The notes below the pieces were generated by a model that saw nothing but the letters and a program-made list of their open reading frames with translations, did no database searches and had not been told where the DNA came from. Both the position numbers and the translations under genes were made by a program. Below are positions 1-64,000 of a stretch of DNA of 64,000 bases, in pieces. Each line of letters opens with the position of its first letter. The first letter of the stretch is position 1. The DNA comes from a virus (taxonomy: Duplodnaviria; Caudoviricetes): IMG/VR virus record IMGVR_UViG_3300010429_001264. The stretch is one strand, 5' to 3'.

Positions 1-386
1 CAGCGTCACGTGCGGACCGCCCAATATGATCTTTATTTTATATTTCGATTTTATATATTTACAAAGATCAAAAACTATTTTTATTTGTGGAGTCGTTGAT
101 GTGAAACATATTACATCCAATTTATTGTTTATTATATAGTCATCTAATGCTGAGTAATAATCATTGTTATTTGTGAGATCTATAAAACTTATATTTTCAA
201 CATTTATAGATATGGATGTGGCTACGCGTAATATACCCAAAGAAGGGAACACTCTTTCTTCTGTTAAAAATGGAGATGGGGGATTAACAAATCCTATATT
301 TTTACTCAATATCACAATTCTTTATAAAACAAAAAAATATAAAGTTTAAAAAAATAGATTTTTAATTTTAATATATAGAAAGAGAT

Positions 387-944
387 ATGAGATATTTAAG
401 GTTATATGAACAATTTGGTAAAAAAGATGAAATATTCATTGTTTCTATGCCAAGTGGTGAAGTTTTTTATGTTGATGGGGATTTATTTGATGATATGGAT
501 GATCAAGGATTATTGAAGTATAATATTGATTATGATAAATCGTTCTATTGCTTTTCTGACAACATAAAGCATAAAGTAGAGAGTATGATAGCTTGGAAAA
601 AAGGAACCGAAGTTGAAGAAGAAATAATAAATGATTCATCGAGCGGTAAAACATATCTTTTTTTCGCTAATGATTTTGAAAGCAATTTATTGAAAAAATT
701 GAAAAATGTTTTATCTCCATTCAAGGTTAAGATAAAAGTTATGGCAAAAGATAGAACGTTGAAAATAATGTATATTAAAAATGAAAATGAAACGGTGCAT
801 CAAAGCGAGATTTATGTGATCAAAAATGATGTATATACAATAAGAATATATAGAAGAGGCGAAAAAGTAGAAGAATATGTCGTGCCAACGGATGATATGT
901 TACTTCAAAGAATAGAGTCTGAAGTTAGATTTTATTTTAAATGA
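387..944 (+). CDS. Putative virion-internal protein, (I/V)xxPSGE family, capsid-targeting-like N-terminus
   Basis: Starts MRYLRLYEQF; IVSMPSGE matches VVGLPSGE (28311-28808) and VIGIPSGE (43869-44102). Confidence 0.6.
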   Translation: MRYLRLYEQFGKKDEIFIVSMPSGEVFYVDGDLFDDMDDQGLLKYNIDYDKSFYCFSDNIKHKVESMIAWKKGTEVEEEIINDSSSGKTYLFFANDFESNLLKKLKNVLSPFKVKIKVMAKDRTLKIMYIKNENETVHQSEIYVIKNDVYTIRIYRRGEKVEEYVVPTDDMLLQRIESEVRFYFK

Positions 945-959
945 AAAAATGTAATAAGA

Positions 960-1832
960 ATGGAAAACTTAATGTCATATGAACGATTTTTGAATGAAAA
1001 AATAAATTTACCCAGTTTTCTTAAAAGAAAAAATCCAGAAATATCTCCAATTGATGAGAATGATCCCTGGGGCGAGGACACTCCAAGAAAATATACATTT
1101 GGAGAGTGGTTTAGATATAAATATAAAGATAAAGACCCACTGACAATAAAGATAATTGATTGTCATAATAATTCTCTCACCAGTCTTGATGGAATAGAGA
1201 ACTTGATAAATCTTAAAGAGTTATATTGTTACAATAATTCTCTCGCCAGTCTCGAGGGAATAGATAACTTGAGAAATCTTAAAGTGTTACATTGTTATAA
1301 TAATTCTCTCGTCAGTATCAGGGAAGTAGAGAACCTGATAAATCTTGAAGAGTTACATTGTTATAATAATTCTCTCGTCAGTATCAGGGAAGTAGAGAAC
1401 TTGATAAATCTTGAAGAGTTACATTGTTATAATAATTCTCTCGTCAGTATCAGGGGAGTAGAGAACCTGATAAATCTTGAAGTGTTAAATTGTTCTTATA
1501 ATTCTCTCGTTAGTCTTGATGGAATAGAGAACCTGATAAATCTTAAAGAGTTATATTGTTCTAGGAATTATATAACAAGTTTCGAGGGAATAGAGAACTT
1601 GATAAATCTTAAAGTGTTATCTTGTTCTAATAATTCTCTGACCAGTCTTGAGGGAGTAGAGAACCTGGAAAATCTTGAAGAGTTATATTGTTATAATAAT
1701 TCTCTCATCAGTCTTGATGGAATAGAGAACCTGGAAAATCTTCAATGGTTATATTGTTATAATAATTCATTTTCTGATGAATATAAAAATTATTTAAATG
1801 AACATTGTAAAAAAATAAAATTACGAATATAA
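960..1832 (+). CDS. Leucine-rich repeat protein (internalin/SDS22-like 22-aa repeats)
   Basis: Tandem LxxLxCxNNSLxSLxGIENLIN repeats encoded by 66-bp DNA repeats; SYERFLNE and DPWGED near N-terminus. Confidence 0.9.
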   Translation: MENLMSYERFLNEKINLPSFLKRKNPEISPIDENDPWGEDTPRKYTFGEWFRYKYKDKDPLTIKIIDCHNNSLTSLDGIENLINLKELYCYNNSLASLEGIDNLRNLKVLHCYNNSLVSIREVENLINLEELHCYNNSLVSIREVENLINLEELHCYNNSLVSIRGVENLINLEVLNCSYNSLVSLDGIENLINLKELYCSRNYITSFEGIENLINLKVLSCSNNSLTSLEGVENLENLEELYCYNNSLISLDGIENLENLQWLYCYNNSFSDEYKNYLNEHCKKIKLRI

Positions 1833-1844
1833 TCAAAAAAAAAA

Positions 1845-2321
1845 ATGAAACACATAAAAATATATGAAGATGTAAATGATCCCAACAATCTTTTGTTTGA
1901 TGGTAGTTTTATGTCTTGGTTAAGAACCAATTATCCAAAAAAAGAAGAATGGAATAAAATCAAAGAGTTATATTGTGATGGTATGAATTTCACTTCAATT
2001 GATGGTATAGAAAATCTTGAAAATCTAGAGCTTTTATATTGTCACGATAATTCTCTTATAAAATTAGATAATATAGAAAAAGTTAAAAATTTAAAATATT
2101 TATGGTGTTTCAATAATTTTTTAACATCTTTAAAAGGATTGGATAAATTAGAAAATTTAAAAGAAATTTGGTGTTATAATAATTATTTAACAGAAATAGA
2201 TGGCATCGAAAATCTAACTGGACTAAGAACTTTATGGTGTAGTAATAATAGATTCGATAATGATTATAAGAAATATCTTATAGATTGGTGCGATAATAAT
2301 AATATAAAACTGGAAATTTAA
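1845..2321 (+). CDS. Short leucine-rich repeat protein
   Basis: About 4-5 LxxLwCxNN repeats with the same C-cap as 960-1832; MKHIKIYED start. Confidence 0.85.
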   Translation: MKHIKIYEDVNDPNNLLFDGSFMSWLRTNYPKKEEWNKIKELYCDGMNFTSIDGIENLENLELLYCHDNSLIKLDNIEKVKNLKYLWCFNNFLTSLKGLDKLENLKEIWCYNNYLTEIDGIENLTGLRTLWCSNNRFDNDYKKYLIDWCDNNNIKLEI

Positions 2322-2373
2322 ATTAGATCTTCAATTTTTTATATATAGAGAAAAAAACTTCCACTCTCTATAA

Positions 2374-4410
2374 ATGAGTTTCAAAAAAATACAATTAATA
2401 GATCCTAGTACGATTGGTTGTCCAGAGACTGGACATATTTATTTAGGTAGAGATGCGACAGGTCTTTGGGAGAAAAGAGATAACTGCGACGTAGTTTATA
2501 TAGCCTTTGCCGAGAGTGGCTCGACCGATGGAGTAGATGGTACGTCAGGCTCCTCGGGTAGAGACGGAACGTTTGTTGGAACACACGGAACATCTGGAAC
2601 ATCAGGTCGTTCAGGAACATCAGGCACGTCTGGAAGAACAGGAACATCTGGCACTAGTGGTATAGGAACAGCTGGCACAAGTGGAACATCTGGAACTGGT
2701 TCAAGTGGATCGAGTGGTTCAAGTGGTTCAAGCGGTATAACTGGCACTAGTGGCTCTTCTGGAGTAGATGGAACATTTTATGGCTCATCTGGTATGAGCG
2801 GATCGAGTGGGAGTTCTGGTATATCAGGTGGTTATGGTGGGGCCACAAGGGTCTGGTATGGTTCAAGTGGAATATTGCCACCGTCTTCTGGATTTTTTAA
2901 ACTGGATGACATTAATCTTGGATCAGCAACTGTATTGAATATACATAATAATGATTCAACAGGATCTCTGGTTGATATATGGCTAAATAGTTGGAACGAA
3001 GGTGGCATTCTAAAAATTGAAAATAAATATAACATTAGCAACTTTGGTATATATAAAGTTAATGCTGGAAATGTCGTGTCCATTGGAAATTATCACCAAG
3101 TTTCTTCTTTGTTGTCATTAGCTGCTAACGGCAATGTGATCGATAACGAATATTATATATCCTTTATTAATAACGCCTATGGATCATCTGGAACAGCAGG
3201 AAAATCAGGGACATCTGGATTAACTGGAACTTCAGGCACTTCAGGTCTTATGGGCACATCTGGCACTTCAGGTATTATGGGAACATCCGGTACATCAGGA
3301 GTCGGACCAACAGGTGAAACTGGAACATCAGGTACATCAGGAATAACTGGAACATCAGGCTCTTCTGGAACCTCAGGCACATCAGGAATAACTGGAACAT
3401 CAGGTTCTTCTGGAACATCAGGTTCTTCTGGTGAATCTTATGAATTAATGTCCTTAGTTGCTGGCGATAATATAACTTTAACAGAAAGCGGCGACACCAT
3501 TATAATATCAGCCACTCTTAGTGGGGGAACTGGCTCAGGGACTTCAGGCACATCTGGATTGACAGGAACATCAGGCACATCTGGATTGACAGGAACATCA
3601 GGCACATCTGGATTGACAGGAACATCAGGCACATCTGGATTGACAGGAACTTCAGGAACTTCTGGAATCATGGGAATATCAGGCACATCTGGAACTTCTG
3701 GATTGACAGGAACATCTGGAACTTCTGGATTGACAGGAACATCAGGAACTTCTGGATTGACAGGAACATCAGGAACTTCTGGATTGACAGGAACTTCAGG
3801 AACTTCTGGATTGACAGGAACTTCAGGAACTTCTGGATTGACAGGAACTTCAGGAACTTCTGGAATCATGGGAACATCAGGCACATCAGGAAAACAAGGT
3901 ACATCTGGAACATCAGGAACATCAAGTTTATATAATCATTATATAGGAGAATCATATGAAGGTGGTATAGTCATAGATGTTTGGTTATCAGGTGGAACTG
4001 AATATGGATTAATAGCTTCACCAACAGATATTTCGACAGGGACAACTTGGAGTAATACAGGAAAAACAATAGGTTCTTCAGCGGCAAGTTTATATGATGG
4101 TTCTGGAAATACTACTGCTATTATAAATCAATCGGGACATACAACATCGGCAGCGCAATTATGCATAGATTATAGTAATGATGGTTACACAGATTGGTAT
4201 TTACCAGCATTATGGGAAATTAAAAAATGTTATGACAATGTTTTAACTCTTGATTTAATTCTAGGTAATAATGGATTCGGATTAAAAGAATATTGGAGTT
4301 CAACAGAAGAAACAACGAATGCTCATACTCAAACATTTAGATTTGGTTATACTCACACTCAAGATAAAACAACATCCTATTATGCTGTTAGAGCAGTAAG
4401 AAGATTTTAA
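2374..4410 (+). CDS. Gly-Thr-Ser repeat (collagen-like) fibre with C-terminal DUF1566/Lcl-like domain
   Basis: Long Gly-X-Y tracts (GTSGTSGLT); C-terminal GYTDWYLP...YWSSTE...VRAVRRF. Confidence 0.8.
3540..3920 (+). repeat. 27-bp tandem repeat encoding GTSGTSGLT
   Basis: Repeated ggaacatcaggcacatctggattgaca-type units. Confidence 0.9.
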
Positions 4411-4418
4411 AAAAAAAA

Positions 4419-4766
4419 TTAATTTTTAAATCCTTTATACAATTTGACAGAATCTTCTTCTAGACTCTTCCCATCTTTTATCGCTTTGTCTATCATACGA
4501 TTTAGAGCTTCGACATAGCGGGGACGTTTATCTTTAAAACAAATGTCAATTTTTCTCTTCAAACTAGCGACTTCTTCATCTGTTTCCGCCACGCCAATTC
4601 TATCTTCTAGATACCACATACGACAATGTAATATAGCCAATTTTTCAATCACTTCACCAATATTATCTGTTTCAATTATATCCATTGGCATTTCAACATC
4701 CTTGGATTTATTTAAAGTTTCTTTTACTATATTTTTAATAATATCTTCTATTTCTTCACCTATCAT
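4419..4766 (-). CDS. DUF4254-like helical protein
   Basis: ETDNIGEVIEKLAILHCRMWYLED resembles DUF4254 (recalled, not searched). Confidence 0.45.
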   Translation of the reverse strand: MIGEEIEDIIKNIVKETLNKSKDVEMPMDIIETDNIGEVIEKLAILHCRMWYLEDRIGVAETDEEVASLKRKIDICFKDKRPRYVEALNRMIDKAIKDGKSLEEDSVKLYKGFKN

Positions 4767-4816
4767 GTTTATCTCTTTTTTTTATTTTTTATATTTATTT
4801 TTTTATATATAGTTTT

Positions 4817-5560
4817 ATGAAAATGTTCAATATGTTTCTTAATGAAGAAAGAAGAGTTGCTTATAAGAAACAACTCTCGCCCGACTTATGGGAAGATGGA
4901 AAGATAATAGAAAGAATAAAACAAAAACTTATAAAAATTGGAAAAGATTTTTATGAAGATTTGGATGTTGATACTGAGCTTCTTGATATTTATTTCACTG
5001 GCTCGATGTGTAATTATAACTATTCGTCTGATTCTGATATAGATGTGCATATTATCATAGATTTCGAAGATGTCAGTGATAACATGAAATTGGTAAAAAA
5101 GGCAATGGATGGTCAACGATTTATATGGAATCTCCGACACAACATAGTTATAAAAGGACACGATGTTGAGCTATATGTTCAAGACTCTGGTGAAAAACAC
5201 ACAGCATCATCCATATATTCATTATTATATGATAAATGGATAGTTGAGCCAAAATATAATCCACCAGCCGTAGATCAGAAATTTGTCGATATGAAATATG
5301 ATGCTAAGGCTTATGACATAGACGAGCTTGAAAAATTATCAAAAGATGAAGACTTGGTGGATCCTTATGAATGTGAAGTTTATTATGATAAAGCCAAAGA
5401 AATGAAAGCGAAAATAATGAAATCTAGAAAAGAGGGTTTGGATTTAAATGGCGAATTTTCTATAGACAATCTAGTTTTCAAAAAACTTAGAAAAAATGGA
5501 AAAATTAAAAAATTAATTGACACAATAACAAGGTTTTACGATAAAATATATAGCCAATAA
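4817..5560 (+). CDS. Pol-beta superfamily nucleotidyltransferase with capsid-targeting-like N-terminus
   Basis: FTGSMCNYNYSSDSDIDVH (hGS-x9-DxD) plus third acidic residue in DVELYV; starts MKMFNMFLNEE. Confidence 0.8.
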   Translation: MKMFNMFLNEERRVAYKKQLSPDLWEDGKIIERIKQKLIKIGKDFYEDLDVDTELLDIYFTGSMCNYNYSSDSDIDVHIIIDFEDVSDNMKLVKKAMDGQRFIWNLRHNIVIKGHDVELYVQDSGEKHTASSIYSLLYDKWIVEPKYNPPAVDQKFVDMKYDAKAYDIDELEKLSKDEDLVDPYECEVYYDKAKEMKAKIMKSRKEGLDLNGEFSIDNLVFKKLRKNGKIKKLIDTITRFYDKIYSQ

Positions 5561-5564
5561 AGAT

Positions 5565-5975
5565 ATGAAACACTTAAAATTATACGAGCAGTTTGATGTT
5601 GATGATGATCCTTGGGGAGAGGATCCGGTTAAATATAATTTTAGAAATGTTCTACTTGACTCTGGGTATGAATTTGTTAAAGAAATACTCAGCGGAATAA
5701 TATACGATAATATTTATTTTCAAAAATATTATAATTCTCTTATGATGATTGCTGTTAGAGCTGAAATAAAAAAGATTTATGATCCAACTAATTGGGGAAT
5801 TAAAAGAAGCAATAATATTACATATTATTTTCAAACACTTCTTTATCGATCCAATAATACAGAAAAAATTGAAAATGTAATTGAAGTGAAAAACAAAGAA
5901 TTGACAAAAGAACTAATAGAAAAATATGAAGGCGAATTATGGAAATCTCATATTTTTTTACTTTCAAATAAATAA
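5565..5975 (+). CDS. Hypothetical protein with CTS-like and DDPWGE motifs
   Basis: MKHLKLYEQFDVDDDPWGED. Confidence 0.75.
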   Translation: MKHLKLYEQFDVDDDPWGEDPVKYNFRNVLLDSGYEFVKEILSGIIYDNIYFQKYYNSLMMIAVRAEIKKIYDPTNWGIKRSNNITYYFQTLLYRSNNTEKIENVIEVKNKELTKELIEKYEGELWKSHIFLLSNK

Positions 5976-5982
5976 TTAATAT

Positions 5983-6294
5983 ATGAAGCGCTTGAAATTA
6001 TACGAGCAATTTAATGAAGACGATCCTTGGGGAGAGGATTCAGGTCCATCCGATGAAAGCTCAGAGGATCTTTGGGATGATGACGACTATGATTTTAATA
6101 TTCATTATAATGATGATGATTCTTATTATGGTGATGATGACGACGATTATGATAACGTCAGAGAAGAAAAAATAGATTATTTGATGCGCAAGTTATACGA
6201 TGATGATGATATTAAATATTATTATAGAAACTATGCTTATCTTGATGGTTTGTCGGACGAAGAACTGGACGAATTATATAGAAAAAATATTTAA
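5983..6294 (+). CDS. Very acidic small protein with CTS-like and DDPWGE motifs
   Basis: MKRLKLYEQFNEDDPWGED, Asp-rich. Confidence 0.75.
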   Translation: MKRLKLYEQFNEDDPWGEDSGPSDESSEDLWDDDDYDFNIHYNDDDSYYGDDDDDYDNVREEKIDYLMRKLYDDDDIKYYYRNYAYLDGLSDEELDELYRKNI

Positions 6295-6314
6295 AAAAAA
6301 TTATATATAGACAT

Positions 6315-6704
6315 ATGAAGATAATGAAAACATTTGAAGAATTTTATACACAAGAGTGGCCAATGGCTCCAATGAATGTAGGTATGACACCAGAAGATAT
6401 AGAGGGTAATCCTGATTTCTATAATAAAGAAAATAAATTTCAAGAAGTTCAAGAACAAATGAAACTTTTATTAAAACCTATTTTATTAAAGAAAAATAAA
6501 AACGTTGATGATGGTGATGTCGAGAAAGTATCTGATTCGTTTTTCAAACTTGGTAATAATAAATCACAAGAAATAAAACAAATGGTTGATAGATGTAAAG
6601 ATACAAAACAATGTGCCAATGATATAATCAATAAATATTTAAAATATGTAAAGATTAACTTTGGTAGAAAAGATAATATAAATGATGTCGAAAATGATTA
6701 CTAA
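6315..6704 (+). CDS. Hypothetical protein with CTS-like N-terminus
   Basis: MKIMKTFEEF; TATATA just upstream. Confidence 0.7.
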   Translation: MKIMKTFEEFYTQEWPMAPMNVGMTPEDIEGNPDFYNKENKFQEVQEQMKLLLKPILLKKNKNVDDGDVEKVSDSFFKLGNNKSQEIKQMVDRCKDTKQCANDIINKYLKYVKINFGRKDNINDVENDY

Positions 6705-8148
6705 AAAGAAGAAGAACGCACTAAAAGCATATGAGGAATTTAATTTCAAAAGAAAATTTAAATCCCCAATATCAATAGACTCTGAAAAATCTACAAGAAC
6801 TGAAGTTACTAATTTGTTCTTAAAATTAACAAATACAACCACTCCGGCCGGTTATGAAAATTTGATGGAGCCATTTTTGCCTCCAGGATGGAAAAGAGAT
6901 GCTTTCAGCAATTATTATTATAAGATTGGAGATTCTGAAACAATGTTCACATCTCATTTGGATACTGCCGATTATAAGAAGCCAACTCCAATAAGGCATG
7001 TTTTTACTAAATATGAAAATCGGGATATTGTTAGTACTTATGGTAATTATATACTTGGGGCAGATGATAAAGCAGGGGCGGCCATAATGATACATATGAT
7101 CAACAAAAACATACCTGGTTTATATTATTTCTTTTTGGGCGAAGAACGTGGATGTCAAGGCTCTAAGGCGTTAAACAAAGGTATTAAAAGTGGTGAATAT
7201 AAAGATAACATTTTATATAGGAATATAAAAAGAGTTATATCATTTGATAGAAAAGGATATGGAAGCATAATATCTCGTCAATGTGGAGATGAATGTTGCT
7301 CAAAAGATTTTGTTAATGCTTTATCTGAAGAATTTTCTAAACATGGTTTAAAATTTGTTGACGATCCAAATGGAGTTTATACAGACTCCTATTCATTCAT
7401 TTACACTTATCCCGAATGCACTAATCTATCAGTTGGATATTTTAATCAACACTCATCAAAAGAAATTCAAGATTTAACTTATTTGAATAGACTGGCTGAT
7501 GCTTGTTTGAAAATAAATTGGGAATCTCTTCCAACAAGAAGGGAGCCAAAAGAACCTGTCGTTGTGCCAAGAAAAAAACACACTGGCAAAAGAATCGTTG
7601 ATCTAAAAGATTGTTATATAAGCGTAAAAAACAAAGAAAAGGCTATGGAAACCGCTAAAATATTGAAGGATAGTGGTTACAAAGTTTTTAATTACGAGCA
7701 AGTCGAATCCGGAAATTTAGATTTTATTGATTTTACTAAAGGAGATCATTTTTACGTGTATAGCGCCAGAAAAGATTGTTTCTATATAACTAAAATGTCA
7801 TTAACTCAAAGACAAATGAGATCGGCAATAGTGGATTTGAAAAAATGGGCAGAAAATCCACAAGTTGATATAAGAACGAGCGAAATGAGAAAAAAGGATG
7901 CTCCAAAAATGATATTACTAAGTTTTGGTGGTGACATTGAAGGCTATTATATAGCGCAAGACTTGAAAGAAGATGGTATAGTGATGTATTCCAACACACT
8001 TATACAATATACAGATGAGGTAAACTTTTTTAAACTGGCTGACTTATATGACACTGATGATATATTTTATTTTGATCCAAAGGAAGAAGTTTGGGTTGGT
8101 TATCAGAAGAACGAATTACCAAATGATATAAAAAGTCGATTATATTAA
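6694..8148 (+). CDS. M20/M28-family zinc peptidase with C-terminal extension
   Basis: SHLDT, GADDKAG, GEE, SFDR, YTD and QH metal-ligand motifs; LKAYEEF near N-terminus; start could also be 6682. Confidence 0.8.
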   Translation: MITKKKKNALKAYEEFNFKRKFKSPISIDSEKSTRTEVTNLFLKLTNTTTPAGYENLMEPFLPPGWKRDAFSNYYYKIGDSETMFTSHLDTADYKKPTPIRHVFTKYENRDIVSTYGNYILGADDKAGAAIMIHMINKNIPGLYYFFLGEERGCQGSKALNKGIKSGEYKDNILYRNIKRVISFDRKGYGSIISRQCGDECCSKDFVNALSEEFSKHGLKFVDDPNGVYTDSYSFIYTYPECTNLSVGYFNQHSSKEIQDLTYLNRLADACLKINWESLPTRREPKEPVVVPRKKHTGKRIVDLKDCYISVKNKEKAMETAKILKDSGYKVFNYEQVESGNLDFIDFTKGDHFYVYSARKDCFYITKMSLTQRQMRSAIVDLKKWAENPQVDIRTSEMRKKDAPKMILLSFGGDIEGYYIAQDLKEDGIVMYSNTLIQYTDEVNFFKLADLYDTDDIFYFDPKEEVWVGYQKNELPNDIKSRLY

Positions 8149-8470
8149 ATGAACCACTTGAAATTATATGAGCAATTTGATCTTGAGGATCTTTCTGACG
8201 ATGAACTTTTCGGAGCGCCCGTATGATGATATTTTAACATATGAAAATGATGGGCCAGAGTTCAAAGCTGGAGATAGAGTGATAACAAATAGAAATTTAA
8301 CACCAGGCTTAAAGAACGGTCATACTGGAACAGTTATTGATTTTTATAGCGGCGTATATTTAATCTGCTTTGATAATATTACTTTTGGACACAATGGAAG
8401 TGGTAATAATAATATACCAGAAGGACATGGTTGGTGGGTAGAAGGACATTTTTTAGATTCTATTTTTTAA
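8149..8470 (+). pseudogene. Frameshifted CTS-bearing gene (SH3/KOW-like C-terminal part)
   Basis: MNHLKLYEQFDLEDLSDDELFGAPV* at 8149-8226; coding continues in the +1 frame (FKAGDRV...GHGWWV) to 8470. Confidence 0.65.
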
Positions 8471-8486
8471 TTTTAATTCTTTTATT

Positions 8487-8494
8487 TATCTTTG
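8487..8494 (+). promoter_or_regulatory. Bacteroidota-type -7 promoter element TAnnTTTG
   Basis: TATCTTTG 18 nt upstream of the 8513 ATG; same element at 38184 (+) and 15439, 15717, 16572, 18083, 21682, 33512, 51626, 52538 (-). Confidence 0.7.
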
Positions 8495-8512
8495 CAAGTA
8501 AGATAAACTATT

Positions 8513-8887
8513 ATGAAAAATCTTCCAAACAAAAAAGAAATCGATGATTATTGGATAAATCATTTAGCAAAAAGAAAGGCTAAAGATATGAAAGATATTC
8601 ATCTTCCAAATCCCTTGGAACCTTTCCACTATGACATTCTATATAATAAAATGGGAGTTTTAAGAAAAGAACAACTTGTTGATGGTAAATATTATAGGGG
8701 ATTTTGTAGAAACGCTGATGTGGCGATGTGGGATGAAAAAGAAAATTGTTTTTGGTATATGCGTCATAAATTTGGAGACGTATTTGCTGAAAAAATTAAT
8801 CATCTAGATGATGATAATTTTCATGATCTTTTTGTGCCAGTTGAAGAAGTTGAACCCAAAGAAAACGAAATAATTAAAAATGAATAA
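8513..8887 (+). CDS. Hypothetical phage protein
   Basis: ORF with YYRGFCRNA..A.W motif, downstream of host-type promoter. Confidence 0.7.
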   Translation: MKNLPNKKEIDDYWINHLAKRKAKDMKDIHLPNPLEPFHYDILYNKMGVLRKEQLVDGKYYRGFCRNADVAMWDEKENCFWYMRHKFGDVFAEKINHLDDDNFHDLFVPVEEVEPKENEIIKNE

Positions 8888-9173
8888 TAACTTGAAATTC
8901 AAACTTCCAAGAAAAAAGAAAAAGAAATTTAAAAAAGATTGCTACCCGCATTTTAAATCTTATTATAATAAAGAGTGTTGGGAGTGGTTTTATTTTAAAA
9001 GAAGAGTTGAGGTGCGAAATATGGAAGTGATTATCAATTATCCGGATATTATAAGTAACACAGAACTTCTTTCTTGGTATGAAGAAAATTGTCCAAACGA
9101 TAAATTGGCAAAAATGTTCTGCTTACAAAACAGGCACAAATGGGACAAGTTTAATAAAAAATGGAAACAATAA
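8880..9173 (+). CDS. Hypothetical protein
   Basis: Overlapping operon ORF, KLPRKKKK start. Confidence 0.6.
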   Translation: MNNNLKFKLPRKKKKKFKKDCYPHFKSYYNKECWEWFYFKRRVEVRNMEVIINYPDIISNTELLSWYEENCPNDKLAKMFCLQNRHKWDKFNKKWKQ

Positions 9174-9487
9174 CATTATATAGACCTATAAATAACGAAG
9201 AATTCGATTTAATAAAATTATCTAATTTTTCAAAATTTCCGCCAAGATTGGATAGCCATCCAATATTTTATCCAGTGGTTAATTTGAAATATGCTCTTGA
9301 ACTATCCCAATGGAACATGCACTCATATGGAGCAGGATTTATTACAAAATTTAAAATAAAAAAGGAATTTCTAGATAATTTTGAAATTCATTGTGTTGGC
9401 GATAATTATCATTTAGAATATTGGATACCAGCTGAAGAATTAGACAAATTCAATTCAAATATAGTTGGAAAAATAGAATTAATATGA
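9161..9487 (+). CDS. ADP-ribosylation/crystallin J1-like family protein
   Basis: TLYRP...FPPRL..PIFYPV...EYWIPAEEL..FN..IVG.IE signature. Confidence 0.7.
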   Translation: METITLYRPINNEEFDLIKLSNFSKFPPRLDSHPIFYPVVNLKYALELSQWNMHSYGAGFITKFKIKKEFLDNFEIHCVGDNYHLEYWIPAEELDKFNSNIVGKIELI

Positions 9488-9690
9488 AAGAAGAAGATAA
9501 AAAACCATATACCTTTGATGAAGATGATCCTTGGGGAGAAGAATCTTCAAATAATGATGGAGGGGTCTTGCTGGGATATTCTAGAATTGATGGTAGACCA
9601 ATATTTAGGGACGGCGCTAGAATTTATAAAATCCTTCCAGATGGTTCGAAAATAGATATACAAAATATAAATTGGTCGCTGAATAAGTAA
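9484..9690 (+). CDS. Small protein with DDPWGE motif
   Basis: FDEDDPWGEE. Confidence 0.65.
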   Translation: MKEEDKKPYTFDEDDPWGEESSNNDGGVLLGYSRIDGRPIFRDGARIYKILPDGSKIDIQNINWSLNK

Positions 9691-9691
9691 T

Positions 9692-9997
9692 ATGAATTTG
9701 ATGAATATAAATATCGGTGACTGGGTTGGAGATCAAGACGCCCTAGATTACTTCTCTTATTATCCTTGCTATGTTTTGGAAAAAAACGAAGAAAAAGGTC
9801 TATATGTATGTGAAGTATTCACGGAGGATTTACACAATAGAAAAAGATGGATAAAGAGTTGGTATGAACTGAACGAAGAAAAACAAAAAGAACATAACAG
9901 AAGATTGGCGAATTCAAAAATAAAAGATAAAGATCTTTATATAAAAAAACTAAATTTTATTTATAGTGAAGATGATCCTTTTGGCGAGGATAATTAA
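9692..9997 (+). CDS. Hypothetical protein with C-terminal DDPFGE
   Basis: Ends YSEDDPFGEDN. Confidence 0.65.
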   Translation: MNLMNINIGDWVGDQDALDYFSYYPCYVLEKNEEKGLYVCEVFTEDLHNRKRWIKSWYELNEEKQKEHNRRLANSKIKDKDLYIKKLNFIYSEDDPFGEDN

Positions 9998-9999
9998 TT

Positions 10000-10104
10000 T
10001 CAACTTTTGATAAAAGCTCAGATACAAAAATAGTCAATTCTCTTGAAAATTTAAGACCTCTATGGTTGGGGGATAATTGTTCTAGAAAATTCAATAAAAA
10101 ATAA
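10000..10104 (+). pseudogene. C-terminal remnant of an HNH homing endonuclease
   Basis: Startless frame STFDKSSDTKIVNSLENLRPLWLGDNCSRKFNKK*. Confidence 0.55.
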
Positions 10105-10111
10105 AGCAAAA

Positions 10112-10921
10112 ATGATTTCATGGATTGGAGGAAAAAGCAGGATAAGTAAATTTATTATACCTTTTATACCAAAAGATATAAAAACCTATGTTGAACCATT
10201 TAGTGGGGCAATGTGGGTTTATTTAAAGATGGATTTAAAAGATTATAATGACTTAAAAATAGTTGTATATAATGATTTTAATGATTATTTGACCAACTTA
10301 TTTATGTGTTGTAAAAATCATAAAGAATTTTATGATTTTATTAAAGATGTAAATCCTCAAAATAAAGATTTATTTTATCAATTTCAAGATGATCTTAATA
10401 AACATGAACCTTATGATATGCCAAATTTTGATAAGGCTTTAAAATTTTCATATTTGACTACACAAGTTTTCAGTGGAATATCCCCACTGGAAGGAAAATA
10501 TATCGATTTAAAGGATAAATATAAATCTAAATTTGACACATTTAAAGGCAAATTAATTGATAAAAAATATACAGATAATCTAGATAGAATAACAAATTTT
10601 GAAAATCTTGATTTTGAAGATGTTATAAAAAAATATGATAATGTAGACTCCTTTTACTATGTTGACGCTCCTTATTATAATGTTGGTGAAAAATATTATA
10701 GCAATCAATCTTTTTCATTGAATGATCACGAAAGATTAGCAAACACATTACGAAATATAAAAGGTAGATTCGCCATGTCTTATTATTATTTTGACCTATT
10801 AGAAGAATGGTTTCCAAAAGATGAATATCATTGGGAGTCAAAGGAATTCGCCAAGGCCGCTATGGCGAAGGCTGGAAAAGAACAGACAAAGGGGACCGAG
10901 TTGTTGATAATGAATTATTAA
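10112..10921 (+). CDS. dam: D12-class DNA adenine methyltransferase
   Basis: WIGGKS, YVEPFSG, VYNDFN, DAPY (DPPY variant), ELLIMNY. Confidence 0.85.
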   Translation: MISWIGGKSRISKFIIPFIPKDIKTYVEPFSGAMWVYLKMDLKDYNDLKIVVYNDFNDYLTNLFMCCKNHKEFYDFIKDVNPQNKDLFYQFQDDLNKHEPYDMPNFDKALKFSYLTTQVFSGISPLEGKYIDLKDKYKSKFDTFKGKLIDKKYTDNLDRITNFENLDFEDVIKKYDNVDSFYYVDAPYYNVGEKYYSNQSFSLNDHERLANTLRNIKGRFAMSYYYFDLLEEWFPKDEYHWESKEFAKAAMAKAGKEQTKGTELLIMNY

Positions 10922-11322
10922 TGTTCTTCTTCCCAACCCCAATCTTCTTCATTCCAAGGATCTTCTTCTGGGTTGTTTTTTCTTTTTCTTTTTTTACTAT
11001 AAAATATTTCTTCAATAGTATCTACATTAACATCGAAATCTGTTGAATAACGAACAATAATAGTGAAAAAAGCCATATTTGTTTCATTTTTAACCCACAA
11101 CAATTCAATGTCTTTTAGAAATGCGAATTCACTTATTGGATTTCCCATCACCTCATAACCACATTTATCTAAAATGAAAACGGCTCTTTTGAATTCATCG
11201 TCATTTTTAATATTTATTATTGCTCTAGATTTATCATTATCCAAAAAATTTCTTAATTCCTCAATATTATAATCATTTTCAGAATTTTTTTCAAATTGTT
11301 CATATAATTTCACATGTTTCAT
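10918..11322 (-). CDS. Hypothetical protein with CTS-like start and C-terminal EEDPWNEEDW
   Basis: MKHVKLYEQF. Confidence 0.75.
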   Translation of the reverse strand: MKHVKLYEQFEKNSENDYNIEELRNFLDNDKSRAIINIKNDDEFKRAVFILDKCGYEVMGNPISEFAFLKDIELLWVKNETNMAFFTIIVRYSTDFDVNVDTIEEIFYSKKRKRKNNPEEDPWNEEDWGWEEEH

Positions 11323-11353
11323 AAGCGATTATATTTTTTATCTATATATAAAA

Positions 11354-12067
11354 TTATTTTTTTATCAATTGATAGACTCCTCTCATATTTAAAATTGTTT
11401 CTGTTATAAAATATTGTTTTAAACTATCCACCATTCCTCCTCCTTGCTTATATATAACGACTTGGTTATCAATTATTCTACTTAGATTTTTAGCAAAATA
11501 TTCTCTGTCTTGTTTGTCTATAAGAGGCTCAAACATATATATCACGTCATAATCTTTTATGTCGTTTTTATGCATTTCTAATATATTTCTTTTCTTAATG
11601 TCTAATTTCATGCATCTTCCTATATTTGTTAGTCTTTCGTTTATTTCATAACCAGAACATATGTAGTTTTTAGGCATCATTTTAAAAATCAAACCTGGGC
11701 CAGATCCAAGATCTAAAAATTTTATTTTTTTATTGTTTTCGAATTTCGATGATACAAATTTTATAATATTTTCTAGTTTATCTGGCTCAGTTAGCCAATA
11801 ATTATATCTCATATCATCACTTGTCTGAATAAGTCTTCTAAGCCCACGAATGGATTTCGACATACAATATAGATTGCTGTTTAAAACATCAAACATCCAA
11901 TCATATTCGTTGTATCTTTTTCTGGAATTAAAAATATATTTAATATTTATGGAAAAATAACAACGAGCTAGATTTATTAAAAAATTTATATAATAAGATT
12001 TTGTGCTATATAATTTTAAGATTTTATGACAATCTTTTATAGTGTCGAACTCCCATCTTATGTTCAT
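11354..12067 (-). CDS. Class I SAM-dependent methyltransferase
   Basis: FLDLGSGPG, GYEIN, YDVIYMFEP. Confidence 0.75.
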   Translation of the reverse strand: MNIRWEFDTIKDCHKILKLYSTKSYYINFLINLARCYFSINIKYIFNSRKRYNEYDWMFDVLNSNLYCMSKSIRGLRRLIQTSDDMRYNYWLTEPDKLENIIKFVSSKFENNKKIKFLDLGSGPGLIFKMMPKNYICSGYEINERLTNIGRCMKLDIKKRNILEMHKNDIKDYDVIYMFEPLIDKQDREYFAKNLSRIIDNQVVIYKQGGGMVDSLKQYFITETILNMRGVYQLIKK

Positions 12068-12378
12068 ACGTCCAGAATATTTATTCTTGGTTTTTTAATA
12101 TCAAAATTATTAACACCATTGTTCCTCACCAAATGGATCTGATGATTGTCTCTACTTATCACCCTTGATGTTTTCGAATATGATTTTTTTTCTTCTTCAA
12201 ATGGATCATCACTCTTCTTATCTTTATCTTTTTTTTCTTTACCGACCATCTTTTCTCTTTCTTTCTTGGCTTTCTCTTCTTGTTTTTTATATTCTTCTTC
12301 GGGTGTTAACTCGCGTTTTTTGAACAAGTCTTTAAGTCCTTCATTTGTAAATTCATTGAATTTTTTTAAATTTTTCAT
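12064..12378 (-). CDS. Charged hypothetical protein with CTS-like start
   Basis: MKNLKKFNEFTNE; DDPFEEE. Confidence 0.7.
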   Translation of the reverse strand: MKNLKKFNEFTNEGLKDLFKKRELTPEEEYKKQEEKAKKEREKMVGKEKKDKDKKSDDPFEEEKKSYSKTSRVISRDNHQIHLVRNNGVNNFDIKKPRINILDV

Positions 12379-12430
12379 AATTTTTTTTTATTTTTTTAAT
12401 ATATATAATTAAAAAAAAGTCATTTTTTTA

Positions 12431-13156
12431 ATGTACAAGCAATTTGAGAAATTTAATCTTTGGAAAAAAATTAAGGATAAGGTTGTTTATATCGAGCCCA
12501 ATAGTATTTATGATTTTTCAAAGGATTATATAGACAAAATAGCCGAAAAGGTATCAAAGGAATTGGGGTTTAGATATTCTCATTTTGTGGGAATGGGCGA
12601 TTATGGCATAGCTTATGATGTTGGTAATGAAAAAGTATTAAAAATAACAACAGATAAAAACGAATATGAAATATCAAATTATCTGAGAACAAAAAACACA
12701 ACATATCTTATTGATATATATGATGTTAGAAAAATTGGAGAAACTGGATTGTATTCAATAGTTATGGACAAAGTTGAAAAATTGACATCGTTTGAAAAAA
12801 TATTTTTGGATAAATTAAATGGTTTTTTATACAATAAAAAAATGAATATACTAGATATTTTCTCCACATATGATAATGAAGATAAAATGAGATACTTTTT
12901 GGTGAATGAAATAAGTGATAAACCCGAGCCGTCTTATTCAGCTAATTTTAGTGTTTTATTAAAATTAATATCAGATCTTGTTTATATAAAATTAGAAGCA
13001 AGAAAATATAAAATAATTTGTTGTGACTTGCGAGCAGCCAATGTTGGATGGAAAAATAATGACAGTATAGGAAAACATCTCGTTTTCTTTGATATAGGAA
13101 GTTATGGAGAAAAGAATTTTAAAACTACAAAGAAAAGATTAAAAGATATATCTTAA
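12431..13156 (+). CDS. Protein kinase-like fold protein
   Basis: GMGDYGIAY Gly loop, VLK, helix-C Glu, DLRAAN catalytic loop, DIG. Confidence 0.8.
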   Translation: MYKQFEKFNLWKKIKDKVVYIEPNSIYDFSKDYIDKIAEKVSKELGFRYSHFVGMGDYGIAYDVGNEKVLKITTDKNEYEISNYLRTKNTTYLIDIYDVRKIGETGLYSIVMDKVEKLTSFEKIFLDKLNGFLYNKKMNILDIFSTYDNEDKMRYFLVNEISDKPEPSYSANFSVLLKLISDLVYIKLEARKYKIICCDLRAANVGWKNNDSIGKHLVFFDIGSYGEKNFKTTKKRLKDIS

Positions 13157-13173
13157 ATATCAAATTTTATCAT

Positions 13174-13263
13174 TGGCGGAGGGCAATGTTGCCGCCACAT
13201 ATCCTTTTAAGGGGACCGACAATTTAGCAGATTGCGACTATCAACTGGATAGTTTTACCCTCC
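13174..13263 (-). tRNA. tRNA-Ser(GCT)
   Basis: GGAGGGT/GCCCTCC-GCCA; GCAAT-CTGCTAA-ATTGT; long variable arm; atypical T-loop GGCGGCA. Confidence 0.85.
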
Positions 13264-13385
13264 ATTAATTTTTATTTTAATTTCTGATTTCTTTTTATAA
13301 TTGTAATTTTTTTTACATTTTTTACAACAACCCATTTTATTTATTAATACTATTATGTGAACTTTTTCCATATTTACAATAATCG

Positions 13386-13472
13386 AGGAAGATTACGGTA
13401 CCGACCCGTATACGACTTTCATCGTATCTACTGATTTCCAATCAGAGGAAGCGCCTCACTTCTCAATCTTCC
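13386..13472 (-). tRNA. tRNA-Ser(GGA)
   Basis: GGAAGAT/ATCTTCC; CTGA-TTGGAAA-TCAG; long variable arm; T-loop GTCGGTA. Confidence 0.85.
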
Positions 13473-13592
13473 ACATTAACAAGTGCCCGCCGGCACTTGG
13501 ATGGTTGCTGACATTCTTTTGTTTTACTTAACTAATAGTGCGCGTTACACCTAGTTTTTCATCCTCAAAGCGGGATACCATCATCACTGTAG

Positions 13593-13663
13593 CAGGCCTA
13601 CCCCGGATCGAACAGGGATCTAGAGATTTGGAGTCACTCGTGTTACCATTACACTATAGACCT
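13593..13663 (-). tRNA. tRNA-Trp(CCA)
   Basis: AGGTCTA/TAGGCCT-G; loop CTCCAAA; T-loop TTCGATC. Confidence 0.9.
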
Positions 13664-13666
13664 ATT

Positions 13667-13756
13667 TGGCGGCGAATATAGGAGTCTAACCTATACATCG
13701 GATTCTCACCGACTTCACAATTTTCGAAATTGCTAACCACGACAATGGGATTCGCC
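13667..13756 (-). tRNA. tRNA-Ser(CGA)
   Basis: GGCGAAT/ATTCGCC-GCCA; GCAAT-TTCGAAA-ATTGT; long variable arm; reduced D-arm. Confidence 0.8.
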
Positions 13757-13762
13757 AATTTC

Positions 13763-13825
13763 GGAATACTTTTTGGATTCGACAATTTTCAGTTGTAAAT
13801 TTTTTCTTTTTGCTGTTTGTATTCC
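13763..13825 (-). ncRNA. ACAGCAA-motif small RNA, copy 3 (inside tRNA cluster)
   Basis: GGAATAC-AAACAGCAA...ACAA-CTGAAAA-TTGT...CCAAAAA-GTATTCC; same plan as 20562-20617 and 20631-20689. Confidence 0.65.
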
Positions 13826-13830
13826 TCTCG

Positions 13831-13920
13831 CGGTAAAATGAGGTCCCGACCCCCAATCGTTTTCTAGACGATCCTGCTGTTTTCAAGACAGAGCTGACAA
13901 CCCCGGTCAGTTAATTTACC
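13831..13920 (-). tRNA. tRNA-Ser(TGA)
   Basis: GGTAAA/TTTACC-G; CTGT-CTTGAAA-ACAG; long variable arm; T-loop GTCGGGA. Confidence 0.85.
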
Positions 13921-13949
13921 AATATTTAAAAAGAAAGATTTTTTTCATG

Positions 13950-14022
13950 TGGGCCCGGAGGTATTCGAAACCTCATAGCATTGATTAAGAGTCAATTTCA
14001 TTACCAATTATGATACGAACCC
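13950..14022 (-). tRNA. tRNA-Lys(CTT)
   Basis: GGGTTCG/CGGGCCC-A; ATTGA-CTCTTAA-TCAAT; T-loop TTCGAAT. Confidence 0.9.
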
Positions 14023-14028
14023 ATTTTG

Positions 14029-14101
14029 TGACTCCGAGGGACCACGATTCCCTAACCCCTTGATTAAAAGTCAAGTGCTCTACCAATTGAGCTACGAAGT
14101 C
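14029..14101 (-). tRNA. tRNA-Lys(TTT) copy 1
   Basis: GACTTCG/CGGAGTC-A; CTTGA-CTTTTAA-TCAAG; T-loop ATCGTGG. Confidence 0.9.
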
Positions 14102-14108
14102 ATTTTTG

Positions 14109-14190
14109 CTGGTATAGTAAGATTCGAACTTACAGCCACGCTCACGCATTACCGGGTTGGAACCGGCTGGTCACGCCAATGAGTATACCA
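14109..14190 (-). tRNA. Atypical tRNA with CCA (Trp) anticodon and long variable arm
   Basis: TGGTATA/TATACCA-G; GCCGG-TTCCAAC-CCGGT; variable hairpin ATGC-GTGA-GCGT; GTAAG-TTCGAAT-CTTAC. Confidence 0.75.
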
Positions 14191-14200
14191 ATTTTTTTTG

Positions 14201-14272
14201 TGACCCCACTCAGATTCGAACTGAGACAACTACTTTAAAAGAGTAGGATTCTACCATTGAAATTATGAAGTC
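14201..14272 (-). tRNA. tRNA-Lys(TTT) copy 2
   Basis: GACTTCA/TGGGGTC-A; CTACT-CTTTTAA-AGTAG; T-loop TTCGAAT. Confidence 0.9.
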
Positions 14273-14304
14273 ATTTTTTTTTGTGGGTTCTTTCAGTCTC
14301 TTTG

Positions 14305-14377
14305 TGGGTCTCTTTGGTTACGCTCCAAACTCTTCAGTTCTTCAAACTGACGCTTTCACTAGATTAGCTTGAGATCC
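14305..14377 (-). tRNA. tRNA-Phe(GAA)
   Basis: GGATCTC/GAGACCC-A; TCAGT-TTGAAGA-ACTGA; T-loop AGCGTAA. Confidence 0.85.
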
Positions 14378-14380
14378 TTT

Positions 14381-14454
14381 TGGGAGTTTAATCAGAATCG
14401 AACTGATAACTTATCGGCCACAACGATAAATTTTTCCATTAAACTATAAACTCC
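14381..14454 (-). tRNA. tRNA-His(GTG)
   Basis: GGAGTTTA/TAAACTCC extended acceptor (G-1); TATCG-TTGTGGC-CGATA; T-loop TTCGATT. Confidence 0.9.
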
Positions 14455-14466
14455 ATATAAAATTTA

Positions 14467-14551
14467 CGGGGAAGTTTGGAATTGAACCAAAAATATATTG
14501 CATATTCATCAAAAAACAGAATACCATCTCACCTAAGAGATAATCTTCCCT
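14467..14551 (-). ncRNA. tRNA-like element / pseudo-tRNA with 11-nt anticodon loop
   Basis: GGGAAG/CTTCCC acceptor, ATCTC/GAGAT D-stem, TTTGG-TTCAATT-CCAAA T-arm, GTATTC-TGTTTTTTGAT-GAATAT. Confidence 0.55.
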
Positions 14552-14591
14552 ATAATATTCAGCCAACCATTAACAAAATAAATCTCATAAA

Positions 14592-14717
14592 TTACCAATT
14601 CATTTTTCTGCCCATTACCCATCCTTTTTTAATGTCTAAATTATTTGTGATATGACAACCTATATATTTTTTATTATTTATCTTATTGGTTATTTCATAA
14701 ATTATATAATATTTCAT
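14592..14717 (-). pseudogene. Internally deleted GIY-YIG (Seg-like) homing endonuclease
   Basis: MKYYIIYEITNKINNKKYIGCHITNNLD fused directly to IKKGWVMGRKMNW*. Confidence 0.75.
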
Positions 14718-15210
14718 ATTTCTTTTTTTATTCTATATATAAAATAAAAAAGTTCGATTTTGGTTCAATATGGATTACAGAAAAAAAAAACAGAAAGTTA
14801 TTAATTTCAACAGCGAGCATCCTCCTTTACGTCGAGCCTACCAATTTCGCCACTAAAGAAAACATATCATCGTTTAAATATTCATTACAACATGTCAAAG
14901 AACAAAAATATTGAACAAAAATAAGTAACAGCTCTCCTCTTCTTTCATAGATTTTATCATATAGAATCCTCGGTGTTTGTATCGAGTTAGTCTATACCCC
15001 AAACTTATTTGTTTGGATGCCAGTATCATTCAATTTTATTTGACTTCTTTCCGGCCCCCGTCTCTTTACGTACACGGTTACTGCCTTTATCACAGTTTTT
15101 CATCTGTGATCGGTACTTTACGTCGAATTTTTTAGGTCGTCCTATATCGGGATCGAACCAATAATAGGGTTTAAAAAGTTTAACAATTTCCCAACTATTT
15201 TTATTCAACA

Positions 15211-15223
15211 TTTCAAAGAACTT
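15211..15223 (-). promoter_or_regulatory. boxA-like antitermination site
   Basis: AAGTTCTTTGAAA; related GTTCTTTGA copies at about 14893, 51367, 51585 and 52332, all ahead of non-coding RNA. Confidence 0.7.
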
Positions 15224-15225
15224 AC

Positions 15226-15262
15226 AAAAAAAAATCCGAACTTTTTTTAGCTCGGATTTTTT
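15226..15262 (-). terminator. Intrinsic terminator (attenuator) upstream of tRNA operon
   Basis: AAAAAATCCGAGCT-A6-AGTTCGGATTTTTT, ending in a T9 run. Confidence 0.85.
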
Positions 15263-15293
15263 CTGTGAAGGAGGTATATATTAATATGATCTC

Positions 15294-15377
15294 TTAAAAG
15301 ACACAGACATCCCGAGCCGTTGGTTTTGATGACCAAAAACTGGAAAAATGTTTACTATGTTTCTTAAAAGTTCTCAT
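15294..15377 (-). CDS. Attenuator leader peptide MRTFKKHSKHFSSFWSSKPTARDVCVF
   Basis: 27 codons, below the ORF-track cutoff; 15 consecutive F/K/H/S/W codons; 3' part complementary to the terminator 5' arm. Confidence 0.85.
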   Translation of the reverse strand: MRTFKKHSKHFSSFWSSKPTARDVCVF

Positions 15378-15385
15378 TGTTTTAT

Positions 15386-15420
15386 TATATATTATGGAAA
15401 AAATATCATTTTTTTCCATT
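15386..15420 (-). promoter_or_regulatory. Conserved upstream motif TGGAAAAAAAYGAY-N13/14-TATATA
   Basis: Near-identical copies at about 20711-20745 and 52597-52630. Confidence 0.6.
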
Positions 15421-15484
15421 TTTGTTTCATTTATACGACAAAATTATAAAAAAGTTTGAAAATAAAAAAATAAATTTAATTTTT

Positions 15485-15697
15485 TTATATTTTTTTATCA
15501 TCAATTTTATTCAATTTTGCTGTTTTATACGTGATTTTAGTTCTTGCTGTTCCATAAAATCCCAATTTCTGATTAAATTGACATGTCAATAATCCTTGAA
15601 TTGTTTTCGATGTCGTTCCGCCGAATCCTACCCCAACTCCTTGAGAAAAACAAGTGCTAGATAATGCTAAGAATAAAAGAATGAATATTTTTTTCAT
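15485..15697 (-). CDS. Small secreted protein, possibly truncated
   Basis: Bacteroidota-like signal peptide MKKIFILLFLALSSTCFSQ. Confidence 0.55.
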   Translation of the reverse strand: MKKIFILLFLALSSTCFSQGVGVGFGGTTSKTIQGLLTCQFNQKLGFYGTARTKITYKTAKLNKIDDKKI

Positions 15698-15793
15698 TTT
15701 TTTTTGTTTTAAGTGACAAAATTATAAAAAAGTTTTAAAATAAAAAAATATTTTTGTTCTTTTAACTCTATATATTATTCCTTTATTTTCTAG

Positions 15794-16048
15794 TTATATT
15801 TTTTCTATTATAATTCTATACATATGATCTCCTCGTTCATAACCCGTCCGATCTTTTATCTTGTCACCGAGATTTACACAAAAAAGTAATGATTTCTTAT
15901 TTTTCCCAACCATGACCGGTGAACATTTAGATAAATTCTCACTTTTATATATTTCATGCAAACTTTCTGTGAGATCACAATGTTCTTCACTAAATTCAAT
16001 GTTTTCTTTTTTAAATGTTGACTCATCTATATATTCAAATTCTTTCAT
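15794..16048 (-). CDS. Hypothetical protein
   Basis: ORF in minus-strand operon. Confidence 0.6.
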   Translation of the reverse strand: MKEFEYIDESTFKKENIEFSEEHCDLTESLHEIYKSENLSKCSPVMVGKNKKSLLFCVNLGDKIKDRTGYERGDHMYRIIIEKI

Positions 16049-16068
16049 AATCTATATTGTTATTTTTT

Positions 16069-16554
16069 TTACCAATTCTTATATGGGTTTTTAACTAGAT
16101 TGCAGTTATAATATTTATCTATTCCTGTCACTTCTTCTGTAATAAATTTTGGTTTATGAAAAGACTCATTTTCATCATTCAATTCTATTTCAGCAATGAT
16201 AAGCCCATCATTATCGCCATCAAAAACATCTATTTCCCACACATGTTTTAAATCGCTTGTGCTGACATATCTATATCTAGTTTTAGATATTTTTTCTTGA
16301 CAAAACTCTAATAACTCTATAGCATCTTTTATTGGTATCTTATATTCATATTCCTTTCTAGATATACTACCTTTACCTTTTATTGTAATATATCCAAAGA
16401 GATCAGTTACCCTAATTCTCACTACTTTTTCTGGATCATCGAATAAATATCCTTGTTGTATCCTAAAAGAATGGCAATTCTCTTTTATTTTTAAAAAAAG
16501 ATTGTCATCAACAAGAAATTTTCTTTCTATTTCAATATTGCTGTTAGATTTCAT
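16069..16554 (-). CDS. CYTH domain protein (triphosphate tunnel metalloenzyme)
   Basis: EIERKFLV, QGY, VRIR, ITIKG, EYEY, KTRY, WEIDVF, AEIEL. Confidence 0.9.
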   Translation of the reverse strand: MKSNSNIEIERKFLVDDNLFLKIKENCHSFRIQQGYLFDDPEKVVRIRVTDLFGYITIKGKGSISRKEYEYKIPIKDAIELLEFCQEKISKTRYRYVSTSDLKHVWEIDVFDGDNDGLIIAEIELNDENESFHKPKFITEEVTGIDKYYNCNLVKNPYKNW

Positions 16555-16610
16555 ATTAATAATTATAATTACAAATTTAAAAAAAGTTTTACAATTAAAA
16601 AAATTAATAA

Positions 16611-17060
16611 TTAATCAGAAGTGTCATATTGATATAGTTTATTCTTCTTTATTATCGCCGAGACTCTACTTGCCCAGGCGCTAGACTGAGAATATCCACT
16701 TCTCTGTATCGCTTTTACCCATAAATTATAATCTTTATTACCCTTTAATGAATAGTAGAACTTTTTATTAGAAATAAATTCACAAAAATGATTAAAAGAT
16801 GCTGTGTCTGACACATATCCTCTATAATATTTACCTTTCTTTATTCCAAAATAATTATTTTTGTTCTTGCTCAAATAACTAGTTCCGTATCCAGTTTCAT
16901 GCGCTGATATACCAAGAATAATACTTGCTGGTATATCTGTTTTATTCATTAACTCTATTGACAAGTCTTTGTATTTTTCTATGTAGTTTTGTGTAGATTT
17001 TTGAGCGAATAACGATAAAGATAGTAGTGCCATTAGCACTATTAAGATTATTTTCTTCAA
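16611..17060 (-). CDS. GH73 glucosaminidase with signal peptide
   Basis: IPASII..SAHETGYG...NNYFGIK...GYS; N-terminal signal peptide. Confidence 0.9.
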   Translation of the reverse strand: MKKIILIVLMALLSLSLFAQKSTQNYIEKYKDLSIELMNKTDIPASIILGISAHETGYGTSYLSKNKNNYFGIKKGKYYRGYVSDTASFNHFCEFISNKKFYYSLKGNKDYNLWVKAIQRSGYSQSSAWASRVSAIIKKNKLYQYDTSD

Positions 17061-17332
17061 ATTTCATTTAATTTGTTTTTGATTTTTAAACACCAACTAA
17101 TAAAAAGATCAGCGCCGTCACATTGTTTAAAAATTAAAAGTGGAAAAGAGAGTCCACTAAAATCGTCACATTCTTATATATTAAAAAATAATATTAGTTT
17201 TTTTTAATATATACTATTATGATACAAGAATTTGAATTATTTGAAAATCAACGCAAAAGGCTCTCAAATAATCATCTCGAAGAGATGATAAGCTTTTTTT
17301 TATTTCATTGTCTGTTTTCTTATTGTTTGTTT

Positions 17333-17620
17333 TCATTTTAAATAAGTATATTCCAAAATTTTTGGATCTAATGTGTTACCTATTGGTTCAACAATAGATA
17401 AATCAGAAGTAGTTTGACCGTATATAACCTTTATTAAACCGGGTATCCCCCAATGTTCAAATGTTATTTCATACAAATCACCAAAAAAACATGATTCATT
17501 ATTATAAATTGTGTGAGTAACTTCTATCACATATTTTTTCGTTGTTATGAAAGATTGTTGTAATTCGATCAAAAAAAGTTTTGTTCCACTTGGAATTATG
17601 TATTTATCTCCGATTTTCAT
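17333..17620 (-). CDS. Hypothetical protein
   Basis: ORF track. Confidence 0.6.
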   Translation of the reverse strand: MKIGDKYIIPSGTKLFLIELQQSFITTKKYVIEVTHTIYNNESCFFGDLYEITFEHWGIPGLIKVIYGQTTSDLSIVEPIGNTLDPKILEYTYLK

Positions 17621-17838
17621 TTTATTTCCTTTTTGTTTAGTATCTTATTTTTTTATCAAAATCAAGCCCAAATGAATCCCTATCCAATAAGTTCTTCTTT
17701 CTTGAAATTTTTATCTATATGACTATCAATATCTTCCAATTTTCTAGATTGTTTGCTCGAAAGCCTTTTGGTTTTCTTATTACCAACTCTACCTCTTTGA
17801 TTTGGGGTCGATATTTCATTGAAACTTCTGCTCATTTT

Positions 17839-18060
17839 TTATGTATTTTCTGATTCATCAATTGATAAACTAACATATATTTCATTTTCTGGTGCTCGGC
17901 ACACACTTCTTTTTAGACAAGACCATTTCCCCATGTTTAAAGCGCATAAAAGACAATGATGTTCCCCAACATATTCTTGCGCCCCTTTATCAAGAGTGTT
18001 TTTTAGGTCATCAAAGTTTTTGGTTTCTAGATTCAGGATCAAAGTTTTTTTCATTTTCAA
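17839..18060 (-). CDS. Small Cys-rich hypothetical protein
   Basis: CLLC...C...C; follows TAnnTTTG at 18083. Confidence 0.55.
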   Translation of the reverse strand: MKMKKTLILNLETKNFDDLKNTLDKGAQEYVGEHHCLLCALNMGKWSCLKRSVCRAPENEIYVSLSIDESENT

Positions 18061-18117
18061 AATAATTTAAAATATTATTGAACAAATGTAAAAAATAAAT
18101 TCGAATAAAAAAAATAA

Positions 18118-18297
18118 TTACGGTTCATATGATCTATAAATTCCATTAACACTCTTTTTCAAAGGAAACATTAAATTGAAATCTTTTAATCTTTGAACAT
18201 ATTCTGGATAAAATTTCATTCTTTCTATGCAATCTTGTATAACATCTCTATCGATGTATTCAGCAAGTTGTTGTTCGTAAATTTTCTTAACTTTCAT
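18118..18297 (-). CDS. 59-aa protein with CTS-like start (not in ORF track)
   Basis: MKVKKIYEQQLAE...; AATATATA upstream. Confidence 0.55.
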   Translation of the reverse strand: MKVKKIYEQQLAEYIDRDVIQDCIERMKFYPEYVQRLKDFNLMFPLKKSVNGIYRSYEP

Positions 18298-18330
18298 AAT
18301 TTTTATTTTTTTTTTTAGTTATATATTAAA

Positions 18331-18360
18331 ATGAGAAGCTCGATTTTTCGAGCTTCTCAT
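18331..18360. terminator. 13-bp inverted repeat, probable terminator
   Basis: ATGAGAAGCTCGA-TTTT-TCGAGCTTCTCAT at the end of the TROVE operon. Confidence 0.7.
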
Positions 18361-18587
18361 TATGACCACACAAGATTTATTCCAATATCATAGGGTGTAA
18401 TATAAACTCCATCTTCTATGCAAGCATCTATAACATCCTCGTTTCCACCATACTCCAAGCATTTAGAAACAAAATGATCTTCAGCTTTTTTTACGACATC
18501 ATTAATAACATCATCATCTCCCAGAATAAAGGAATCGATGGAATTAACTACATTTTTTTCTACTACAATTACATTAATAATTTTCAT
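18360..18587 (-). CDS. Hypothetical protein
   Basis: ORF track. Confidence 0.6.
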   Translation of the reverse strand: MKIINVIVVEKNVVNSIDSFILGDDDVINDVVKKAEDHFVSKCLEYGGNEDVIDACIEDGVYITPYDIGINLVWS

Positions 18588-18631
18588 AATTTTATTTTTT
18601 TATGATTAAACAATTAAAAAATTCTTTTTGA

Positions 18632-18844
18632 TTACTTAAAGTTTGAAAGATACCATTCACAAAACTTGTCTCGCCAAAGCGTATCATTCATCCCCCATTC
18701 ATTTGCTTCATGTTTTAGATTTAATGGTAGTTTTTCATAAATTTCCATTAGTTCTTCTCTCCTACAATTCTTTTTATTTCCATTCCAAGTTAAATCTAAA
18801 ATGCAATCGTGCATGTGATCCCAATCACTATCTGTAATTTTCAT
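18632..18844 (-). CDS. Hypothetical protein
   Basis: ORF track; WGMNDT..RD motif. Confidence 0.6.
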   Translation of the reverse strand: MKITDSDWDHMHDCILDLTWNGNKKNCRREELMEIYEKLPLNLKHEANEWGMNDTLWRDKFCEWYLSNFK

Positions 18845-19052
18845 ATTTATAAACTATTTCTTCCACTTGTTGTTTAACTCCTTTTATTTCACAATCCCTG
18901 TAATCGCCTTTCCATCCACAAAGTTTGCATTCGTGATAATAGTATGGATTTGGGAAAATTTTAGTTATGCTTTGACATTGAGGGCAAATATCAACACTAC
19001 CCCTTTTAAAACACACTTCTATTTCTTTATAAAATTCATCAAAGTCTTTCAT
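18828..19052 (-). CDS. Small zinc-ribbon protein
   Basis: CPQC...CKLCGWKG. Confidence 0.65.
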   Translation of the reverse strand: MKDFDEFYKEIEVCFKRGSVDICPQCQSITKIFPNPYYYHECKLCGWKGDYRDCEIKGVKQQVEEIVYKYENYR

Positions 19053-19057
19053 TTCTA

Positions 19058-20515
19058 CTATATTTCAACTGGTTCATATCTTTCAGAATTGATCGTCTTC
19101 AACATAATATCATAAGGAGTCTCCTTAGCTGGAGTTTCTACTTCACTACCAGATAATATCGATTTCAAAATACTTGGACTGAATCCAGAGATCAATCCAA
19201 CATTTTCGTCAAAAGCCGAAGCTGTCACATTGTCATTTTCTGCTCTAAGATTCCAGAATATAACTCTTGGTATCTTATATCCATAGGAAGCGTACTTGGA
19301 TTTTATCATTTCGAATCCAGTTTGAGAATAATTTCCCTTATTTGGATCGAACTGTAAGTCAGATAAAACCAATAAAGTAGTTGGCATTTCATTTTCAGAT
19401 AAATGATTTTCGACGGCCTTTCCTAACATTAAATCGAAAGCTGCTGTAAAGTCAGTAGTATTATTCCAAGGAGCCGATCCTATTTGTCTAATTCTTTCAG
19501 AAACACTGCCTTTCAAATACATCATTTTTGGTATGCTTGAGAAAGTGATGAAGGCGTCTTTAAATATACTTTCATTTTTTTCTGAAATATAAATAGCTAA
19601 TGACTGGGCAACCCTGCCTGGTAATCCACCATACCAACCCATTGATCCTGAAGTATCTACAACTGGCATCAATCTTTCTGTTGTGCCTTCCATATAATTT
19701 GGCAAACTATACCACTGAGCTTCAATTGCTTGAATATCAGCTTCATTTTTTGCTCTAACGAAAGCATCATATAATTGATATGGATAAATAGCAGAGGCAC
19801 ACATTTTAGAAACGCCACTTTTAACATTAAGTATGTAGTCGTTAAACCTGTTTTTATCGTTACGATAGAAAGCCTTGCGATATTTGTTCATAGCAACAGA
19901 AGGAACTTGATCGTATTTTATACCATCATATTCTTTTTTGCACATCAACTGCTCGACTGTATTTGAAAGCCCCACTATTAATTTGCGATAATCTTTTGGT
20001 GTTAATTTTAAAGATTTTCTAATCTTATTTGCTCTCCATCCCTTTCTATCTAGCCATTTGGCCAATAGGAATTTAGTTGAGTCTTCACCATACAACATTT
20101 TTTTTATGATATTTAAAATCTCAATATCAATTTCTGTGTTTGATCCATCATTCAATAGCTCGACCATATCATCCCAACGACCATACTCTGGTATAAGATG
20201 AATATTTTTCATTAAATATCCATTGTAATATTTTTCTAGATATTTTAAACAAACTCTAAAAAATCTTCTTTCACCTGCTCCTCCTCTAACATCTCTAACC
20301 CAAAACATGAGTTTTAAAGCCATTAAAGGATCTTCTGATAGTGCTTTTTGAAATAATTGCTCAATTTTTCCATCATCCCAATGACGGGCTGAGCCAGCCA
20401 TGAAAAACATATCCACACAAGAGTTTAAGCTTGTTGAATTTGTAACCATACCCTTTTCGGTGTATGAATCCTTTTGACGTGCCGCGTTGACAAGTCTTGA
20501 CATTGAAATAGCCAT
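19058..20515 (-). CDS. Ro60-like TROVE/vWA protein (DUF2828 family)
   Basis: RDVRGGAGERR, IPEYGRWDD, AKW, VPSVAM, VVDTSGSM (MIDAS), LSDLQFD, IFWNL, SGFSP. Confidence 0.85.
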   Translation of the reverse strand: MAISMSRLVNAARQKDSYTEKGMVTNSTSLNSCVDMFFMAGSARHWDDGKIEQLFQKALSEDPLMALKLMFWVRDVRGGAGERRFFRVCLKYLEKYYNGYLMKNIHLIPEYGRWDDMVELLNDGSNTEIDIEILNIIKKMLYGEDSTKFLLAKWLDRKGWRANKIRKSLKLTPKDYRKLIVGLSNTVEQLMCKKEYDGIKYDQVPSVAMNKYRKAFYRNDKNRFNDYILNVKSGVSKMCASAIYPYQLYDAFVRAKNEADIQAIEAQWYSLPNYMEGTTERLMPVVDTSGSMGWYGGLPGRVAQSLAIYISEKNESIFKDAFITFSSIPKMMYLKGSVSERIRQIGSAPWNNTTDFTAAFDLMLGKAVENHLSENEMPTTLLVLSDLQFDPNKGNYSQTGFEMIKSKYASYGYKIPRVIFWNLRAENDNVTASAFDENVGLISGFSPSILKSILSGSEVETPAKETPYDIMLKTINSERYEPVEI

Positions 20516-20561
20516 TTTCTTTAAAATTAATTTTAGTTAACTTGAATGATAAAAAAATCTC

Positions 20562-20617
20562 GGATTACTTTTTTTGGCACCTTTGCTTGGTTTTTTTTTA
20601 GTTGCTGTATGTAATCC
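20562..20617 (-). ncRNA. ACAGCAA-motif small RNA, copy 2
   Basis: GGATTAC-ATACAGCAA...CC-AAGCAAA-GG..CCAAAAAAA-GTAATCC. Confidence 0.65.
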
Positions 20618-20630
20618 ATCAAACTTACAC

Positions 20631-20689
20631 AGGATATTATTTTGGTTTTTTAATTTTCGGTTAAAAAAAAATGTTGCTGTAAATATCCT
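20631..20689 (-). ncRNA. ACAGCAA-motif small RNA, copy 1
   Basis: AGGATATT-TACAGCAA...TTTTAA-CCGAAAA-TTAAAA..CCAAAAT-AATATCCT. Confidence 0.65.
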
Positions 20690-20747
20690 TCAAGTTAATA
20701 TCTTTACTTTATATATATTTTAATTAAAAAAGTCGTTTTTTTCCAAT

Positions 20748-20930
20748 TTATTTCTCATTTAACCATCTTTCGCATACTGCCAGGTCATTTGTATCCCAAC
20801 CACCCAATTGATCAAGCAATTTGGCGCAATCAGTTTCTCCACTTGCGATAAAATCATTAACGATTTGCAAATGTCTTTTAGTGTAATACATAACACCAAG
20901 TTTTTGTAATAATCCTTCTGCTGTTTTCAC
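20748..20930 (-). CDS. Hypothetical protein
   Basis: ORF track. Confidence 0.5.
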   Translation of the reverse strand: MKTAEGLLQKLGVMYYTKRHLQIVNDFIASGETDCAKLLDQLGGWDTNDLAVCERWLNEK

Positions 20931-20938
20931 ACTCTTCC

Positions 20939-21157
20939 TTATATTAAATCATGTTTTTTTAATATGCCCAAATAAGAAGTATCTTCTAATTTATTTAAAT
21001 GTTCGTCTAGTTGTTTTTCAAATTCATCATTTGTTATATTTTGATAAACTGGTATCTGATCATATTTATATTCACCAGTTGCACCATATCCAGGATCGAT
21101 TAAATAAAACCTGGCCCCTAATGATTTAGCTTTTAATATTTTTTCTTCCAATGTCAT
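20939..21157 (-). CDS. Hypothetical protein
   Basis: ORF track. Confidence 0.6.
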   Translation of the reverse strand: MTLEEKILKAKSLGARFYLIDPGYGATGEYKYDQIPVYQNITNDEFEKQLDEHLNKLEDTSYLGILKKHDLI

Positions 21158-21234
21158 AATTCAACATTTAATATTTATCTAGATGATTAATTTTTTCAGC
21201 AAATCTACGACATCTTTAGTGTCGTAGTAGTTCA

Positions 21235-21579
21235 TTATTTTACTTTCTTTTTCTTAAAAAGACTCATTTTATAATTTTCATAATCCAGTGAATATAAAGA
21301 ATCCTTTGGTAATTCTATTGATACGACAACCCTATCATCGTTTAATTTTTCGATAACCTCACCTTCAAATTCACCATCTATATAAAATTTACATTTATCA
21401 CCAGATTTCATAATCTTTGAAAAACGTTTTCTTTCTTTTCTATCTTCTTTAGTGCTTTTTATTGAAAAGAAAATAAGAAATGATAATGTAATAAATAATA
21501 ATATTACCACTACAATCAATATCATCTGTGGGTTATTGGCCATTAAGTAATCCATAAAATTTTTCATTAGATTTTCCAT
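21235..21579 (-). CDS. Single-pass membrane protein, YajC-like architecture
   Basis: TM helix, basic helix, MKSGD, then short beta domain. Confidence 0.45.
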   Translation of the reverse strand: MENLMKNFMDYLMANNPQMILIVVVILLFITLSFLIFFSIKSTKEDRKERKRFSKIMKSGDKCKFYIDGEFEGEVIEKLNDDRVVVSIELPKDSLYSLDYENYKMSLFKKKKVK

Positions 21580-21730
21580 ATTTTTATTTTTTAATTATTT
21601 CGTTTTCTTTAGGTTCGACTTCTTCTACTGGCACAAAAAGATCATGAAAATTCGTCCCTTTAATTTTATATTATATGAAGACAAAATTATAAAAGTTGTT
21701 GCTAAAATAAAAATTATTTTAATAAAATTT

Positions 21731-21940
21731 TCATATTCTTTTTATGATCTGGCAAGCTTTACTTATTATTAAAACTTCACCTTTTGTTGTCAGAACTTCG
21801 ATGGATTCATTTGCTTTATCGAACCAATCTGCTCTAAAAGCGTCACCTCTTGTATAATATCTCAATATGGGCTGCGCGTTTCTATTATATAGAATAACAT
21901 TTCCACTTATAATTTTTAAAAATGTGTTTTCTGTTGACAT
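21731..21940 (-). CDS. Hypothetical protein
   Basis: ORF track; TATATA upstream. Confidence 0.6.
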   Translation of the reverse strand: MSTENTFLKIISGNVILYNRNAQPILRYYTRGDAFRADWFDKANESIEVLTTKGEVLIISKACQIIKRI

Positions 21941-21991
21941 AACGTTTTATTATTTTATGTAAATATATATTAAATTTTGGAAATAAAAAAA

Positions 21992-24616
21992 TTAAATCAA
22001 CCTATCTATTCTAAATAAAAGATCGCTCTGACTTATTGGTTTTGTTACATAATCATCACATCCCATATCATAAGCCTTGTTTTTTTGATCAGGCATAGCC
22101 AGTGCCGATTCAACTATTATTGGCAATCTTTCGTCAAATTCTTTTATTTCCTTTATTAATTTATATCCGCTTTTTCCAGGTAGTCCTATATCCAATAGAA
22201 CTAAATCAATTTTATTATTTTTTATAATGTCCATAACCTCATTACCGTTCCAACATTCTATTATATTTACATTGGTTTTAAATAAATGTTTAGCTATAAT
22301 ATAACGACTATCTTTATCATCTTCAACAACAAGTATTGTTTTACCTTTCAAATTCATTGATTTTTTATGAACCTTCTCTTTAACACTTTCAACATAATCA
22401 AATGTTTTAATTTCATATGGAGCATAAAAATAAAATTTGCTACCTTCTCCCAATTTTGATTCTAATTTTATATCATCAAATCCCAATAATTTTATTAAAG
22501 ACTTTGTTATAGAAAGTCCCAGACCTGCTCCTTTAAATTTATTTCCAGAACTATTTAACTGCCTAAATCTTTCAAAAATTATTTTCTGATTTTCTTCGGC
22601 TATACCAATTCCAGTGTCTTCGACAAATATCATAATCTTTTGTCTATCAATTATTTTATAACCAAATTTAACATACCCCTCTTTCGTGAATTTAATAGCG
22701 TTTCCGATTAGATTCATTAATATTTGACGTAAACGATATTTATCTGTATTAATAATAACATTTTTATTTATATCTTCTTCGATTATTATTTCTATCTTTT
22801 TGTCTTTTATTTGTTTGGAATAACTCAATCTCAACTCCTCTAATAATTTGTTGATTTCAAACTCTCTTTTTTCTATTTTCAAACTATTTGTATCGATTTT
22901 AGAAACATCTATAATATCATCGATCAAAGCCATTAAAAATTTTCCATTGTTTATGATAGTATTCACATAATCAGTTTTTTCTGATTTTGTTAGATTATTG
23001 TTTTTCAATAAATCAGAAAAACCTATTATAGCATTCATCGGAGTGCGGAGATCGTGACTCATATTGGCTAGGAATTCGAGTTTCATTTTATCTGATTCTT
23101 CAGCTTTTTCTTTAGCTTTTATGAGCTCTTCTTCAAAAACTTTTCTATCTGTTATATCTACACCAAAAGAAACTATTTTTTCAACTTCTTTGTTTTTCAC
23201 CACCAAATTGTTTCTCCAAACTAAAAATCTTCTTTGACCACTTTTTGTTACTATTTCATTTTCATGCTTTCTATCTTCATCTGTAAAATTGAGCTTCATT
23301 TTTGTCATAAATTGAAACATTTTAACTTTATCTTCTTGTGGTATAAGAAGACTGAACCAGTTTTCGCCAATAACCTCATCTCTTTTATATCCTGTAATTT
23401 TCTCGGCAGCTTCGTTAAAAAATAATATATTGCCATCTGGATCCAATTCGACAACAATAACATTAGCCATTTGTATAATGTTCTCCGCGTTTTCTTTAGA
23501 GTTTCTGAGTTCATTCTGCACATTGATTTCATCAGTAATATCTCTTATCATAATAATTACCTCATCTTCACCACTTTTAGTTGTTCTGGAATAAAAAAAT
23601 CTTTTTTCACCATTTTCCATTTTAATTGGATATTGATGCTCGTCTGTTATACCATTTCTTATAACACGCTCGATGGTTTCAATGGATTCTATTTTTACAT
23701 AATCATCTATTGGCAAAGAATACATATCCTTTCCTATATAATCTTTTAAATTTTCATTACTCAAATAATCATCCATACCTGGTTTGATATCCAGAATTAA
23801 AGCGTCTTCTCTAACGCGCATAACCATATACGGTATCGCATTCAATATAGCAATATAATTTTCAGTATTTTCCTTATTTTCAGTGATATCAACGATGAAT
23901 AGAATTAAATATTCACCTCCATCTAGTTTTATATAATCGCCCGAGAATTCACCATACCGAATTTCATTATATTTTGTTTTATATTTTAATGGTAAATTTT
24001 TAATAGTCCCATACACTTTTAATTCTTCCGCCAAAATCTTTCTATCTTCTATTGTCAACAACCCTAGATCTATAGATCTCCTACCTATTAATTCTTCTCG
24101 TTCATATCCAGACATTTGAACAAATCTTTCATTAACATCCAATAAAACTCCTGTATTTATTTCAGATATGGATATAGCATAAGCATTTGAATTGAAAATC
24201 TTTTTTATCTTCTCTTCATAATTAGTTATTATAGCATAATCCTTACAAAAGGCATACGCTATTTTTTTATTTTCTTTTATATATTTTCCAACATAAACCC
24301 TTGAAACAACTTTGATTTCTTTTCCGTCTTTCGACACCAGTGGTATCTCACAACTTTTCGTTTCGCCTTTAAATAATGAAACCAGTTTTTGTTTTAAAAT
24401 ATCATCAAATTTAGAATCCCGAATTTCAAATAAAGTCATATTTTTCATTTCTTCATTGGTATATCCGATTGTTTCTCTAGCCATGGAATTTGTTTTTAAT
24501 ATTTTTCCGTCTTCATCAAATATAAATATCATATCGTCGAGCGATTCAACGAAATCCTCCATCCTATAGCACTCAAAACTATCATTATAAGCACAACTAA
24601 AAGAATTTTTATCCAT
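21992..24616 (-). CDS. Cytoplasmic multi-PAS hybrid sensor histidine kinase / response regulator
   Basis: About four PAS domains; SHDLRTPMN H-box; NLIGNAIKFT, DTGIGI, GAGLGL; receiver VEDD...LLDI...KP. Confidence 0.95.
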   Translation of the reverse strand: MDKNSFSCAYNDSFECYRMEDFVESLDDMIFIFDEDGKILKTNSMARETIGYTNEEMKNMTLFEIRDSKFDDILKQKLVSLFKGETKSCEIPLVSKDGKEIKVVSRVYVGKYIKENKKIAYAFCKDYAIITNYEEKIKKIFNSNAYAISISEINTGVLLDVNERFVQMSGYEREELIGRRSIDLGLLTIEDRKILAEELKVYGTIKNLPLKYKTKYNEIRYGEFSGDYIKLDGGEYLILFIVDITENKENTENYIAILNAIPYMVMRVREDALILDIKPGMDDYLSNENLKDYIGKDMYSLPIDDYVKIESIETIERVIRNGITDEHQYPIKMENGEKRFFYSRTTKSGEDEVIIMIRDITDEINVQNELRNSKENAENIIQMANVIVVELDPDGNILFFNEAAEKITGYKRDEVIGENWFSLLIPQEDKVKMFQFMTKMKLNFTDEDRKHENEIVTKSGQRRFLVWRNNLVVKNKEVEKIVSFGVDITDRKVFEEELIKAKEKAEESDKMKLEFLANMSHDLRTPMNAIIGFSDLLKNNNLTKSEKTDYVNTIINNGKFLMALIDDIIDVSKIDTNSLKIEKREFEINKLLEELRLSYSKQIKDKKIEIIIEEDINKNVIINTDKYRLRQILMNLIGNAIKFTKEGYVKFGYKIIDRQKIMIFVEDTGIGIAEENQKIIFERFRQLNSSGNKFKGAGLGLSITKSLIKLLGFDDIKLESKLGEGSKFYFYAPYEIKTFDYVESVKEKVHKKSMNLKGKTILVVEDDKDSRYIIAKHLFKTNVNIIECWNGNEVMDIIKNNKIDLVLLDIGLPGKSGYKLIKEIKEFDERLPIIVESALAMPDQKNKAYDMGCDDYVTKPISQSDLLFRIDRLI

Positions 24617-24682
24617 ATAATGTATATATTAATTTTTTCTGACCTACACGCTATAATATATAATAATTAAAAAAGAGAGTAT

Positions 24683-25363
24683 ATGAATTTAATAGGAATA
24701 GATATATCAATAGATTCAACAGCGGTTTCAATCGAGCGTGGTGATGGTGATTTAATCATTTCAAATTTTACAACCTTAAAAAATAACACCAAATGGATTA
24801 AGAATACTATGGATGTTGTTGACTATGAATTCATAAATTATAGTTATAAAGAAATAGATAATTATGCTGAAAAAGAAATAATGAAATTGAGAGAATTTAA
24901 CCATGTAACAGACTTAATCTATAACAAAATATTAGGAAATATTGATAAAAAAGAAGAAACTGTCATAGCGATTGAGGGTTATAATTACTCATCTTTTGGA
25001 AATTCTATAATAGATATTGTTGGGTTTTCAACATTATTAAGATCAAAATTATTGAATATTCCAAAATTAGATAATATGTTAATAATATCGCCGAAAACTG
25101 TTAAAAGTTCTATTGCTTCTATTGTTTATGGATTTCATATAAATAAGAAAGGTAAAAAAATTATAAATAAAAACTCTGAAGGCAGATCAGGTGGTAATTT
25201 CGATAAAAAAGATATAATGGTGGCTTTGTTCGAAATGAATACTAAAAATAAATTGATGGAGATATTAAATAAATATAAAGAAGAATTATTAAAATTTAAA
25301 AACGTGTCAAAACCGCTGGATGATATTTTAGACGCTTATTTTATTATGATGATTTTGAAATAA
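24683..25363 (+). CDS. RuvC-like Holliday junction resolvase
   Basis: IGIDIS, IAIEGY, P.TVK, DK, DDILDAY. Confidence 0.75.
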   Translation: MNLIGIDISIDSTAVSIERGDGDLIISNFTTLKNNTKWIKNTMDVVDYEFINYSYKEIDNYAEKEIMKLREFNHVTDLIYNKILGNIDKKEETVIAIEGYNYSSFGNSIIDIVGFSTLLRSKLLNIPKLDNMLIISPKTVKSSIASIVYGFHINKKGKKIINKNSEGRSGGNFDKKDIMVALFEMNTKNKLMEILNKYKEELLKFKNVSKPLDDILDAYFIMMILK

Positions 25364-25450
25364 TTCTATCAAACTCTTCATAATTTTTATTTTTTATAAA
25401 TATAAAATTATATCCTTGTTCTAAGCAAGCTTCTTGTTTGGCTAAATTTT
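25344..25450 (-). pseudogene. C-terminal remnant of a PD-(D/E)XK-type homing endonuclease
   Basis: KNLAKQEACLEQGYNFIFIKNKNYEEF without an upstream catalytic core. Confidence 0.5.
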
Positions 25451-25620
25451 TATCCAAATCTAGACCAAAAATTTTAGATAAAAAGAAGCCTATTTCAATA
25501 ACGATCAATATTGAGTTAGATGAGTTATTGGAAAAATTATGTATTGAAAAAAATATTAATAAATCAAAATACATAGAACATCTTATAGAGAAAGATATGG
25601 AGAATAATAAGTCAGAATGA
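25438..25620 (+). CDS. Ribbon-helix-helix-like DNA-binding protein
   Basis: KKPISITINIELDELLE...INKSKYIEHLI; true start may differ. Confidence 0.6.
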   Translation: MAKFLSKSRPKILDKKKPISITINIELDELLEKLCIEKNINKSKYIEHLIEKDMENNKSE

Positions 25621-25634
25621 TTTCTGACTTATTT
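25608..25634 (+). terminator. Intrinsic terminator
   Basis: TAAGTCAGAA-TGAT-TTCTGACTTA then TTTT. Confidence 0.6.
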
Positions 25635-25686
25635 TGTTTCTGCTATTTTAGTAAAAACTCTTTTAGATTTTAATATATACTTCATT

Positions 25687-27408
25687 ATGATATTAGATAA
25701 AGAAATAGAAATAAAAGTGAATTCCACGTCCATAAAACATTATAAAAATAAAGGATATGGTGATATTAAAATAGGTGATAATTTATTAATAAAAATTGAG
25801 GATTTAACATCATCATCTTCTTACAAAATTAATGTGATGTGTGATGTCTGCGGAACGAAGAAATCATTGAGATATCACAATTATTTAAAGAACATAAAAA
25901 ATACCGGAACATATTGTTGCTCAAATAAATGCGCTTATAAAGTGAAAAATGAGAAATCTTGTTTGGAAAAACATGGAAATAAGAATTATAACAACACACA
26001 AAAACGTAAAAAAACTTGTTTAGAAAGATACGGCGTTGAAAACGTTTTTCAAAATGAAGAAATAAAAAATAAAATAAAAAAAGCCAACATAAATAAATAC
26101 GGTGACGAAAGTCATAACAGAAACGAAGAAATAAAAAACAATAAGAAACAAATATTTTTAAAAAAATATGGAGTAAGTTGTTATTTAAATACAATAGAAC
26201 AGAAAGAAAAATCAAGAATTAAAAAATTAAGAAAATACGGAAATTTAAATAATCACAATAAAATTAAAGATACATTTTTAAGAAAATATGGAGTCGAACA
26301 TCCATCTCAAGTAAATGAGTTTAAAGAAAAAAGAATAAAAAATTATAAAAAAACTATAGTAAATAATATCCTGTTTAAATATGAAAATATTGGGATGATA
26401 AAAGCTGATTTTGAAAAAGACAAATTTATATTTAATTGCGAGAAAGGACATCAATTTGAAATAAGCAGAGATTTGTTAAAAAATAGGATAAAATGTCATA
26501 CTCTAATCTGTACTCAATGCAATCCAGTATCGAGTCATGTATCTGGACAAGAAATTTTATTCAATAACTATATAAGAGAAATATATAGTGATGAAATGTC
26601 ATTTAATGACAAAAATATAATATATCCATATGAACTGGATATTTATTTACCAAAAGAAAAAATATCTTTTGAATTTAATGGCCTATATTGGCACGATGAA
26701 ATACATAGAGAAAATAATTATCATTTAAATAAAACTGAATTAACAGAAAAAAAAGGTATTCGATTGATACATGTTTATGAGGATGATTGGATATACAAAC
26801 AAGAAATAGTTAAATCTAGAATAAAAAATTTATTGAACAAGACTCCGATTAATATTTATGCTAGAAAATGCGAGATAAAAGAAATATTTGATAATAATAT
26901 TATTAAGAACTTTTTAGAAACAAATCATCTACAGGGTTTTGTAAATTCAAAAATTAAAATTGGATTATTTTATAATAATGAATTAATGAGTTTAATGACA
27001 TTTGGAAATTTAAGAAAATTAACGTCCCAAAAATCTATCAATAATTCTTATGAGATTTTAAGATTTTGCAATAAAACCAATACAAATGTCATTGGCGGGG
27101 CCAGTAGATTGTTCAAATATTTTATAAATAAATTCAATCCAAAGGAAATAATAAGTTACGCTGATCGAAGTTGGAGTCAAGGAGACATATACAATAAATT
27201 AAAATTTGAGCTTGTTAATAAAACCAAACCAAATTATTTTTATATAATAAAAGGAATTCGAAAGCACAGATTTAATTTTAGAAAAGATAAGTTAGTAAAA
27301 CAGGGATTTGAGTCACATAAGACTGAACATGAGATAATGTTAGAAAGAAAAATATATAGAATATATGATTCTGGAAATTTAAAATATTATTGGAAAAATA
27401 ATATATAA
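25687..27408 (+). CDS. Hef-like homing endonuclease (Zn ribbon, KYG repeats, PD-(D/E)XK nuclease, GNAT-like C-terminus)
   Basis: CDVC, repeated KYG, ELDIYLP..FEFNGLYWH, ARKC, NHLQG, LRFC, GGASRL, SYADRSWS. Confidence 0.75.
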   Translation: MILDKEIEIKVNSTSIKHYKNKGYGDIKIGDNLLIKIEDLTSSSSYKINVMCDVCGTKKSLRYHNYLKNIKNTGTYCCSNKCAYKVKNEKSCLEKHGNKNYNNTQKRKKTCLERYGVENVFQNEEIKNKIKKANINKYGDESHNRNEEIKNNKKQIFLKKYGVSCYLNTIEQKEKSRIKKLRKYGNLNNHNKIKDTFLRKYGVEHPSQVNEFKEKRIKNYKKTIVNNILFKYENIGMIKADFEKDKFIFNCEKGHQFEISRDLLKNRIKCHTLICTQCNPVSSHVSGQEILFNNYIREIYSDEMSFNDKNIIYPYELDIYLPKEKISFEFNGLYWHDEIHRENNYHLNKTELTEKKGIRLIHVYEDDWIYKQEIVKSRIKNLLNKTPINIYARKCEIKEIFDNNIIKNFLETNHLQGFVNSKIKIGLFYNNELMSLMTFGNLRKLTSQKSINNSYEILRFCNKTNTNVIGGASRLFKYFINKFNPKEIISYADRSWSQGDIYNKLKFELVNKTKPNYFYIIKGIRKHRFNFRKDKLVKQGFESHKTEHEIMLERKIYRIYDSGNLKYYWKNNI

Positions 27409-28304
27409 TGAGTATGAAAGAGGGAACATATAATAATATGAAAGATATTATCTTCATTCAAAAGAAAAGATATAATATCAAAAACAATAAGCTCGTCTTG
27501 GAACAAGCTGGAGGAGATAAAGATCTTGTGCCCGGATTTCCTGTAAATCAAAAATTAAAATTCAATGAGGGGCTGATGGTCAAGGCGATACAAAATGGCA
27601 TGATATTATTGATAAATTATCGAGGGGATCAGGACGAATGGTTGGGCGGCAGGGAGCGTGTCATATATCCAATGACGCTTGGTGTCAATCAAAACACTCG
27701 AAACATGCTTCTCAGAGGATGGCACCTGAACGGATGGAGCGTTAAGGAAAGAAGAAACACAGAAAAGGTGTGGCGTTTATTTAAAACAGATAACATAATG
27801 AGCATGATGTTTACTGGTGATTTTTATAGACTTCCACCTGCCGGGTACAGATTGAATGACAGAATTATGACTGAAAGAATTATAGCTCAAGCTGATTTTA
27901 ATGTCATAAGAAGAAATCAACAAAATCTATTAAAAGAGGGAAAAATTGAATTGGAATCAGAGCAAGAAACAACAATTGATAAATCGACAGCTATCGCTAG
28001 TGTTAATATTAGAGAAACTAGTACAGAAATAGATTTGAGAGATCCTTGGGCAAATACATTAATGGATCGTAGAAAAATTGACGATCTAAGACTCACAATA
28101 ATGAGATCTATCATATCAAATGATTATATAGCTATTCTCGGTGCTCTTGGTAAAGAAGGTAGGGTGTCTAAGATGTTTGTAGATAAGAAATTATTAGGAA
28201 GCTTTAAAGTTATTAAATCCATTGCTGGACAAGAAATTCATCACGTAAAAATTGTCAATGGACAAAATATTTTCAAACTATATATCTTTGTTGAAAAAAT
28301 GTAA
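27408..28304 (+). CDS. WYL-like domain protein
   Basis: INYRG...RERVIYPMTLG...LLRGW...WRLFKTDNI. Confidence 0.6.
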   Translation: MSMKEGTYNNMKDIIFIQKKRYNIKNNKLVLEQAGGDKDLVPGFPVNQKLKFNEGLMVKAIQNGMILLINYRGDQDEWLGGRERVIYPMTLGVNQNTRNMLLRGWHLNGWSVKERRNTEKVWRLFKTDNIMSMMFTGDFYRLPPAGYRLNDRIMTERIIAQADFNVIRRNQQNLLKEGKIELESEQETTIDKSTAIASVNIRETSTEIDLRDPWANTLMDRRKIDDLRLTIMRSIISNDYIAILGALGKEGRVSKMFVDKKLLGSFKVIKSIAGQEIHHVKIVNGQNIFKLYIFVEKM

Positions 28305-28310
28305 TGTAAT

Positions 28311-28808
28311 TTATTTTATTTTATTTAAATAAAGCTTAATAGAGTTTGAGATATCATCTAATATTTGATCTTTTTTCAAAAAATAATCTTGATATTGTTT
28401 ATGCTCCCTGTAAACTTTCACATTATGCAATCCTTTAATCGAACCGTGTGGTTTTATAATAAAATCATATCTATCAGATGTAATCGACAATTCGCCTTCA
28501 ACAGCTTTTATTTTTAAATAAGCTTTAATGTTTTTTAATCTATTTACTAACTCGTCTACTATATCAGAGAATTCTGATAGATGCGATTTTATTATACTTC
28601 TTATTCCACCATTTATTGTGCTCTTTATCTCATCGACAACATTATCGTTAAATGCAAATCTTTCTATTTCATTATTCCATCTAATATAGCCCTTTTCTAT
28701 TAACTCTGGCATGGTTACTTTTCCAACTAAAATGGCTTCACCGCTTGGTAATCCAACAACATACATATTAGAATTTTCAAATTGTTCGTATAATTTCAAA
28801 TGTTTCAT
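28311..28808 (-). CDS. PSGE-family protein with CTS-like start
   Basis: MKHLKLYEQF; paralog of 387-944. Confidence 0.75.
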   Translation of the reverse strand: MKHLKLYEQFENSNMYVVGLPSGEAILVGKVTMPELIEKGYIRWNNEIERFAFNDNVVDEIKSTINGGIRSIIKSHLSEFSDIVDELVNRLKNIKAYLKIKAVEGELSITSDRYDFIIKPHGSIKGLHNVKVYREHKQYQDYFLKKDQILDDISNSIKLYLNKIK

Positions 28809-28932
28809 AAAGTCCTATATTTTTACAAATGTATATATTAAAAAAAAAAATTAAATGATAAGATGTTTTTTTTTGAAATTATCTAAAATTAACTTATATT
28901 ATTTAATATATACTACAAAAAAAATAAAAAAA

Positions 28933-29100
28933 ATGATAGATATTGAAAGCGCTTCAAAATTAATATCAGTGTCTAAATCAACATTAAGAAGATGGGAGAA
29001 AGAAGGCAAATTAAAGTCATACAGGACTCCAGGGAATCATAGAAGATATGACGAAAAAGAATTATTTAAAATGATATCAAATGATAAAAGAATTTGTTGA
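28933..29100 (+). CDS. MerR-type HTH protein (as at the N-terminus of IS607 TnpA)
   Basis: ASKLISVSKSTLRRWEKEGKLKSYRTPGNHRRY; start moved from 28855. Confidence 0.8.
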   Translation: MIDIESASKLISVSKSTLRRWEKEGKLKSYRTPGNHRRYDEKELFKMISNDKRIC

Positions 29101-30982
29101 AATAGAGATAGTTGATGAAAAAATTCAAAGAAAATATCTCAAACTTGGATATTTGTGTGAAATCGGGGATGTTATACATTTTCCTTTTAAAAAATTATCT
29201 AAGGGAAGTCACATATTAGTGGAAGTTATGTGTGATTTTTGCGGAAAAGAATTAAAAAAACAATATAATGTTTATAATCGAGAGACGAAATGTGGTGAAT
29301 TACCGGTAAGTTGTTTTGAATGTATGAGTGAAAAAAGAAAATATGTAACAGAAAAAAAATATGGTGTTAAAAATGTGTCTCAATTAGATGACACAAAAAA
29401 TAAGGTCAAAGAAAGATTGAAAAATAGATCAGAAAAGAAATCTATTGAAATAAAAAATAAAAGAAAAGAGACCAATAAGAAAAAATTTGGTAAAGAATGG
29501 GTCACACAAACAGATATTTTTAAGGAAAAAAGTAAAATAACATCACTAAATAAATATGGAGAAGAATATCCGACACAATCTGATGAAGTTAAGAATAAGA
29601 TTGTAAAAACATGTATGGATAAATACGGTTACGATTCATATATGAAAACTATGGATTTTAAAGAAAAAAGCAAAAATGAAATAAAAAGATTGTATGGAGT
29701 TGAATATGTTTCTCAATCAGATATTGTGAAAAATAAAGTTAAAGAAACGAATTTAAAAAAATATAATAATGAACATTATAGAAATACAGAAAAAAACAAA
29801 AAAACTTGTCTAGAAAAATATGGTAATAATAATTATAGAAATACAGAAAAAAACAAAAAAACTTGTCTAGAAAAATATGGAACCGAATATTATAATCAAT
29901 CAAATTTATACAAAAATTATGTTAAAAAACGAAAGATCGAAAATTTAACAAAAAAATATAAAATAAACATAGTGGACATAGATGAAAACAACTTTATAAT
30001 ATCCCATTGTGATGAATGCGGGGAGAATTTTAAATTATCATATCAACAACTATTGAACAGGCATAATTATAAAACTATTTTATGTTCAAATTGCAACCCA
30101 ATAAATGTGGCAATATCTGGACATGAGATGCAACTTCTAGGATTCATAAAGAACAATCATTCTGACAAAATTTTAACTAATGTTAGAAATATTGTGAATC
30201 CCTATGAATTAGATATTTATCTTCCAGATTTAAAATTGGCATTTGAGTTCAACGGTCTTTTTTGGCATAATGAGCTCAGCAAGTCCAACAACTATCACCT
30301 AGAAAAAACTGAACTAGCTGAAAACCAAGGAATCAAGCTTGTTCACATCTACGAGGACGACTGGATATATAAACAAGAAATTGTCAAGTCCAGGATATTA
30401 AATTTGTTAAACAAGACGCCAAACAAGATCTACGCCAGGAAGTGCGAGATAAAAGAAGTGTCTGATAATAAGCTTGTTAGAAATTTCCTGGAAACCAATC
30501 ATATTCAAGGATTTGTGGGATCTAAAATCAAGATCGGATTGTTTCACGATAATGAACTTGTTTCCCTGATGACTTTTGGAAGCTTGAGAAAAGCCATGGG
30601 TCAAAAGGGCGAAGAAGGTTCTTATGAGATGCTGAGGTTCTGTAACAAACTGAACACCAATGTTATTGGAGGAGCTTCAAGACTGTTCATGTTTTTTGTT
30701 AAAAATTTCGAGCCAAAAGAAGTAACTAGTTATGCTGACAGGTCTTGGAGTCAAGGAGTTCTATATAAAAATCTTGGATTCGAACTTATCAGAAAAACTG
30801 AACCCAATTATTATTATGTTATTGATGGCGTGAGGAGGCACAGGTTTGGTTTTAGAAAAGATCAGCTGATTAAAGAAGGATTTGATCCTTTAAAGACAGA
30901 ACACGAAATAATGCTTGAGAGAAAGATTTATAGAATTTATGATTCTGGGAATTTAAAGTTCATTTGGAACAAACTTTATTGA
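29081..30982 (+). CDS. Hef-like homing endonuclease, second copy
   Basis: Same architecture and highly similar C-terminal half as 25687-27408; tandem duplication of YRNTEKNKKTCLEKYG. Confidence 0.75.
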   Translation: MIKEFVEIEIVDEKIQRKYLKLGYLCEIGDVIHFPFKKLSKGSHILVEVMCDFCGKELKKQYNVYNRETKCGELPVSCFECMSEKRKYVTEKKYGVKNVSQLDDTKNKVKERLKNRSEKKSIEIKNKRKETNKKKFGKEWVTQTDIFKEKSKITSLNKYGEEYPTQSDEVKNKIVKTCMDKYGYDSYMKTMDFKEKSKNEIKRLYGVEYVSQSDIVKNKVKETNLKKYNNEHYRNTEKNKKTCLEKYGNNNYRNTEKNKKTCLEKYGTEYYNQSNLYKNYVKKRKIENLTKKYKINIVDIDENNFIISHCDECGENFKLSYQQLLNRHNYKTILCSNCNPINVAISGHEMQLLGFIKNNHSDKILTNVRNIVNPYELDIYLPDLKLAFEFNGLFWHNELSKSNNYHLEKTELAENQGIKLVHIYEDDWIYKQEIVKSRILNLLNKTPNKIYARKCEIKEVSDNKLVRNFLETNHIQGFVGSKIKIGLFHDNELVSLMTFGSLRKAMGQKGEEGSYEMLRFCNKLNTNVIGGASRLFMFFVKNFEPKEVTSYADRSWSQGVLYKNLGFELIRKTEPNYYYVIDGVRRHRFGFRKDQLIKEGFDPLKTEHEIMLERKIYRIYDSGNLKFIWNKLY

Positions 30983-31014
30983 TAAATAAACATACTATAT
31001 AATAAAAACTTTCT

Positions 31015-32220
31015 ATGATTAAAATTTTAGTTTTAACGGCCGACACGGATGGCGTAGGATTTTTCAGATCGCTATCCCCACATTTAGTAATGCATGATGA
31101 TGAGTTTGAAGCAGATATTCGATTATTAATGGACGGTACATTAAATTTACTTGATGAAAATTTCTTGAAGCAATATAATATAATTTGTTATAATAAGCAA
31201 ATACCCTTTGCTAAGAAAGAATATATCGATCATTTTTTCATGTTACTAAAAAAGCACAATATAAAACTTGTTTTTGACATAGATGATTATTGGATTTTGA
31301 ATTCATCTCATTTAAATTATGACATGTGGAAAAAGTCTAAAGCCGATGAAGCCGTGGTTTTCAATTTGAGAAACGCTGATCTTGTCACGACTACAACTCG
31401 TTTGTTTGCTGAAAGAATATCAGAAGTTAATAGAAGCGTTGCTGTTATAGAAAATGCTGTCAATTTGAATGAATTACAATGGACGTTTAACCGAAAACCA
31501 TCAAATAAAATAAGATTTTTATGGGGTGGTGGCATTTCACATCAGCCAGATCTAAGACTTCTCAAAAAATCATTTGAAATGTTTGATAATGACTTCATTA
31601 ACAAGTCTCAGATTTTTATGTGTGGGTATGATCTGAGAATGAGAACACCTGGCGGCATAATTGAAAAAACAGATCCTCGTTTAAATCAATGGACATTTTT
31701 TGAAGATATTTTCACAAATAGTGGAAGATATGTAAAATCAAATGGATATAGAACATATTTACATAGCTCAGATGATACAAATTATGGAATAAAAGAAGAG
31801 TTTTCAAATGAGTTTTACCAACGTAGATGGACAAAACCTATTATGTTGTTTGGTACGATGTATAATGAAGCAGATGTTTGTTTGGCTCCTTTAAAAAACA
31901 ATAATATGTTCAATTATTATAAATCTAATTTAAAAGTTATAGAAGCTGGTGCTCATCATTGTCCGATAATAGCCAGTAATTTCGGTCCATATACATTGGA
32001 CGACATAGAAGGGAAAACCGATGGAAAACAAAAAGGATTTTTAATTGATGAGGATAATCCAAGAGGGTGGTATGATAAAATGAAATTTTATGCTGATAAT
32101 CCCGAGGTCGCTTACGAGCACGGCGAAAACAATTATGAATATGTCAAGAATAATCTTAGCATAGAAGTTGTTAATGAAAAAAGAAAAAGAATTTATAAAG
32201 AACTGGTGGAAAGGACATAA
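31015..32220 (+). CDS. GT-B (GT4-like) glycosyltransferase
   Basis: FDIDDYW, WGGGISHQPDL, DVCLAPL..N.FN..KSNLKVIEAG. Confidence 0.85.
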   Translation: MIKILVLTADTDGVGFFRSLSPHLVMHDDEFEADIRLLMDGTLNLLDENFLKQYNIICYNKQIPFAKKEYIDHFFMLLKKHNIKLVFDIDDYWILNSSHLNYDMWKKSKADEAVVFNLRNADLVTTTTRLFAERISEVNRSVAVIENAVNLNELQWTFNRKPSNKIRFLWGGGISHQPDLRLLKKSFEMFDNDFINKSQIFMCGYDLRMRTPGGIIEKTDPRLNQWTFFEDIFTNSGRYVKSNGYRTYLHSSDDTNYGIKEEFSNEFYQRRWTKPIMLFGTMYNEADVCLAPLKNNNMFNYYKSNLKVIEAGAHHCPIIASNFGPYTLDDIEGKTDGKQKGFLIDEDNPRGWYDKMKFYADNPEVAYEHGENNYEYVKNNLSIEVVNEKRKRIYKELVERT

Positions 32221-32222
32221 GA

Positions 32223-32504
32223 ATGACTGATTTTGAGTGGTATAAAAATATAGAAGATCCAGTTAGAGATATTGTAAAATTATTGAGGAATAATGGTTTC
32301 AATACAACTTGTTCGTGCGGGCACAAAATGTATATTGAGGGTAGCATATCAATAGATGGTGATATTCAAAGACTACATAATATATTATATAATTACTATT
32401 GTGAAATCAAAGAAAAACCTTCATATGAAATAATTTTTACGGTTAAAGTGGAAGATGGATACATAACATATAAAAACTTTTATGTGGAGTTAAAAAAAAA
32501 ATAA
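32223..32504 (+). CDS. Hypothetical protein
   Basis: GFNTTCSCGH motif. Confidence 0.6.
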   Translation: MTDFEWYKNIEDPVRDIVKLLRNNGFNTTCSCGHKMYIEGSISIDGDIQRLHNILYNYYCEIKEKPSYEIIFTVKVEDGYITYKNFYVELKKK

Positions 32505-32510
32505 AAAAAT

Positions 32511-32960
32511 ATGAAAAAAGAATTAGAAAAATGGGTTCCTATATTGAATAATTTTCAAATAGATGATGAAATGAAAGATATCATGCTAGAATATTGTGAT
32601 AGACACACAAAAATAGAAAACGATATAAGTCTAATGACAATGAACACACAAAAAACTCTATTACCATTATCTTTAAAAATATTGTCCAATCTTAATTTAA
32701 AAGGAAAAAATGTGATATTTGAAGATTCTTTGGAACCAATGGTTTTTAGATCAGAAACAGATATAAAAAAAGATGATCATTTTGATTTGATTGGTTTGGC
32801 TGAAAAAAAATTGTCTAACCTATTGGTTGAATATTTAAATAAAGAATTAGAAACAAAAAACAATTTGCACATCACAACTCTAGTTAGCAGAATACAATTA
32901 ATTGGCGAAAAAAATTTTCCATACAACATCTATCTTGAATCTAGATGTAAAGTAGATTAA
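32511..32960 (+). CDS. Hypothetical protein, N-terminus reminiscent of T4-like gp23
   Basis: LEKWVPIL...LLPLSLKI. Confidence 0.4.
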   Translation: MKKELEKWVPILNNFQIDDEMKDIMLEYCDRHTKIENDISLMTMNTQKTLLPLSLKILSNLNLKGKNVIFEDSLEPMVFRSETDIKKDDHFDLIGLAEKKLSNLLVEYLNKELETKNNLHITTLVSRIQLIGEKNFPYNIYLESRCKVD

Positions 32961-32970
32961 TCATAAGATT

Positions 32971-33225
32971 ATGAAAAAACTTTCAGAAGAAGAATTTCTA
33001 GAAAAATGTCTAGAATTTTTAGATTATTTTAAAATCGATTATAGAGGGGAAGTCATTTATTTGACAGATAGCGGAACATCATGTATAATGAATCCAAAAT
33101 CACAATTTTACGAAATATTTGGCGGATTTAGTATTAATTCGGTCGCTCAGTATGTTGCTGAAAAACTTGGAAAAAAGTATGCTTATAAAAGTGATGATGA
33201 TGACTATTATGATGATGAAGATTAA
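32971..33225 (+). CDS. Hypothetical protein
   Basis: ORF track. Confidence 0.6.
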   Translation: MKKLSEEEFLEKCLEFLDYFKIDYRGEVIYLTDSGTSCIMNPKSQFYEIFGGFSINSVAQYVAEKLGKKYAYKSDDDDYYDDED

Positions 33226-33491
33226 TATTTACTCCACTCGGGATGAAGAAAATAATAATTTGAGTTTAAATAAATAATGTCATTAAATCCTTCACTCCCA
33301 ACGCTCAATATTCCTTTTTTACAAAGGGAGCCAACGACTCCTTTTACAACATTAATCTTCAATGTTGTTTCAGCGGCTAGATCTTTAACATCAACGTCAG
33401 AAAATCCTTTTTCAGCATATAAAAGATCAATAAATGTATCCAAAACCTTTTTTTCTAAATCTGTTAAACTAATATCGGTTGAATTTTTCAT
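33222..33491 (-). CDS. Winged-helix DNA-binding protein
   Basis: LTDLEKKVL...VKDLAAET...VKGVVGSLCKKGIL. Confidence 0.65.
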   Translation of the reverse strand: MKNSTDISLTDLEKKVLDTFIDLLYAEKGFSDVDVKDLAAETTLKINVVKGVVGSLCKKGILSVGSEGFNDIIYLNSNYYFLHPEWSKY

Positions 33492-33543
33492 AATTTTTTT
33501 TTATTTTTAAACAAAAATAATGAAATATACTGAAAAATAAAAA

Positions 33544-36500
33544 TTAATTTCTTGTTGAAAGAGGAAAAATATAATCCGCATAATTAGACCAGTATGATGC
33601 TGATTTATAATCGTTTACAGATGCGTCTGGTACATAAATTTTCGTTATTGGATTTATATTTTCAAAAACAGTGTTACTTGCGAGTGTTGGTGGGGAGGTT
33701 GGTCTAAAAACATAATCCAATAAACAATAATTACTTGTGAAAGCGTAAGCTGATATAGATGTAATCCCAGATGGGATATCTAATGAAGTTAATAAATTGG
33801 CGTTAAGTGAATAAGTCCCGATAGATGTAACACCAGATGGTATATTTATTCTGGATAATTTATTACAATTATAGAACGCATAATCATTGATTATTGTTAC
33901 ACCTGAACATAATGTTATATTTGAGATATTAACGCAATTGAAAAATGCTTGTGTGCCAATTGATAAAACTGATGGAATATCAACATTACCGATTAATTGA
34001 CAGAAATAAAAGGCGCTATTTCCTATAGATGTTAAACCAGTTGGAAAATCTATATTGGATAATGAATAGCAATTATAGAAAACATTGTTACCAATTGAAG
34101 TTAAATTTTGTGATAGAGTTATACCACTTAAGCTGTTACAATTTTCAAACGTATAGTCATTTATTGATGTCACATTTTGTAAGTTAATTGATTTCAATGA
34201 GAAACATTGTTGAAAAGCATATGATCCGATTGATGTTACACTTGATGGAATGTTTATAGATGAAAGAGAATAACAATAAGTGAAAGCATATGATCCGATT
34301 GACGACATACTATTTGACTCTATTATTATTTTGGACAAGCTATAACAATACATAAATGTGCTGTCATTTATTGTTGTTACATTTTCAGGTAATGTTATAC
34401 TGGTTATTGATGTAGAGCTAAATGCTGTATAACCGACATAAGTGACTCCAGATGGTATATTTATACTAGTTAATGGATAACATTGATAAAATGCGTTATC
34501 TCCAATCGATGTGATTCCTTCTGGTAAAACAATATTATTTAAAGACCAACATTGCGAAAAAAGACTATACTCTATAGTTGTCAAGCCAGTTGGTATATTT
34601 ATGGTTTTCAGACTATTGCAACCCATAAAACAAGAACCGCCTATAGAAGTGACTCCGGATGGGATTGAAATTTCTTTTAAATTTCTACAAGATGAGAAGG
34701 CTGATACCCCTATAGATGTTACCCCTGTTGGTATATTTATACTTTCCAATGATGAACATTCGTAAAAAAGCGAAGCACCTATTTGATTGATGGCGTCTGG
34801 TATATCAATGTTTTTAATGCCAGAGCAACCATAAAAAGCACCAATTTCAATTGATGTTACTCCGCTGTGTATATTAATAACCGACAATGAATAACAATTA
34901 GAAAAAGCATAAGTCGATATTGATGTGATGCTATTTGGTATTGTTGCACCTGTCAATAAATGACATTCAGCAAATAGTCCTCCTCCAATTGATGTAATAT
35001 TAGATGGTATATATAAATCATCGACCAAATAGCAATTTTGAAAAGCGTATGATCCAATACTACTCAGATTTTCTGATAAATTTGTAGTCTTTAAAGAAAA
35101 ACAACTTTGAAATGCATAATCTCCTATAAGAGTGACGCTAGGTGGCATATTTATACTCGTTAATTTATAACAATTTTGAAAAGCTCGACCACCAATAGTT
35201 GTAACACCAGATGGAATATTTATGTTCGATAAAGAATAACAGTCATGGAAAATATAATCAAGGATTGAAGTGATGCCAGATGGTAGAGTTACACTACTTA
35301 ATGAATAACATCCATCAAAAGCTGAGATTCCTATTGATGTTACACTAGATGGTATATCTATTGTAGATAAAGAATAACAATTTTTAAAAGCAGCTATCCC
35401 TATAGAAGTAACACCAGTTGTTAATGTCACGCTAGACAATGAATGACAATTGGAAAATGCGCTAGCTTTAATTGTGATAGCATTATTACCAAAAACAATT
35501 TTATTGGCTATATATTTATAATTTCCGCTGCCAAATAATGAACTACTCTCGCCGCCATTTCCGAATCCATAATTACTTGAACAATCTATGGATATTAAAT
35601 ATTGCCCAGATGATGAATATGTATGACCAGAACTAAAATCACCACTAGCTGCAGTTGTTGTTGATATAGAATCTCCCCAATTTATAGTCATTAAAGACGT
35701 ATTAGATTTGTTTAGATATATTGTTGGCGATAAACCTGTTGTGCCAGAATTTAAAGTGATGAATATATAAGTTTTTCCATCTGATGTATCCCCAGTTAAT
35801 GGCTCTGTTCTCCCGGATAAAGGAAAGATGTAATTAGCATATGTTGACCAATTGGTTGCTGTCTTATAAGATTCTACAGATGAATCAGGTACATATATTT
35901 TTGCTGTTAAATTTATATTACTTAAAGAAGTGGTTGTTAATGTGGGCGGTGAAGTTGAATAAAATATATATTCTTTTAAAGAAAAACAATCGGAAAAAGC
36001 ATAATTCCCAATAGATGTGACACCAGAATGGATACTCAGACCCGTTAATGAATAACATTTATAGAAAGTGTAATCTCCTATAGTAGTAACTCCAGATGGG
36101 ACATTCACACCAAACAAAGAATAACAATTTCTAAAAGCATGGCTTCCTATTGATGTAACGCCAGATGGAATGTTTATACTAGATAGCGAATAACAATAAG
36201 AAAAAGAATAAGTGCCAATGGATGAAATATTTGATGGCAAACTAATCGTTGATAAAGAATAACATTCATAAAATAACATGGTTCCTATAGTTGTAACACC
36301 TGATGGAAGAGTTATTGTTGATATGGCGGTTCCGGCAAAAGCCCCAGTGCCTATTGATGTTAGTCCACTTGGAATTGTTATGTTCATCAAAGAACGGCAA
36401 TAATAAAAAGCCGAATTTCCAATGGAAGTCACTCCAGATGGTATTGTTATCTCTTTTATTAATCGACATTGATAAAAGGCTTGATTTCCAATGGAAGTCA

Positions 36501-38115
36501 CACCAGATGGTATTGTGATAGATCTCAAATTATAACAATTGTTGAAAGTATCATTTTGAATTGTTGTTATATTTGGAGGCAGGCTTATTTCATATAAAGA
36601 ATAACAATAATAAAAAGCCGATTCACCAATTGATGTTATACCAGTCGGCATATCAATATTTGATAACACTTGGCAACTATTAAAAGCCAATTTACCAATA
36701 GATGTTATATTAGATGGTAATGTTATAGCTGATAAACTATAGCACCCGGAAAATAGATAATCATTTATTATTGTCACACCAGATGGTATGTCTATAGATG
36801 ATAATGACAAGCAAGCCCCAAAAGCACCAACGCCTAATGTGGTAACACTAGATGGAATAGAGATATTTGATAATGAATAATTATTAGAAAAAGCATATGA
36901 CCCAATTGATGTGAGCCCGCTGGGTAATGTCACACCAGATAATAATTCACAATAATAAAAAGCATTACTACCAATTGAAGTGACACTAGGTGGAATATCA
37001 ATAGAAGATAAAGAGCAACAATAATAAAAAGCATAATCTCCTATGGTAGTAATATTCGATGAAAGAATTGCACTAGATAGTGAATAACAATTTTGAAAAA
37101 CTCCAGTTCCGATAGATGTCAACCCAGACGGAAGAACTATATTTGATAGTGAGTAGCAAGAAGAAAATACATAGTTAGAAAATGTTGTCACTCCAACAGG
37201 AATTGTTATTCCAGATATGGCGGTTCCAGAAAAAGCCCCTGATCCAATTGAGGTGACCCCATTTGGTATATTAACATTCGATAATGAATAACAACCTGAT
37301 AATAATCCATTTCCAATCGCTGTTAATCCGGAAGGCAAAATTATATTATTCAATGAATAGCAACTATTGAAAGAATAATTTCCTATTTGTGTTGCACTAT
37401 TTGGTATTATTATGTCTGTTAAGGAATAACATTGGTTGAAAGAATAATCACCCCATGATGATACAGATGATGGAATATTTATAGAATTTAAAGAATAACA
37501 ACTAATGAAAGCGTAATTGCCGATGGATGTGATACCAGATGGGAGAGTTATATTAGGTAAAGATCTACAATCATAAAAAGCATATTCCACTATTTCTGTG
37601 ACACCAGAAGGAATATAGATGTCTTGTAATGAATAACAATTTTGAAAACTGTTTAATGATGTTAATATTTCACTATATATATCAAGTCTTTTCAATGAAT
37701 AAAAAAGAGCAAGAGATGAAAATGAATTTATTTTAATGGATTCATCACCAGTGCTATACATTTCTGTTAATGAGCTTCTGTAATCATTTGAGAATATTGT
37801 ATCAAACCCATATTCTCCATCGCATTTTATTCGTATTGTATAATCACCCGAATTATCATATGTATGGTCTAAAGAAACCGATCCAGAACTAGATGTCTCG
37901 CCTGTTGTTGAATCTCCCCAATCAACTGTCATTGAAGATGTGTCTGATTTTGTTAATGAGAGAGAAGGCGATAAACCGGTCGTGCCAGAATTTAAAGTTA
38001 TTAATAATAATAGTTCGGTTGGCTCAATGATCATTTCAAACAATATATCATTATTAGTCGGTTTGTTCAAAACTGGCTTTCTATTGTCCATTAAAATTAT
38101 TTTACCTATTGACAT
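33544..38115 (-). CDS. BspA-family (LRR_5) protein with two PKD-like + LRR modules
   Basis: Dozens of IPSGVTSIGxxAFxxCYSL repeats; two WGD-containing domains; two PPTL...KIYVPD caps. Confidence 0.9.
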   Translation of the reverse strand: MSIGKIILMDNRKPVLNKPTNNDILFEMIIEPTELLLLITLNSGTTGLSPSLSLTKSDTSSMTVDWGDSTTGETSSSGSVSLDHTYDNSGDYTIRIKCDGEYGFDTIFSNDYRSSLTEMYSTGDESIKINSFSSLALFYSLKRLDIYSEILTSLNSFQNCYSLQDIYIPSGVTEIVEYAFYDCRSLPNITLPSGITSIGNYAFISCYSLNSINIPSSVSSWGDYSFNQCYSLTDIIIPNSATQIGNYSFNSCYSLNNIILPSGLTAIGNGLLSGCYSLSNVNIPNGVTSIGSGAFSGTAISGITIPVGVTTFSNYVFSSCYSLSNIVLPSGLTSIGTGVFQNCYSLSSAILSSNITTIGDYAFYYCCSLSSIDIPPSVTSIGSNAFYYCELLSGVTLPSGLTSIGSYAFSNNYSLSNISIPSSVTTLGVGAFGACLSLSSIDIPSGVTIINDYLFSGCYSLSAITLPSNITSIGKLAFNSCQVLSNIDMPTGITSIGESAFYYCYSLYEISLPPNITTIQNDTFNNCYNLRSITIPSGVTSIGNQAFYQCRLIKEITIPSGVTSIGNSAFYYCRSLMNITIPSGLTSIGTGAFAGTAISTITLPSGVTTIGTMLFYECYSLSTISLPSNISSIGTYSFSYCYSLSSINIPSGVTSIGSHAFRNCYSLFGVNVPSGVTTIGDYTFYKCYSLTGLSIHSGVTSIGNYAFSDCFSLKEYIFYSTSPPTLTTTSLSNINLTAKIYVPDSSVESYKTATNWSTYANYIFPLSGRTEPLTGDTSDGKTYIFITLNSGTTGLSPTIYLNKSNTSLMTINWGDSISTTTAASGDFSSGHTYSSSGQYLISIDCSSNYGFGNGGESSSLFGSGNYKYIANKIVFGNNAITIKASAFSNCHSLSSVTLTTGVTSIGIAAFKNCYSLSTIDIPSSVTSIGISAFDGCYSLSSVTLPSGITSILDYIFHDCYSLSNINIPSGVTTIGGRAFQNCYKLTSINMPPSVTLIGDYAFQSCFSLKTTNLSENLSSIGSYAFQNCYLVDDLYIPSNITSIGGGLFAECHLLTGATIPNSITSISTYAFSNCYSLSVINIHSGVTSIEIGAFYGCSGIKNIDIPDAINQIGASLFYECSSLESINIPTGVTSIGVSAFSSCRNLKEISIPSGVTSIGGSCFMGCNSLKTINIPTGLTTIEYSLFSQCWSLNNIVLPEGITSIGDNAFYQCYPLTSINIPSGVTYVGYTAFSSTSITSITLPENVTTINDSTFMYCYSLSKIIIESNSMSSIGSYAFTYCYSLSSINIPSSVTSIGSYAFQQCFSLKSINLQNVTSINDYTFENCNSLSGITLSQNLTSIGNNVFYNCYSLSNIDFPTGLTSIGNSAFYFCQLIGNVDIPSVLSIGTQAFFNCVNISNITLCSGVTIINDYAFYNCNKLSRINIPSGVTSIGTYSLNANLLTSLDIPSGITSISAYAFTSNYCLLDYVFRPTSPPTLASNTVFENINPITKIYVPDASVNDYKSASYWSNYADYIFPLSTRN

Positions 38116-38209
38116 GATAGATTATATATTAAAAAAATATGACCCCATTAAAATCTTAATTTTTTTTTTAAGATATTATTTATTAATTTTGTAATATATA
38201 AATATAATT

Positions 38210-38935
38210 ATGAAAATTTTAACTATATCGGACGTTCATGGTCGGGATGATTGGAAAAAAGAAGTTTATGAAAATGGAAACTTTCTAGCTGGGAAAAAAT
38301 TTGATAAAGTTGTTTTTTTGGGGGACTATTTAGACTCTTTTGATAAATCCAATTCAGAAATTTATATAAATTTTAAAGAAATAATTGAACTAAAAAAGAA
38401 ATATCCAAATGACATTATATTATTGATTGGTAATCACGAAATGTCATATATGGATCCTTTTTATCGTTGTAGTGGTTATAGGCCAGAAATGTCATTCTTT
38501 GTTAAAAGATTATTGGATTCAAATATTGAATTATTTCAGTTAGCCTATCAAGTTGGTAATCATCTATGGTCTCACGCTGGTGTCCATAAGGGCTGGTGGG
38601 AATATTACGCTCAGCCAATAATTGAAGGAAAAATAGAAAAGAGATATACTCCTTTCTTTGTGAATTGTGATAATATTGCTGATCAACTAAATTTGATGTT
38701 TGAATTCAAAGAGCCAATTTTATTTATGGTCGGGCATGATAGAGGTGGAACGTCAAAAGTTGGCGGGCCGCTTTGGATAGATAAAGGAACTCTTTATCGT
38801 AAAGGATTAGAAGGATATCATCAAATTGTTGGGCATTCACCAGTAAGAGCTATTAAAAATTTTGATTTTAGTGATGGCACGTCTCTTACATTCACAGATT
38901 GTTTAAATGAAGATTTTTATTATCTTGAAATTTAA
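38210..38935 (+). CDS. Calcineurin-like metallophosphoesterase
   Basis: SDVHG, GDYLD, GNHE, SHAG, VGHS. Confidence 0.9.
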   Translation: MKILTISDVHGRDDWKKEVYENGNFLAGKKFDKVVFLGDYLDSFDKSNSEIYINFKEIIELKKKYPNDIILLIGNHEMSYMDPFYRCSGYRPEMSFFVKRLLDSNIELFQLAYQVGNHLWSHAGVHKGWWEYYAQPIIEGKIEKRYTPFFVNCDNIADQLNLMFEFKEPILFMVGHDRGGTSKVGGPLWIDKGTLYRKGLEGYHQIVGHSPVRAIKNFDFSDGTSLTFTDCLNEDFYYLEI

Positions 38936-38979
38936 GAAAAATAAATTAATATATAGAAATAAAAAAAAAACTATTTTAG

Positions 38980-39366
38980 GTGCATATAAAAAAATCATTC
39001 GAGCAATTTAATTTTGAAGATGATCCATTTAGAGAGGATGAACGTCCAGATTTACCAAGACCAGATCTTATTATAGATGAATTTCGTTGGTGTCATGAAA
39101 CACTATATTATCCTAGTGATATCAGAAAAGTCACTGATCCAAACAATTATTATTATATAATTACCTTGAGCGTGCCTGGTGAATTTTATAAAATGATCAC
39201 TTGTAAATATTGGAACACCAAAAATATTTTAAGAATTTATAAATCGGATTCAAAAACTATCAGTTTTTTTGTTAATAATTTTAATGATGTAATGGCAATA
39301 GTTCGCCCGATGGTTCAAGCTGAGAATGAATATCAATTAATGCCAAAATATAGAGCAAACAGATAA
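38980..39366 (+). CDS. Hypothetical protein with CTS-like and DDPF motifs
   Basis: HIKKSFEQFNFEDDPFRED. Confidence 0.65.
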   Translation: MHIKKSFEQFNFEDDPFREDERPDLPRPDLIIDEFRWCHETLYYPSDIRKVTDPNNYYYIITLSVPGEFYKMITCKYWNTKNILRIYKSDSKTISFFVNNFNDVMAIVRPMVQAENEYQLMPKYRANR

Positions 39367-39382
39367 AAAATAAAAATTGACA

Positions 39383-40441
39383 ATGATATTGGATTTTAAA
39401 CTCTTTGAAACAACAGAAGCAAACGATTTGGTTATATGCCGAGCTAATATCGATGGCATAGGCTCTAAAAATCATGTCGGATATTTGAAAAAAGGTGGAG
39501 TTGAGTTTCTAGTTCGATTTAGTGACAGATTACATGACCTGAATGGTGAAATAAGTAATGATTATGGTTGGATGATAGACAAAAAATATACCATACCATT
39601 TGATGATAATTCTGGACCAAAAACTATGCCGCTAGTATATTCGACTGATTTTAGGAAAATGTGTGAAAGAGGTTTGACTTTCTTATTAGGATACGAGCAC
39701 ATTTATTATAGCGATGTATCTTATGTAAAACCAGGAGATAAAATTGATCAAGTTTCCTGTCTATCACTTACAAATTATAAAAAATTATTAGATGTGAGTG
39801 AAGTGTGGACAACACCGATGCGTCAAAATATGTCCATTGGTAGATTTTTGAGAAAAATATTACCATTTGAGGATCAAAAAACTATAGAGGATTATGTTAA
39901 CGAATATAAATTCATTTTTAATCTTTTTAAAAATGAAATTGGCTCATTTAGAAAAGTTGGTGGTGAAGAAATGAGAAAATGGTACCTTGAGTATAATTAT
40001 GAAATTGGTGGAGGAAATCTTTGCCAATCTTGTATGAGACACATCAAATCTCAAAGAAGATTATCCATATATACTCAAAGTCCAAATAAAGTTAAAATGT
40101 TGGTAATAGTAAGTCCTAATGAAAAACTTATTGGAAGAGCTTTATTGTGGCGACTTGATGAGCCAGCCGGCGCTTTTTATATGGATAGAGTATATGTCTG
40201 CGAGGATCATTATAAAAAATATTTTGACGATTATGCTAAAAGAATGCATTTTCTAACAAAAGAATATGTTGATAAAAACGATATAGCTTTGAAGGTTTAT
40301 TTAAATAGAGATTTTGGGCCGCCATCACAAAATCCTTTTATGGACACTTTTAAAATTTTTGTTAAAAATGGAAATTATTTAACAAATAAATTTGATAATT
40401 ATAAACCGAATGAATATTATGAATATATAGATCACGATTAA
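39383..40441 (+). CDS. Conserved phage protein of the SCMR/GRALLW/YMDRVY type
   Basis: QSCMR, GRALLW, YMDRVY, PFMDTF; MILDFKLFE start. Confidence 0.65.
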   Translation: MILDFKLFETTEANDLVICRANIDGIGSKNHVGYLKKGGVEFLVRFSDRLHDLNGEISNDYGWMIDKKYTIPFDDNSGPKTMPLVYSTDFRKMCERGLTFLLGYEHIYYSDVSYVKPGDKIDQVSCLSLTNYKKLLDVSEVWTTPMRQNMSIGRFLRKILPFEDQKTIEDYVNEYKFIFNLFKNEIGSFRKVGGEEMRKWYLEYNYEIGGGNLCQSCMRHIKSQRRLSIYTQSPNKVKMLVIVSPNEKLIGRALLWRLDEPAGAFYMDRVYVCEDHYKKYFDDYAKRMHFLTKEYVDKNDIALKVYLNRDFGPPSQNPFMDTFKIFVKNGNYLTNKFDNYKPNEYYEYIDHD

Positions 40442-40458
40442 AAAAAAATATAAAGTAA

Positions 40459-41199
40459 ATGGAAAATGACATTCAACCAAGAAACCCTATTATTAAAGTA
40501 GAAGAGCTAAAAGGTCAAGATATAATAAAAGCTTATGATGGCGAATATTTATCGGATGATTTTGGATATTCCTGCGCTAATTTTAATGTTTATGATTTTA
40601 AAAAGGGGTATGGAAAAAAATCAGATCAAGATAATGATATGCAAATGTTTGACATATTTATCCAAAATCCAAAAAATATATCTTGCTTTGTTGCCTATAA
40701 CGAAGATGGTGAAATAATTGGTCGTAGAATGTTCTTCAAAGGAAAGTCATTACTTGATGACAAACTTTATGACATACCAGATAAACTCGGTCATATGGCT
40801 TATTATCTTTATGGTTATTATGGCGAGCATAATAAAGATTCATTTAATGCTATAACAAGAAAGGCTATAATGAAATATGGACAAAATGTCATACATACAG
40901 ATAGGTCAGTTGTTATTAATGGTAGATCAACAGAAGAACCAAATTATTTTATTCTTCAAATAGAAAAAGCCGATTTTAGTGTTTATCCCCCAATAGATCA
41001 TTTGTATCTTTGCCCAGAGATAAGAGCTTTTGCTAATTTTGAACCAGAAGGTCAAGTATTAAAAACTCTTGGAGATCAGATGAAAAAAGATGGACTAAAA
41101 TTTGGACAGGCTTATAGATATAAAAAGAATCGTGTAGATCATTTGGATTATAAAACTTGGTTACAAAACCTGGGATATAATATTGATGATTTTGATTAA
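40459..41199 (+). CDS. Divergent paralog of the SCMR-type domain
   Basis: YSCAN, IIGRRMFF, YPPIDHL follow the neighbour's motif order. Confidence 0.55.
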   Translation: MENDIQPRNPIIKVEELKGQDIIKAYDGEYLSDDFGYSCANFNVYDFKKGYGKKSDQDNDMQMFDIFIQNPKNISCFVAYNEDGEIIGRRMFFKGKSLLDDKLYDIPDKLGHMAYYLYGYYGEHNKDSFNAITRKAIMKYGQNVIHTDRSVVINGRSTEEPNYFILQIEKADFSVYPPIDHLYLCPEIRAFANFEPEGQVLKTLGDQMKKDGLKFGQAYRYKKNRVDHLDYKTWLQNLGYNIDDFD

Positions 41200-41203
41200 T
41201 TTT

Positions 41204-41593
41204 TTAATCTGAAAATCCCCAATTTTCCTCTCCCCAAGGATCATCTTTTAAATTATATATTCTTTTTCTATTAACTGCATCTAATTCGTGCGGATAATAT
41301 CTAAATTTTTTTCCATTTTCCCATTCTACTGTCACAGGAACATATTTTTTATCTGATGACGGCTCCGCTGCCCAATCAGCTTCATCGAAATCTTCTGAAT
41401 ATTCAGATGATGGTTCGCCTATCTCCACTATTTTTCCTTTGGGAGTTGAAAAAGTAAAAGGCTCGTCATCGATATCATATTCGGAGCTCAACATCTTATT
41501 TTTGAATTCATCAGTTAATTTTACATAATCTCCAACTTTTATATCATTGTGAGTTAAATCTTCATTTAAAAATTTTTCAAATTTTGTTATCAT
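41204..41593 (-). CDS. SH3-like protein with CTS-like start and C-terminal DDPWGEENW
   Basis: MITKFEKFLNE; IKVGDYV...VEWENG. Confidence 0.7.
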   Translation of the reverse strand: MITKFEKFLNEDLTHNDIKVGDYVKLTDEFKNKMLSSEYDIDDEPFTFSTPKGKIVEIGEPSSEYSEDFDEADWAAEPSSDKKYVPVTVEWENGKKFRYYPHELDAVNRKRIYNLKDDPWGEENWGFSD

Positions 41594-41595
41594 GT

Positions 41596-41853
41596 TTAAT
41601 TTGAATGTTTTTTATAATATTTGCTAACAGTCCAGTTATACCAATTTCTTATGACAAGATTGGTTTCTATTCCCCATACCATAAGATCTTGTAATCGTTT
41701 TGTAAATTGATAAAAATTGTTATTTCTTCTTCCGTATTGTGGCAAGACCTTTTCAATAAAATTGTTTTCATAATCAAAAGCCTCATTTGGACTTTCGTCA
41801 TTATGATGTTTTAAATCATATAGCTCTGTTATTTGAGATCTTCTTTCTATCAT
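41596..41853 (-). CDS. Hypothetical protein
   Basis: ORF track. Confidence 0.6.
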   Translation of the reverse strand: MIERRSQITELYDLKHHNDESPNEAFDYENNFIEKVLPQYGRRNNNFYQFTKRLQDLMVWGIETNLVIRNWYNWTVSKYYKKHSN

Positions 41854-41936
41854 CTATTCTTTTTATTTAATTTGATTGTATATATTAAAAAATTCATTTT
41901 AATTTTTAATATATATAAAAAAAAAAATAAAAATAA

Positions 41937-42356
41937 ATGAAGCATATAAAATTATTCGAAGAAATTGGTTTTACATATTCCAATAAAGAAGAAGGAAAAA
42001 TTGATCCATTTAAAGAAGAGGAAGAATCATTTATGACATTTGATATTGATTCCATATCTAAACCATATAAAAAAATAGCAAAAGAAGCTTTTAATGCTGG
42101 CAAAACATCCACATTAACCTTTGATGAGTGGTGGAATAAAGTGTGGGTATATGGCAAGAAAGAGGATAAAAAAGTTGAAAAGACTTATAATAAAATTGGA
42201 TTCAAGACCGCAGAAAAAGAACTCAATAAAGTTGAAGCTTCAAATCCGCTAAGACCACCAAAACCTCCAACAAGGCCACCTAGCAAACCAAGACCAGAAA
42301 CCCCCATAAAAAGACCTAGAAAAGGTATATGGTTTGAAGGAGAAGAAGAAATATAA
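41937..42356 (+). CDS. Pro-rich protein with CTS-like start
   Basis: MKHIKLFEE; IDPFKEEE. Confidence 0.7.
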   Translation: MKHIKLFEEIGFTYSNKEEGKIDPFKEEEESFMTFDIDSISKPYKKIAKEAFNAGKTSTLTFDEWWNKVWVYGKKEDKKVEKTYNKIGFKTAEKELNKVEASNPLRPPKPPTRPPSKPRPETPIKRPRKGIWFEGEEEI

Positions 42357-42863
42357 TTATTTTCTTTTTAAATTCACTCCCATTTCATCCATTCTCTTTT
42401 TCATTTCATTGTACTGTTTTAGAAATTCACCTGGTGGAAGATTTTTATCTATTTCAAAGACAATAGTTTCTTCCATATTATTTTCAAGTTGAATGGGATT
42501 AACTTCATTATCAAATATTTTATTTAAAGTTCTTGATAAATAAGTTCTCATATCAATATTATCACCATTATCATAAACAAATTCATATGTCTTATCTTCA
42601 TCGAAGATCTTGAACTCATTTGGTTTGTATTGATTGTCAACATAAAAACCAAGTGTTCCTATATGCCCCATTTTTGATATATAAGTTTCATATTCAAGTG
42701 AATATCTCTTTACAAATGGATCTTTTATTTTTATAACTAATTGCCCTGGCCCTTTATCTCCTTCTTTTTTTGCTTCTGACATAATTGAAGAGCCCAAATC
42801 GAGTTGAAATTCTTTTATTGTTCTAAATTTTCGAATTAAATAATCTGATGACACGACTTCCAT
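42357..42863 (-). CDS. Hypothetical protein
   Basis: Start moved to MEVVSSDYL, downstream of TATATA, removing overlap with the upstream gene. Confidence 0.65.
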   Translation of the reverse strand: MEVVSSDYLIRKFRTIKEFQLDLGSSIMSEAKKEGDKGPGQLVIKIKDPFVKRYSLEYETYISKMGHIGTLGFYVDNQYKPNEFKIFDEDKTYEFVYDNGDNIDMRTYLSRTLNKIFDNEVNPIQLENNMEETIVFEIDKNLPPGEFLKQYNEMKKRMDEMGVNLKRK

Positions 42864-42915
42864 ATAAGAGAGTTTTATTCTTATATATAAAAATGAATGA
42901 GTTTCCCTAAAAAGA

Positions 42916-43485
42916 TTAAAGCATTGGTGGAGCACCAGCCTCACCGCCTGCTGGAGCTGTAGCCATTTCACTTCCACCACCAGCCTCGGGCGGGGCTCCT
43001 TGCTGAGCTCCTTGCTGAGCTCCTTGTGATGGAGTAGTAGATTGTGATTTTGGAGCTTCTATTTTATTTTTATCTGGATTTTTTTTCATATCTTCTATCT
43101 CAGATAACTTTTTAACAATAAAGTCCTCTTTTATATCATTTATTTCAACTTTTTTATCATTTGTCAATTCTAATGTTTCAATTGGTCTTCCCCCACCTGG
43201 AATATCTATTTGAGATGGATCATATTTTTTTATAATAACATCACAATGCTCTAAATCTTCTATATTCATTCTTATTATTAATTGATAATAAAACTCGTCA
43301 TCGCTGAAATTTACAATAATGCTCCTTCTGGCTGCCGAAGTCGATTTTGGCACATCAGTATCAATCAAATTTGATCTCATTGAAAATTCACCACTTTGAA
43401 ACCAATAACTTATTCTTTTTTGTAGTTTATCTAAAATGGACTGCATTTCATAACTATCATTTGTAAATTGCTCGAATTTTTTCAT
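42916..43485 (-). CDS. Hypothetical protein with CTS-like start and Gly/Ala/Pro tail
   Basis: MKKFEQFTND. Confidence 0.7.
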   Translation of the reverse strand: MKKFEQFTNDSYEMQSILDKLQKRISYWFQSGEFSMRSNLIDTDVPKSTSAARRSIIVNFSDDEFYYQLIIRMNIEDLEHCDVIIKKYDPSQIDIPGGGRPIETLELTNDKKVEINDIKEDFIVKKLSEIEDMKKNPDKNKIEAPKSQSTTPSQGAQQGAQQGAPPEAGGGSEMATAPAGGEAGAPPML

Positions 43486-43572
43486 ATCTATTGTTCAATA
43501 TTTTTTATTCTATATATTAAATTTTTTTCATCATTTAAATTTAATATATAATAAAAAACAAAATTTAAAGAT

Positions 43573-43872
43573 ATGAAAAAAATTAAAGTCGTTAAATTTG
43601 ATAATTTTATTTTTGAACAATCTGGATCGGGTGATGTAGCCGCTGGAGGTGGTGGAGGAGTTGCTTATACAACATTGAATATGAATGGAATGGGCAATGT
43701 TGTTGCTCCACAAGCAAGCTCTATACCAGGATATGTTGGTGGCTCAACAATCGGAAGTGGAGATTTGCCAGCTTATAACACTGGAAAGAAATTCCAAAGT
43801 ATAACAGGACCAAAGAAAGGAAAAAAAGGAAAGAAAAGTAAAAGAGTTAGATTTTATACGAAGATATCATGA
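43573..43872 (+). CDS. Gly-rich small protein with CTS-like start
   Basis: KFDNFIFE. Confidence 0.65.
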   Translation: MKKIKVVKFDNFIFEQSGSGDVAAGGGGGVAYTTLNMNGMGNVVAPQASSIPGYVGGSTIGSGDLPAYNTGKKFQSITGPKKGKKGKKSKRVRFYTKIS

Positions 43873-44102
43873 AAAAATTTAATGAGTATTTTGACAACAA
43901 CGCATATTCAAAAATATTGGTAATTGGAATACCAAGTGGTGAAGTTTTGTTTTTAACAAAACAACAATTAAATTTTTTAATAGGAAGAGATTATTTAACA
44001 TATAAAAAATCCCTCAACGGAGTCAAAATAGAAAAATATTGTTTTAATGATGAACATATAAGAGATATAAAATATTTCTTAGACGTAATAGAATGGCACT
44101 AA
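43869..44102 (+). CDS. PSGE-family small protein
   Basis: MKKFNEYF...VIGIPSGE. Confidence 0.65.
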   Translation: MKKFNEYFDNNAYSKILVIGIPSGEVLFLTKQQLNFLIGRDYLTYKKSLNGVKIEKYCFNDEHIRDIKYFLDVIEWH

Positions 44103-44813
44103 TTATTTTTCTTTGCCCTGAGTGCCGAATATGGCTCCCTTTAATAAAGTTGGATCTTTTTTGAAATCATCTATTATTTCATTCCATTTATCTGGATCAA
44201 AAGTTATTAAACCATCATCTGGTATATCTTTTCCACTTTCGCCACCTATTTCATTTTTAGTTTGCTGTTCGTTTATTTCTCTATGCTCGTATTCATCGCG
44301 CAAATCCTTATAAAATGATTTCATTTTTGTTAAAAGATCATTCATCATTTTTGAGCTATCCCTTATTTCTTTTTGGTAAGCATTGACAGCTTGATGCATA
44401 TCTGGATCAGATGACATACCAGCATCCAATTGACGCATACAATTGATCAATCCTCTTTTAGCGCAAGATATTGAAAATTTAATATCACTTATTATTTCAG
44501 CGTCATTTTTTATGATTGTTTTGACACCTTTCTTTTTAACCAAATCTTTATTTAAATATAATCCAGATAGACTATCCAAAGTATCTCGAGCGTCTTCCTT
44601 TATGGTTTCAAGATCCTTATCATAATTATATTTTGTATATTCAAATTCTAGTCCAGGCAATAAATCATTTGGTGGAGTTAAAGCAGATATGTCATCCATT
44701 TCACTTATAACATCTTTTATACTACTATCAAGTTTAGCTATATCACTTAGATGTTTATCTACATCAAAATCTTCATTTTTCTTTTTAGTAGAAGGTCTTC
44801 CTCTTTTAGGCAT
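44103..44813 (-). CDS. Coiled-coil hypothetical protein
   Basis: PKRGRP basic N-terminus, helical body. Confidence 0.65.
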   Translation of the reverse strand: MPKRGRPSTKKKNEDFDVDKHLSDIAKLDSSIKDVISEMDDISALTPPNDLLPGLEFEYTKYNYDKDLETIKEDARDTLDSLSGLYLNKDLVKKKGVKTIIKNDAEIISDIKFSISCAKRGLINCMRQLDAGMSSDPDMHQAVNAYQKEIRDSSKMMNDLLTKMKSFYKDLRDEYEHREINEQQTKNEIGGESGKDIPDDGLITFDPDKWNEIIDDFKKDPTLLKGAIFGTQGKEK

Positions 44814-44884
44814 TATTATTCATTATTTTTTATTTTATATATTGAAATATAAATTATGTTTTGACTTTTATAGTTTCAAGTGGG

Positions 44885-45505
44885 TCATATGTTCAAATTT
44901 ATATTTCTTTTTTTACAATAATCTCTTAAGTAATCTTTATATTCATCAGAAAATGAATTATTATAACAAGATAACTCTTTGAGGTTTATCAGGTTCTCTA
45001 CTCCCCCAAGACTGGTCAGAGAATTATTAGAACAATATAACACTTTAAGATTTATCAAGTTCTCTATTCCATCGAGACTAACAAGAGAATTATTAAAGCA
45101 ATGTAACTCTTTAAGATTTATCAAGTTTTCTATTCCATCGAGACTAACAAGAGAATTATTAAAGCAATGTAACTCTTTAAGATTTATCAGGTTCTCTACT
45201 CCCCCAAGACTGGTCAGAGAATTATTATAACAAGATAACCTTTCAAGATTTATCAGGTTCTCTACTCCCCTGATACTGACGAGAGAATTATTATAACAAT
45301 ATAACTCTTTAAGATCTATCAAGTTCTCTACTCCATCGAGACTGGTTAGAGAATTATTAGAACAATTAATTTCCTTTATGGTTAGCGGATCTCTATCTCT
45401 ATATTTATCTCTGAACCAATCACCAAATGTATATTTTCTTGGAGTGTCCTCGCCCCAAGGATCATCTTCTAGATCAAATTGCTCGTATAATTTCAAGTGT
45501 TTCAT
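44885..45505 (-). CDS. LRR protein, close paralog of 960-1832
   Basis: Shared DPWGEDTPRKYTFGxWF N-cap and near-identical 66-bp repeats. Confidence 0.9.
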   Translation of the reverse strand: MKHLKLYEQFDLEDDPWGEDTPRKYTFGDWFRDKYRDRDPLTIKEINCSNNSLTSLDGVENLIDLKELYCYNNSLVSIRGVENLINLERLSCYNNSLTSLGGVENLINLKELHCFNNSLVSLDGIENLINLKELHCFNNSLVSLDGIENLINLKVLYCSNNSLTSLGGVENLINLKELSCYNNSFSDEYKDYLRDYCKKRNINLNI

Positions 45506-45507
45506 TT

Positions 45508-45909
45508 TCAATTATATTTTATTGTTAAAGTGTGTGGAAAGAAAAGTGTGTCGTTCTCCGAGAAACTACAATTTTCTTTTGATAATATTTTACTTTCAAA
45601 AATTTCATTCGATAATAAGTCATTCATATCCGATTTGTTTTTAAAAAATAAAATTATTTCTTCATTGAATTCATCATTTATAACTACATCATAATCTTTT
45701 GGCCGAATACCCAAGGTTTGTAAAAACCGCCCAAAATCATCATCACCAATAAAATCTATTGCCCAGGTTGTCATGCATTTAAGATTTAGTTGATTTAATA
45801 TATCTTTTACAACATCAGATATTTCAGATGGAGATAATTTTTTTTCATAATTTTCTTCTCCCCAAGGATCATCATTATCAAATTGTTCGTATATCTTTAA
45901 ATGTTTCAT
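45508..45909 (-). CDS. Hypothetical protein with CTS-like and DDPWGE motifs
   Basis: Start moved to MKHLKIYEQFDNDDPWGEE. Confidence 0.7.
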   Translation of the reverse strand: MKHLKIYEQFDNDDPWGEENYEKKLSPSEISDVVKDILNQLNLKCMTTWAIDFIGDDDFGRFLQTLGIRPKDYDVVINDEFNEEIILFFKNKSDMNDLLSNEIFESKILSKENCSFSENDTLFFPHTLTIKYN

Positions 45910-45922
45910 ATTTTTGTCTTTT

Positions 45923-46372
45923 TTAAAATGGCACAAAGAAATTTTCAGGTATATTGAAATTGAATTTTTTAAAAAAACCAATATTATCTTCATAATCCCC
46001 ATGATATCCTAGATTAAATAAATATTTAATAGATTCATATAAATATTCTTCTGTATTCTTATTTATAATGACTTCAGTTCTATCATCATCCGGATTCCAT
46101 GTACTGCTACAATACATTATTATGTTATCTCTTTCATCCTTATGTACCCAGAACCAACTATCGGCTTTTTCAGGGTGATGGAGTATGAAAGTAATAGACT
46201 CTGAATGATCTTCACCAAATTCGTCTGTGTGCTCCTCAGTATAAATTAAATGATGTATAAATTTTATGTTTTTTAATGCTTCATAAATTTTTTTTATTGA
46301 TGTTCCAGATTCTTCTCCCCAAGGATCATCATCTTCTGGATCAAATTGTTCGTATATTTTTAAATGCTTCAT
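45923..46372 (-). CDS. Hypothetical protein with CTS-like and DDPWGE motifs
   Basis: MKHLKIYEQFDPEDDDPWGEE. Confidence 0.75.
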   Translation of the reverse strand: MKHLKIYEQFDPEDDDPWGEESGTSIKKIYEALKNIKFIHHLIYTEEHTDEFGEDHSESITFILHHPEKADSWFWVHKDERDNIIMYCSSTWNPDDDRTEVIINKNTEEYLYESIKYLFNLGYHGDYEDNIGFFKKFNFNIPENFFVPF

Positions 46373-46387
46373 ATTTTTATATGTCTT

Positions 46388-47152
46388 TTAAAATTCTCCT
46401 TCATCTGTTTTTTTGTTTCTAAATTCGTGTTTAATGACTTTAAATTTGCCATTTTTTAATATAGCAACAACAGCTCGATCTTCATAATCCCAAGGAATCC
46501 TATCATAAACACGCAAAGCATGATCTTTTGAACTATAAACGAGAGCTGTTTTTGACAATCTTCTTATATCATCTTTAGTAAGAAGACTTCTAGATTGAAT
46601 AACAATAACATATCCTTCAACATTTTCATCTTCTTTTTTTTGAATATCTTCGCCCCAAGGATCATCTTCATCGAATTGCTCATATAATCTTATGTGTTTT
46701 AAATTTTCAGTTATTTTCACTGGTTCTATTTTTTGAATTTCAACGGGCGCTTCTGGCTCGACTTTATCTTTTCTAACCACACTTTCTTTTATTTTTATGT
46801 CATAAAATTCACCACCTCTTATTTCACCTCCTGTTATTTCGCCTTTCAAAAATCTACCATTGAATATGAGACCATCTTTAAATATTCCATTATACCAAGT
46901 ACCATTATACCAAACACCGCCTTCCCAACTACCTGATTTCCACTGCCCATCACGAAAAACTCCATATATCCATGATCCATTGAAAAAGACACCAGAATTG
47001 AATATGAGATGCCCTTTCAATATCTCAATTCTGGCATTCTCTACTTCGCAATCTAAAAACCAATTAAATTTATTTTTTATCAGAATTTCATCAATTTTAT
47101 ATGTTTCTGTATAGATCCTATCTTCATATTTTAACTCTTTATACCTTTTCAT
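46388..47152 (-). CDS. GxWxx pentapeptide-repeat protein fused to an internal CTS+DDPWGE module
   Basis: GSWIYGVFRDGQWKSGSWEGGVWYNG; internal ITENLKHIRLYEQFDEDDPWGED. Confidence 0.75.
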   Translation of the reverse strand: MKRYKELKYEDRIYTETYKIDEILIKNKFNWFLDCEVENARIEILKGHLIFNSGVFFNGSWIYGVFRDGQWKSGSWEGGVWYNGTWYNGIFKDGLIFNGRFLKGEITGGEIRGGEFYDIKIKESVVRKDKVEPEAPVEIQKIEPVKITENLKHIRLYEQFDEDDPWGEDIQKKEDENVEGYVIVIQSRSLLTKDDIRRLSKTALVYSSKDHALRVYDRIPWDYEDRAVVAILKNGKFKVIKHEFRNKKTDEGEF

Positions 47153-47190
47153 ATTTAATTTTATAATTTTTTATTTATATATTAATTTTT

Positions 47191-48156
47191 TCATCTAACA
47201 GTTGAATAGAATATCTTATTTGACTTCTTGAAAAATTTTTTTTCTCTTCTCTTTATATTGTCATATATTATTTTTAAGAAATTTTTAAAGTCTGTATCAT
47301 ATTTACTCAAATAATCTGGTATTCTCATTCTAAAAGATTTATAATTTTTTTCACACTCTTCTACAAATTCTTTTGGTATAGTGTCCAAATCAACTTTTAT
47401 ATTGTTATTTTTTAATTCGCCCACAATTTTATTATATAATGTTTCAAAATCTATTTTTGTTATATTTTCCACATCTTTAGAAGTAGTAGATATATCTTGT
47501 TTTTTTATACCTGGTTTGTCAGCCGAGAATTCACTCATTTTAGATAAAAATTCATTATAAGAAAATAAATAATAATGGACATCTAATATGTCATCTAAAG
47601 TCGAACTCTTTTTTCCATATTTTAAACTAATATCATTTAAAATATTTGTAAAAATTGCCTTCCCCCAAACTTCTTTTGGATCATAATTCTTTTTAAGTAA
47701 TTTGTATCCATAATAAATGTGTTGTAGTTCGTGTCTAATAGTTCTTTGAGTTTCTTCTTTTAAAAATTGTGTTTCTATAACGTTTTTATTAACTCTAATA
47801 AATATTTCCATTTCTTGATATATTTTCCCTCTATATAAAAAAGCATGATCCGCATGTTTTGCATATCTTTTTTTTCTAAATGAAAAAGCCATGCCTCCAA
47901 CTCCGTTATTATTACCGATATTAATTTTTAATTTTAAAACTAAAGAAGCTAAAGGAAAATCTTCATTCTTGGGTATATTTGGATCAATATCATCGAAATG
48001 AATAACAAATTCATCAGCGTAATTTGCCATACCTTTTCTATTAAGCCACCAATCAAACTTTTCCTCAATAAATTTAACCAAATATCTTTCAATCGGTAAT
48101 AAAGAATCCGCAAAACCATATTTTTCATTAATAAAATTGTCAAAACTAATAATCAT
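47191..48156 (-). CDS. Putative zincin metallopeptidase with CTS-like start
   Basis: IRHELQH (HExxH) and downstream YNE; MIISFDNFINE. Confidence 0.6.
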   Translation of the reverse strand: MIISFDNFINEKYGFADSLLPIERYLVKFIEEKFDWWLNRKGMANYADEFVIHFDDIDPNIPKNEDFPLASLVLKLKINIGNNNGVGGMAFSFRKKRYAKHADHAFLYRGKIYQEMEIFIRVNKNVIETQFLKEETQRTIRHELQHIYYGYKLLKKNYDPKEVWGKAIFTNILNDISLKYGKKSSTLDDILDVHYYLFSYNEFLSKMSEFSADKPGIKKQDISTTSKDVENITKIDFETLYNKIVGELKNNNIKVDLDTIPKEFVEECEKNYKSFRMRIPDYLSKYDTDFKNFLKIIYDNIKRREKKFFKKSNKIFYSTVR

Positions 48157-48191
48157 CTTCCTTCTATATATTAAAAAAATATTTTAATTAC

Positions 48192-49961
48192 ATGAAAAAA
48201 ATTATCATATTCAGTCATAACTATTTATATAATAATTGGAAAACTGTCATTGAAGAGCAACTACAAAAATTATTGATGTCTGATTTATATTTATATTCGA
48301 CTGAAATAAATTATTGTGTTTATTCGGAAGAAGATGCTACTTATAGTGAGTTTTTAGAAATAATAAAAAATTACGATAGTCTAAACAAAATAAACATAAT
48401 AAGACACTCTGTTAATGAGCATGAGGTTGAAACGATTTATTACTTACAGCAAAGAGTTAATTCATTAGAAGAGGATTACAATGTTTTATATTATCATACA
48501 AAGGGAGTTACATCAGAGTTGAATCATTCTGATCAAGATGTTAATATGGATTGTGTTACATCTTGGAGGCATTTATTAGAATATTTTAATATTGAGCGGT
48601 GGAGTTATTCGATTGACAGGTTGGAATATCACGATATATCAGGAGTCCTATATATAGGGGATTCAGGGCAATATTATCAAAATTATTATTCTGGTAATTT
48701 TTGGTGGGCGAGATCCAGTTATATAAAAACATTACCAAATATAAAAGAAGTATATGCTAAACAACTAATCGAAAATAGTGATCTTGGTAGAATGATGTGC
48801 GAAAAATGGATTGGCATGTCACCACACAACTGGTTTTCTTTTTATTCACAAGATATAGTCAATATATACACAACATTTTTTGAAGAAAAATTATATAAAA
48901 AAACCATAGAAAAAAAAGATATTTTAATAATAGTAGATGGTTATATAAATTCCGATGTGAAAGAAAAAATGATGATAGATTGTATAAACAGTTTTAAAAA
49001 AACAGACTGTAAAGTTATGAGCATATCTCATAATACTTTATCAAAAGAAATACAAAATATATCAGATTATGTGTTCACGGATAAATCTAATGTTTATTTT
49101 AAAAATAATAATAAAAAAGGAATAAAAACATTCACAACAACAGATAAATTTTTAGTTGAAAACTATTTTAAATCAGAGTTATACACACATGTACCAAATG
49201 TGTTGATTGGAATTTATAACGCCGTTCAAACAGCAAAAATGCTCGGTTATAAATATTTTTTCTGTACGAGTTATGACTTCATTTTAGATGAAAAAGATAT
49301 TGATAAATTCAATGACATGATAAAACATCTTTATATAAAAGAAGGAGTTTTCTTTGGTAGTAAAATACCCGAACAAAATGAAGTTTTTCTATCTACACAC
49401 ACCTTATGTTCGTGCGATTATTTTTTAAATAATATATTACCAATAAAAAATGAAGATGATTGGTGGAATAATTGCTCTATGTTAGGAAATGAAACGTATG
49501 CTATAGAAATATATTTGGGAGCGAATTTAAAAAATAAATTAAAGGATATAAAAATTTTAAATTTTGAGGCTTCTAAATATTTTACAAATAGTAACACAAA
49601 TCTAATATCTTCTGGTCCAATGGTTAGTGTCGTTAGAATGCTTGATAAATTAAATAATAGATTTTACCCAAATATCATAGCATTTGTTTATAATTCTTAT
49701 CAAATATACAATGAATTTGAATCAGTTAAAATCAACGTATATAAAAAGGAAAATGAAAATTGGACAAATGTTTTCAGTTTAAATGAAACAATAAAAGATG
49801 GAAATTTACATTTTACTTTATTTGAAATGGAATATAATATTGATTATAAAATCATAACATATGACACAAAGATGGATAAAGAAAATGTTTTTATAGTTAA
49901 TACAAATAACATCAATGAGATAGATAAATTTGGATATATGAAACTATTTCAAAAAGAATAA
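48192..49961 (+). CDS. Two-domain putative glycosyltransferase
   Basis: VLYYHTKG, YSGNFWWARSSYI, EKWIG in domain 1; GT-A-like second domain (GYKYFF..SYD). Confidence 0.6.
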   Translation: MKKIIIFSHNYLYNNWKTVIEEQLQKLLMSDLYLYSTEINYCVYSEEDATYSEFLEIIKNYDSLNKINIIRHSVNEHEVETIYYLQQRVNSLEEDYNVLYYHTKGVTSELNHSDQDVNMDCVTSWRHLLEYFNIERWSYSIDRLEYHDISGVLYIGDSGQYYQNYYSGNFWWARSSYIKTLPNIKEVYAKQLIENSDLGRMMCEKWIGMSPHNWFSFYSQDIVNIYTTFFEEKLYKKTIEKKDILIIVDGYINSDVKEKMMIDCINSFKKTDCKVMSISHNTLSKEIQNISDYVFTDKSNVYFKNNNKKGIKTFTTTDKFLVENYFKSELYTHVPNVLIGIYNAVQTAKMLGYKYFFCTSYDFILDEKDIDKFNDMIKHLYIKEGVFFGSKIPEQNEVFLSTHTLCSCDYFLNNILPIKNEDDWWNNCSMLGNETYAIEIYLGANLKNKLKDIKILNFEASKYFTNSNTNLISSGPMVSVVRMLDKLNNRFYPNIIAFVYNSYQIYNEFESVKINVYKKENENWTNVFSLNETIKDGNLHFTLFEMEYNIDYKIITYDTKMDKENVFIVNTNNINEIDKFGYMKLFQKE

Positions 49962-50115
49962 ACAATTTTCATAAAAATTCTTGTCACCAACACATCTAGA
50001 TGACAATTATATCTATTTTTATCTCATCATCAATAATATCTAAAATATCTTTTTCGGATGTTCCTTTAAAATTTTTGAAAAGAATTATGTGTTTCATATT
50101 TTTATATATATAAAT

Positions 50116-50808
50116 ATGTTTATCAAAAAATTTGAATCTTTTAGTGAAGAATCCTCCATAGAGAGAACATATTCATATTCTAAAATATGTTTGGATGACT
50201 ATTTAACAGAATATGATAATATATTCAAACACAGATATAGAAATTTAAAAAATGGTGAAATTAAAGAACTGGAAGAAATATTTAATAAAAAATTAATTTT
50301 TGAAGAAGGAGATAGCCTCAAGATTTTTAATCCAAATGATTTTCGTGTTGAGCAAATAACACTGAAACAAACTCCAAAAATAAAAAGAAATATTTATAAA
50401 GATAAAAAGGGTGGAGAATATATAAAATTTATTCATAAAAAAAAGGCTGGATATGCCTATGCTTGGCCAAAAAGGAAAAAAGCAAATGATGAAGAAGAAA
50501 CCTATTATTTAATGCCAGTTCCAGATGTATTAAAAATATATGACATTGAAGAGTTTTTAATTGATTTAAATTCAAAGAATGATAATTCTAGATGTATAAT
50601 ATCCGCTTTTGATCATTATGATGAACAACACACATTTGATGTTAAAAATTTTAGATTTGTTTACGAAGAAAGAAGAAAAAATATTTTTTTAATAGATATA
50701 GATATTCAAAGAGTTTATGATATTGAAATGTCTCTTCCAATAGAGTTTTATTCGAGTAAAAGCGTTAATTTAGAAGATGATCCCTGGTGTGAAGAAAATT
50801 GGGACTAA
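50116..50808 (+). CDS. Hypothetical protein with CTS-like start and C-terminal DDPWCEENWD
   Basis: Start moved to MFIKKFESFSEE. Confidence 0.7.
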   Translation: MFIKKFESFSEESSIERTYSYSKICLDDYLTEYDNIFKHRYRNLKNGEIKELEEIFNKKLIFEEGDSLKIFNPNDFRVEQITLKQTPKIKRNIYKDKKGGEYIKFIHKKKAGYAYAWPKRKKANDEEETYYLMPVPDVLKIYDIEEFLIDLNSKNDNSRCIISAFDHYDEQHTFDVKNFRFVYEERRKNIFLIDIDIQRVYDIEMSLPIEFYSSKSVNLEDDPWCEENWD

Positions 50809-50809
50809 A

Positions 50810-50953
50810 TGAACTACTACTACACTAAAGATGTAGTAGTTTCTACGCCACAAGCACAATGTAACCATTCACTTTGAGTGACGCTGGGTTGGTTCCTCAA
50901 CCCTATTTTTTTTATATTCATAGCGGCATTTATATTTCTATCGTGTTCTAGCC
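50810..50953 (-). mobile_element. tnpB: IS200/IS605-type tnpB 3' remnant with right end / omegaRNA scaffold
   Basis: Frame LEHDRNINAAMNIKKIGL...ETTTSLV*; terminal hairpin AACTACTACATCTTTAGTGTAGTAGTAGTTCA. Confidence 0.8.
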
Positions 50954-50954
50954 G

Positions 50955-51580
50955 AACTACTGTGCCGTCTTTCAAGATGGTTTCCCACCTATCAAACTAG
51001 TGATCACCCTTGATGTGCTAGATCTCGGATTTATTCACCTACCCCTTATTAATCAACGAAATAATGTGTTGGATGTTGTCTGAAGCCGGTGTCCCCACCC
51101 TTATTTTCTCCCTTCGGTTCCCCCTTTCGAGGCCGTTAAAGAAGATTATCCTTTCCAAAGGTTCAAACATCACATTTTCTCGTCTGTTTCCGCTATAAGC
51201 GAAACCATCGGTTAGCCGATGAAAACGAGGCTTGCTTAGATGGACCCGTTTCAGGGCGATAGAGTTGTGGATACCTCTACCTTTCGACACATTACTGTGT
51301 CATATCCACGTTGCTCCCCCGTAGGGGGCAACCAGTTCCAAGCGACTGTTAATATCTTTACAAAATATCAAAGAACTTATTGGCACTCAGTGAAAGTTTC
51401 GCTCTTCCATTATCACTCTTGTGACTAACCTCTACTAGTGAGGACTGAGTATATTTTGAATGCTTTTTAGCTTGCGGTGGCTGACACATTTTTCAGTGAC
51501 AATTTAAATGCGAAGGAAACCTAGCCTCACTTTCCTCACATACCATCGCGGCCGACTAGACCTGAACCTTTAACTAAAAA
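50955..51580 (-). ncRNA. Large structured non-coding RNA B (unidentified)
   Basis: GC-rich relative to genome; many tetraloop hairpins; TAnnTTTG (51626) and boxA (51585, 51367) upstream; boundaries approximate. Confidence 0.7.
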
Positions 51581-51689
51581 GACATTCAAAGAACTTAATT
51601 TCATTTTTTTTTTCAAATAACGATGCAAAAGTATAAATTATATCTCAAATAAAAAAATAGTTTTAAAAATTTTTTTTATTTTTTTTTTA

Positions 51690-52320
51690 GCACCCTCTTG
51701 TCTTACTACTGGACGGTACTTCGGGACGAACCTTTCTAGCCACGTAGCTTTCATAGTAAGAGTAAGGTCTAGCTGAGCGCTCATTCGTGTTGTAGAGATT
51801 TACTAATTCATAGATTTTGTCAGTATTTAGCCTTCCCTCTCTGAGGCAATTTTATTCCTTGCTCAAGGGAACAACACGTATAGGATTACTCCGAGTTTTT
51901 GTATCCGTTATTCACGTAGTGGATGCAATTACATACCTAATCACATAGGTCTTTTGCCACATTGGGACGTATAACCGATTCTTTGCACACACCCCATTAG
52001 TCATATTTCATTATCACAATGAACGTTCGTTACCTACAGACGTCAGATGTGCCTACAAAATTAAACCACAACCCCTTATGGTTTACTCATCCTGTCAATT
52101 CAGGATTTATCATCTTTTTGTGAATATGCATTATGCAACATGATTATAGTGCGGTGCAAGCCCACTCTCTATATTCACAAAGGATCAATGTTTAGCCTAA
52201 GTTGTGTAAGTTAGCCAACGAATTGTTAAAAACAATGGGACTTCTGTTGTATCATACATCTTTCATAGCGGCTCCCCAAGCTCAAAATGTCATTATTAAC
52301 AAACAACAACTTTAAATTTT
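51690..52320 (-). ncRNA. Large structured non-coding RNA A (GOLLD/ROOL-class candidate)
   Basis: No ORF; long stems TTTGTGAATAT/ATATTCACAAA, CGTGTTGT/ACAACACG, TCTTACTA/TAGTAAGA; downstream of tRNA and boxA. Confidence 0.65.
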
Positions 52321-52345
52321 CATTTCAAAAAATCAAAGAACTTTT

Positions 52346-52413
52346 TCAAGGCTCTGAGGTTCACGCAGCGAATACCCTCGACTTAGCCCTACGCTGCGTT
52401 ACGGGCACCTTGA
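52346..52413 (-). ncRNA. Small stem-loop RNA element
   Basis: TCAAGG/CCTTGA closing stem enclosing ACGCAGCG/CGCTGCGT. Confidence 0.5.
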
Positions 52414-52418
52414 TTTTG

Positions 52419-52492
52419 TAGCGGATAGTGGCTCTGCCCCACTGATCTTGAGGTTATGAATCTCACGAGATGACTGACTTCTCCAATCCGCG
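52419..52492 (-). tRNA. tRNA-Met(CAT), initiator-like
   Basis: CGCGGAT/ATCCGCT-A with unpaired C1; loop TTCATAA; T-loop GGCAGAG. Confidence 0.85.
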
Positions 52493-53039
52493 ATATATTT
52501 TCAATTTCATCAATGAACGGCGACGATTAAAACGATACAAAAGTACTACAAGTTTTTTAAAAAAAAAATATTTTAGAAATTTCTTAGCTGGATTAATATA
52601 TATTAACTAAAAAATGTCATTTTTTTCCATTTTGGATTATTATTTATCTATGAAGTTTAAAAAAGTTTATTTTTTTTTCAATCAATTTAAACAAGTCTTC
52701 ACCATAACAATTTGTTGAATCTGTTATATACATATTTTTTTATATCTTTTGATATGTTTTAATTTGTTTTATTTTTATCAATCCAATCCAATTTCACTAG
52801 AAACATACACAGTTTCTAACATATCATTTAATTCAGATATAACTGATATCACCAGGTAGAAATTCCACCACTTCCGCCATCAGGTTTCGGGTCATTATCT
52901 ATATCGTCATCATTAGGAGAAGGATACTCACCTGTTTGGTCATCATCAGTTAAAGCAGCTGCTATTAAAGCAGATATTCCGAGTAACTCTAAAAACATAA
53001 TAACTCCTTTCTTTTTATTATTATATATTAAATTATATT

Positions 53040-53639
53040 TTAATTTGTTTTATTTTCGACAACTTTCTTTTGAAAAAATTCATCAATAGATGGTATAACT
53101 TCTTTCGGCACTTCACTTGAATATAACAGCTCAACTTTACTTTCGCCATTTGTTGGCATCACAACATTAACAATTTCATATTTTTCCTTTATTCCATCAG
53201 AAAATAAACTGTTATATTTTTTGGTCATTTTATCAATTTCTTCTTCAGAATCAACATTAACATAATATGAAAGAATCAACAATTCCTTTTTCTGTTTCGT
53301 CATGGGTAGTAAAATGGGTATTCGTGCCCGAGAAGGATTCGTTTTATATTCTTCAAACTCAGATGGACTCATTATTAAAGAGTGCACCAAAGCTCCAGTT
53401 TTGGTCTTGTTCTTTATGGTGTTGATTAAAATATCGCCTTTCCTAGATCTATCTAAAAAAGTGTTAATTGTAGAATTATACATTGTATCAATTTTTCCTA
53501 TAATCCCAACATCATTTGACTCACCTATAGCCATATATTGGCCATAAACATCTTTTGTCAATTTAATAGAATCGCCATTTTTAACCTTTGCTAATTCATC
53601 TAGACTTACCCAAGTCAATTTGAAAAAATATTCATCCAT
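53040..53639 (-). CDS. Hypothetical protein
   Basis: ORF downstream of SbcC. Confidence 0.65.
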   Translation of the reverse strand: MDEYFFKLTWVSLDELAKVKNGDSIKLTKDVYGQYMAIGESNDVGIIGKIDTMYNSTINTFLDRSRKGDILINTIKNKTKTGALVHSLIMSPSEFEEYKTNPSRARIPILLPMTKQKKELLILSYYVNVDSEEEIDKMTKKYNSLFSDGIKEKYEIVNVVMPTNGESKVELLYSSEVPKEVIPSIDEFFQKKVVENKTN

Positions 53640-53653
53640 TTTCTAACTATTTT

Positions 53654-55366
53654 TTAATTGTTACTAATTTCTTCTATTTGTGAAAAACCATATTCTTTAT
53701 TTATATTAATCACTCTATCAAATCCTGTCATATCAAAATTTGAATGATTAACTATTATGATATTTATTTTGTTTCTTACTGAGAATTTTTTCAATACCTT
53801 TAATATTAGATTTATGTTTTCTGGATCTACCGAAGCAAAAACTTCATCCATAAAAAGTATGTTTGTTTTTTTATTCATTTTTAAAATCATTTCCATATAA
53901 GAAAGAGCTATGGCTATGTTTATTTTTCTCGCTTCGCCAGTAGATAATGTTTCTATATGGACTTCTTCATATCTATCTTTTATTAGTGCATCAAATTGAT
54001 TATTTAATTTAACATTATGAGTCGCTTCCAATTCTACTAAATAATCTGATAAATGTTCGTTTATTGGATCAACAATAGTATCTATAATTCCCTGTCTTAT
54101 ACCCCTTTCTGACAAAACATTCAATATTTTTTCCAATCTTATAATTTTATCGTTTATAATATCTAATTCTTGTTTCGTATTGGTAATATCATTTTCTAAT
54201 TTTTTTATATTTTTATTTATTTCAGTAACAGAAGTAGAATCGATATTACTATTATCATATTGCATTTTCAAATTACTCAACTCTAGTTTTATTTTGCTTA
54301 ATTCTAAATTTTTTTCATCCAGCAAAGTTAATATATTTTTTCTTTCCCTATTCTTATTTATAGTTTCTTTTTTTAAATTTGAATGTAAACTTTTAAATTC
54401 TAATAATTCTTTTTGTTTGATAGAGTATTCATCATTTAAATTTTTATGTTCTTTTTTATGAAAATCTGTTATCAGGTCTGTTCCACATAACGGACAATGC
54501 CCGTTTTCAAATATTTCTAATTTTTTAAACAAATCATTTATTTCAAAATCATCTTCAAATAATTTATTTTTTTGAGCTTCCAGCACCTTTGCACCGCTTC
54601 TTATCGCATCATTCAGCGGTTTTAATTCATATTTTAATTCGGATATATCTTTTTTTAAATTATCATAAACTCCCTTCAACTGAAGCATTTTTTCTTTAAT
54701 TTCAATTTTTGTTGATATCTCTTTTGATTGTTCGATAATATTATCAAGACTTTCTTTATAAGAAGATATCATATTTTCGTCATATATTATTCTGTTTTCT
54801 AATTCTTCTTTCTGTTTATAAATCGGTTTTAATATTTCCTTTGTGATAGACAAATAGTTATCAAATTCATCCAGATTAAAGAGTTTGTTTAAAAGCTTTC
54901 TTTTAGTTTCGGCATCTAAATTAATAAAATTCGCGAAATCCGCCAAATTTAATGATACTAAAGATTTATAAGTATTATATTCCAGTCCTATTATATCGTC
55001 TTTTTCTTGTTGGGTCATCAACTCAAACTTATCTGTCATATCAACATCATCCTTTAAGAACTTTATACCTTTTGGAGCGAGTTTTCTGTTGATTACGATA
55101 TTGTTTCCCAACCAGTTATAAAAATTGATTTCTACTTCCAGATTTTTATTAAAACGATTTGGAAGGACATAAGTGGGAACTCTTTTTATATTTTTTCCTC
55201 TAACTATATTAAATATCGAAAAATCAATAGATTCCAACAAACTACTTTTACCTTTACCATTCTCTCCCCGTATTAAGATCAATTCCCCATCATTAGAAAA
55301 TTTTAGCGTTTGCATATTATTTCCATAACTTTTAAAATTTCTTAGGGATATACTATTGATTATCAT
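53654..55366 (-). CDS. SbcC/Rad50/T4 gp46-like recombination ATPase
   Basis: Walker A GENGKGKS, coiled coil with CPLC hook, LSTGE signature, FMDE Walker B, H-loop. Confidence 0.92.
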   Translation of the reverse strand: MIINSISLRNFKSYGNNMQTLKFSNDGELILIRGENGKGKSSLLESIDFSIFNIVRGKNIKRVPTYVLPNRFNKNLEVEINFYNWLGNNIVINRKLAPKGIKFLKDDVDMTDKFELMTQQEKDDIIGLEYNTYKSLVSLNLADFANFINLDAETKRKLLNKLFNLDEFDNYLSITKEILKPIYKQKEELENRIIYDENMISSYKESLDNIIEQSKEISTKIEIKEKMLQLKGVYDNLKKDISELKYELKPLNDAIRSGAKVLEAQKNKLFEDDFEINDLFKKLEIFENGHCPLCGTDLITDFHKKEHKNLNDEYSIKQKELLEFKSLHSNLKKETINKNRERKNILTLLDEKNLELSKIKLELSNLKMQYDNSNIDSTSVTEINKNIKKLENDITNTKQELDIINDKIIRLEKILNVLSERGIRQGIIDTIVDPINEHLSDYLVELEATHNVKLNNQFDALIKDRYEEVHIETLSTGEARKINIAIALSYMEMILKMNKKTNILFMDEVFASVDPENINLILKVLKKFSVRNKINIIIVNHSNFDMTGFDRVININKEYGFSQIEEISNN

Positions 55367-55731
55367 AACACTTCGAATAATTTTCCTAAAATGACATCTC
55401 TTTTAAAGTTCTGGAATTCTTCTTCGGTCATTATGGCGGAACTGGTCAATTTATTTATAACAATAACTTCATTATCAACAATATGGATGGTCATTAAAAC
55501 TTTACTCCATAATGTTATATTATAATTAAATCCATCAAGCCCGCCTCGACGAAGAATCGGAACACTATTTTTATCTATTCTTATAGGCAAAAGTCTTGGA
55601 TTTTCTTTTCTAGTTTTCCAATATCTCTTTTTTATAATAGATAAAAAAAGCATTTTTATTACATCATCTTCATCAATATCTATAAACTCTGGAAATTTAG
55701 CCAAAAATTTAAAATAACTTATATTTTTCAT
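55363..55731 (-). CDS. Hypothetical protein
   Basis: Coupled to the SbcC start. Confidence 0.6.
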   Translation of the reverse strand: MKNISYFKFLAKFPEFIDIDEDDVIKMLFLSIIKKRYWKTRKENPRLLPIRIDKNSVPILRRGGLDGFNYNITLWSKVLMTIHIVDNEVIVINKLTSSAIMTEEEFQNFKRDVILGKLFEVL

Positions 55732-55773
55732 TATTTTAATATATGACGCAAGAAGACTTTTGTTTTAAATTGA

Positions 55774-56184
55774 TTATGCTTCTCTAACCTCGAACCCCAA
55801 TTTACGAAAATAATTTTTCATTTCCGATAGAGTTTTCTTCCCAAAATAGATTAGAGACCCCTCGCTACCATCATCCCAGTCTCCTTTTGCGGCGGCAGCA
55901 ATATCTGGATATAAATCTAAGATATGATTATCTATCAACGCCCCATCTTTTTTTCTAAAAAATGCAATTTCTATTTCAGATCCGGGTTTGTCAACCACAA
56001 TTTCATCACCATCATCATCAAATGACAATATTATCACATAAGTATTATTTCTATCCCTGTCGCCATATACATCATCATCTCCATCATCATATCCTCCGCC
56101 ATCGTCGTCAAATTCAAAATCTATTAGTTCGCCATTTTCATCTATATAGGCTTCTTTTAAAAAATCTTTAAATGTTTTTTTCAT
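55774..56184 (-). CDS. Acidic protein with T4-like CTS
   Basis: MKKTFKDFLKE. Confidence 0.7.
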   Translation of the reverse strand: MKKTFKDFLKEAYIDENGELIDFEFDDDGGGYDDGDDDVYGDRDRNNTYVIILSFDDDGDEIVVDKPGSEIEIAFFRKKDGALIDNHILDLYPDIAAAAKGDWDDGSEGSLIYFGKKTLSEMKNYFRKLGFEVREA

Positions 56185-56190
56185 ATTTCT

Positions 56191-56889
56191 TTATTTCTTT
56201 TTAAAATTGTATAATTGATCATTTTTAATAAGACTATCGTTCAATTTTGTTAAATCCAAATAGTATGTTGAATCATTGCCATAGATCTCAACTTTATTTT
56301 TCAATTCAGTTTTCTGTTTCTTTTTATCATCTTCTAGACTTCTAGCATGTCTATATCCAAGCATACAAATTATAATGGCTATAATTTCTAAAGAAGCCAA
56401 AGCGAGTCCAATTATAAATCTTTCATTTTCTAAATAAAACATTTTTTTTGATTTCTTGACAACAATATCTTCACCCCAGGGATCTCCATCTTCTTCGACA
56501 TTCGTATTTTTGGCCTCCCTATTATTTCTTATAAAAGATATTATTTTCCTTAATAAAAATTTAGAATATAAGAACATAAAAAGAAGTGGTATTGTTGAGA
56601 TTATTGTTAAACAAACATAAACTAACGTATCACCAAATGATTCATTTTGAATTATTAATTTATCGTCTATTTTTTTATCCACATCTTTTAGTATCGAAGG
56701 TATGTTTATGCTTCTACCAATAAAGAATTTTTTAAATATCCTTGGGAGGTCTATATATTTTTTTATCCTAATTTTATCACTATGATTATCTAATATGTAT
56801 TGAACGACATCAATTATTTCTTTCTCAATTGTTGAACCAAAATCAACACCTTCTTTAATAAAATTATTATATGTATTTATGTATTTCAT
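56191..56889 (-). CDS. Two-TM membrane protein with CTS-like start and DPWGE loop
   Basis: MKYINTYNNFIKE; EDGDPWGED between two hydrophobic helices. Confidence 0.7.
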   Translation of the reverse strand: MKYINTYNNFIKEGVDFGSTIEKEIIDVVQYILDNHSDKIRIKKYIDLPRIFKKFFIGRSINIPSILKDVDKKIDDKLIIQNESFGDTLVYVCLTIISTIPLLFMFLYSKFLLRKIISFIRNNREAKNTNVEEDGDPWGEDIVVKKSKKMFYLENERFIIGLALASLEIIAIIICMLGYRHARSLEDDKKKQKTELKNKVEIYGNDSTYYLDLTKLNDSLIKNDQLYNFKKK

Positions 56890-56940
56890 CGTAATTACTA
56901 TATATTAAAAAATAAAATAATAATTTTAATATATAGTAAT

Positions 56941-57228
56941 ATGATACTAGATTTTAAAACATATAAATTATTCGAAAGTCTTCCGCGTCAATCTACGGTG
57001 GATCAATTAAAAAGAATAAGAGAAGAGATTAAAAAATCTCGAGATATCAAAATTGGTCCAGTGGCAATAAAAAATGGTGGCGGAGATATTGGAGATAAAG
57101 TTACCAGTGATTTGAAAAAACATCAACAAAATAATTTGTTTTGGTGGGATAATCCAATAGATAGAAAAATAGACTCTTATGAAGATTTTATTGAAAATGA
57201 TAATAAAAAGGGTCTAGGCTACGTTTAA
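56941..57228 (+). CDS. Hypothetical protein with CTS-like start
   Basis: MILDFKTYKLFE. Confidence 0.65.
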   Translation: MILDFKTYKLFESLPRQSTVDQLKRIREEIKKSRDIKIGPVAIKNGGGDIGDKVTSDLKKHQQNNLFWWDNPIDRKIDSYEDFIENDNKKGLGYV

Positions 57229-57908
57229 ACACTAAATCTTTCTTTGATATTTTTTCTGAGTTCTGTGAGTTCATCTATTTGTGCTTGGTCAACTATGTTA
57301 TTTATAACATATTCCAATATTTCTATTGCCCCGTATAGGTATTCTTTATCAACATTGTCTGGTATATTAAATATTGGAGAAAACCTCTTCGAATAATGAC
57401 ACGCTGAATTGAGATCCCCTCTTTTATTTCCTTGCTTGAACTTTAATGGTTTTTCTTCTTGTGGAAAAAGAACAAAATTTGGATCCTTATCATACTTTTC
57501 CACTTCACGCAGTCTGTCATCGAAAGTCGAAGTATCGCCTGATAAATCGCGCAACTCTGAGATAAATTTTTTATATTGTTCTATTTCCTTGGTTCTTTCT
57601 TCTTTTTCTCTTTCCCAATTTCTAATTTTATATTTGTATGTATCTAATTCTGTATCAAGTTCATCAACAAGTTGCCCGTGATCATTCCAATCGTATCCTG
57701 AACCAACAATAAAAAACATTTGATATAAAACTTTCATTCTGCCATATTTTTTGTCGAATAATGTTGGATACATTTTTATGCAAGATTCTATTTCTTCATC
57801 CAAATTACATATAACATAATTCTTTAAATGGAGATCAGCATATGGATCGAAGTCTTCTTGCCAGGGATCTTCATCATCAAATTGCTCAAACAATTTTAAA
57901 TGTTTCAT
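57225..57908 (-). CDS. Hypothetical protein with CTS-like and DPW motifs
   Basis: MKHLKLFEQFDDEDPWQED. Confidence 0.75.
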   Translation of the reverse strand: MKHLKLFEQFDDEDPWQEDFDPYADLHLKNYVICNLDEEIESCIKMYPTLFDKKYGRMKVLYQMFFIVGSGYDWNDHGQLVDELDTELDTYKYKIRNWEREKEERTKEIEQYKKFISELRDLSGDTSTFDDRLREVEKYDKDPNFVLFPQEEKPLKFKQGNKRGDLNSACHYSKRFSPIFNIPDNVDKEYLYGAIEILEYVINNIVDQAQIDELTELRKNIKERFSV

Positions 57909-58018
57909 ATTATTTCACCAAGTTTTCTTTTATTCGATTCTAATAATTTCTTTCTTGCTAGCGTCTGGTCTTTTAAATATTCTGCCTTCATTAAAAGATT
58001 CAAAATTCTCTATATTTT

Positions 58019-58393
58019 TCATATTATTTCGCCGTTGGCATTTTTTATTTTTTTGCATCCATATTCATCACACAACTTATTTATCTTTTTTATTACATTA
58101 TTCAGAGACTCTTGTTCTTCAAAATTTTCGGCTCTCATCAAATCCGATTTTTCATACACGTATTCAAAAAGTTCTTTCATACGTTGTTTGTCTTCTGCTC
58201 GACTTAGCTTGCTAAAATTATATAAATATCTATCTAACAAGCCTATATATTCTGTATCTTTCATATTTTTTCCATCATATCTATCTATCATATCTTTCAA
58301 ATTATTCAATCTTTCGATATAATTTGGAAAAATTAAACTTTCTAAGTTCATCTCATCATTCTTTTTTTCAAATTGATTAAATTTCAATAACAT
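58019..58393 (-). CDS. Hypothetical protein with CTS-like start
   Basis: MLLKFNQFE. Confidence 0.65.
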   Translation of the reverse strand: MLLKFNQFEKKNDEMNLESLIFPNYIERLNNLKDMIDRYDGKNMKDTEYIGLLDRYLYNFSKLSRAEDKQRMKELFEYVYEKSDLMRAENFEEQESLNNVIKKINKLCDEYGCKKIKNANGEII

Positions 58394-58478
58394 TTATATT
58401 TGAATTTATTTTTATATTATATATTTAATTTTAGATCGCATTTTTTTAATATATATAAAATAAAATGAAAAACTTGGT

Positions 58479-61400
58479 TTGAGTACAGATATAAGCAAAT
58501 TAATATTTTTTAACAAAGACGGGTATCCATATAATTTTCAATATGATGAAACAAATAAAATATGGAACGGAAAAATATTTTTTGAAGAAAATTCATCAGA
58601 TACATTTAGAACATTATGTGTTTATTTATTTGAAAATGTTCCAGCATATGATATATATAGTGAATTCTCTTTTCATCCATCCGAATTATTTAATTACAGT
58701 GGTTTAACTTTTGTTGGACAAACCTATACTGGCGAAACATTATCCGGCATCACACGAGTGAATAGTAGCCAGCTTTTTTATTCAAAATGGATAAGAGGAG
58801 TTGATTTCGATAAAAAATTTCCAGTTGGTACGGTTGTTAAATTTGATAATGTCACTGGAACTGGAAACAATGATTTTTATAGTGGACTGACATTTAATGT
58901 TTTAGGAACACAGAAAAACGCTTTTCTAATATGTACAGAAACTTGTAATTCTGGATTTACTTTTGAGTTGAGTGGGGGAACTGTATCCAGTTTAAATACA
59001 ATAAAATATATAAATTATACTGATTTTGATTTTACGGGGCTTACTTATTATCCAGGCAAACTATTATCTATTATTAATTCTGAAAATAACGACGGCATAT
59101 ATACCTACGTCACTGGGACAACATTAGCACACTTACTATCAGTGTCTTTACTCGATACAAATGTCAAATCCGAGCTAAAAATAGAATTTGATCTTTTAAC
59201 ACAAAGACCCGAGTTATATGAAGGAATGACAACTATAACATATAACACCAATGATCCGAACGATTTAACTGGAACGACTATAAAATTCCATAATGGTATA
59301 AATACAAATATTGATTTCGTTAATACTGGACAAACAATTATTTTCGAGCAACCAGATGGTTCGCCCATAATGGCAGAAAATCTAGATTTCACTGTATCTG
59401 GTTATATTGATAGAAAATACATCACTAAAGACACTCTGAGTTTTTATATGAATGATGATATTAGTGTTATAGAAGCGGTGTCAGGTGTCACAGGATTGAC
59501 TTATAACGATATAATTGAGCTCACTGTTACAACATACTTATCTGGACAAACATTTCATAATAATCGTCAATTTCAAGTGATGAATGTCACCGATAACATC
59601 ATACAAGTAAGAGAATATATTATTGTTGAGTCTAACCACGAATACACAATAAATAAAGTAATCAACAAAAAGAAAATCAATGAAATATATTGTAAGGGAC
59701 TACCAACTTTAAGCGTCCTCGATCCTTACACTGGTTATACCATATGTTATTCTACAACAAATCATATAACGCTAAGTCAATATGTATTAGATTCTGGGAG
59801 CACAAATTATTATTATGAAAACACCATATCGGCAATGAGAAATAAATATAAATATCTTTTAGATAGATATGGTATAGATATTTATCTTTTAAATGAAGCA
59901 GGACTTAGTATTTTGGTTTTCGAGATGCCAGATTATAATTTTAATTCATTTTATAGTGGTTTAACAATATCTTTGAATCTAGGCGATTCTGTAACTGGAT
60001 TCACAACATCCTCTATTCCATTTCCAGCTATTTATTCTGAGGTCGAAGAGCAATTATCATATGAAAAGACTTTCATTTATGATGAAGCAAAATTATCTAG
60101 AAACTTTTATTCAGAAATCTATTTTGATTTAGAAAAAGATATGAATGGTTATGGATTCAAAGTAAAAATAAACAATGACTGGTACTACACTCCTTTGAGC
60201 GGATCGACCGGTAGTTATGAAATAGACACGATAAACAATTTCATACTATTATATGGGGATATATTGGATAGAAACGGATTCGATATATACACAGGATATA
60301 CTACTGATTTATATACAGGATATACACTAATAATTGAAGGCGAAAAACCAAATGTGGATTTATATGATGTTGAAGTTAAAGTAAATTCATACTCAAGTTA
60401 TGATATATTAGAGCACACAAGAAATCATGGTATTGTTATATCGAGCAACGAAATAAAATCAACGGCAGCCTATTTAAATGAATTTGAGTTGTCCACTGGT
60501 ATGATTATAAATATATCAGGGGCAGAAAGTTATTTTAATAATAGACAGTATAATATATTAAGATTGACAGGTAGCACATCGACAACACTCGACACCATAC
60601 AATTATCATATCAGGGTCCGTTTGAATATGAGCCACCAAAAAATTTAACAATATCTGTTAATAATTTTATAAGAAAACCACGAGGCACTTATGGTAGAGA
60701 CATTAGTTATGGGTGCTCGTGGGAGCCGATTGATGAAAATGTGCCAAAAGTAAGTGATAATATATTCTTCTATGATTTTTCAGGAGATCAGTTACCAACA
60801 ACAGGGGCATTGGCTTATAAAGGAGTGAAACCACTATGGCAAAACTCCGATAGTCTAGTTTTATTAAATCGCGAACCAAATAAACAGTTAGATAAAATAT
60901 ATGACCCATCTTATCAACAAACAATTTTTACTGGTTTGACATATAAACTTGAAAGACTGGATTCATCCACGAATTATGATTATGTTCCTGAACCACTACA
61001 AATCTTTCTGGGATTTAATTCAACAGCAGAAGGCGTGACATCTAATCATATGATAATTAGTCGGTTAGATGATATAGTTTTCTCTGGTCGAACGTCGCCA
61101 TATAGCAACTTTGTAATATCTGGTGACACAATAACATATACGACAACAGGCGGCACTTTTAGCTTCTTAGATCTCGGATTCAATTATGATCAAATGATAA
61201 GTTTAGATTTCAAAGAAGTTGTTCAAACTGGTCACACATTGTTCAGTGATTGGGATATATATGATGTTGCAGATGTGACAAGAAATCAAATCAAAATAAG
61301 CGGAAATACTTTACACTATTTCACCACAAGCGGAAAAACTTTCGATTTTATTATAAAAACCGAACCAGTTGAAATTGCTTCATTCTATTTGTATGGACAA

Positions 61401-62441
61401 ACAGAAGTAGAGGACGAAAGATTTGTTCAACATTTAAAATTATTGGGTGCTAATTTAGAAAGCGAAACACAGTCAATATTTAAAGAATCTGATATAAATG
61501 ATAAAGGAATTGATTTTACAATATTAAATCGCAAAAGAAAAGAATTATTAAGCGTTTATCCAGAAATTTATAATTATATAGGAGCATATAAATCTTTAAT
61601 CAATGCTATCAATTTCTTCGGATATAATGATTTAGAGTTATATGAATATTATAGAAATATAAATCCGAAATCACCTCTATATGGAAAGTTACAAAAAACA
61701 TTAATAGAAGATATATTCGTGAACACAATACCTGGTTGGGATGAAATAGAAATGGATAGTGCTAATCACTTGAAAACCAATTTATTCAATCTGACATATA
61801 AAATTACAGACTTCGATGGAAACTATTTATATCTTTATTCATTGGATGAGGTCCAGATAAAATTGAATGGATTGGTCAGTTGGTTGAGAAAACACATAAT
61901 ACCTCTATCAGCAAATATATTGGATATGACAGGTGAGGCGCACGTCCCAGCCACTATGTATGCCAATTTCAATGGAGCAAATTATGTTAAAAAAGTTACA
62001 ACAGATCAAACAAATACGGCAATAAACTTCGATTATATACAAACATTGAATATAGATAATGATTATTTATTTACAATCAACTTCTATATTACAAGTGGCT
62101 CGACAATGCCAGATTATTTCACAGTCAAAATAAAGACCTTCAAACTAGATGAAACAACAATGGAACTGATACCTGTTCAATATTTCAATTTATATAAAAA
62201 GGATTTATTGTCTTTTAGTTTTAATGTCGATAGAATAATGGATCCCTATATGTTTATAGAAACTCAATCTTTCAATGATTATGGACTGGGTTATACAAAC
62301 TCGAGACTTTTCAATTATAACGAAGCGAGAAACTTTGTTCTTATAGATAATAATTTCACTGGCGTTAATTATAAATATATCACAACAAATTATGGATATT
62401 ATATCATAACAGAAGGTAGATTTTACATAATTCCTTATTAA
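58479..62441 (+). CDS. Large virion structural protein (baseplate/tail-like)
   Basis: 1320 aa, beta-rich; C-terminal YIGAYKSLINAINFFGY..EY resembles baseplate wedge proteins. Confidence 0.55.
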   Translation: MSTDISKLIFFNKDGYPYNFQYDETNKIWNGKIFFEENSSDTFRTLCVYLFENVPAYDIYSEFSFHPSELFNYSGLTFVGQTYTGETLSGITRVNSSQLFYSKWIRGVDFDKKFPVGTVVKFDNVTGTGNNDFYSGLTFNVLGTQKNAFLICTETCNSGFTFELSGGTVSSLNTIKYINYTDFDFTGLTYYPGKLLSIINSENNDGIYTYVTGTTLAHLLSVSLLDTNVKSELKIEFDLLTQRPELYEGMTTITYNTNDPNDLTGTTIKFHNGINTNIDFVNTGQTIIFEQPDGSPIMAENLDFTVSGYIDRKYITKDTLSFYMNDDISVIEAVSGVTGLTYNDIIELTVTTYLSGQTFHNNRQFQVMNVTDNIIQVREYIIVESNHEYTINKVINKKKINEIYCKGLPTLSVLDPYTGYTICYSTTNHITLSQYVLDSGSTNYYYENTISAMRNKYKYLLDRYGIDIYLLNEAGLSILVFEMPDYNFNSFYSGLTISLNLGDSVTGFTTSSIPFPAIYSEVEEQLSYEKTFIYDEAKLSRNFYSEIYFDLEKDMNGYGFKVKINNDWYYTPLSGSTGSYEIDTINNFILLYGDILDRNGFDIYTGYTTDLYTGYTLIIEGEKPNVDLYDVEVKVNSYSSYDILEHTRNHGIVISSNEIKSTAAYLNEFELSTGMIINISGAESYFNNRQYNILRLTGSTSTTLDTIQLSYQGPFEYEPPKNLTISVNNFIRKPRGTYGRDISYGCSWEPIDENVPKVSDNIFFYDFSGDQLPTTGALAYKGVKPLWQNSDSLVLLNREPNKQLDKIYDPSYQQTIFTGLTYKLERLDSSTNYDYVPEPLQIFLGFNSTAEGVTSNHMIISRLDDIVFSGRTSPYSNFVISGDTITYTTTGGTFSFLDLGFNYDQMISLDFKEVVQTGHTLFSDWDIYDVADVTRNQIKISGNTLHYFTTSGKTFDFIIKTEPVEIASFYLYGQTEVEDERFVQHLKLLGANLESETQSIFKESDINDKGIDFTILNRKRKELLSVYPEIYNYIGAYKSLINAINFFGYNDLELYEYYRNINPKSPLYGKLQKTLIEDIFVNTIPGWDEIEMDSANHLKTNLFNLTYKITDFDGNYLYLYSLDEVQIKLNGLVSWLRKHIIPLSANILDMTGEAHVPATMYANFNGANYVKKVTTDQTNTAINFDYIQTLNIDNDYLFTINFYITSGSTMPDYFTVKIKTFKLDETTMELIPVQYFNLYKKDLLSFSFNVDRIMDPYMFIETQSFNDYGLGYTNSRLFNYNEARNFVLIDNNFTGVNYKYITTNYGYYIITEGRFYIIPY

Positions 62442-62480
62442 TTTTTTTTATTAATGAAAAAAAATATTTAATTTTACAAA

Positions 62481-62795
62481 ATGAATGTTGATATTAAAAA
62501 AGTTGTGAGCAAAGTTATTGATGCTACCAAAAAAAATGAAATTGTTTGGTCACACAACAACGCAAACAAAGTAACTATAACATTTACATCAAATATACAT
62601 ATAACAAAAAATAAAGAATTAAATTTTCAAGTAGTTGAATACATTAATGAAGTGAAAAGATCATATTTTACTTTATATTTTGTTCCAGAAAATAAATCAA
62701 GAACTTTAATATATCAAACAATGTGTTCGAGATGTGAGAATATTATAGATCTAATAAATATACTCAAGGACAAATATTTACTAAATGAAATATGA
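62481..62795 (+). CDS. Hypothetical protein
   Basis: Paralog of next ORF (ITKNK motif). Confidence 0.6.
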   Translation: MNVDIKKVVSKVIDATKKNEIVWSHNNANKVTITFTSNIHITKNKELNFQVVEYINEVKRSYFTLYFVPENKSRTLIYQTMCSRCENIIDLINILKDKYLLNEI

Positions 62796-63127
62796 AAGAT
62801 TTCAAACCTTATCAAATAATAACAGGTCTTATAAAAAGCACCAGTAACAATGATCTAAAATGGAGAATGTTGAATTCTGAACCAAACATTAAAATAAGTG
62901 GTGGGCCCGTTTATTACATGACACAGTATAATATAACAAAAAACAAATGCTTGGTCTTTTATCTTAAGAGCGACATGAACGGCACTCCATCTGATAGTAA
63001 TTTAAGAATATCTTATAAGACATTAGAGCCATATACATTACATAAAATAGAAAAATTATCTCTAAACGATTACCCGACTCTAATCGCCTTATTAAGAATG
63101 GTTCAGATGAAAACCACCAAATTTTAA
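62792..63127 (+). CDS. Hypothetical protein
   Basis: Paralog of previous ORF. Confidence 0.6.
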   Translation: MKDFKPYQIITGLIKSTSNNDLKWRMLNSEPNIKISGGPVYYMTQYNITKNKCLVFYLKSDMNGTPSDSNLRISYKTLEPYTLHKIEKLSLNDYPTLIALLRMVQMKTTKF

Positions 63128-63165
63128 ATTTTTTTATTTAATATATAAGAACAAAAAAAGTTCTT

Positions 63166-63564
63166 ATGAAACCATTTTTCAAAAAATTTTTAAGCGGGGC
63201 TAAAAAATTTATTATTGATTGGAGTGAAGTTATAACGATACCGTTGGCTATAGTATTATGGAAATTTAGTCCAACACTATTGAGGTGGCTTGATCCAACT
63301 GCTGGAACTTATGATGCAGGCGTTTTTCAAATATTAATATGGGCAACAGTGGCTCTACTCTATGTTTCTGGTGTAGTGTGGCTTGTATTGAAATTATCAT
63401 TTCCTGGTATATTCAAATTTTTCACAAAACTAGATGATGATTTAATATTTGATAAAAATATTGATGAAAAAAATAAACTCACAACATGGCAAAAAACATT
63501 ATCGGCGTTATTCTTATTATTTATCTTCTTTTTATCGATGGTTCTTTTAATTCGGGTGTTATAA
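63166..63564 (+). CDS. Three-TM membrane protein, putative holin
   Basis: Three hydrophobic segments; overlaps downstream lysin. Confidence 0.55.
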   Translation: MKPFFKKFLSGAKKFIIDWSEVITIPLAIVLWKFSPTLLRWLDPTAGTYDAGVFQILIWATVALLYVSGVVWLVLKLSFPGIFKFFTKLDDDLIFDKNIDEKNKLTTWQKTLSALFLLFIFFLSMVLLIRVL

Positions 63565-64000
63565 AGAATGATATAAATGTTTATAATACAGAAATAATTG
63601 CTGAATCCACATTTGGCGATAAATTAAAAGATACTTGGACTGATATAAAAGATTTCTTTAAGAATATTTATTGTAAAGTTTTTGATTGTGATGAAAATGA
63701 TGACATCAATAAAATTGACACAACAACAAACACAAATGAAGTTGTTTTAAACGATACTCCATCTCAGGACACGATTGTATCAGAAGAAGAAATTATACCA
63801 ACAAACCAAGTAGAAACAGAAGAATATGAGGAGGAGGAAATTGTTGATAATGAACCAGTTATGGATCCTTATGTTGTTTTTAGAAATAAGATACAAACCA
63901 CCTATATATCGCAAATAGGCGTTAGAGAACGAACAAATCATAACGATGGTTATATGGTAGAGCAATATCTGGCTTCAGCCGGGCTGTCTAAAGGTAATCC
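63486..64000 (+). CDS. CHAP-type peptidoglycan hydrolase with N-terminal TM/signal (truncated by window; not in ORF track)
   Basis: MAKNIIGVILIIYLLF..., acidic linker, then SQIGVRERTNHNDGYMVEQYLASAGLSKGNP, the segment that normally precedes WCAAF. Confidence 0.7.
   Translation, partial: MAKNIIGVILIIYLLFIDGSFNSGVIKNDINVYNTEIIAESTFGDKLKDTWTDIKDFFKNIYCKVFDCDENDDINKIDTTTNTNEVVLNDTPSQDTIVSEEEIIPTNQVETEEYEEEEIVDNEPVMDPYVVFRNKIQTTYISQIGVRERTNHNDGYMVEQYLASAGLSKGN

Follow-up and report, generated by a model that had tools for sequence, protein, structure and literature searches.

In this phage of Bacteroidota, a ribosome-mediated leader-peptide transcription attenuator probably heads the tRNA operon, a reading to which we assign a probability of about 0.7 on the basis of sequence and modeling. 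The window (the whole stretch of DNA analyzed, 64 kb) carries on its minus strand, in this order, a short leader ORF, an intrinsic terminator, two boxA-like sites and 11 tRNA genes, and the predicted folds suggest that the phage probably transcribes its tRNAs only when ribosomes read the leader codons slowly. The initial annotation had proposed attenuation of the trp/his type; the hairpins 1:2 (anti-antiterminator), 2:3 (antiterminator) and 3:4 (terminator) are all present, and all the sequence-level predictions of that proposal that could be computed held. Found together here are thus an ORF on the strand of the tRNAs, a run of control codons, a terminator, the two competing pairings and co-variation between leader and array.

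The leader ORF consists of 27 codons and a TAA stop (15377–15294, minus strand), and its translation was reproduced as first given. An alternative in-frame ATG at 15419 would yield a 41-codon ORF, but this version was rejected because that ATG forms part of a promoter-like motif with copies at two further RNA loci of the window, which makes 15377 the likelier start; among the copies elsewhere, one has TTG at the place of the ATG and another a stop seven codons on. As previously claimed, codons 4–18 (15368–15324, minus strand) are solely Phe, Lys, His, Ser and Trp codons, the same amino acid set as that of the anticodons in the downstream array. This 15-codon run is the longest for these five amino acids in the six frames of the window, the runner-up having 9 codons, and only 4.6 × 10⁻⁴ runs of at least this length are expected in 64 kb. 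The eight codons used in the run (TTT, AAG, AAA, CAT, AGT, TCC, TCA and TGG) correspond to eight of the nine anticodon species of the array, Ser-CGA alone being unsampled, in agreement with the earlier statement on codon coverage. No match was obtained when the 27 residues of the leader served as a tblastn query, or when IMG/VR was searched for the exact leader pattern.

Standard tools detect only some of the 11 tRNA genes, all of them on the minus strand, although the number and the restriction to Ser, Lys, Trp, Phe and His anticodons stood as originally described, with no other anticodon found in the array. With default settings, ARAGORN predicts five, which are also found with Rfam: tRNA-His (GTG, 14453–14382), tRNA-Lys (TTT, 14272–14200 and 14101–14028; CTT, 14022–13949) and tRNA-Trp (CCA, 13663–13592). 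Rfam adds tRNA-Phe (GAA, 14377–14305; 38.1 bits), also found by ARAGORN under relaxed settings, which in addition recover tRNA-Ser (TGA, 13920–13830; -ps80, with fold), tRNA-Ser (GGA, 13472–13385; -ps90, with fold) and a tRNA with a long variable arm and anticodon CCA (14190–14108). The cloverleaves of the remaining two, tRNA-Ser (CGA, 13756–13667) and tRNA-Ser (GCT, 13263–13174), were established by hand and by folding; both have an encoded CCA end, and the latter has an unusual T arm. A twelfth gene (14550–14469, minus strand) is tRNA-like; it folds into a cloverleaf, whose anticodon loop is U-rich and 11 nt long, and has a sub-threshold Rfam match to tRNA-Sec (21.3 bits). It is separated from the terminator by a poorly structured stretch of ca. 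670 nt, containing a 41-codon remnant of a GIY-YIG homing endonuclease (14717–14592, minus strand; Pfam SegE_GIY-YIG, E = 0.007, below the cut-off, with the motif recognized by eye). Two stretches of 300 and 340 nt, lying between boxA and the tRNAs, showed no significant folding (z = −1.4 and +0.95), and we do not regard them as a large non-coding RNA.

The intrinsic terminator reported after the leader (3:4; 15262–15226, minus strand) proved to be real, with a 7-bp core of −11.4 kcal/mol, A/U extensions and a tract of nine U. Hairpin 1:2 (15377–15286, minus strand; −25.5 kcal/mol) pairs the 5′ half of the ORF, including the control codons, with its 3′ half. Region 2 (codons 20–26; 15318–15301, minus strand) is the 5′ strand of the antiterminator, and region 3 (CACAGA, an A-run and AUCCGAGC; 15267–15250, minus strand) is common to the antiterminator and to the 5′ arm of the terminator, so that 2:3 and 3:4 are mutually exclusive. 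The previously noted pairing of leader codons 21–26 with the 5′ side of the terminator is borne out by the duplex energy between the 3′ half of the ORF and the terminator 5′ arm (−20.9 kcal/mol versus −8.4 ± 2.1), which was equaled by none of 1000 dinucleotide shuffles. As hairpins, 2:3 reaches −16.9 kcal/mol, compared with −11.4 for the terminator core, and the complete leader RNA has a minimum free energy of −55.7 kcal/mol (z = −6.2 versus shuffles).

The effect of a ribosome on these folds was modeled using a transcript ending after region 3, which replaced equilibrium folding with the complete terminator. In this footprint model, region 3 was free in the absence of a ribosome (probability of being paired, 0.13), was sequestered, with formation of the antiterminator, when the A site was at codons 1–17 (0.93–0.98), and was free again, with loss of the antiterminator, when the A site was at codons 18–27 (0.09–0.12). 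The boundary of the switch, constant at codons 16–18 across three footprint sizes and two 5′ ends, coincides with the end of the control-codon run, although the model is only a thermodynamic proxy. Within this model, a switch between read-through and termination of the kind initially proposed is predicted. Once the stop codon is reached, the beginning of region 2 emerges just behind the ribosome and may still pair with region 3 (0.85–0.9 in the model). In equilibrium folds including the full terminator and the U tract, the terminator was favored at every ribosome position, so antitermination must be kinetic; likewise, the terminator wins at equilibrium in the trp attenuator, where antitermination is also kinetic.

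Upstream of the leader there is a Bacteroidota-type −7 box, TAATTTTG (15446–15439, minus strand; regular expression TAnnTTTG), 62 nt 5′ of the ATG, and the same type of box is found ca. 55 nt 5′ of leaders in the public phage LR756502.1 and in IMG/VR contigs; it is a putative promoter. Closer to the ORF, the repeated motif mentioned above comprises ATGGAAAAAAATGAYATTTTTT, a spacer and TATATA (15419–15384, minus strand; regular expression and exact repeats), with exact 22-mer copies at 15419–15398 and 52630–52609 and a diverged copy around 20745–20711; its regular expression has four matches, every one on the minus strand. An AU-rich ATATATAA box is situated 8 nt 5′ of the ATG, and boxes of this type also precede leaders in LR756502.1. 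The boxA described after the terminator is present as two exact copies of GTTCTTTGAMATGTTG on the minus strand, site 1 (15221–15206), starting 4 nt past the U tract, and site 2 (14903–14888). With two mismatches allowed, this 16-mer has four matches versus 0.26 expected, repeating at RNA-only loci, and there are copies past the C1 terminator of LR756502.1 and in contig L074 from IMG/VR. It resembles in sequence the bacterial rrn boxA, and we take it to be a putative Nus-type site. Since site 1 lies so close to the U tract, with no promoter box in between, transcripts that contain it must have traversed the terminator.

Our proposed mechanism is as follows. Transcription would start 5′ of 15377, at the host-type promoter (15446–15439) and/or the TATATAAT box (15391–15384), and a ribosome would be translating the 27-codon leader while RNA polymerase approaches the terminator. 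When charged Phe, Lys, His, Ser and Trp tRNAs are ample, the ribosome would enter codons 18–27 and mask region 2, allowing 3:4 to pair and transcription to end at the U tract (15233–15226). Scarcity of any of the eight sampled isoacceptors would instead stall it within codons 4–17, keeping region 1 covered and region 2 open, so that 2:3 would form ahead of the synthesis of region 4 and the polymerase would read through into boxA and the tRNA genes. If no ribosome loads, hairpin 1:2 would form and the terminator would act, as in trp superattenuation. A negative feedback loop would then be closed, because newly made tRNAs would speed decoding of the leader. The trigger for such a loop may be cleavage of host tRNAs by defense nucleases, as initially suggested, or plain demand. 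We infer the three premises of this scheme, namely a translated leader, transcription coupled to translation in the host and read-through that follows tRNA supply; we know of no demonstration of such coupling for Bacteroidota.

The predicted co-variation of leader and array is observed in relatives. LR756502.1 contains six amino acid-sorted tRNA blocks, each behind a short ORF and a strong terminator, and these ORFs are enriched in the amino acids of their own block, with, for example, seven Gln codons 5′ of four tRNA-Gln genes. When all upstream ORFs of 10–60 codons were scored against all blocks, including that of the window, the true pairing was the best of 5040 permutations. Leaders starting with MRTINKH, similar to MRTFKKH in the window, are found at block A of LR756502.1 and in the IMG/VR contigs L021, L046 and L074 and their near-copies. 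The content of the arrays following the leaders of these contigs tracks the leader, that of L074 naming each of the 12 amino acids represented among the 14 tRNAs behind it, and further tRNA blocks on such contigs have their own matched leaders. Among ten leaders, the complementarity between each ORF and the 5′ arm of its own terminator was bettered in only 10 of 20000 random pairings. The tRNA cluster of crAss001, a negative control and possible cultured example, is unsorted and had no matched leaders.

The region itself occurs in seven copies in public assemblies, which are 100 % identical (the six other assemblies show no difference at all), and there is thus no within-lineage variation. When compared by blastn with 50,697 phage records, the region gave matches at the tRNA level only, and the neighboring CYTH, kinase-like and SbcC-like genes had no counterpart, or one distant locus, in IMG/VR. 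A set of 5.8 billion proteins contains relatives at 45–65 % identity; in the closest of these, either the array is absent at the syntenic place or the contigs are too short.

The alternative deserving most attention, although unlikely, is that the attenuator is real and the tRNAs are mostly transcribed from internal promoters (near 14910 or 14735), with the switch only trimming read-through from upstream or controlling the 5′ non-coding stretch. Indeed, between the terminator and the tRNAs there are three TAnnTTTG boxes (15007, 14923 and 14910) and one T-run/TATATA site (14751–14735), and the homing endonuclease remnant has its own AT-rich upstream region. However, TAnnTTTG boxes are expected by chance about once per 1.1 kb on the same strand, and the one at 14910 overlaps boxA site 2, which a transcript starting there would therefore lose. 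Moreover, in the relatives the leader and terminator lie 60–160 nt from the first tRNA, leaving no space for another promoter, and the design is therefore meant to gate the tRNA genes.

Alternative structures alone do not prove a role for the ribosome, and the choice between antiterminator and terminator could be made independently of translation, by a protein or by tRNAs pairing with the codon run in the manner of a T-box. We consider this very unlikely, given that in each example the codon run lies within a reading frame opened by an ATG and closed by a stop, and that neither T-boxes nor other cis-regulatory families reach threshold. In Rfam searches, no T-box match was found at E ≤ 1 in 12000–17000, no cis-regulatory family was found at the leader, and only tRNA reached its gathering threshold anywhere in the window; weak matches to Thr_leader (RF00506; 25.2 bits, where the gathering threshold is 55, which leaves the leader outside this family) and STnc240 are mainly confined to the terminator hairpin. 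Also, we know of no precedent for a run of at least 15 different codons as a direct tRNA-binding platform. Least probable of all is an unrelated micro-ORF, arisen by chance, next to an ordinary constitutive or leaky terminator ending the upstream gene (15697–15485). Short ORFs are plentiful in AT-rich DNA, where 27 stop-free codons occur at ca. 10 % per frame on a rough base-composition estimate, and the symmetrical terminator could be used by either strand; nevertheless, the 15-codon run, the antiterminator complementarity, the match between the switch boundary and the point where the run ends, and the co-variation in other phages are each unlikely by chance.

With somewhat less confidence than for the attenuator itself, we propose that large Bacteroidota phages carry amino acid-specific tRNA operons, each gated by a translated ‘roster’ leader that samples the isoacceptors encoded behind it, the ribosome acting as the sensor of a modular viral tRNA homeostat. 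The DNA examined here would hold one module (Phe/Lys/His/Ser/Trp), which may mark the host tRNAs that are limiting or destroyed during infection. If true, phages would gauge decoding speed codon by codon and respond with matching tRNAs, which would explain the amino acid sorting of tRNA genes in the giant phages considered here, LR756502.1 and those of the IMG/VR contigs, and imply tight transcription-translation coupling in Bacteroidota. It would also give a handle on the purpose of phage tRNAs, be it support of codon usage or a substitute for host tRNAs that have been degraded or cleaved. Such leaders would provide a simple annotation, readable from sequence, of the tRNAs that form one regulatory unit, as well as compact multi-input sensors reusable in synthetic biology.

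Leader-peptide attenuation is a textbook mechanism for amino acid biosynthesis and a few synthetase operons, but to our knowledge it is not known for tRNA genes, nor in viruses. A literature search found no paper on control of tRNA genes by a leader in the style of the trp operon, in line with the initial assertion that no multi-amino acid attenuator governing a viral tRNA array is known. Phage tRNA arrays have been proposed to aid codon usage or to replace host tRNAs cut by anticodon nucleases, examples being T4 against PrrC, T5 against PARIS or retron effectors, and mycobacteriophages. The array described here is likewise a phage-borne cluster, with three Lys tRNAs, but whereas those reports address tRNA function, here a codon-matched sensor would regulate tRNA transcription. 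T-box riboswitches (Firmicutes, Actinobacteria) also report tRNA status through a choice between terminator and antiterminator and regulate tRNA-related genes, although in these a single uncharged tRNA is bound directly, at the specifier codon and at the T-box bulge, and no ribosome takes part. In the pheM leader of Escherichia coli pheST, attenuation controls phenylalanyl-tRNA synthetase; as proposed here, the availability of charged tRNA is sensed through a leader peptide, and the target belongs to the decoding machinery and not to amino acid synthesis, but pheM governs a synthetase, responds to one amino acid and is a cellular gene. The enterobacterial leaders of ilvGMEDA (Leu/Val/Ile), thrL (Thr/Ile), trpL, hisL and pheL share with the phage leader a short ORF with a run of control codons, the 1:2, 2:3 and 3:4 hairpins and a U-tract terminator; in them ribosome position sets the fold, as it would in the phage leader, and the multivalent ilvGMEDA and thrL leaders sense more than one amino acid, as proposed here. 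Unlike them, the phage leader is encoded by a Bacteroidota phage, belongs to none of these families by sequence, is followed by boxA-like sites 3′ of the terminator, samples eight isoacceptors for five amino acids (in the relative L074, as many as twelve amino acids) and would control tRNA genes instead of biosynthetic enzymes.

The leader ORF (15377-15294) and all other features of the tRNA locus are on the minus strand of the window. The ORF consists of 27 codons followed by TAA, with exactly the translation given in the initial annotation, and its codons 4-18 (the control codons) specify Phe, Lys, His, Ser and Trp exclusively, as claimed there. Over all six reading frames, 27.9% of the codons in the window are for these five amino acids; the leader's own run of 15 codons (15368-15324) is the longest of its kind in any frame, the runner-up having 9 codons, and only 4.6e-4 runs of 15 or more codons are expected in the whole window. 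The run stands immediately at the head of the sole tRNA array. Its codons (TTT, AAG, AAA, CAT, AGT, TCC, TCA and TGG) are decoded by eight of the nine anticodon species of the array, leaving Ser-CGA alone unsampled, which agrees with the coverage first described.

The eleven tRNAs counted initially were reached by combining several procedures. ARAGORN with default settings identified five genes (Trp-CCA, Lys-CTT, two Lys-TTT and His-GTG), Rfam added Phe-GAA, and relaxed ARAGORN added Ser-GGA, Ser-UGA and a tRNA with a long variable arm and anticodon CCA; tRNA-Ser-CGA (13756-13667) and tRNA-Ser-GCT (13263-13174) were read by hand and by folding as cloverleaves with an encoded CCA end. Standard tools miss many of the array tRNAs because their D and T arms are unusual: the four Ser tRNAs and several others (13174-13920, minus strand) have non-canonical D/T arms and are missed by default ARAGORN and by Rfam, and two of the array tRNAs with such arms encode the CCA end. 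The array has no anticodon for any amino acid other than Ser, Lys, Trp, Phe and His, so the proposed five-amino-acid limit stands, and neither ARAGORN nor Rfam found further tRNAs elsewhere in the 64-kb window. Folding revealed a twelfth tRNA-like gene (14550-14469, minus strand) whose acceptor, D and T arms are normal and whose anticodon loop is U-rich and 11 nt long; its Rfam match to tRNA-Sec is sub-threshold (21.3 bits), and the gene could represent either a variant of the Lys-UUU type or a decoy. In the tRNA with the long variable arm (14108-14190, minus strand), a Ser/Leu/Tyr-type body is combined with CCA, the anticodon of Trp; if charged by SerRS, this tRNA would decode UGG as Ser. The array also has a normal tRNA-Trp (13592-13663).

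The leader is preceded by a putative promoter with a Bacteroidota-type -7 box, TAATTTTG (15446-15439), and a 22-nt element followed by TATATA lies between this box and the leader ATG. An exact copy of the 22-nt element (52630-52609) and a diverged one (ca. 20745-20711) both precede other RNA-only loci. Four copies of the whole upstream element (AAAAYGAY, a T-run, a spacer and TATATA) are present in the window (15419-15384, 20745-20711, 52630-52597 and 12426), all of them on the minus strand and three of them ahead of RNA loci; the element may be a phage-specific promoter or operator. The in-frame ATG at 15419 was rejected as a start codon; since it lies inside the repeated element, and is TTG in one copy and followed by a stop after seven codons in another, the leader was taken to start at 15377. 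The closest matches of the neighbouring CYTH gene (50-58% identity) are in Mucilaginibacter, Adhaeribacter, Chitinophagaceae and Flavobacterium, which agrees with the promoter type and argues for a host among the Bacteroidota.

The intrinsic terminator was found as annotated (15262-15226), with a 7-bp core, A/U extensions and nine U, and is followed, 4 nt past the U tract, by a boxA-like 16-mer (15221-15206). There is no promoter box between the terminator and this site, so transcripts containing it must have passed the terminator. An exact second copy of the 16-mer (14903-14888) lies after ca. 300 nt of weakly structured RNA, and a 41-codon remnant of a GIY-YIG homing endonuclease (14717-14592) precedes the tRNA genes. 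Pieces resembling broken tRNAs, a T arm with its 3′ acceptor strand and a D-arm-like piece, are found at 15135-15195 and 14800-14860 (minus strand); their vicinity to the remnant suggests past homing-endonuclease damage within the operon.

Further boxA-like sites (GTTCTTTGA...) occur at 52341-52326, 51594-51579 and 51376-51361 (minus strand), within a 1.7-kb RNA-only island (ca. 50940-52560) that specifies a long, GC-richer RNA with no Rfam match. An initiator-like tRNA with anticodon CAT, read by eye, is also in this island (ca. 52490-52420), with no leader ORF ahead of it. The phage additionally encodes a hybrid sensor kinase of 874 residues (PAS domains, HisKA, HATPase and receiver; 21992-24616, minus strand) and a DUF2828/DUF7788 protein, TROVE/Ro60-like with a vWA domain (19058-20515, minus strand); in the Bacteroides phage crAss001, the TROVE protein (Gp96) adjoins an Rfam tRNA match at 96453-96596.

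The predicted folding energy of the leader RNA (15430-15215) is -55.7 kcal/mol (z = -6.2 relative to dinucleotide shuffles), and the RNA can adopt three alternative hairpins. The 5′ half of the ORF (region 1) pairs with its 3′ half (-25.5 kcal/mol); codons 20-26 (region 2) pair with a stretch that includes the terminator 5′ arm (region 3), with -16.9 kcal/mol as a hairpin; and region 3 pairs with the terminator 3′ arm (region 4), with -11.4 kcal/mol for the core and -17.2 with the A/U extensions. The pairing of regions 2 and 3, already noticed in the initial annotation, amounts to -20.9 kcal/mol as a duplex, compared with -8.4 ± 2.1 in 1000 shuffles of the upstream 151 nt, none of which was as good. 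At equilibrium, the terminator prevails in every case once it and its U tract are complete, and the choice must thus be kinetic. We therefore modeled the intermediate in which transcription has exposed region 3 but not yet region 4, keeping the nucleotides under the ribosome unpaired. The initially suggested comparison of folds with and without a ribosome was made on this transcript, cut after region 3, as a thermodynamic proxy. Without a ribosome, region 3 is predicted to be free (probability of pairing 0.13), leaving terminator formation possible; a ribosome whose A site is at any of codons 1-17 leaves region 3 sequestered by region 2 (0.93-0.98), and one with its A site at codons 18-27 leaves region 3 free again (0.09-0.12). 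The boundary stayed at codons 16-18 for footprints extending 6, 9 or 12 nt past the A-site codon and for both candidate 5′ ends, matching the point at which the control codons stop. When the ribosome occupies the stop codon, the initial seven bases of region 2 fall just behind the footprint and are still able to pair in the model.

Co-variation of leader and array, the check proposed at the outset, was sought in other phages. Six other public contigs carry the region with zero differences, and the relatives (45-65% protein identity) are on short contigs or have no array at the syntenic place; hence, direct orthologues of the locus were not obtained. The single notable blastn match was to LR756502.1, a 642-kb uncultured phage with 50 Rfam tRNA matches in blocks sorted by amino acid, each block being preceded by a short ORF and a strong intrinsic terminator. 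At least six blocks of predicted leader-gated tRNAs lie in 372930-423369. The leader at 372930-373016, rich in Lys, His, Phe and Trp, begins with MRT, as in the window, and precedes Phe, His, Phe, Trp and three Lys tRNAs; that at 375420-375494 includes SSRSRSS and precedes Arg, Ser, Ser and Arg; that at 388948-389040 is rich in Ile, Glu, Gly, Tyr and Ala, ahead of a Glu/Tyr/Ile/Gly/Ala block; that at 401158-401262 is composed of Asn, Leu, Thr and Val, ahead of Asn/Leu/Val/Ile/Thr; that at 421958-422065 includes DQDQPD, ahead of Pro/Asp; and that at 422937-422990 has seven Gln codons in a row, ahead of four tRNA-Gln. To avoid picking leaders by eye, all ORFs of 10-60 codons situated up to 450 nt upstream of each block, including that of the window, were scored against the amino-acid set of every block, and the true pairing was the best among all 5040 permutations. 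Five of the six LR756502.1 leaders show, in the footprint model, a fall in sequestration of the terminator arm directly past their control codons. Met-CAT tRNAs of this phage, at 388838 and 581651, are outside any leader, and gaps within its blocks contain ORFs resembling homing endonucleases. The tRNA cluster of crAss001, used as a negative control, shows neither sorting by amino acid nor matched leaders.

A degenerate pattern built from the first seven codons of the window leader and of the first LR756502.1 leader retrieved 87 IMG/VR stretches, mostly encoding an unrelated, conserved protein of 42 residues (MRTLKKHSEHH...; common among contigs L022-L106) with no tRNA genes nearby. Three contig groups (L021/L067/L085, L046/L103/L107 and L074/L100/L092) have a leader of the MRTINKH type, a start shared with the first LR756502.1 leader, and behind it a terminator and then an array of tRNAs. 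The array of L021 comprises Lys, His, Phe, Trp and Asn, and its leader contains those residues plus Ser; that of L046 comprises Phe, His, Phe, Trp and four Lys. The diverged leader of L074 names every one of the 12 amino acids belonging to the fourteen tRNAs immediately behind it (Gln, Val, Phe, His, Ser, Arg, Ile, Lys, Cys, Trp, Asn and Tyr), the last three of those tRNAs having been located only after their prediction from the leader. Additional tRNA blocks on these contigs likewise come with a matched leader and a terminator each. The terminator stems differ in sequence among ten leaders, and the complementarity of each ORF to its own terminator 5′ arm was equalled or exceeded in only 10 of 20,000 random pairings, which amounts to structural co-variation of the antiterminator.

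The codon run, the alternative structures, the modeled boundary and the co-variation in other phages are four independent computational lines that support the attenuator originally proposed. We consider it probable (ca. 0.7) that a ribosome-mediated attenuator works here and would couple transcription of the tRNA operon to the speed of decoding at cognate codons. This estimate is not higher because the support is computational, host coupling of transcription and translation is assumed, and internal promoters may bypass the switch, candidates being TAnnTTTG at 15007, 14923 and 14910 and a T-run/TATATA site at 14751-14735. The trigger may be the cutting of host tRNAs by defence nucleases; simple demand created by the AT-rich transcriptome of the phage, or tRNA turnover induced by the phage, would operate the switch equally.

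A full-text literature search found no account of tRNA genes, phage or cellular, controlled by leader-peptide attenuation, in keeping with the novelty initially claimed. The leader has no Rfam family, Thr_leader matching below threshold (25.2 bits versus 55) and mainly over the terminator. The kinetic decision proposed for the window leader is common to the trp operon, and the multivalent attenuators of ilvGMEDA and thr have the mechanism proposed here, although their cargo differs. The pheM leader of pheST likewise regulates a decoding component, and T-box riboswitches follow an equal logic, but without a ribosome.
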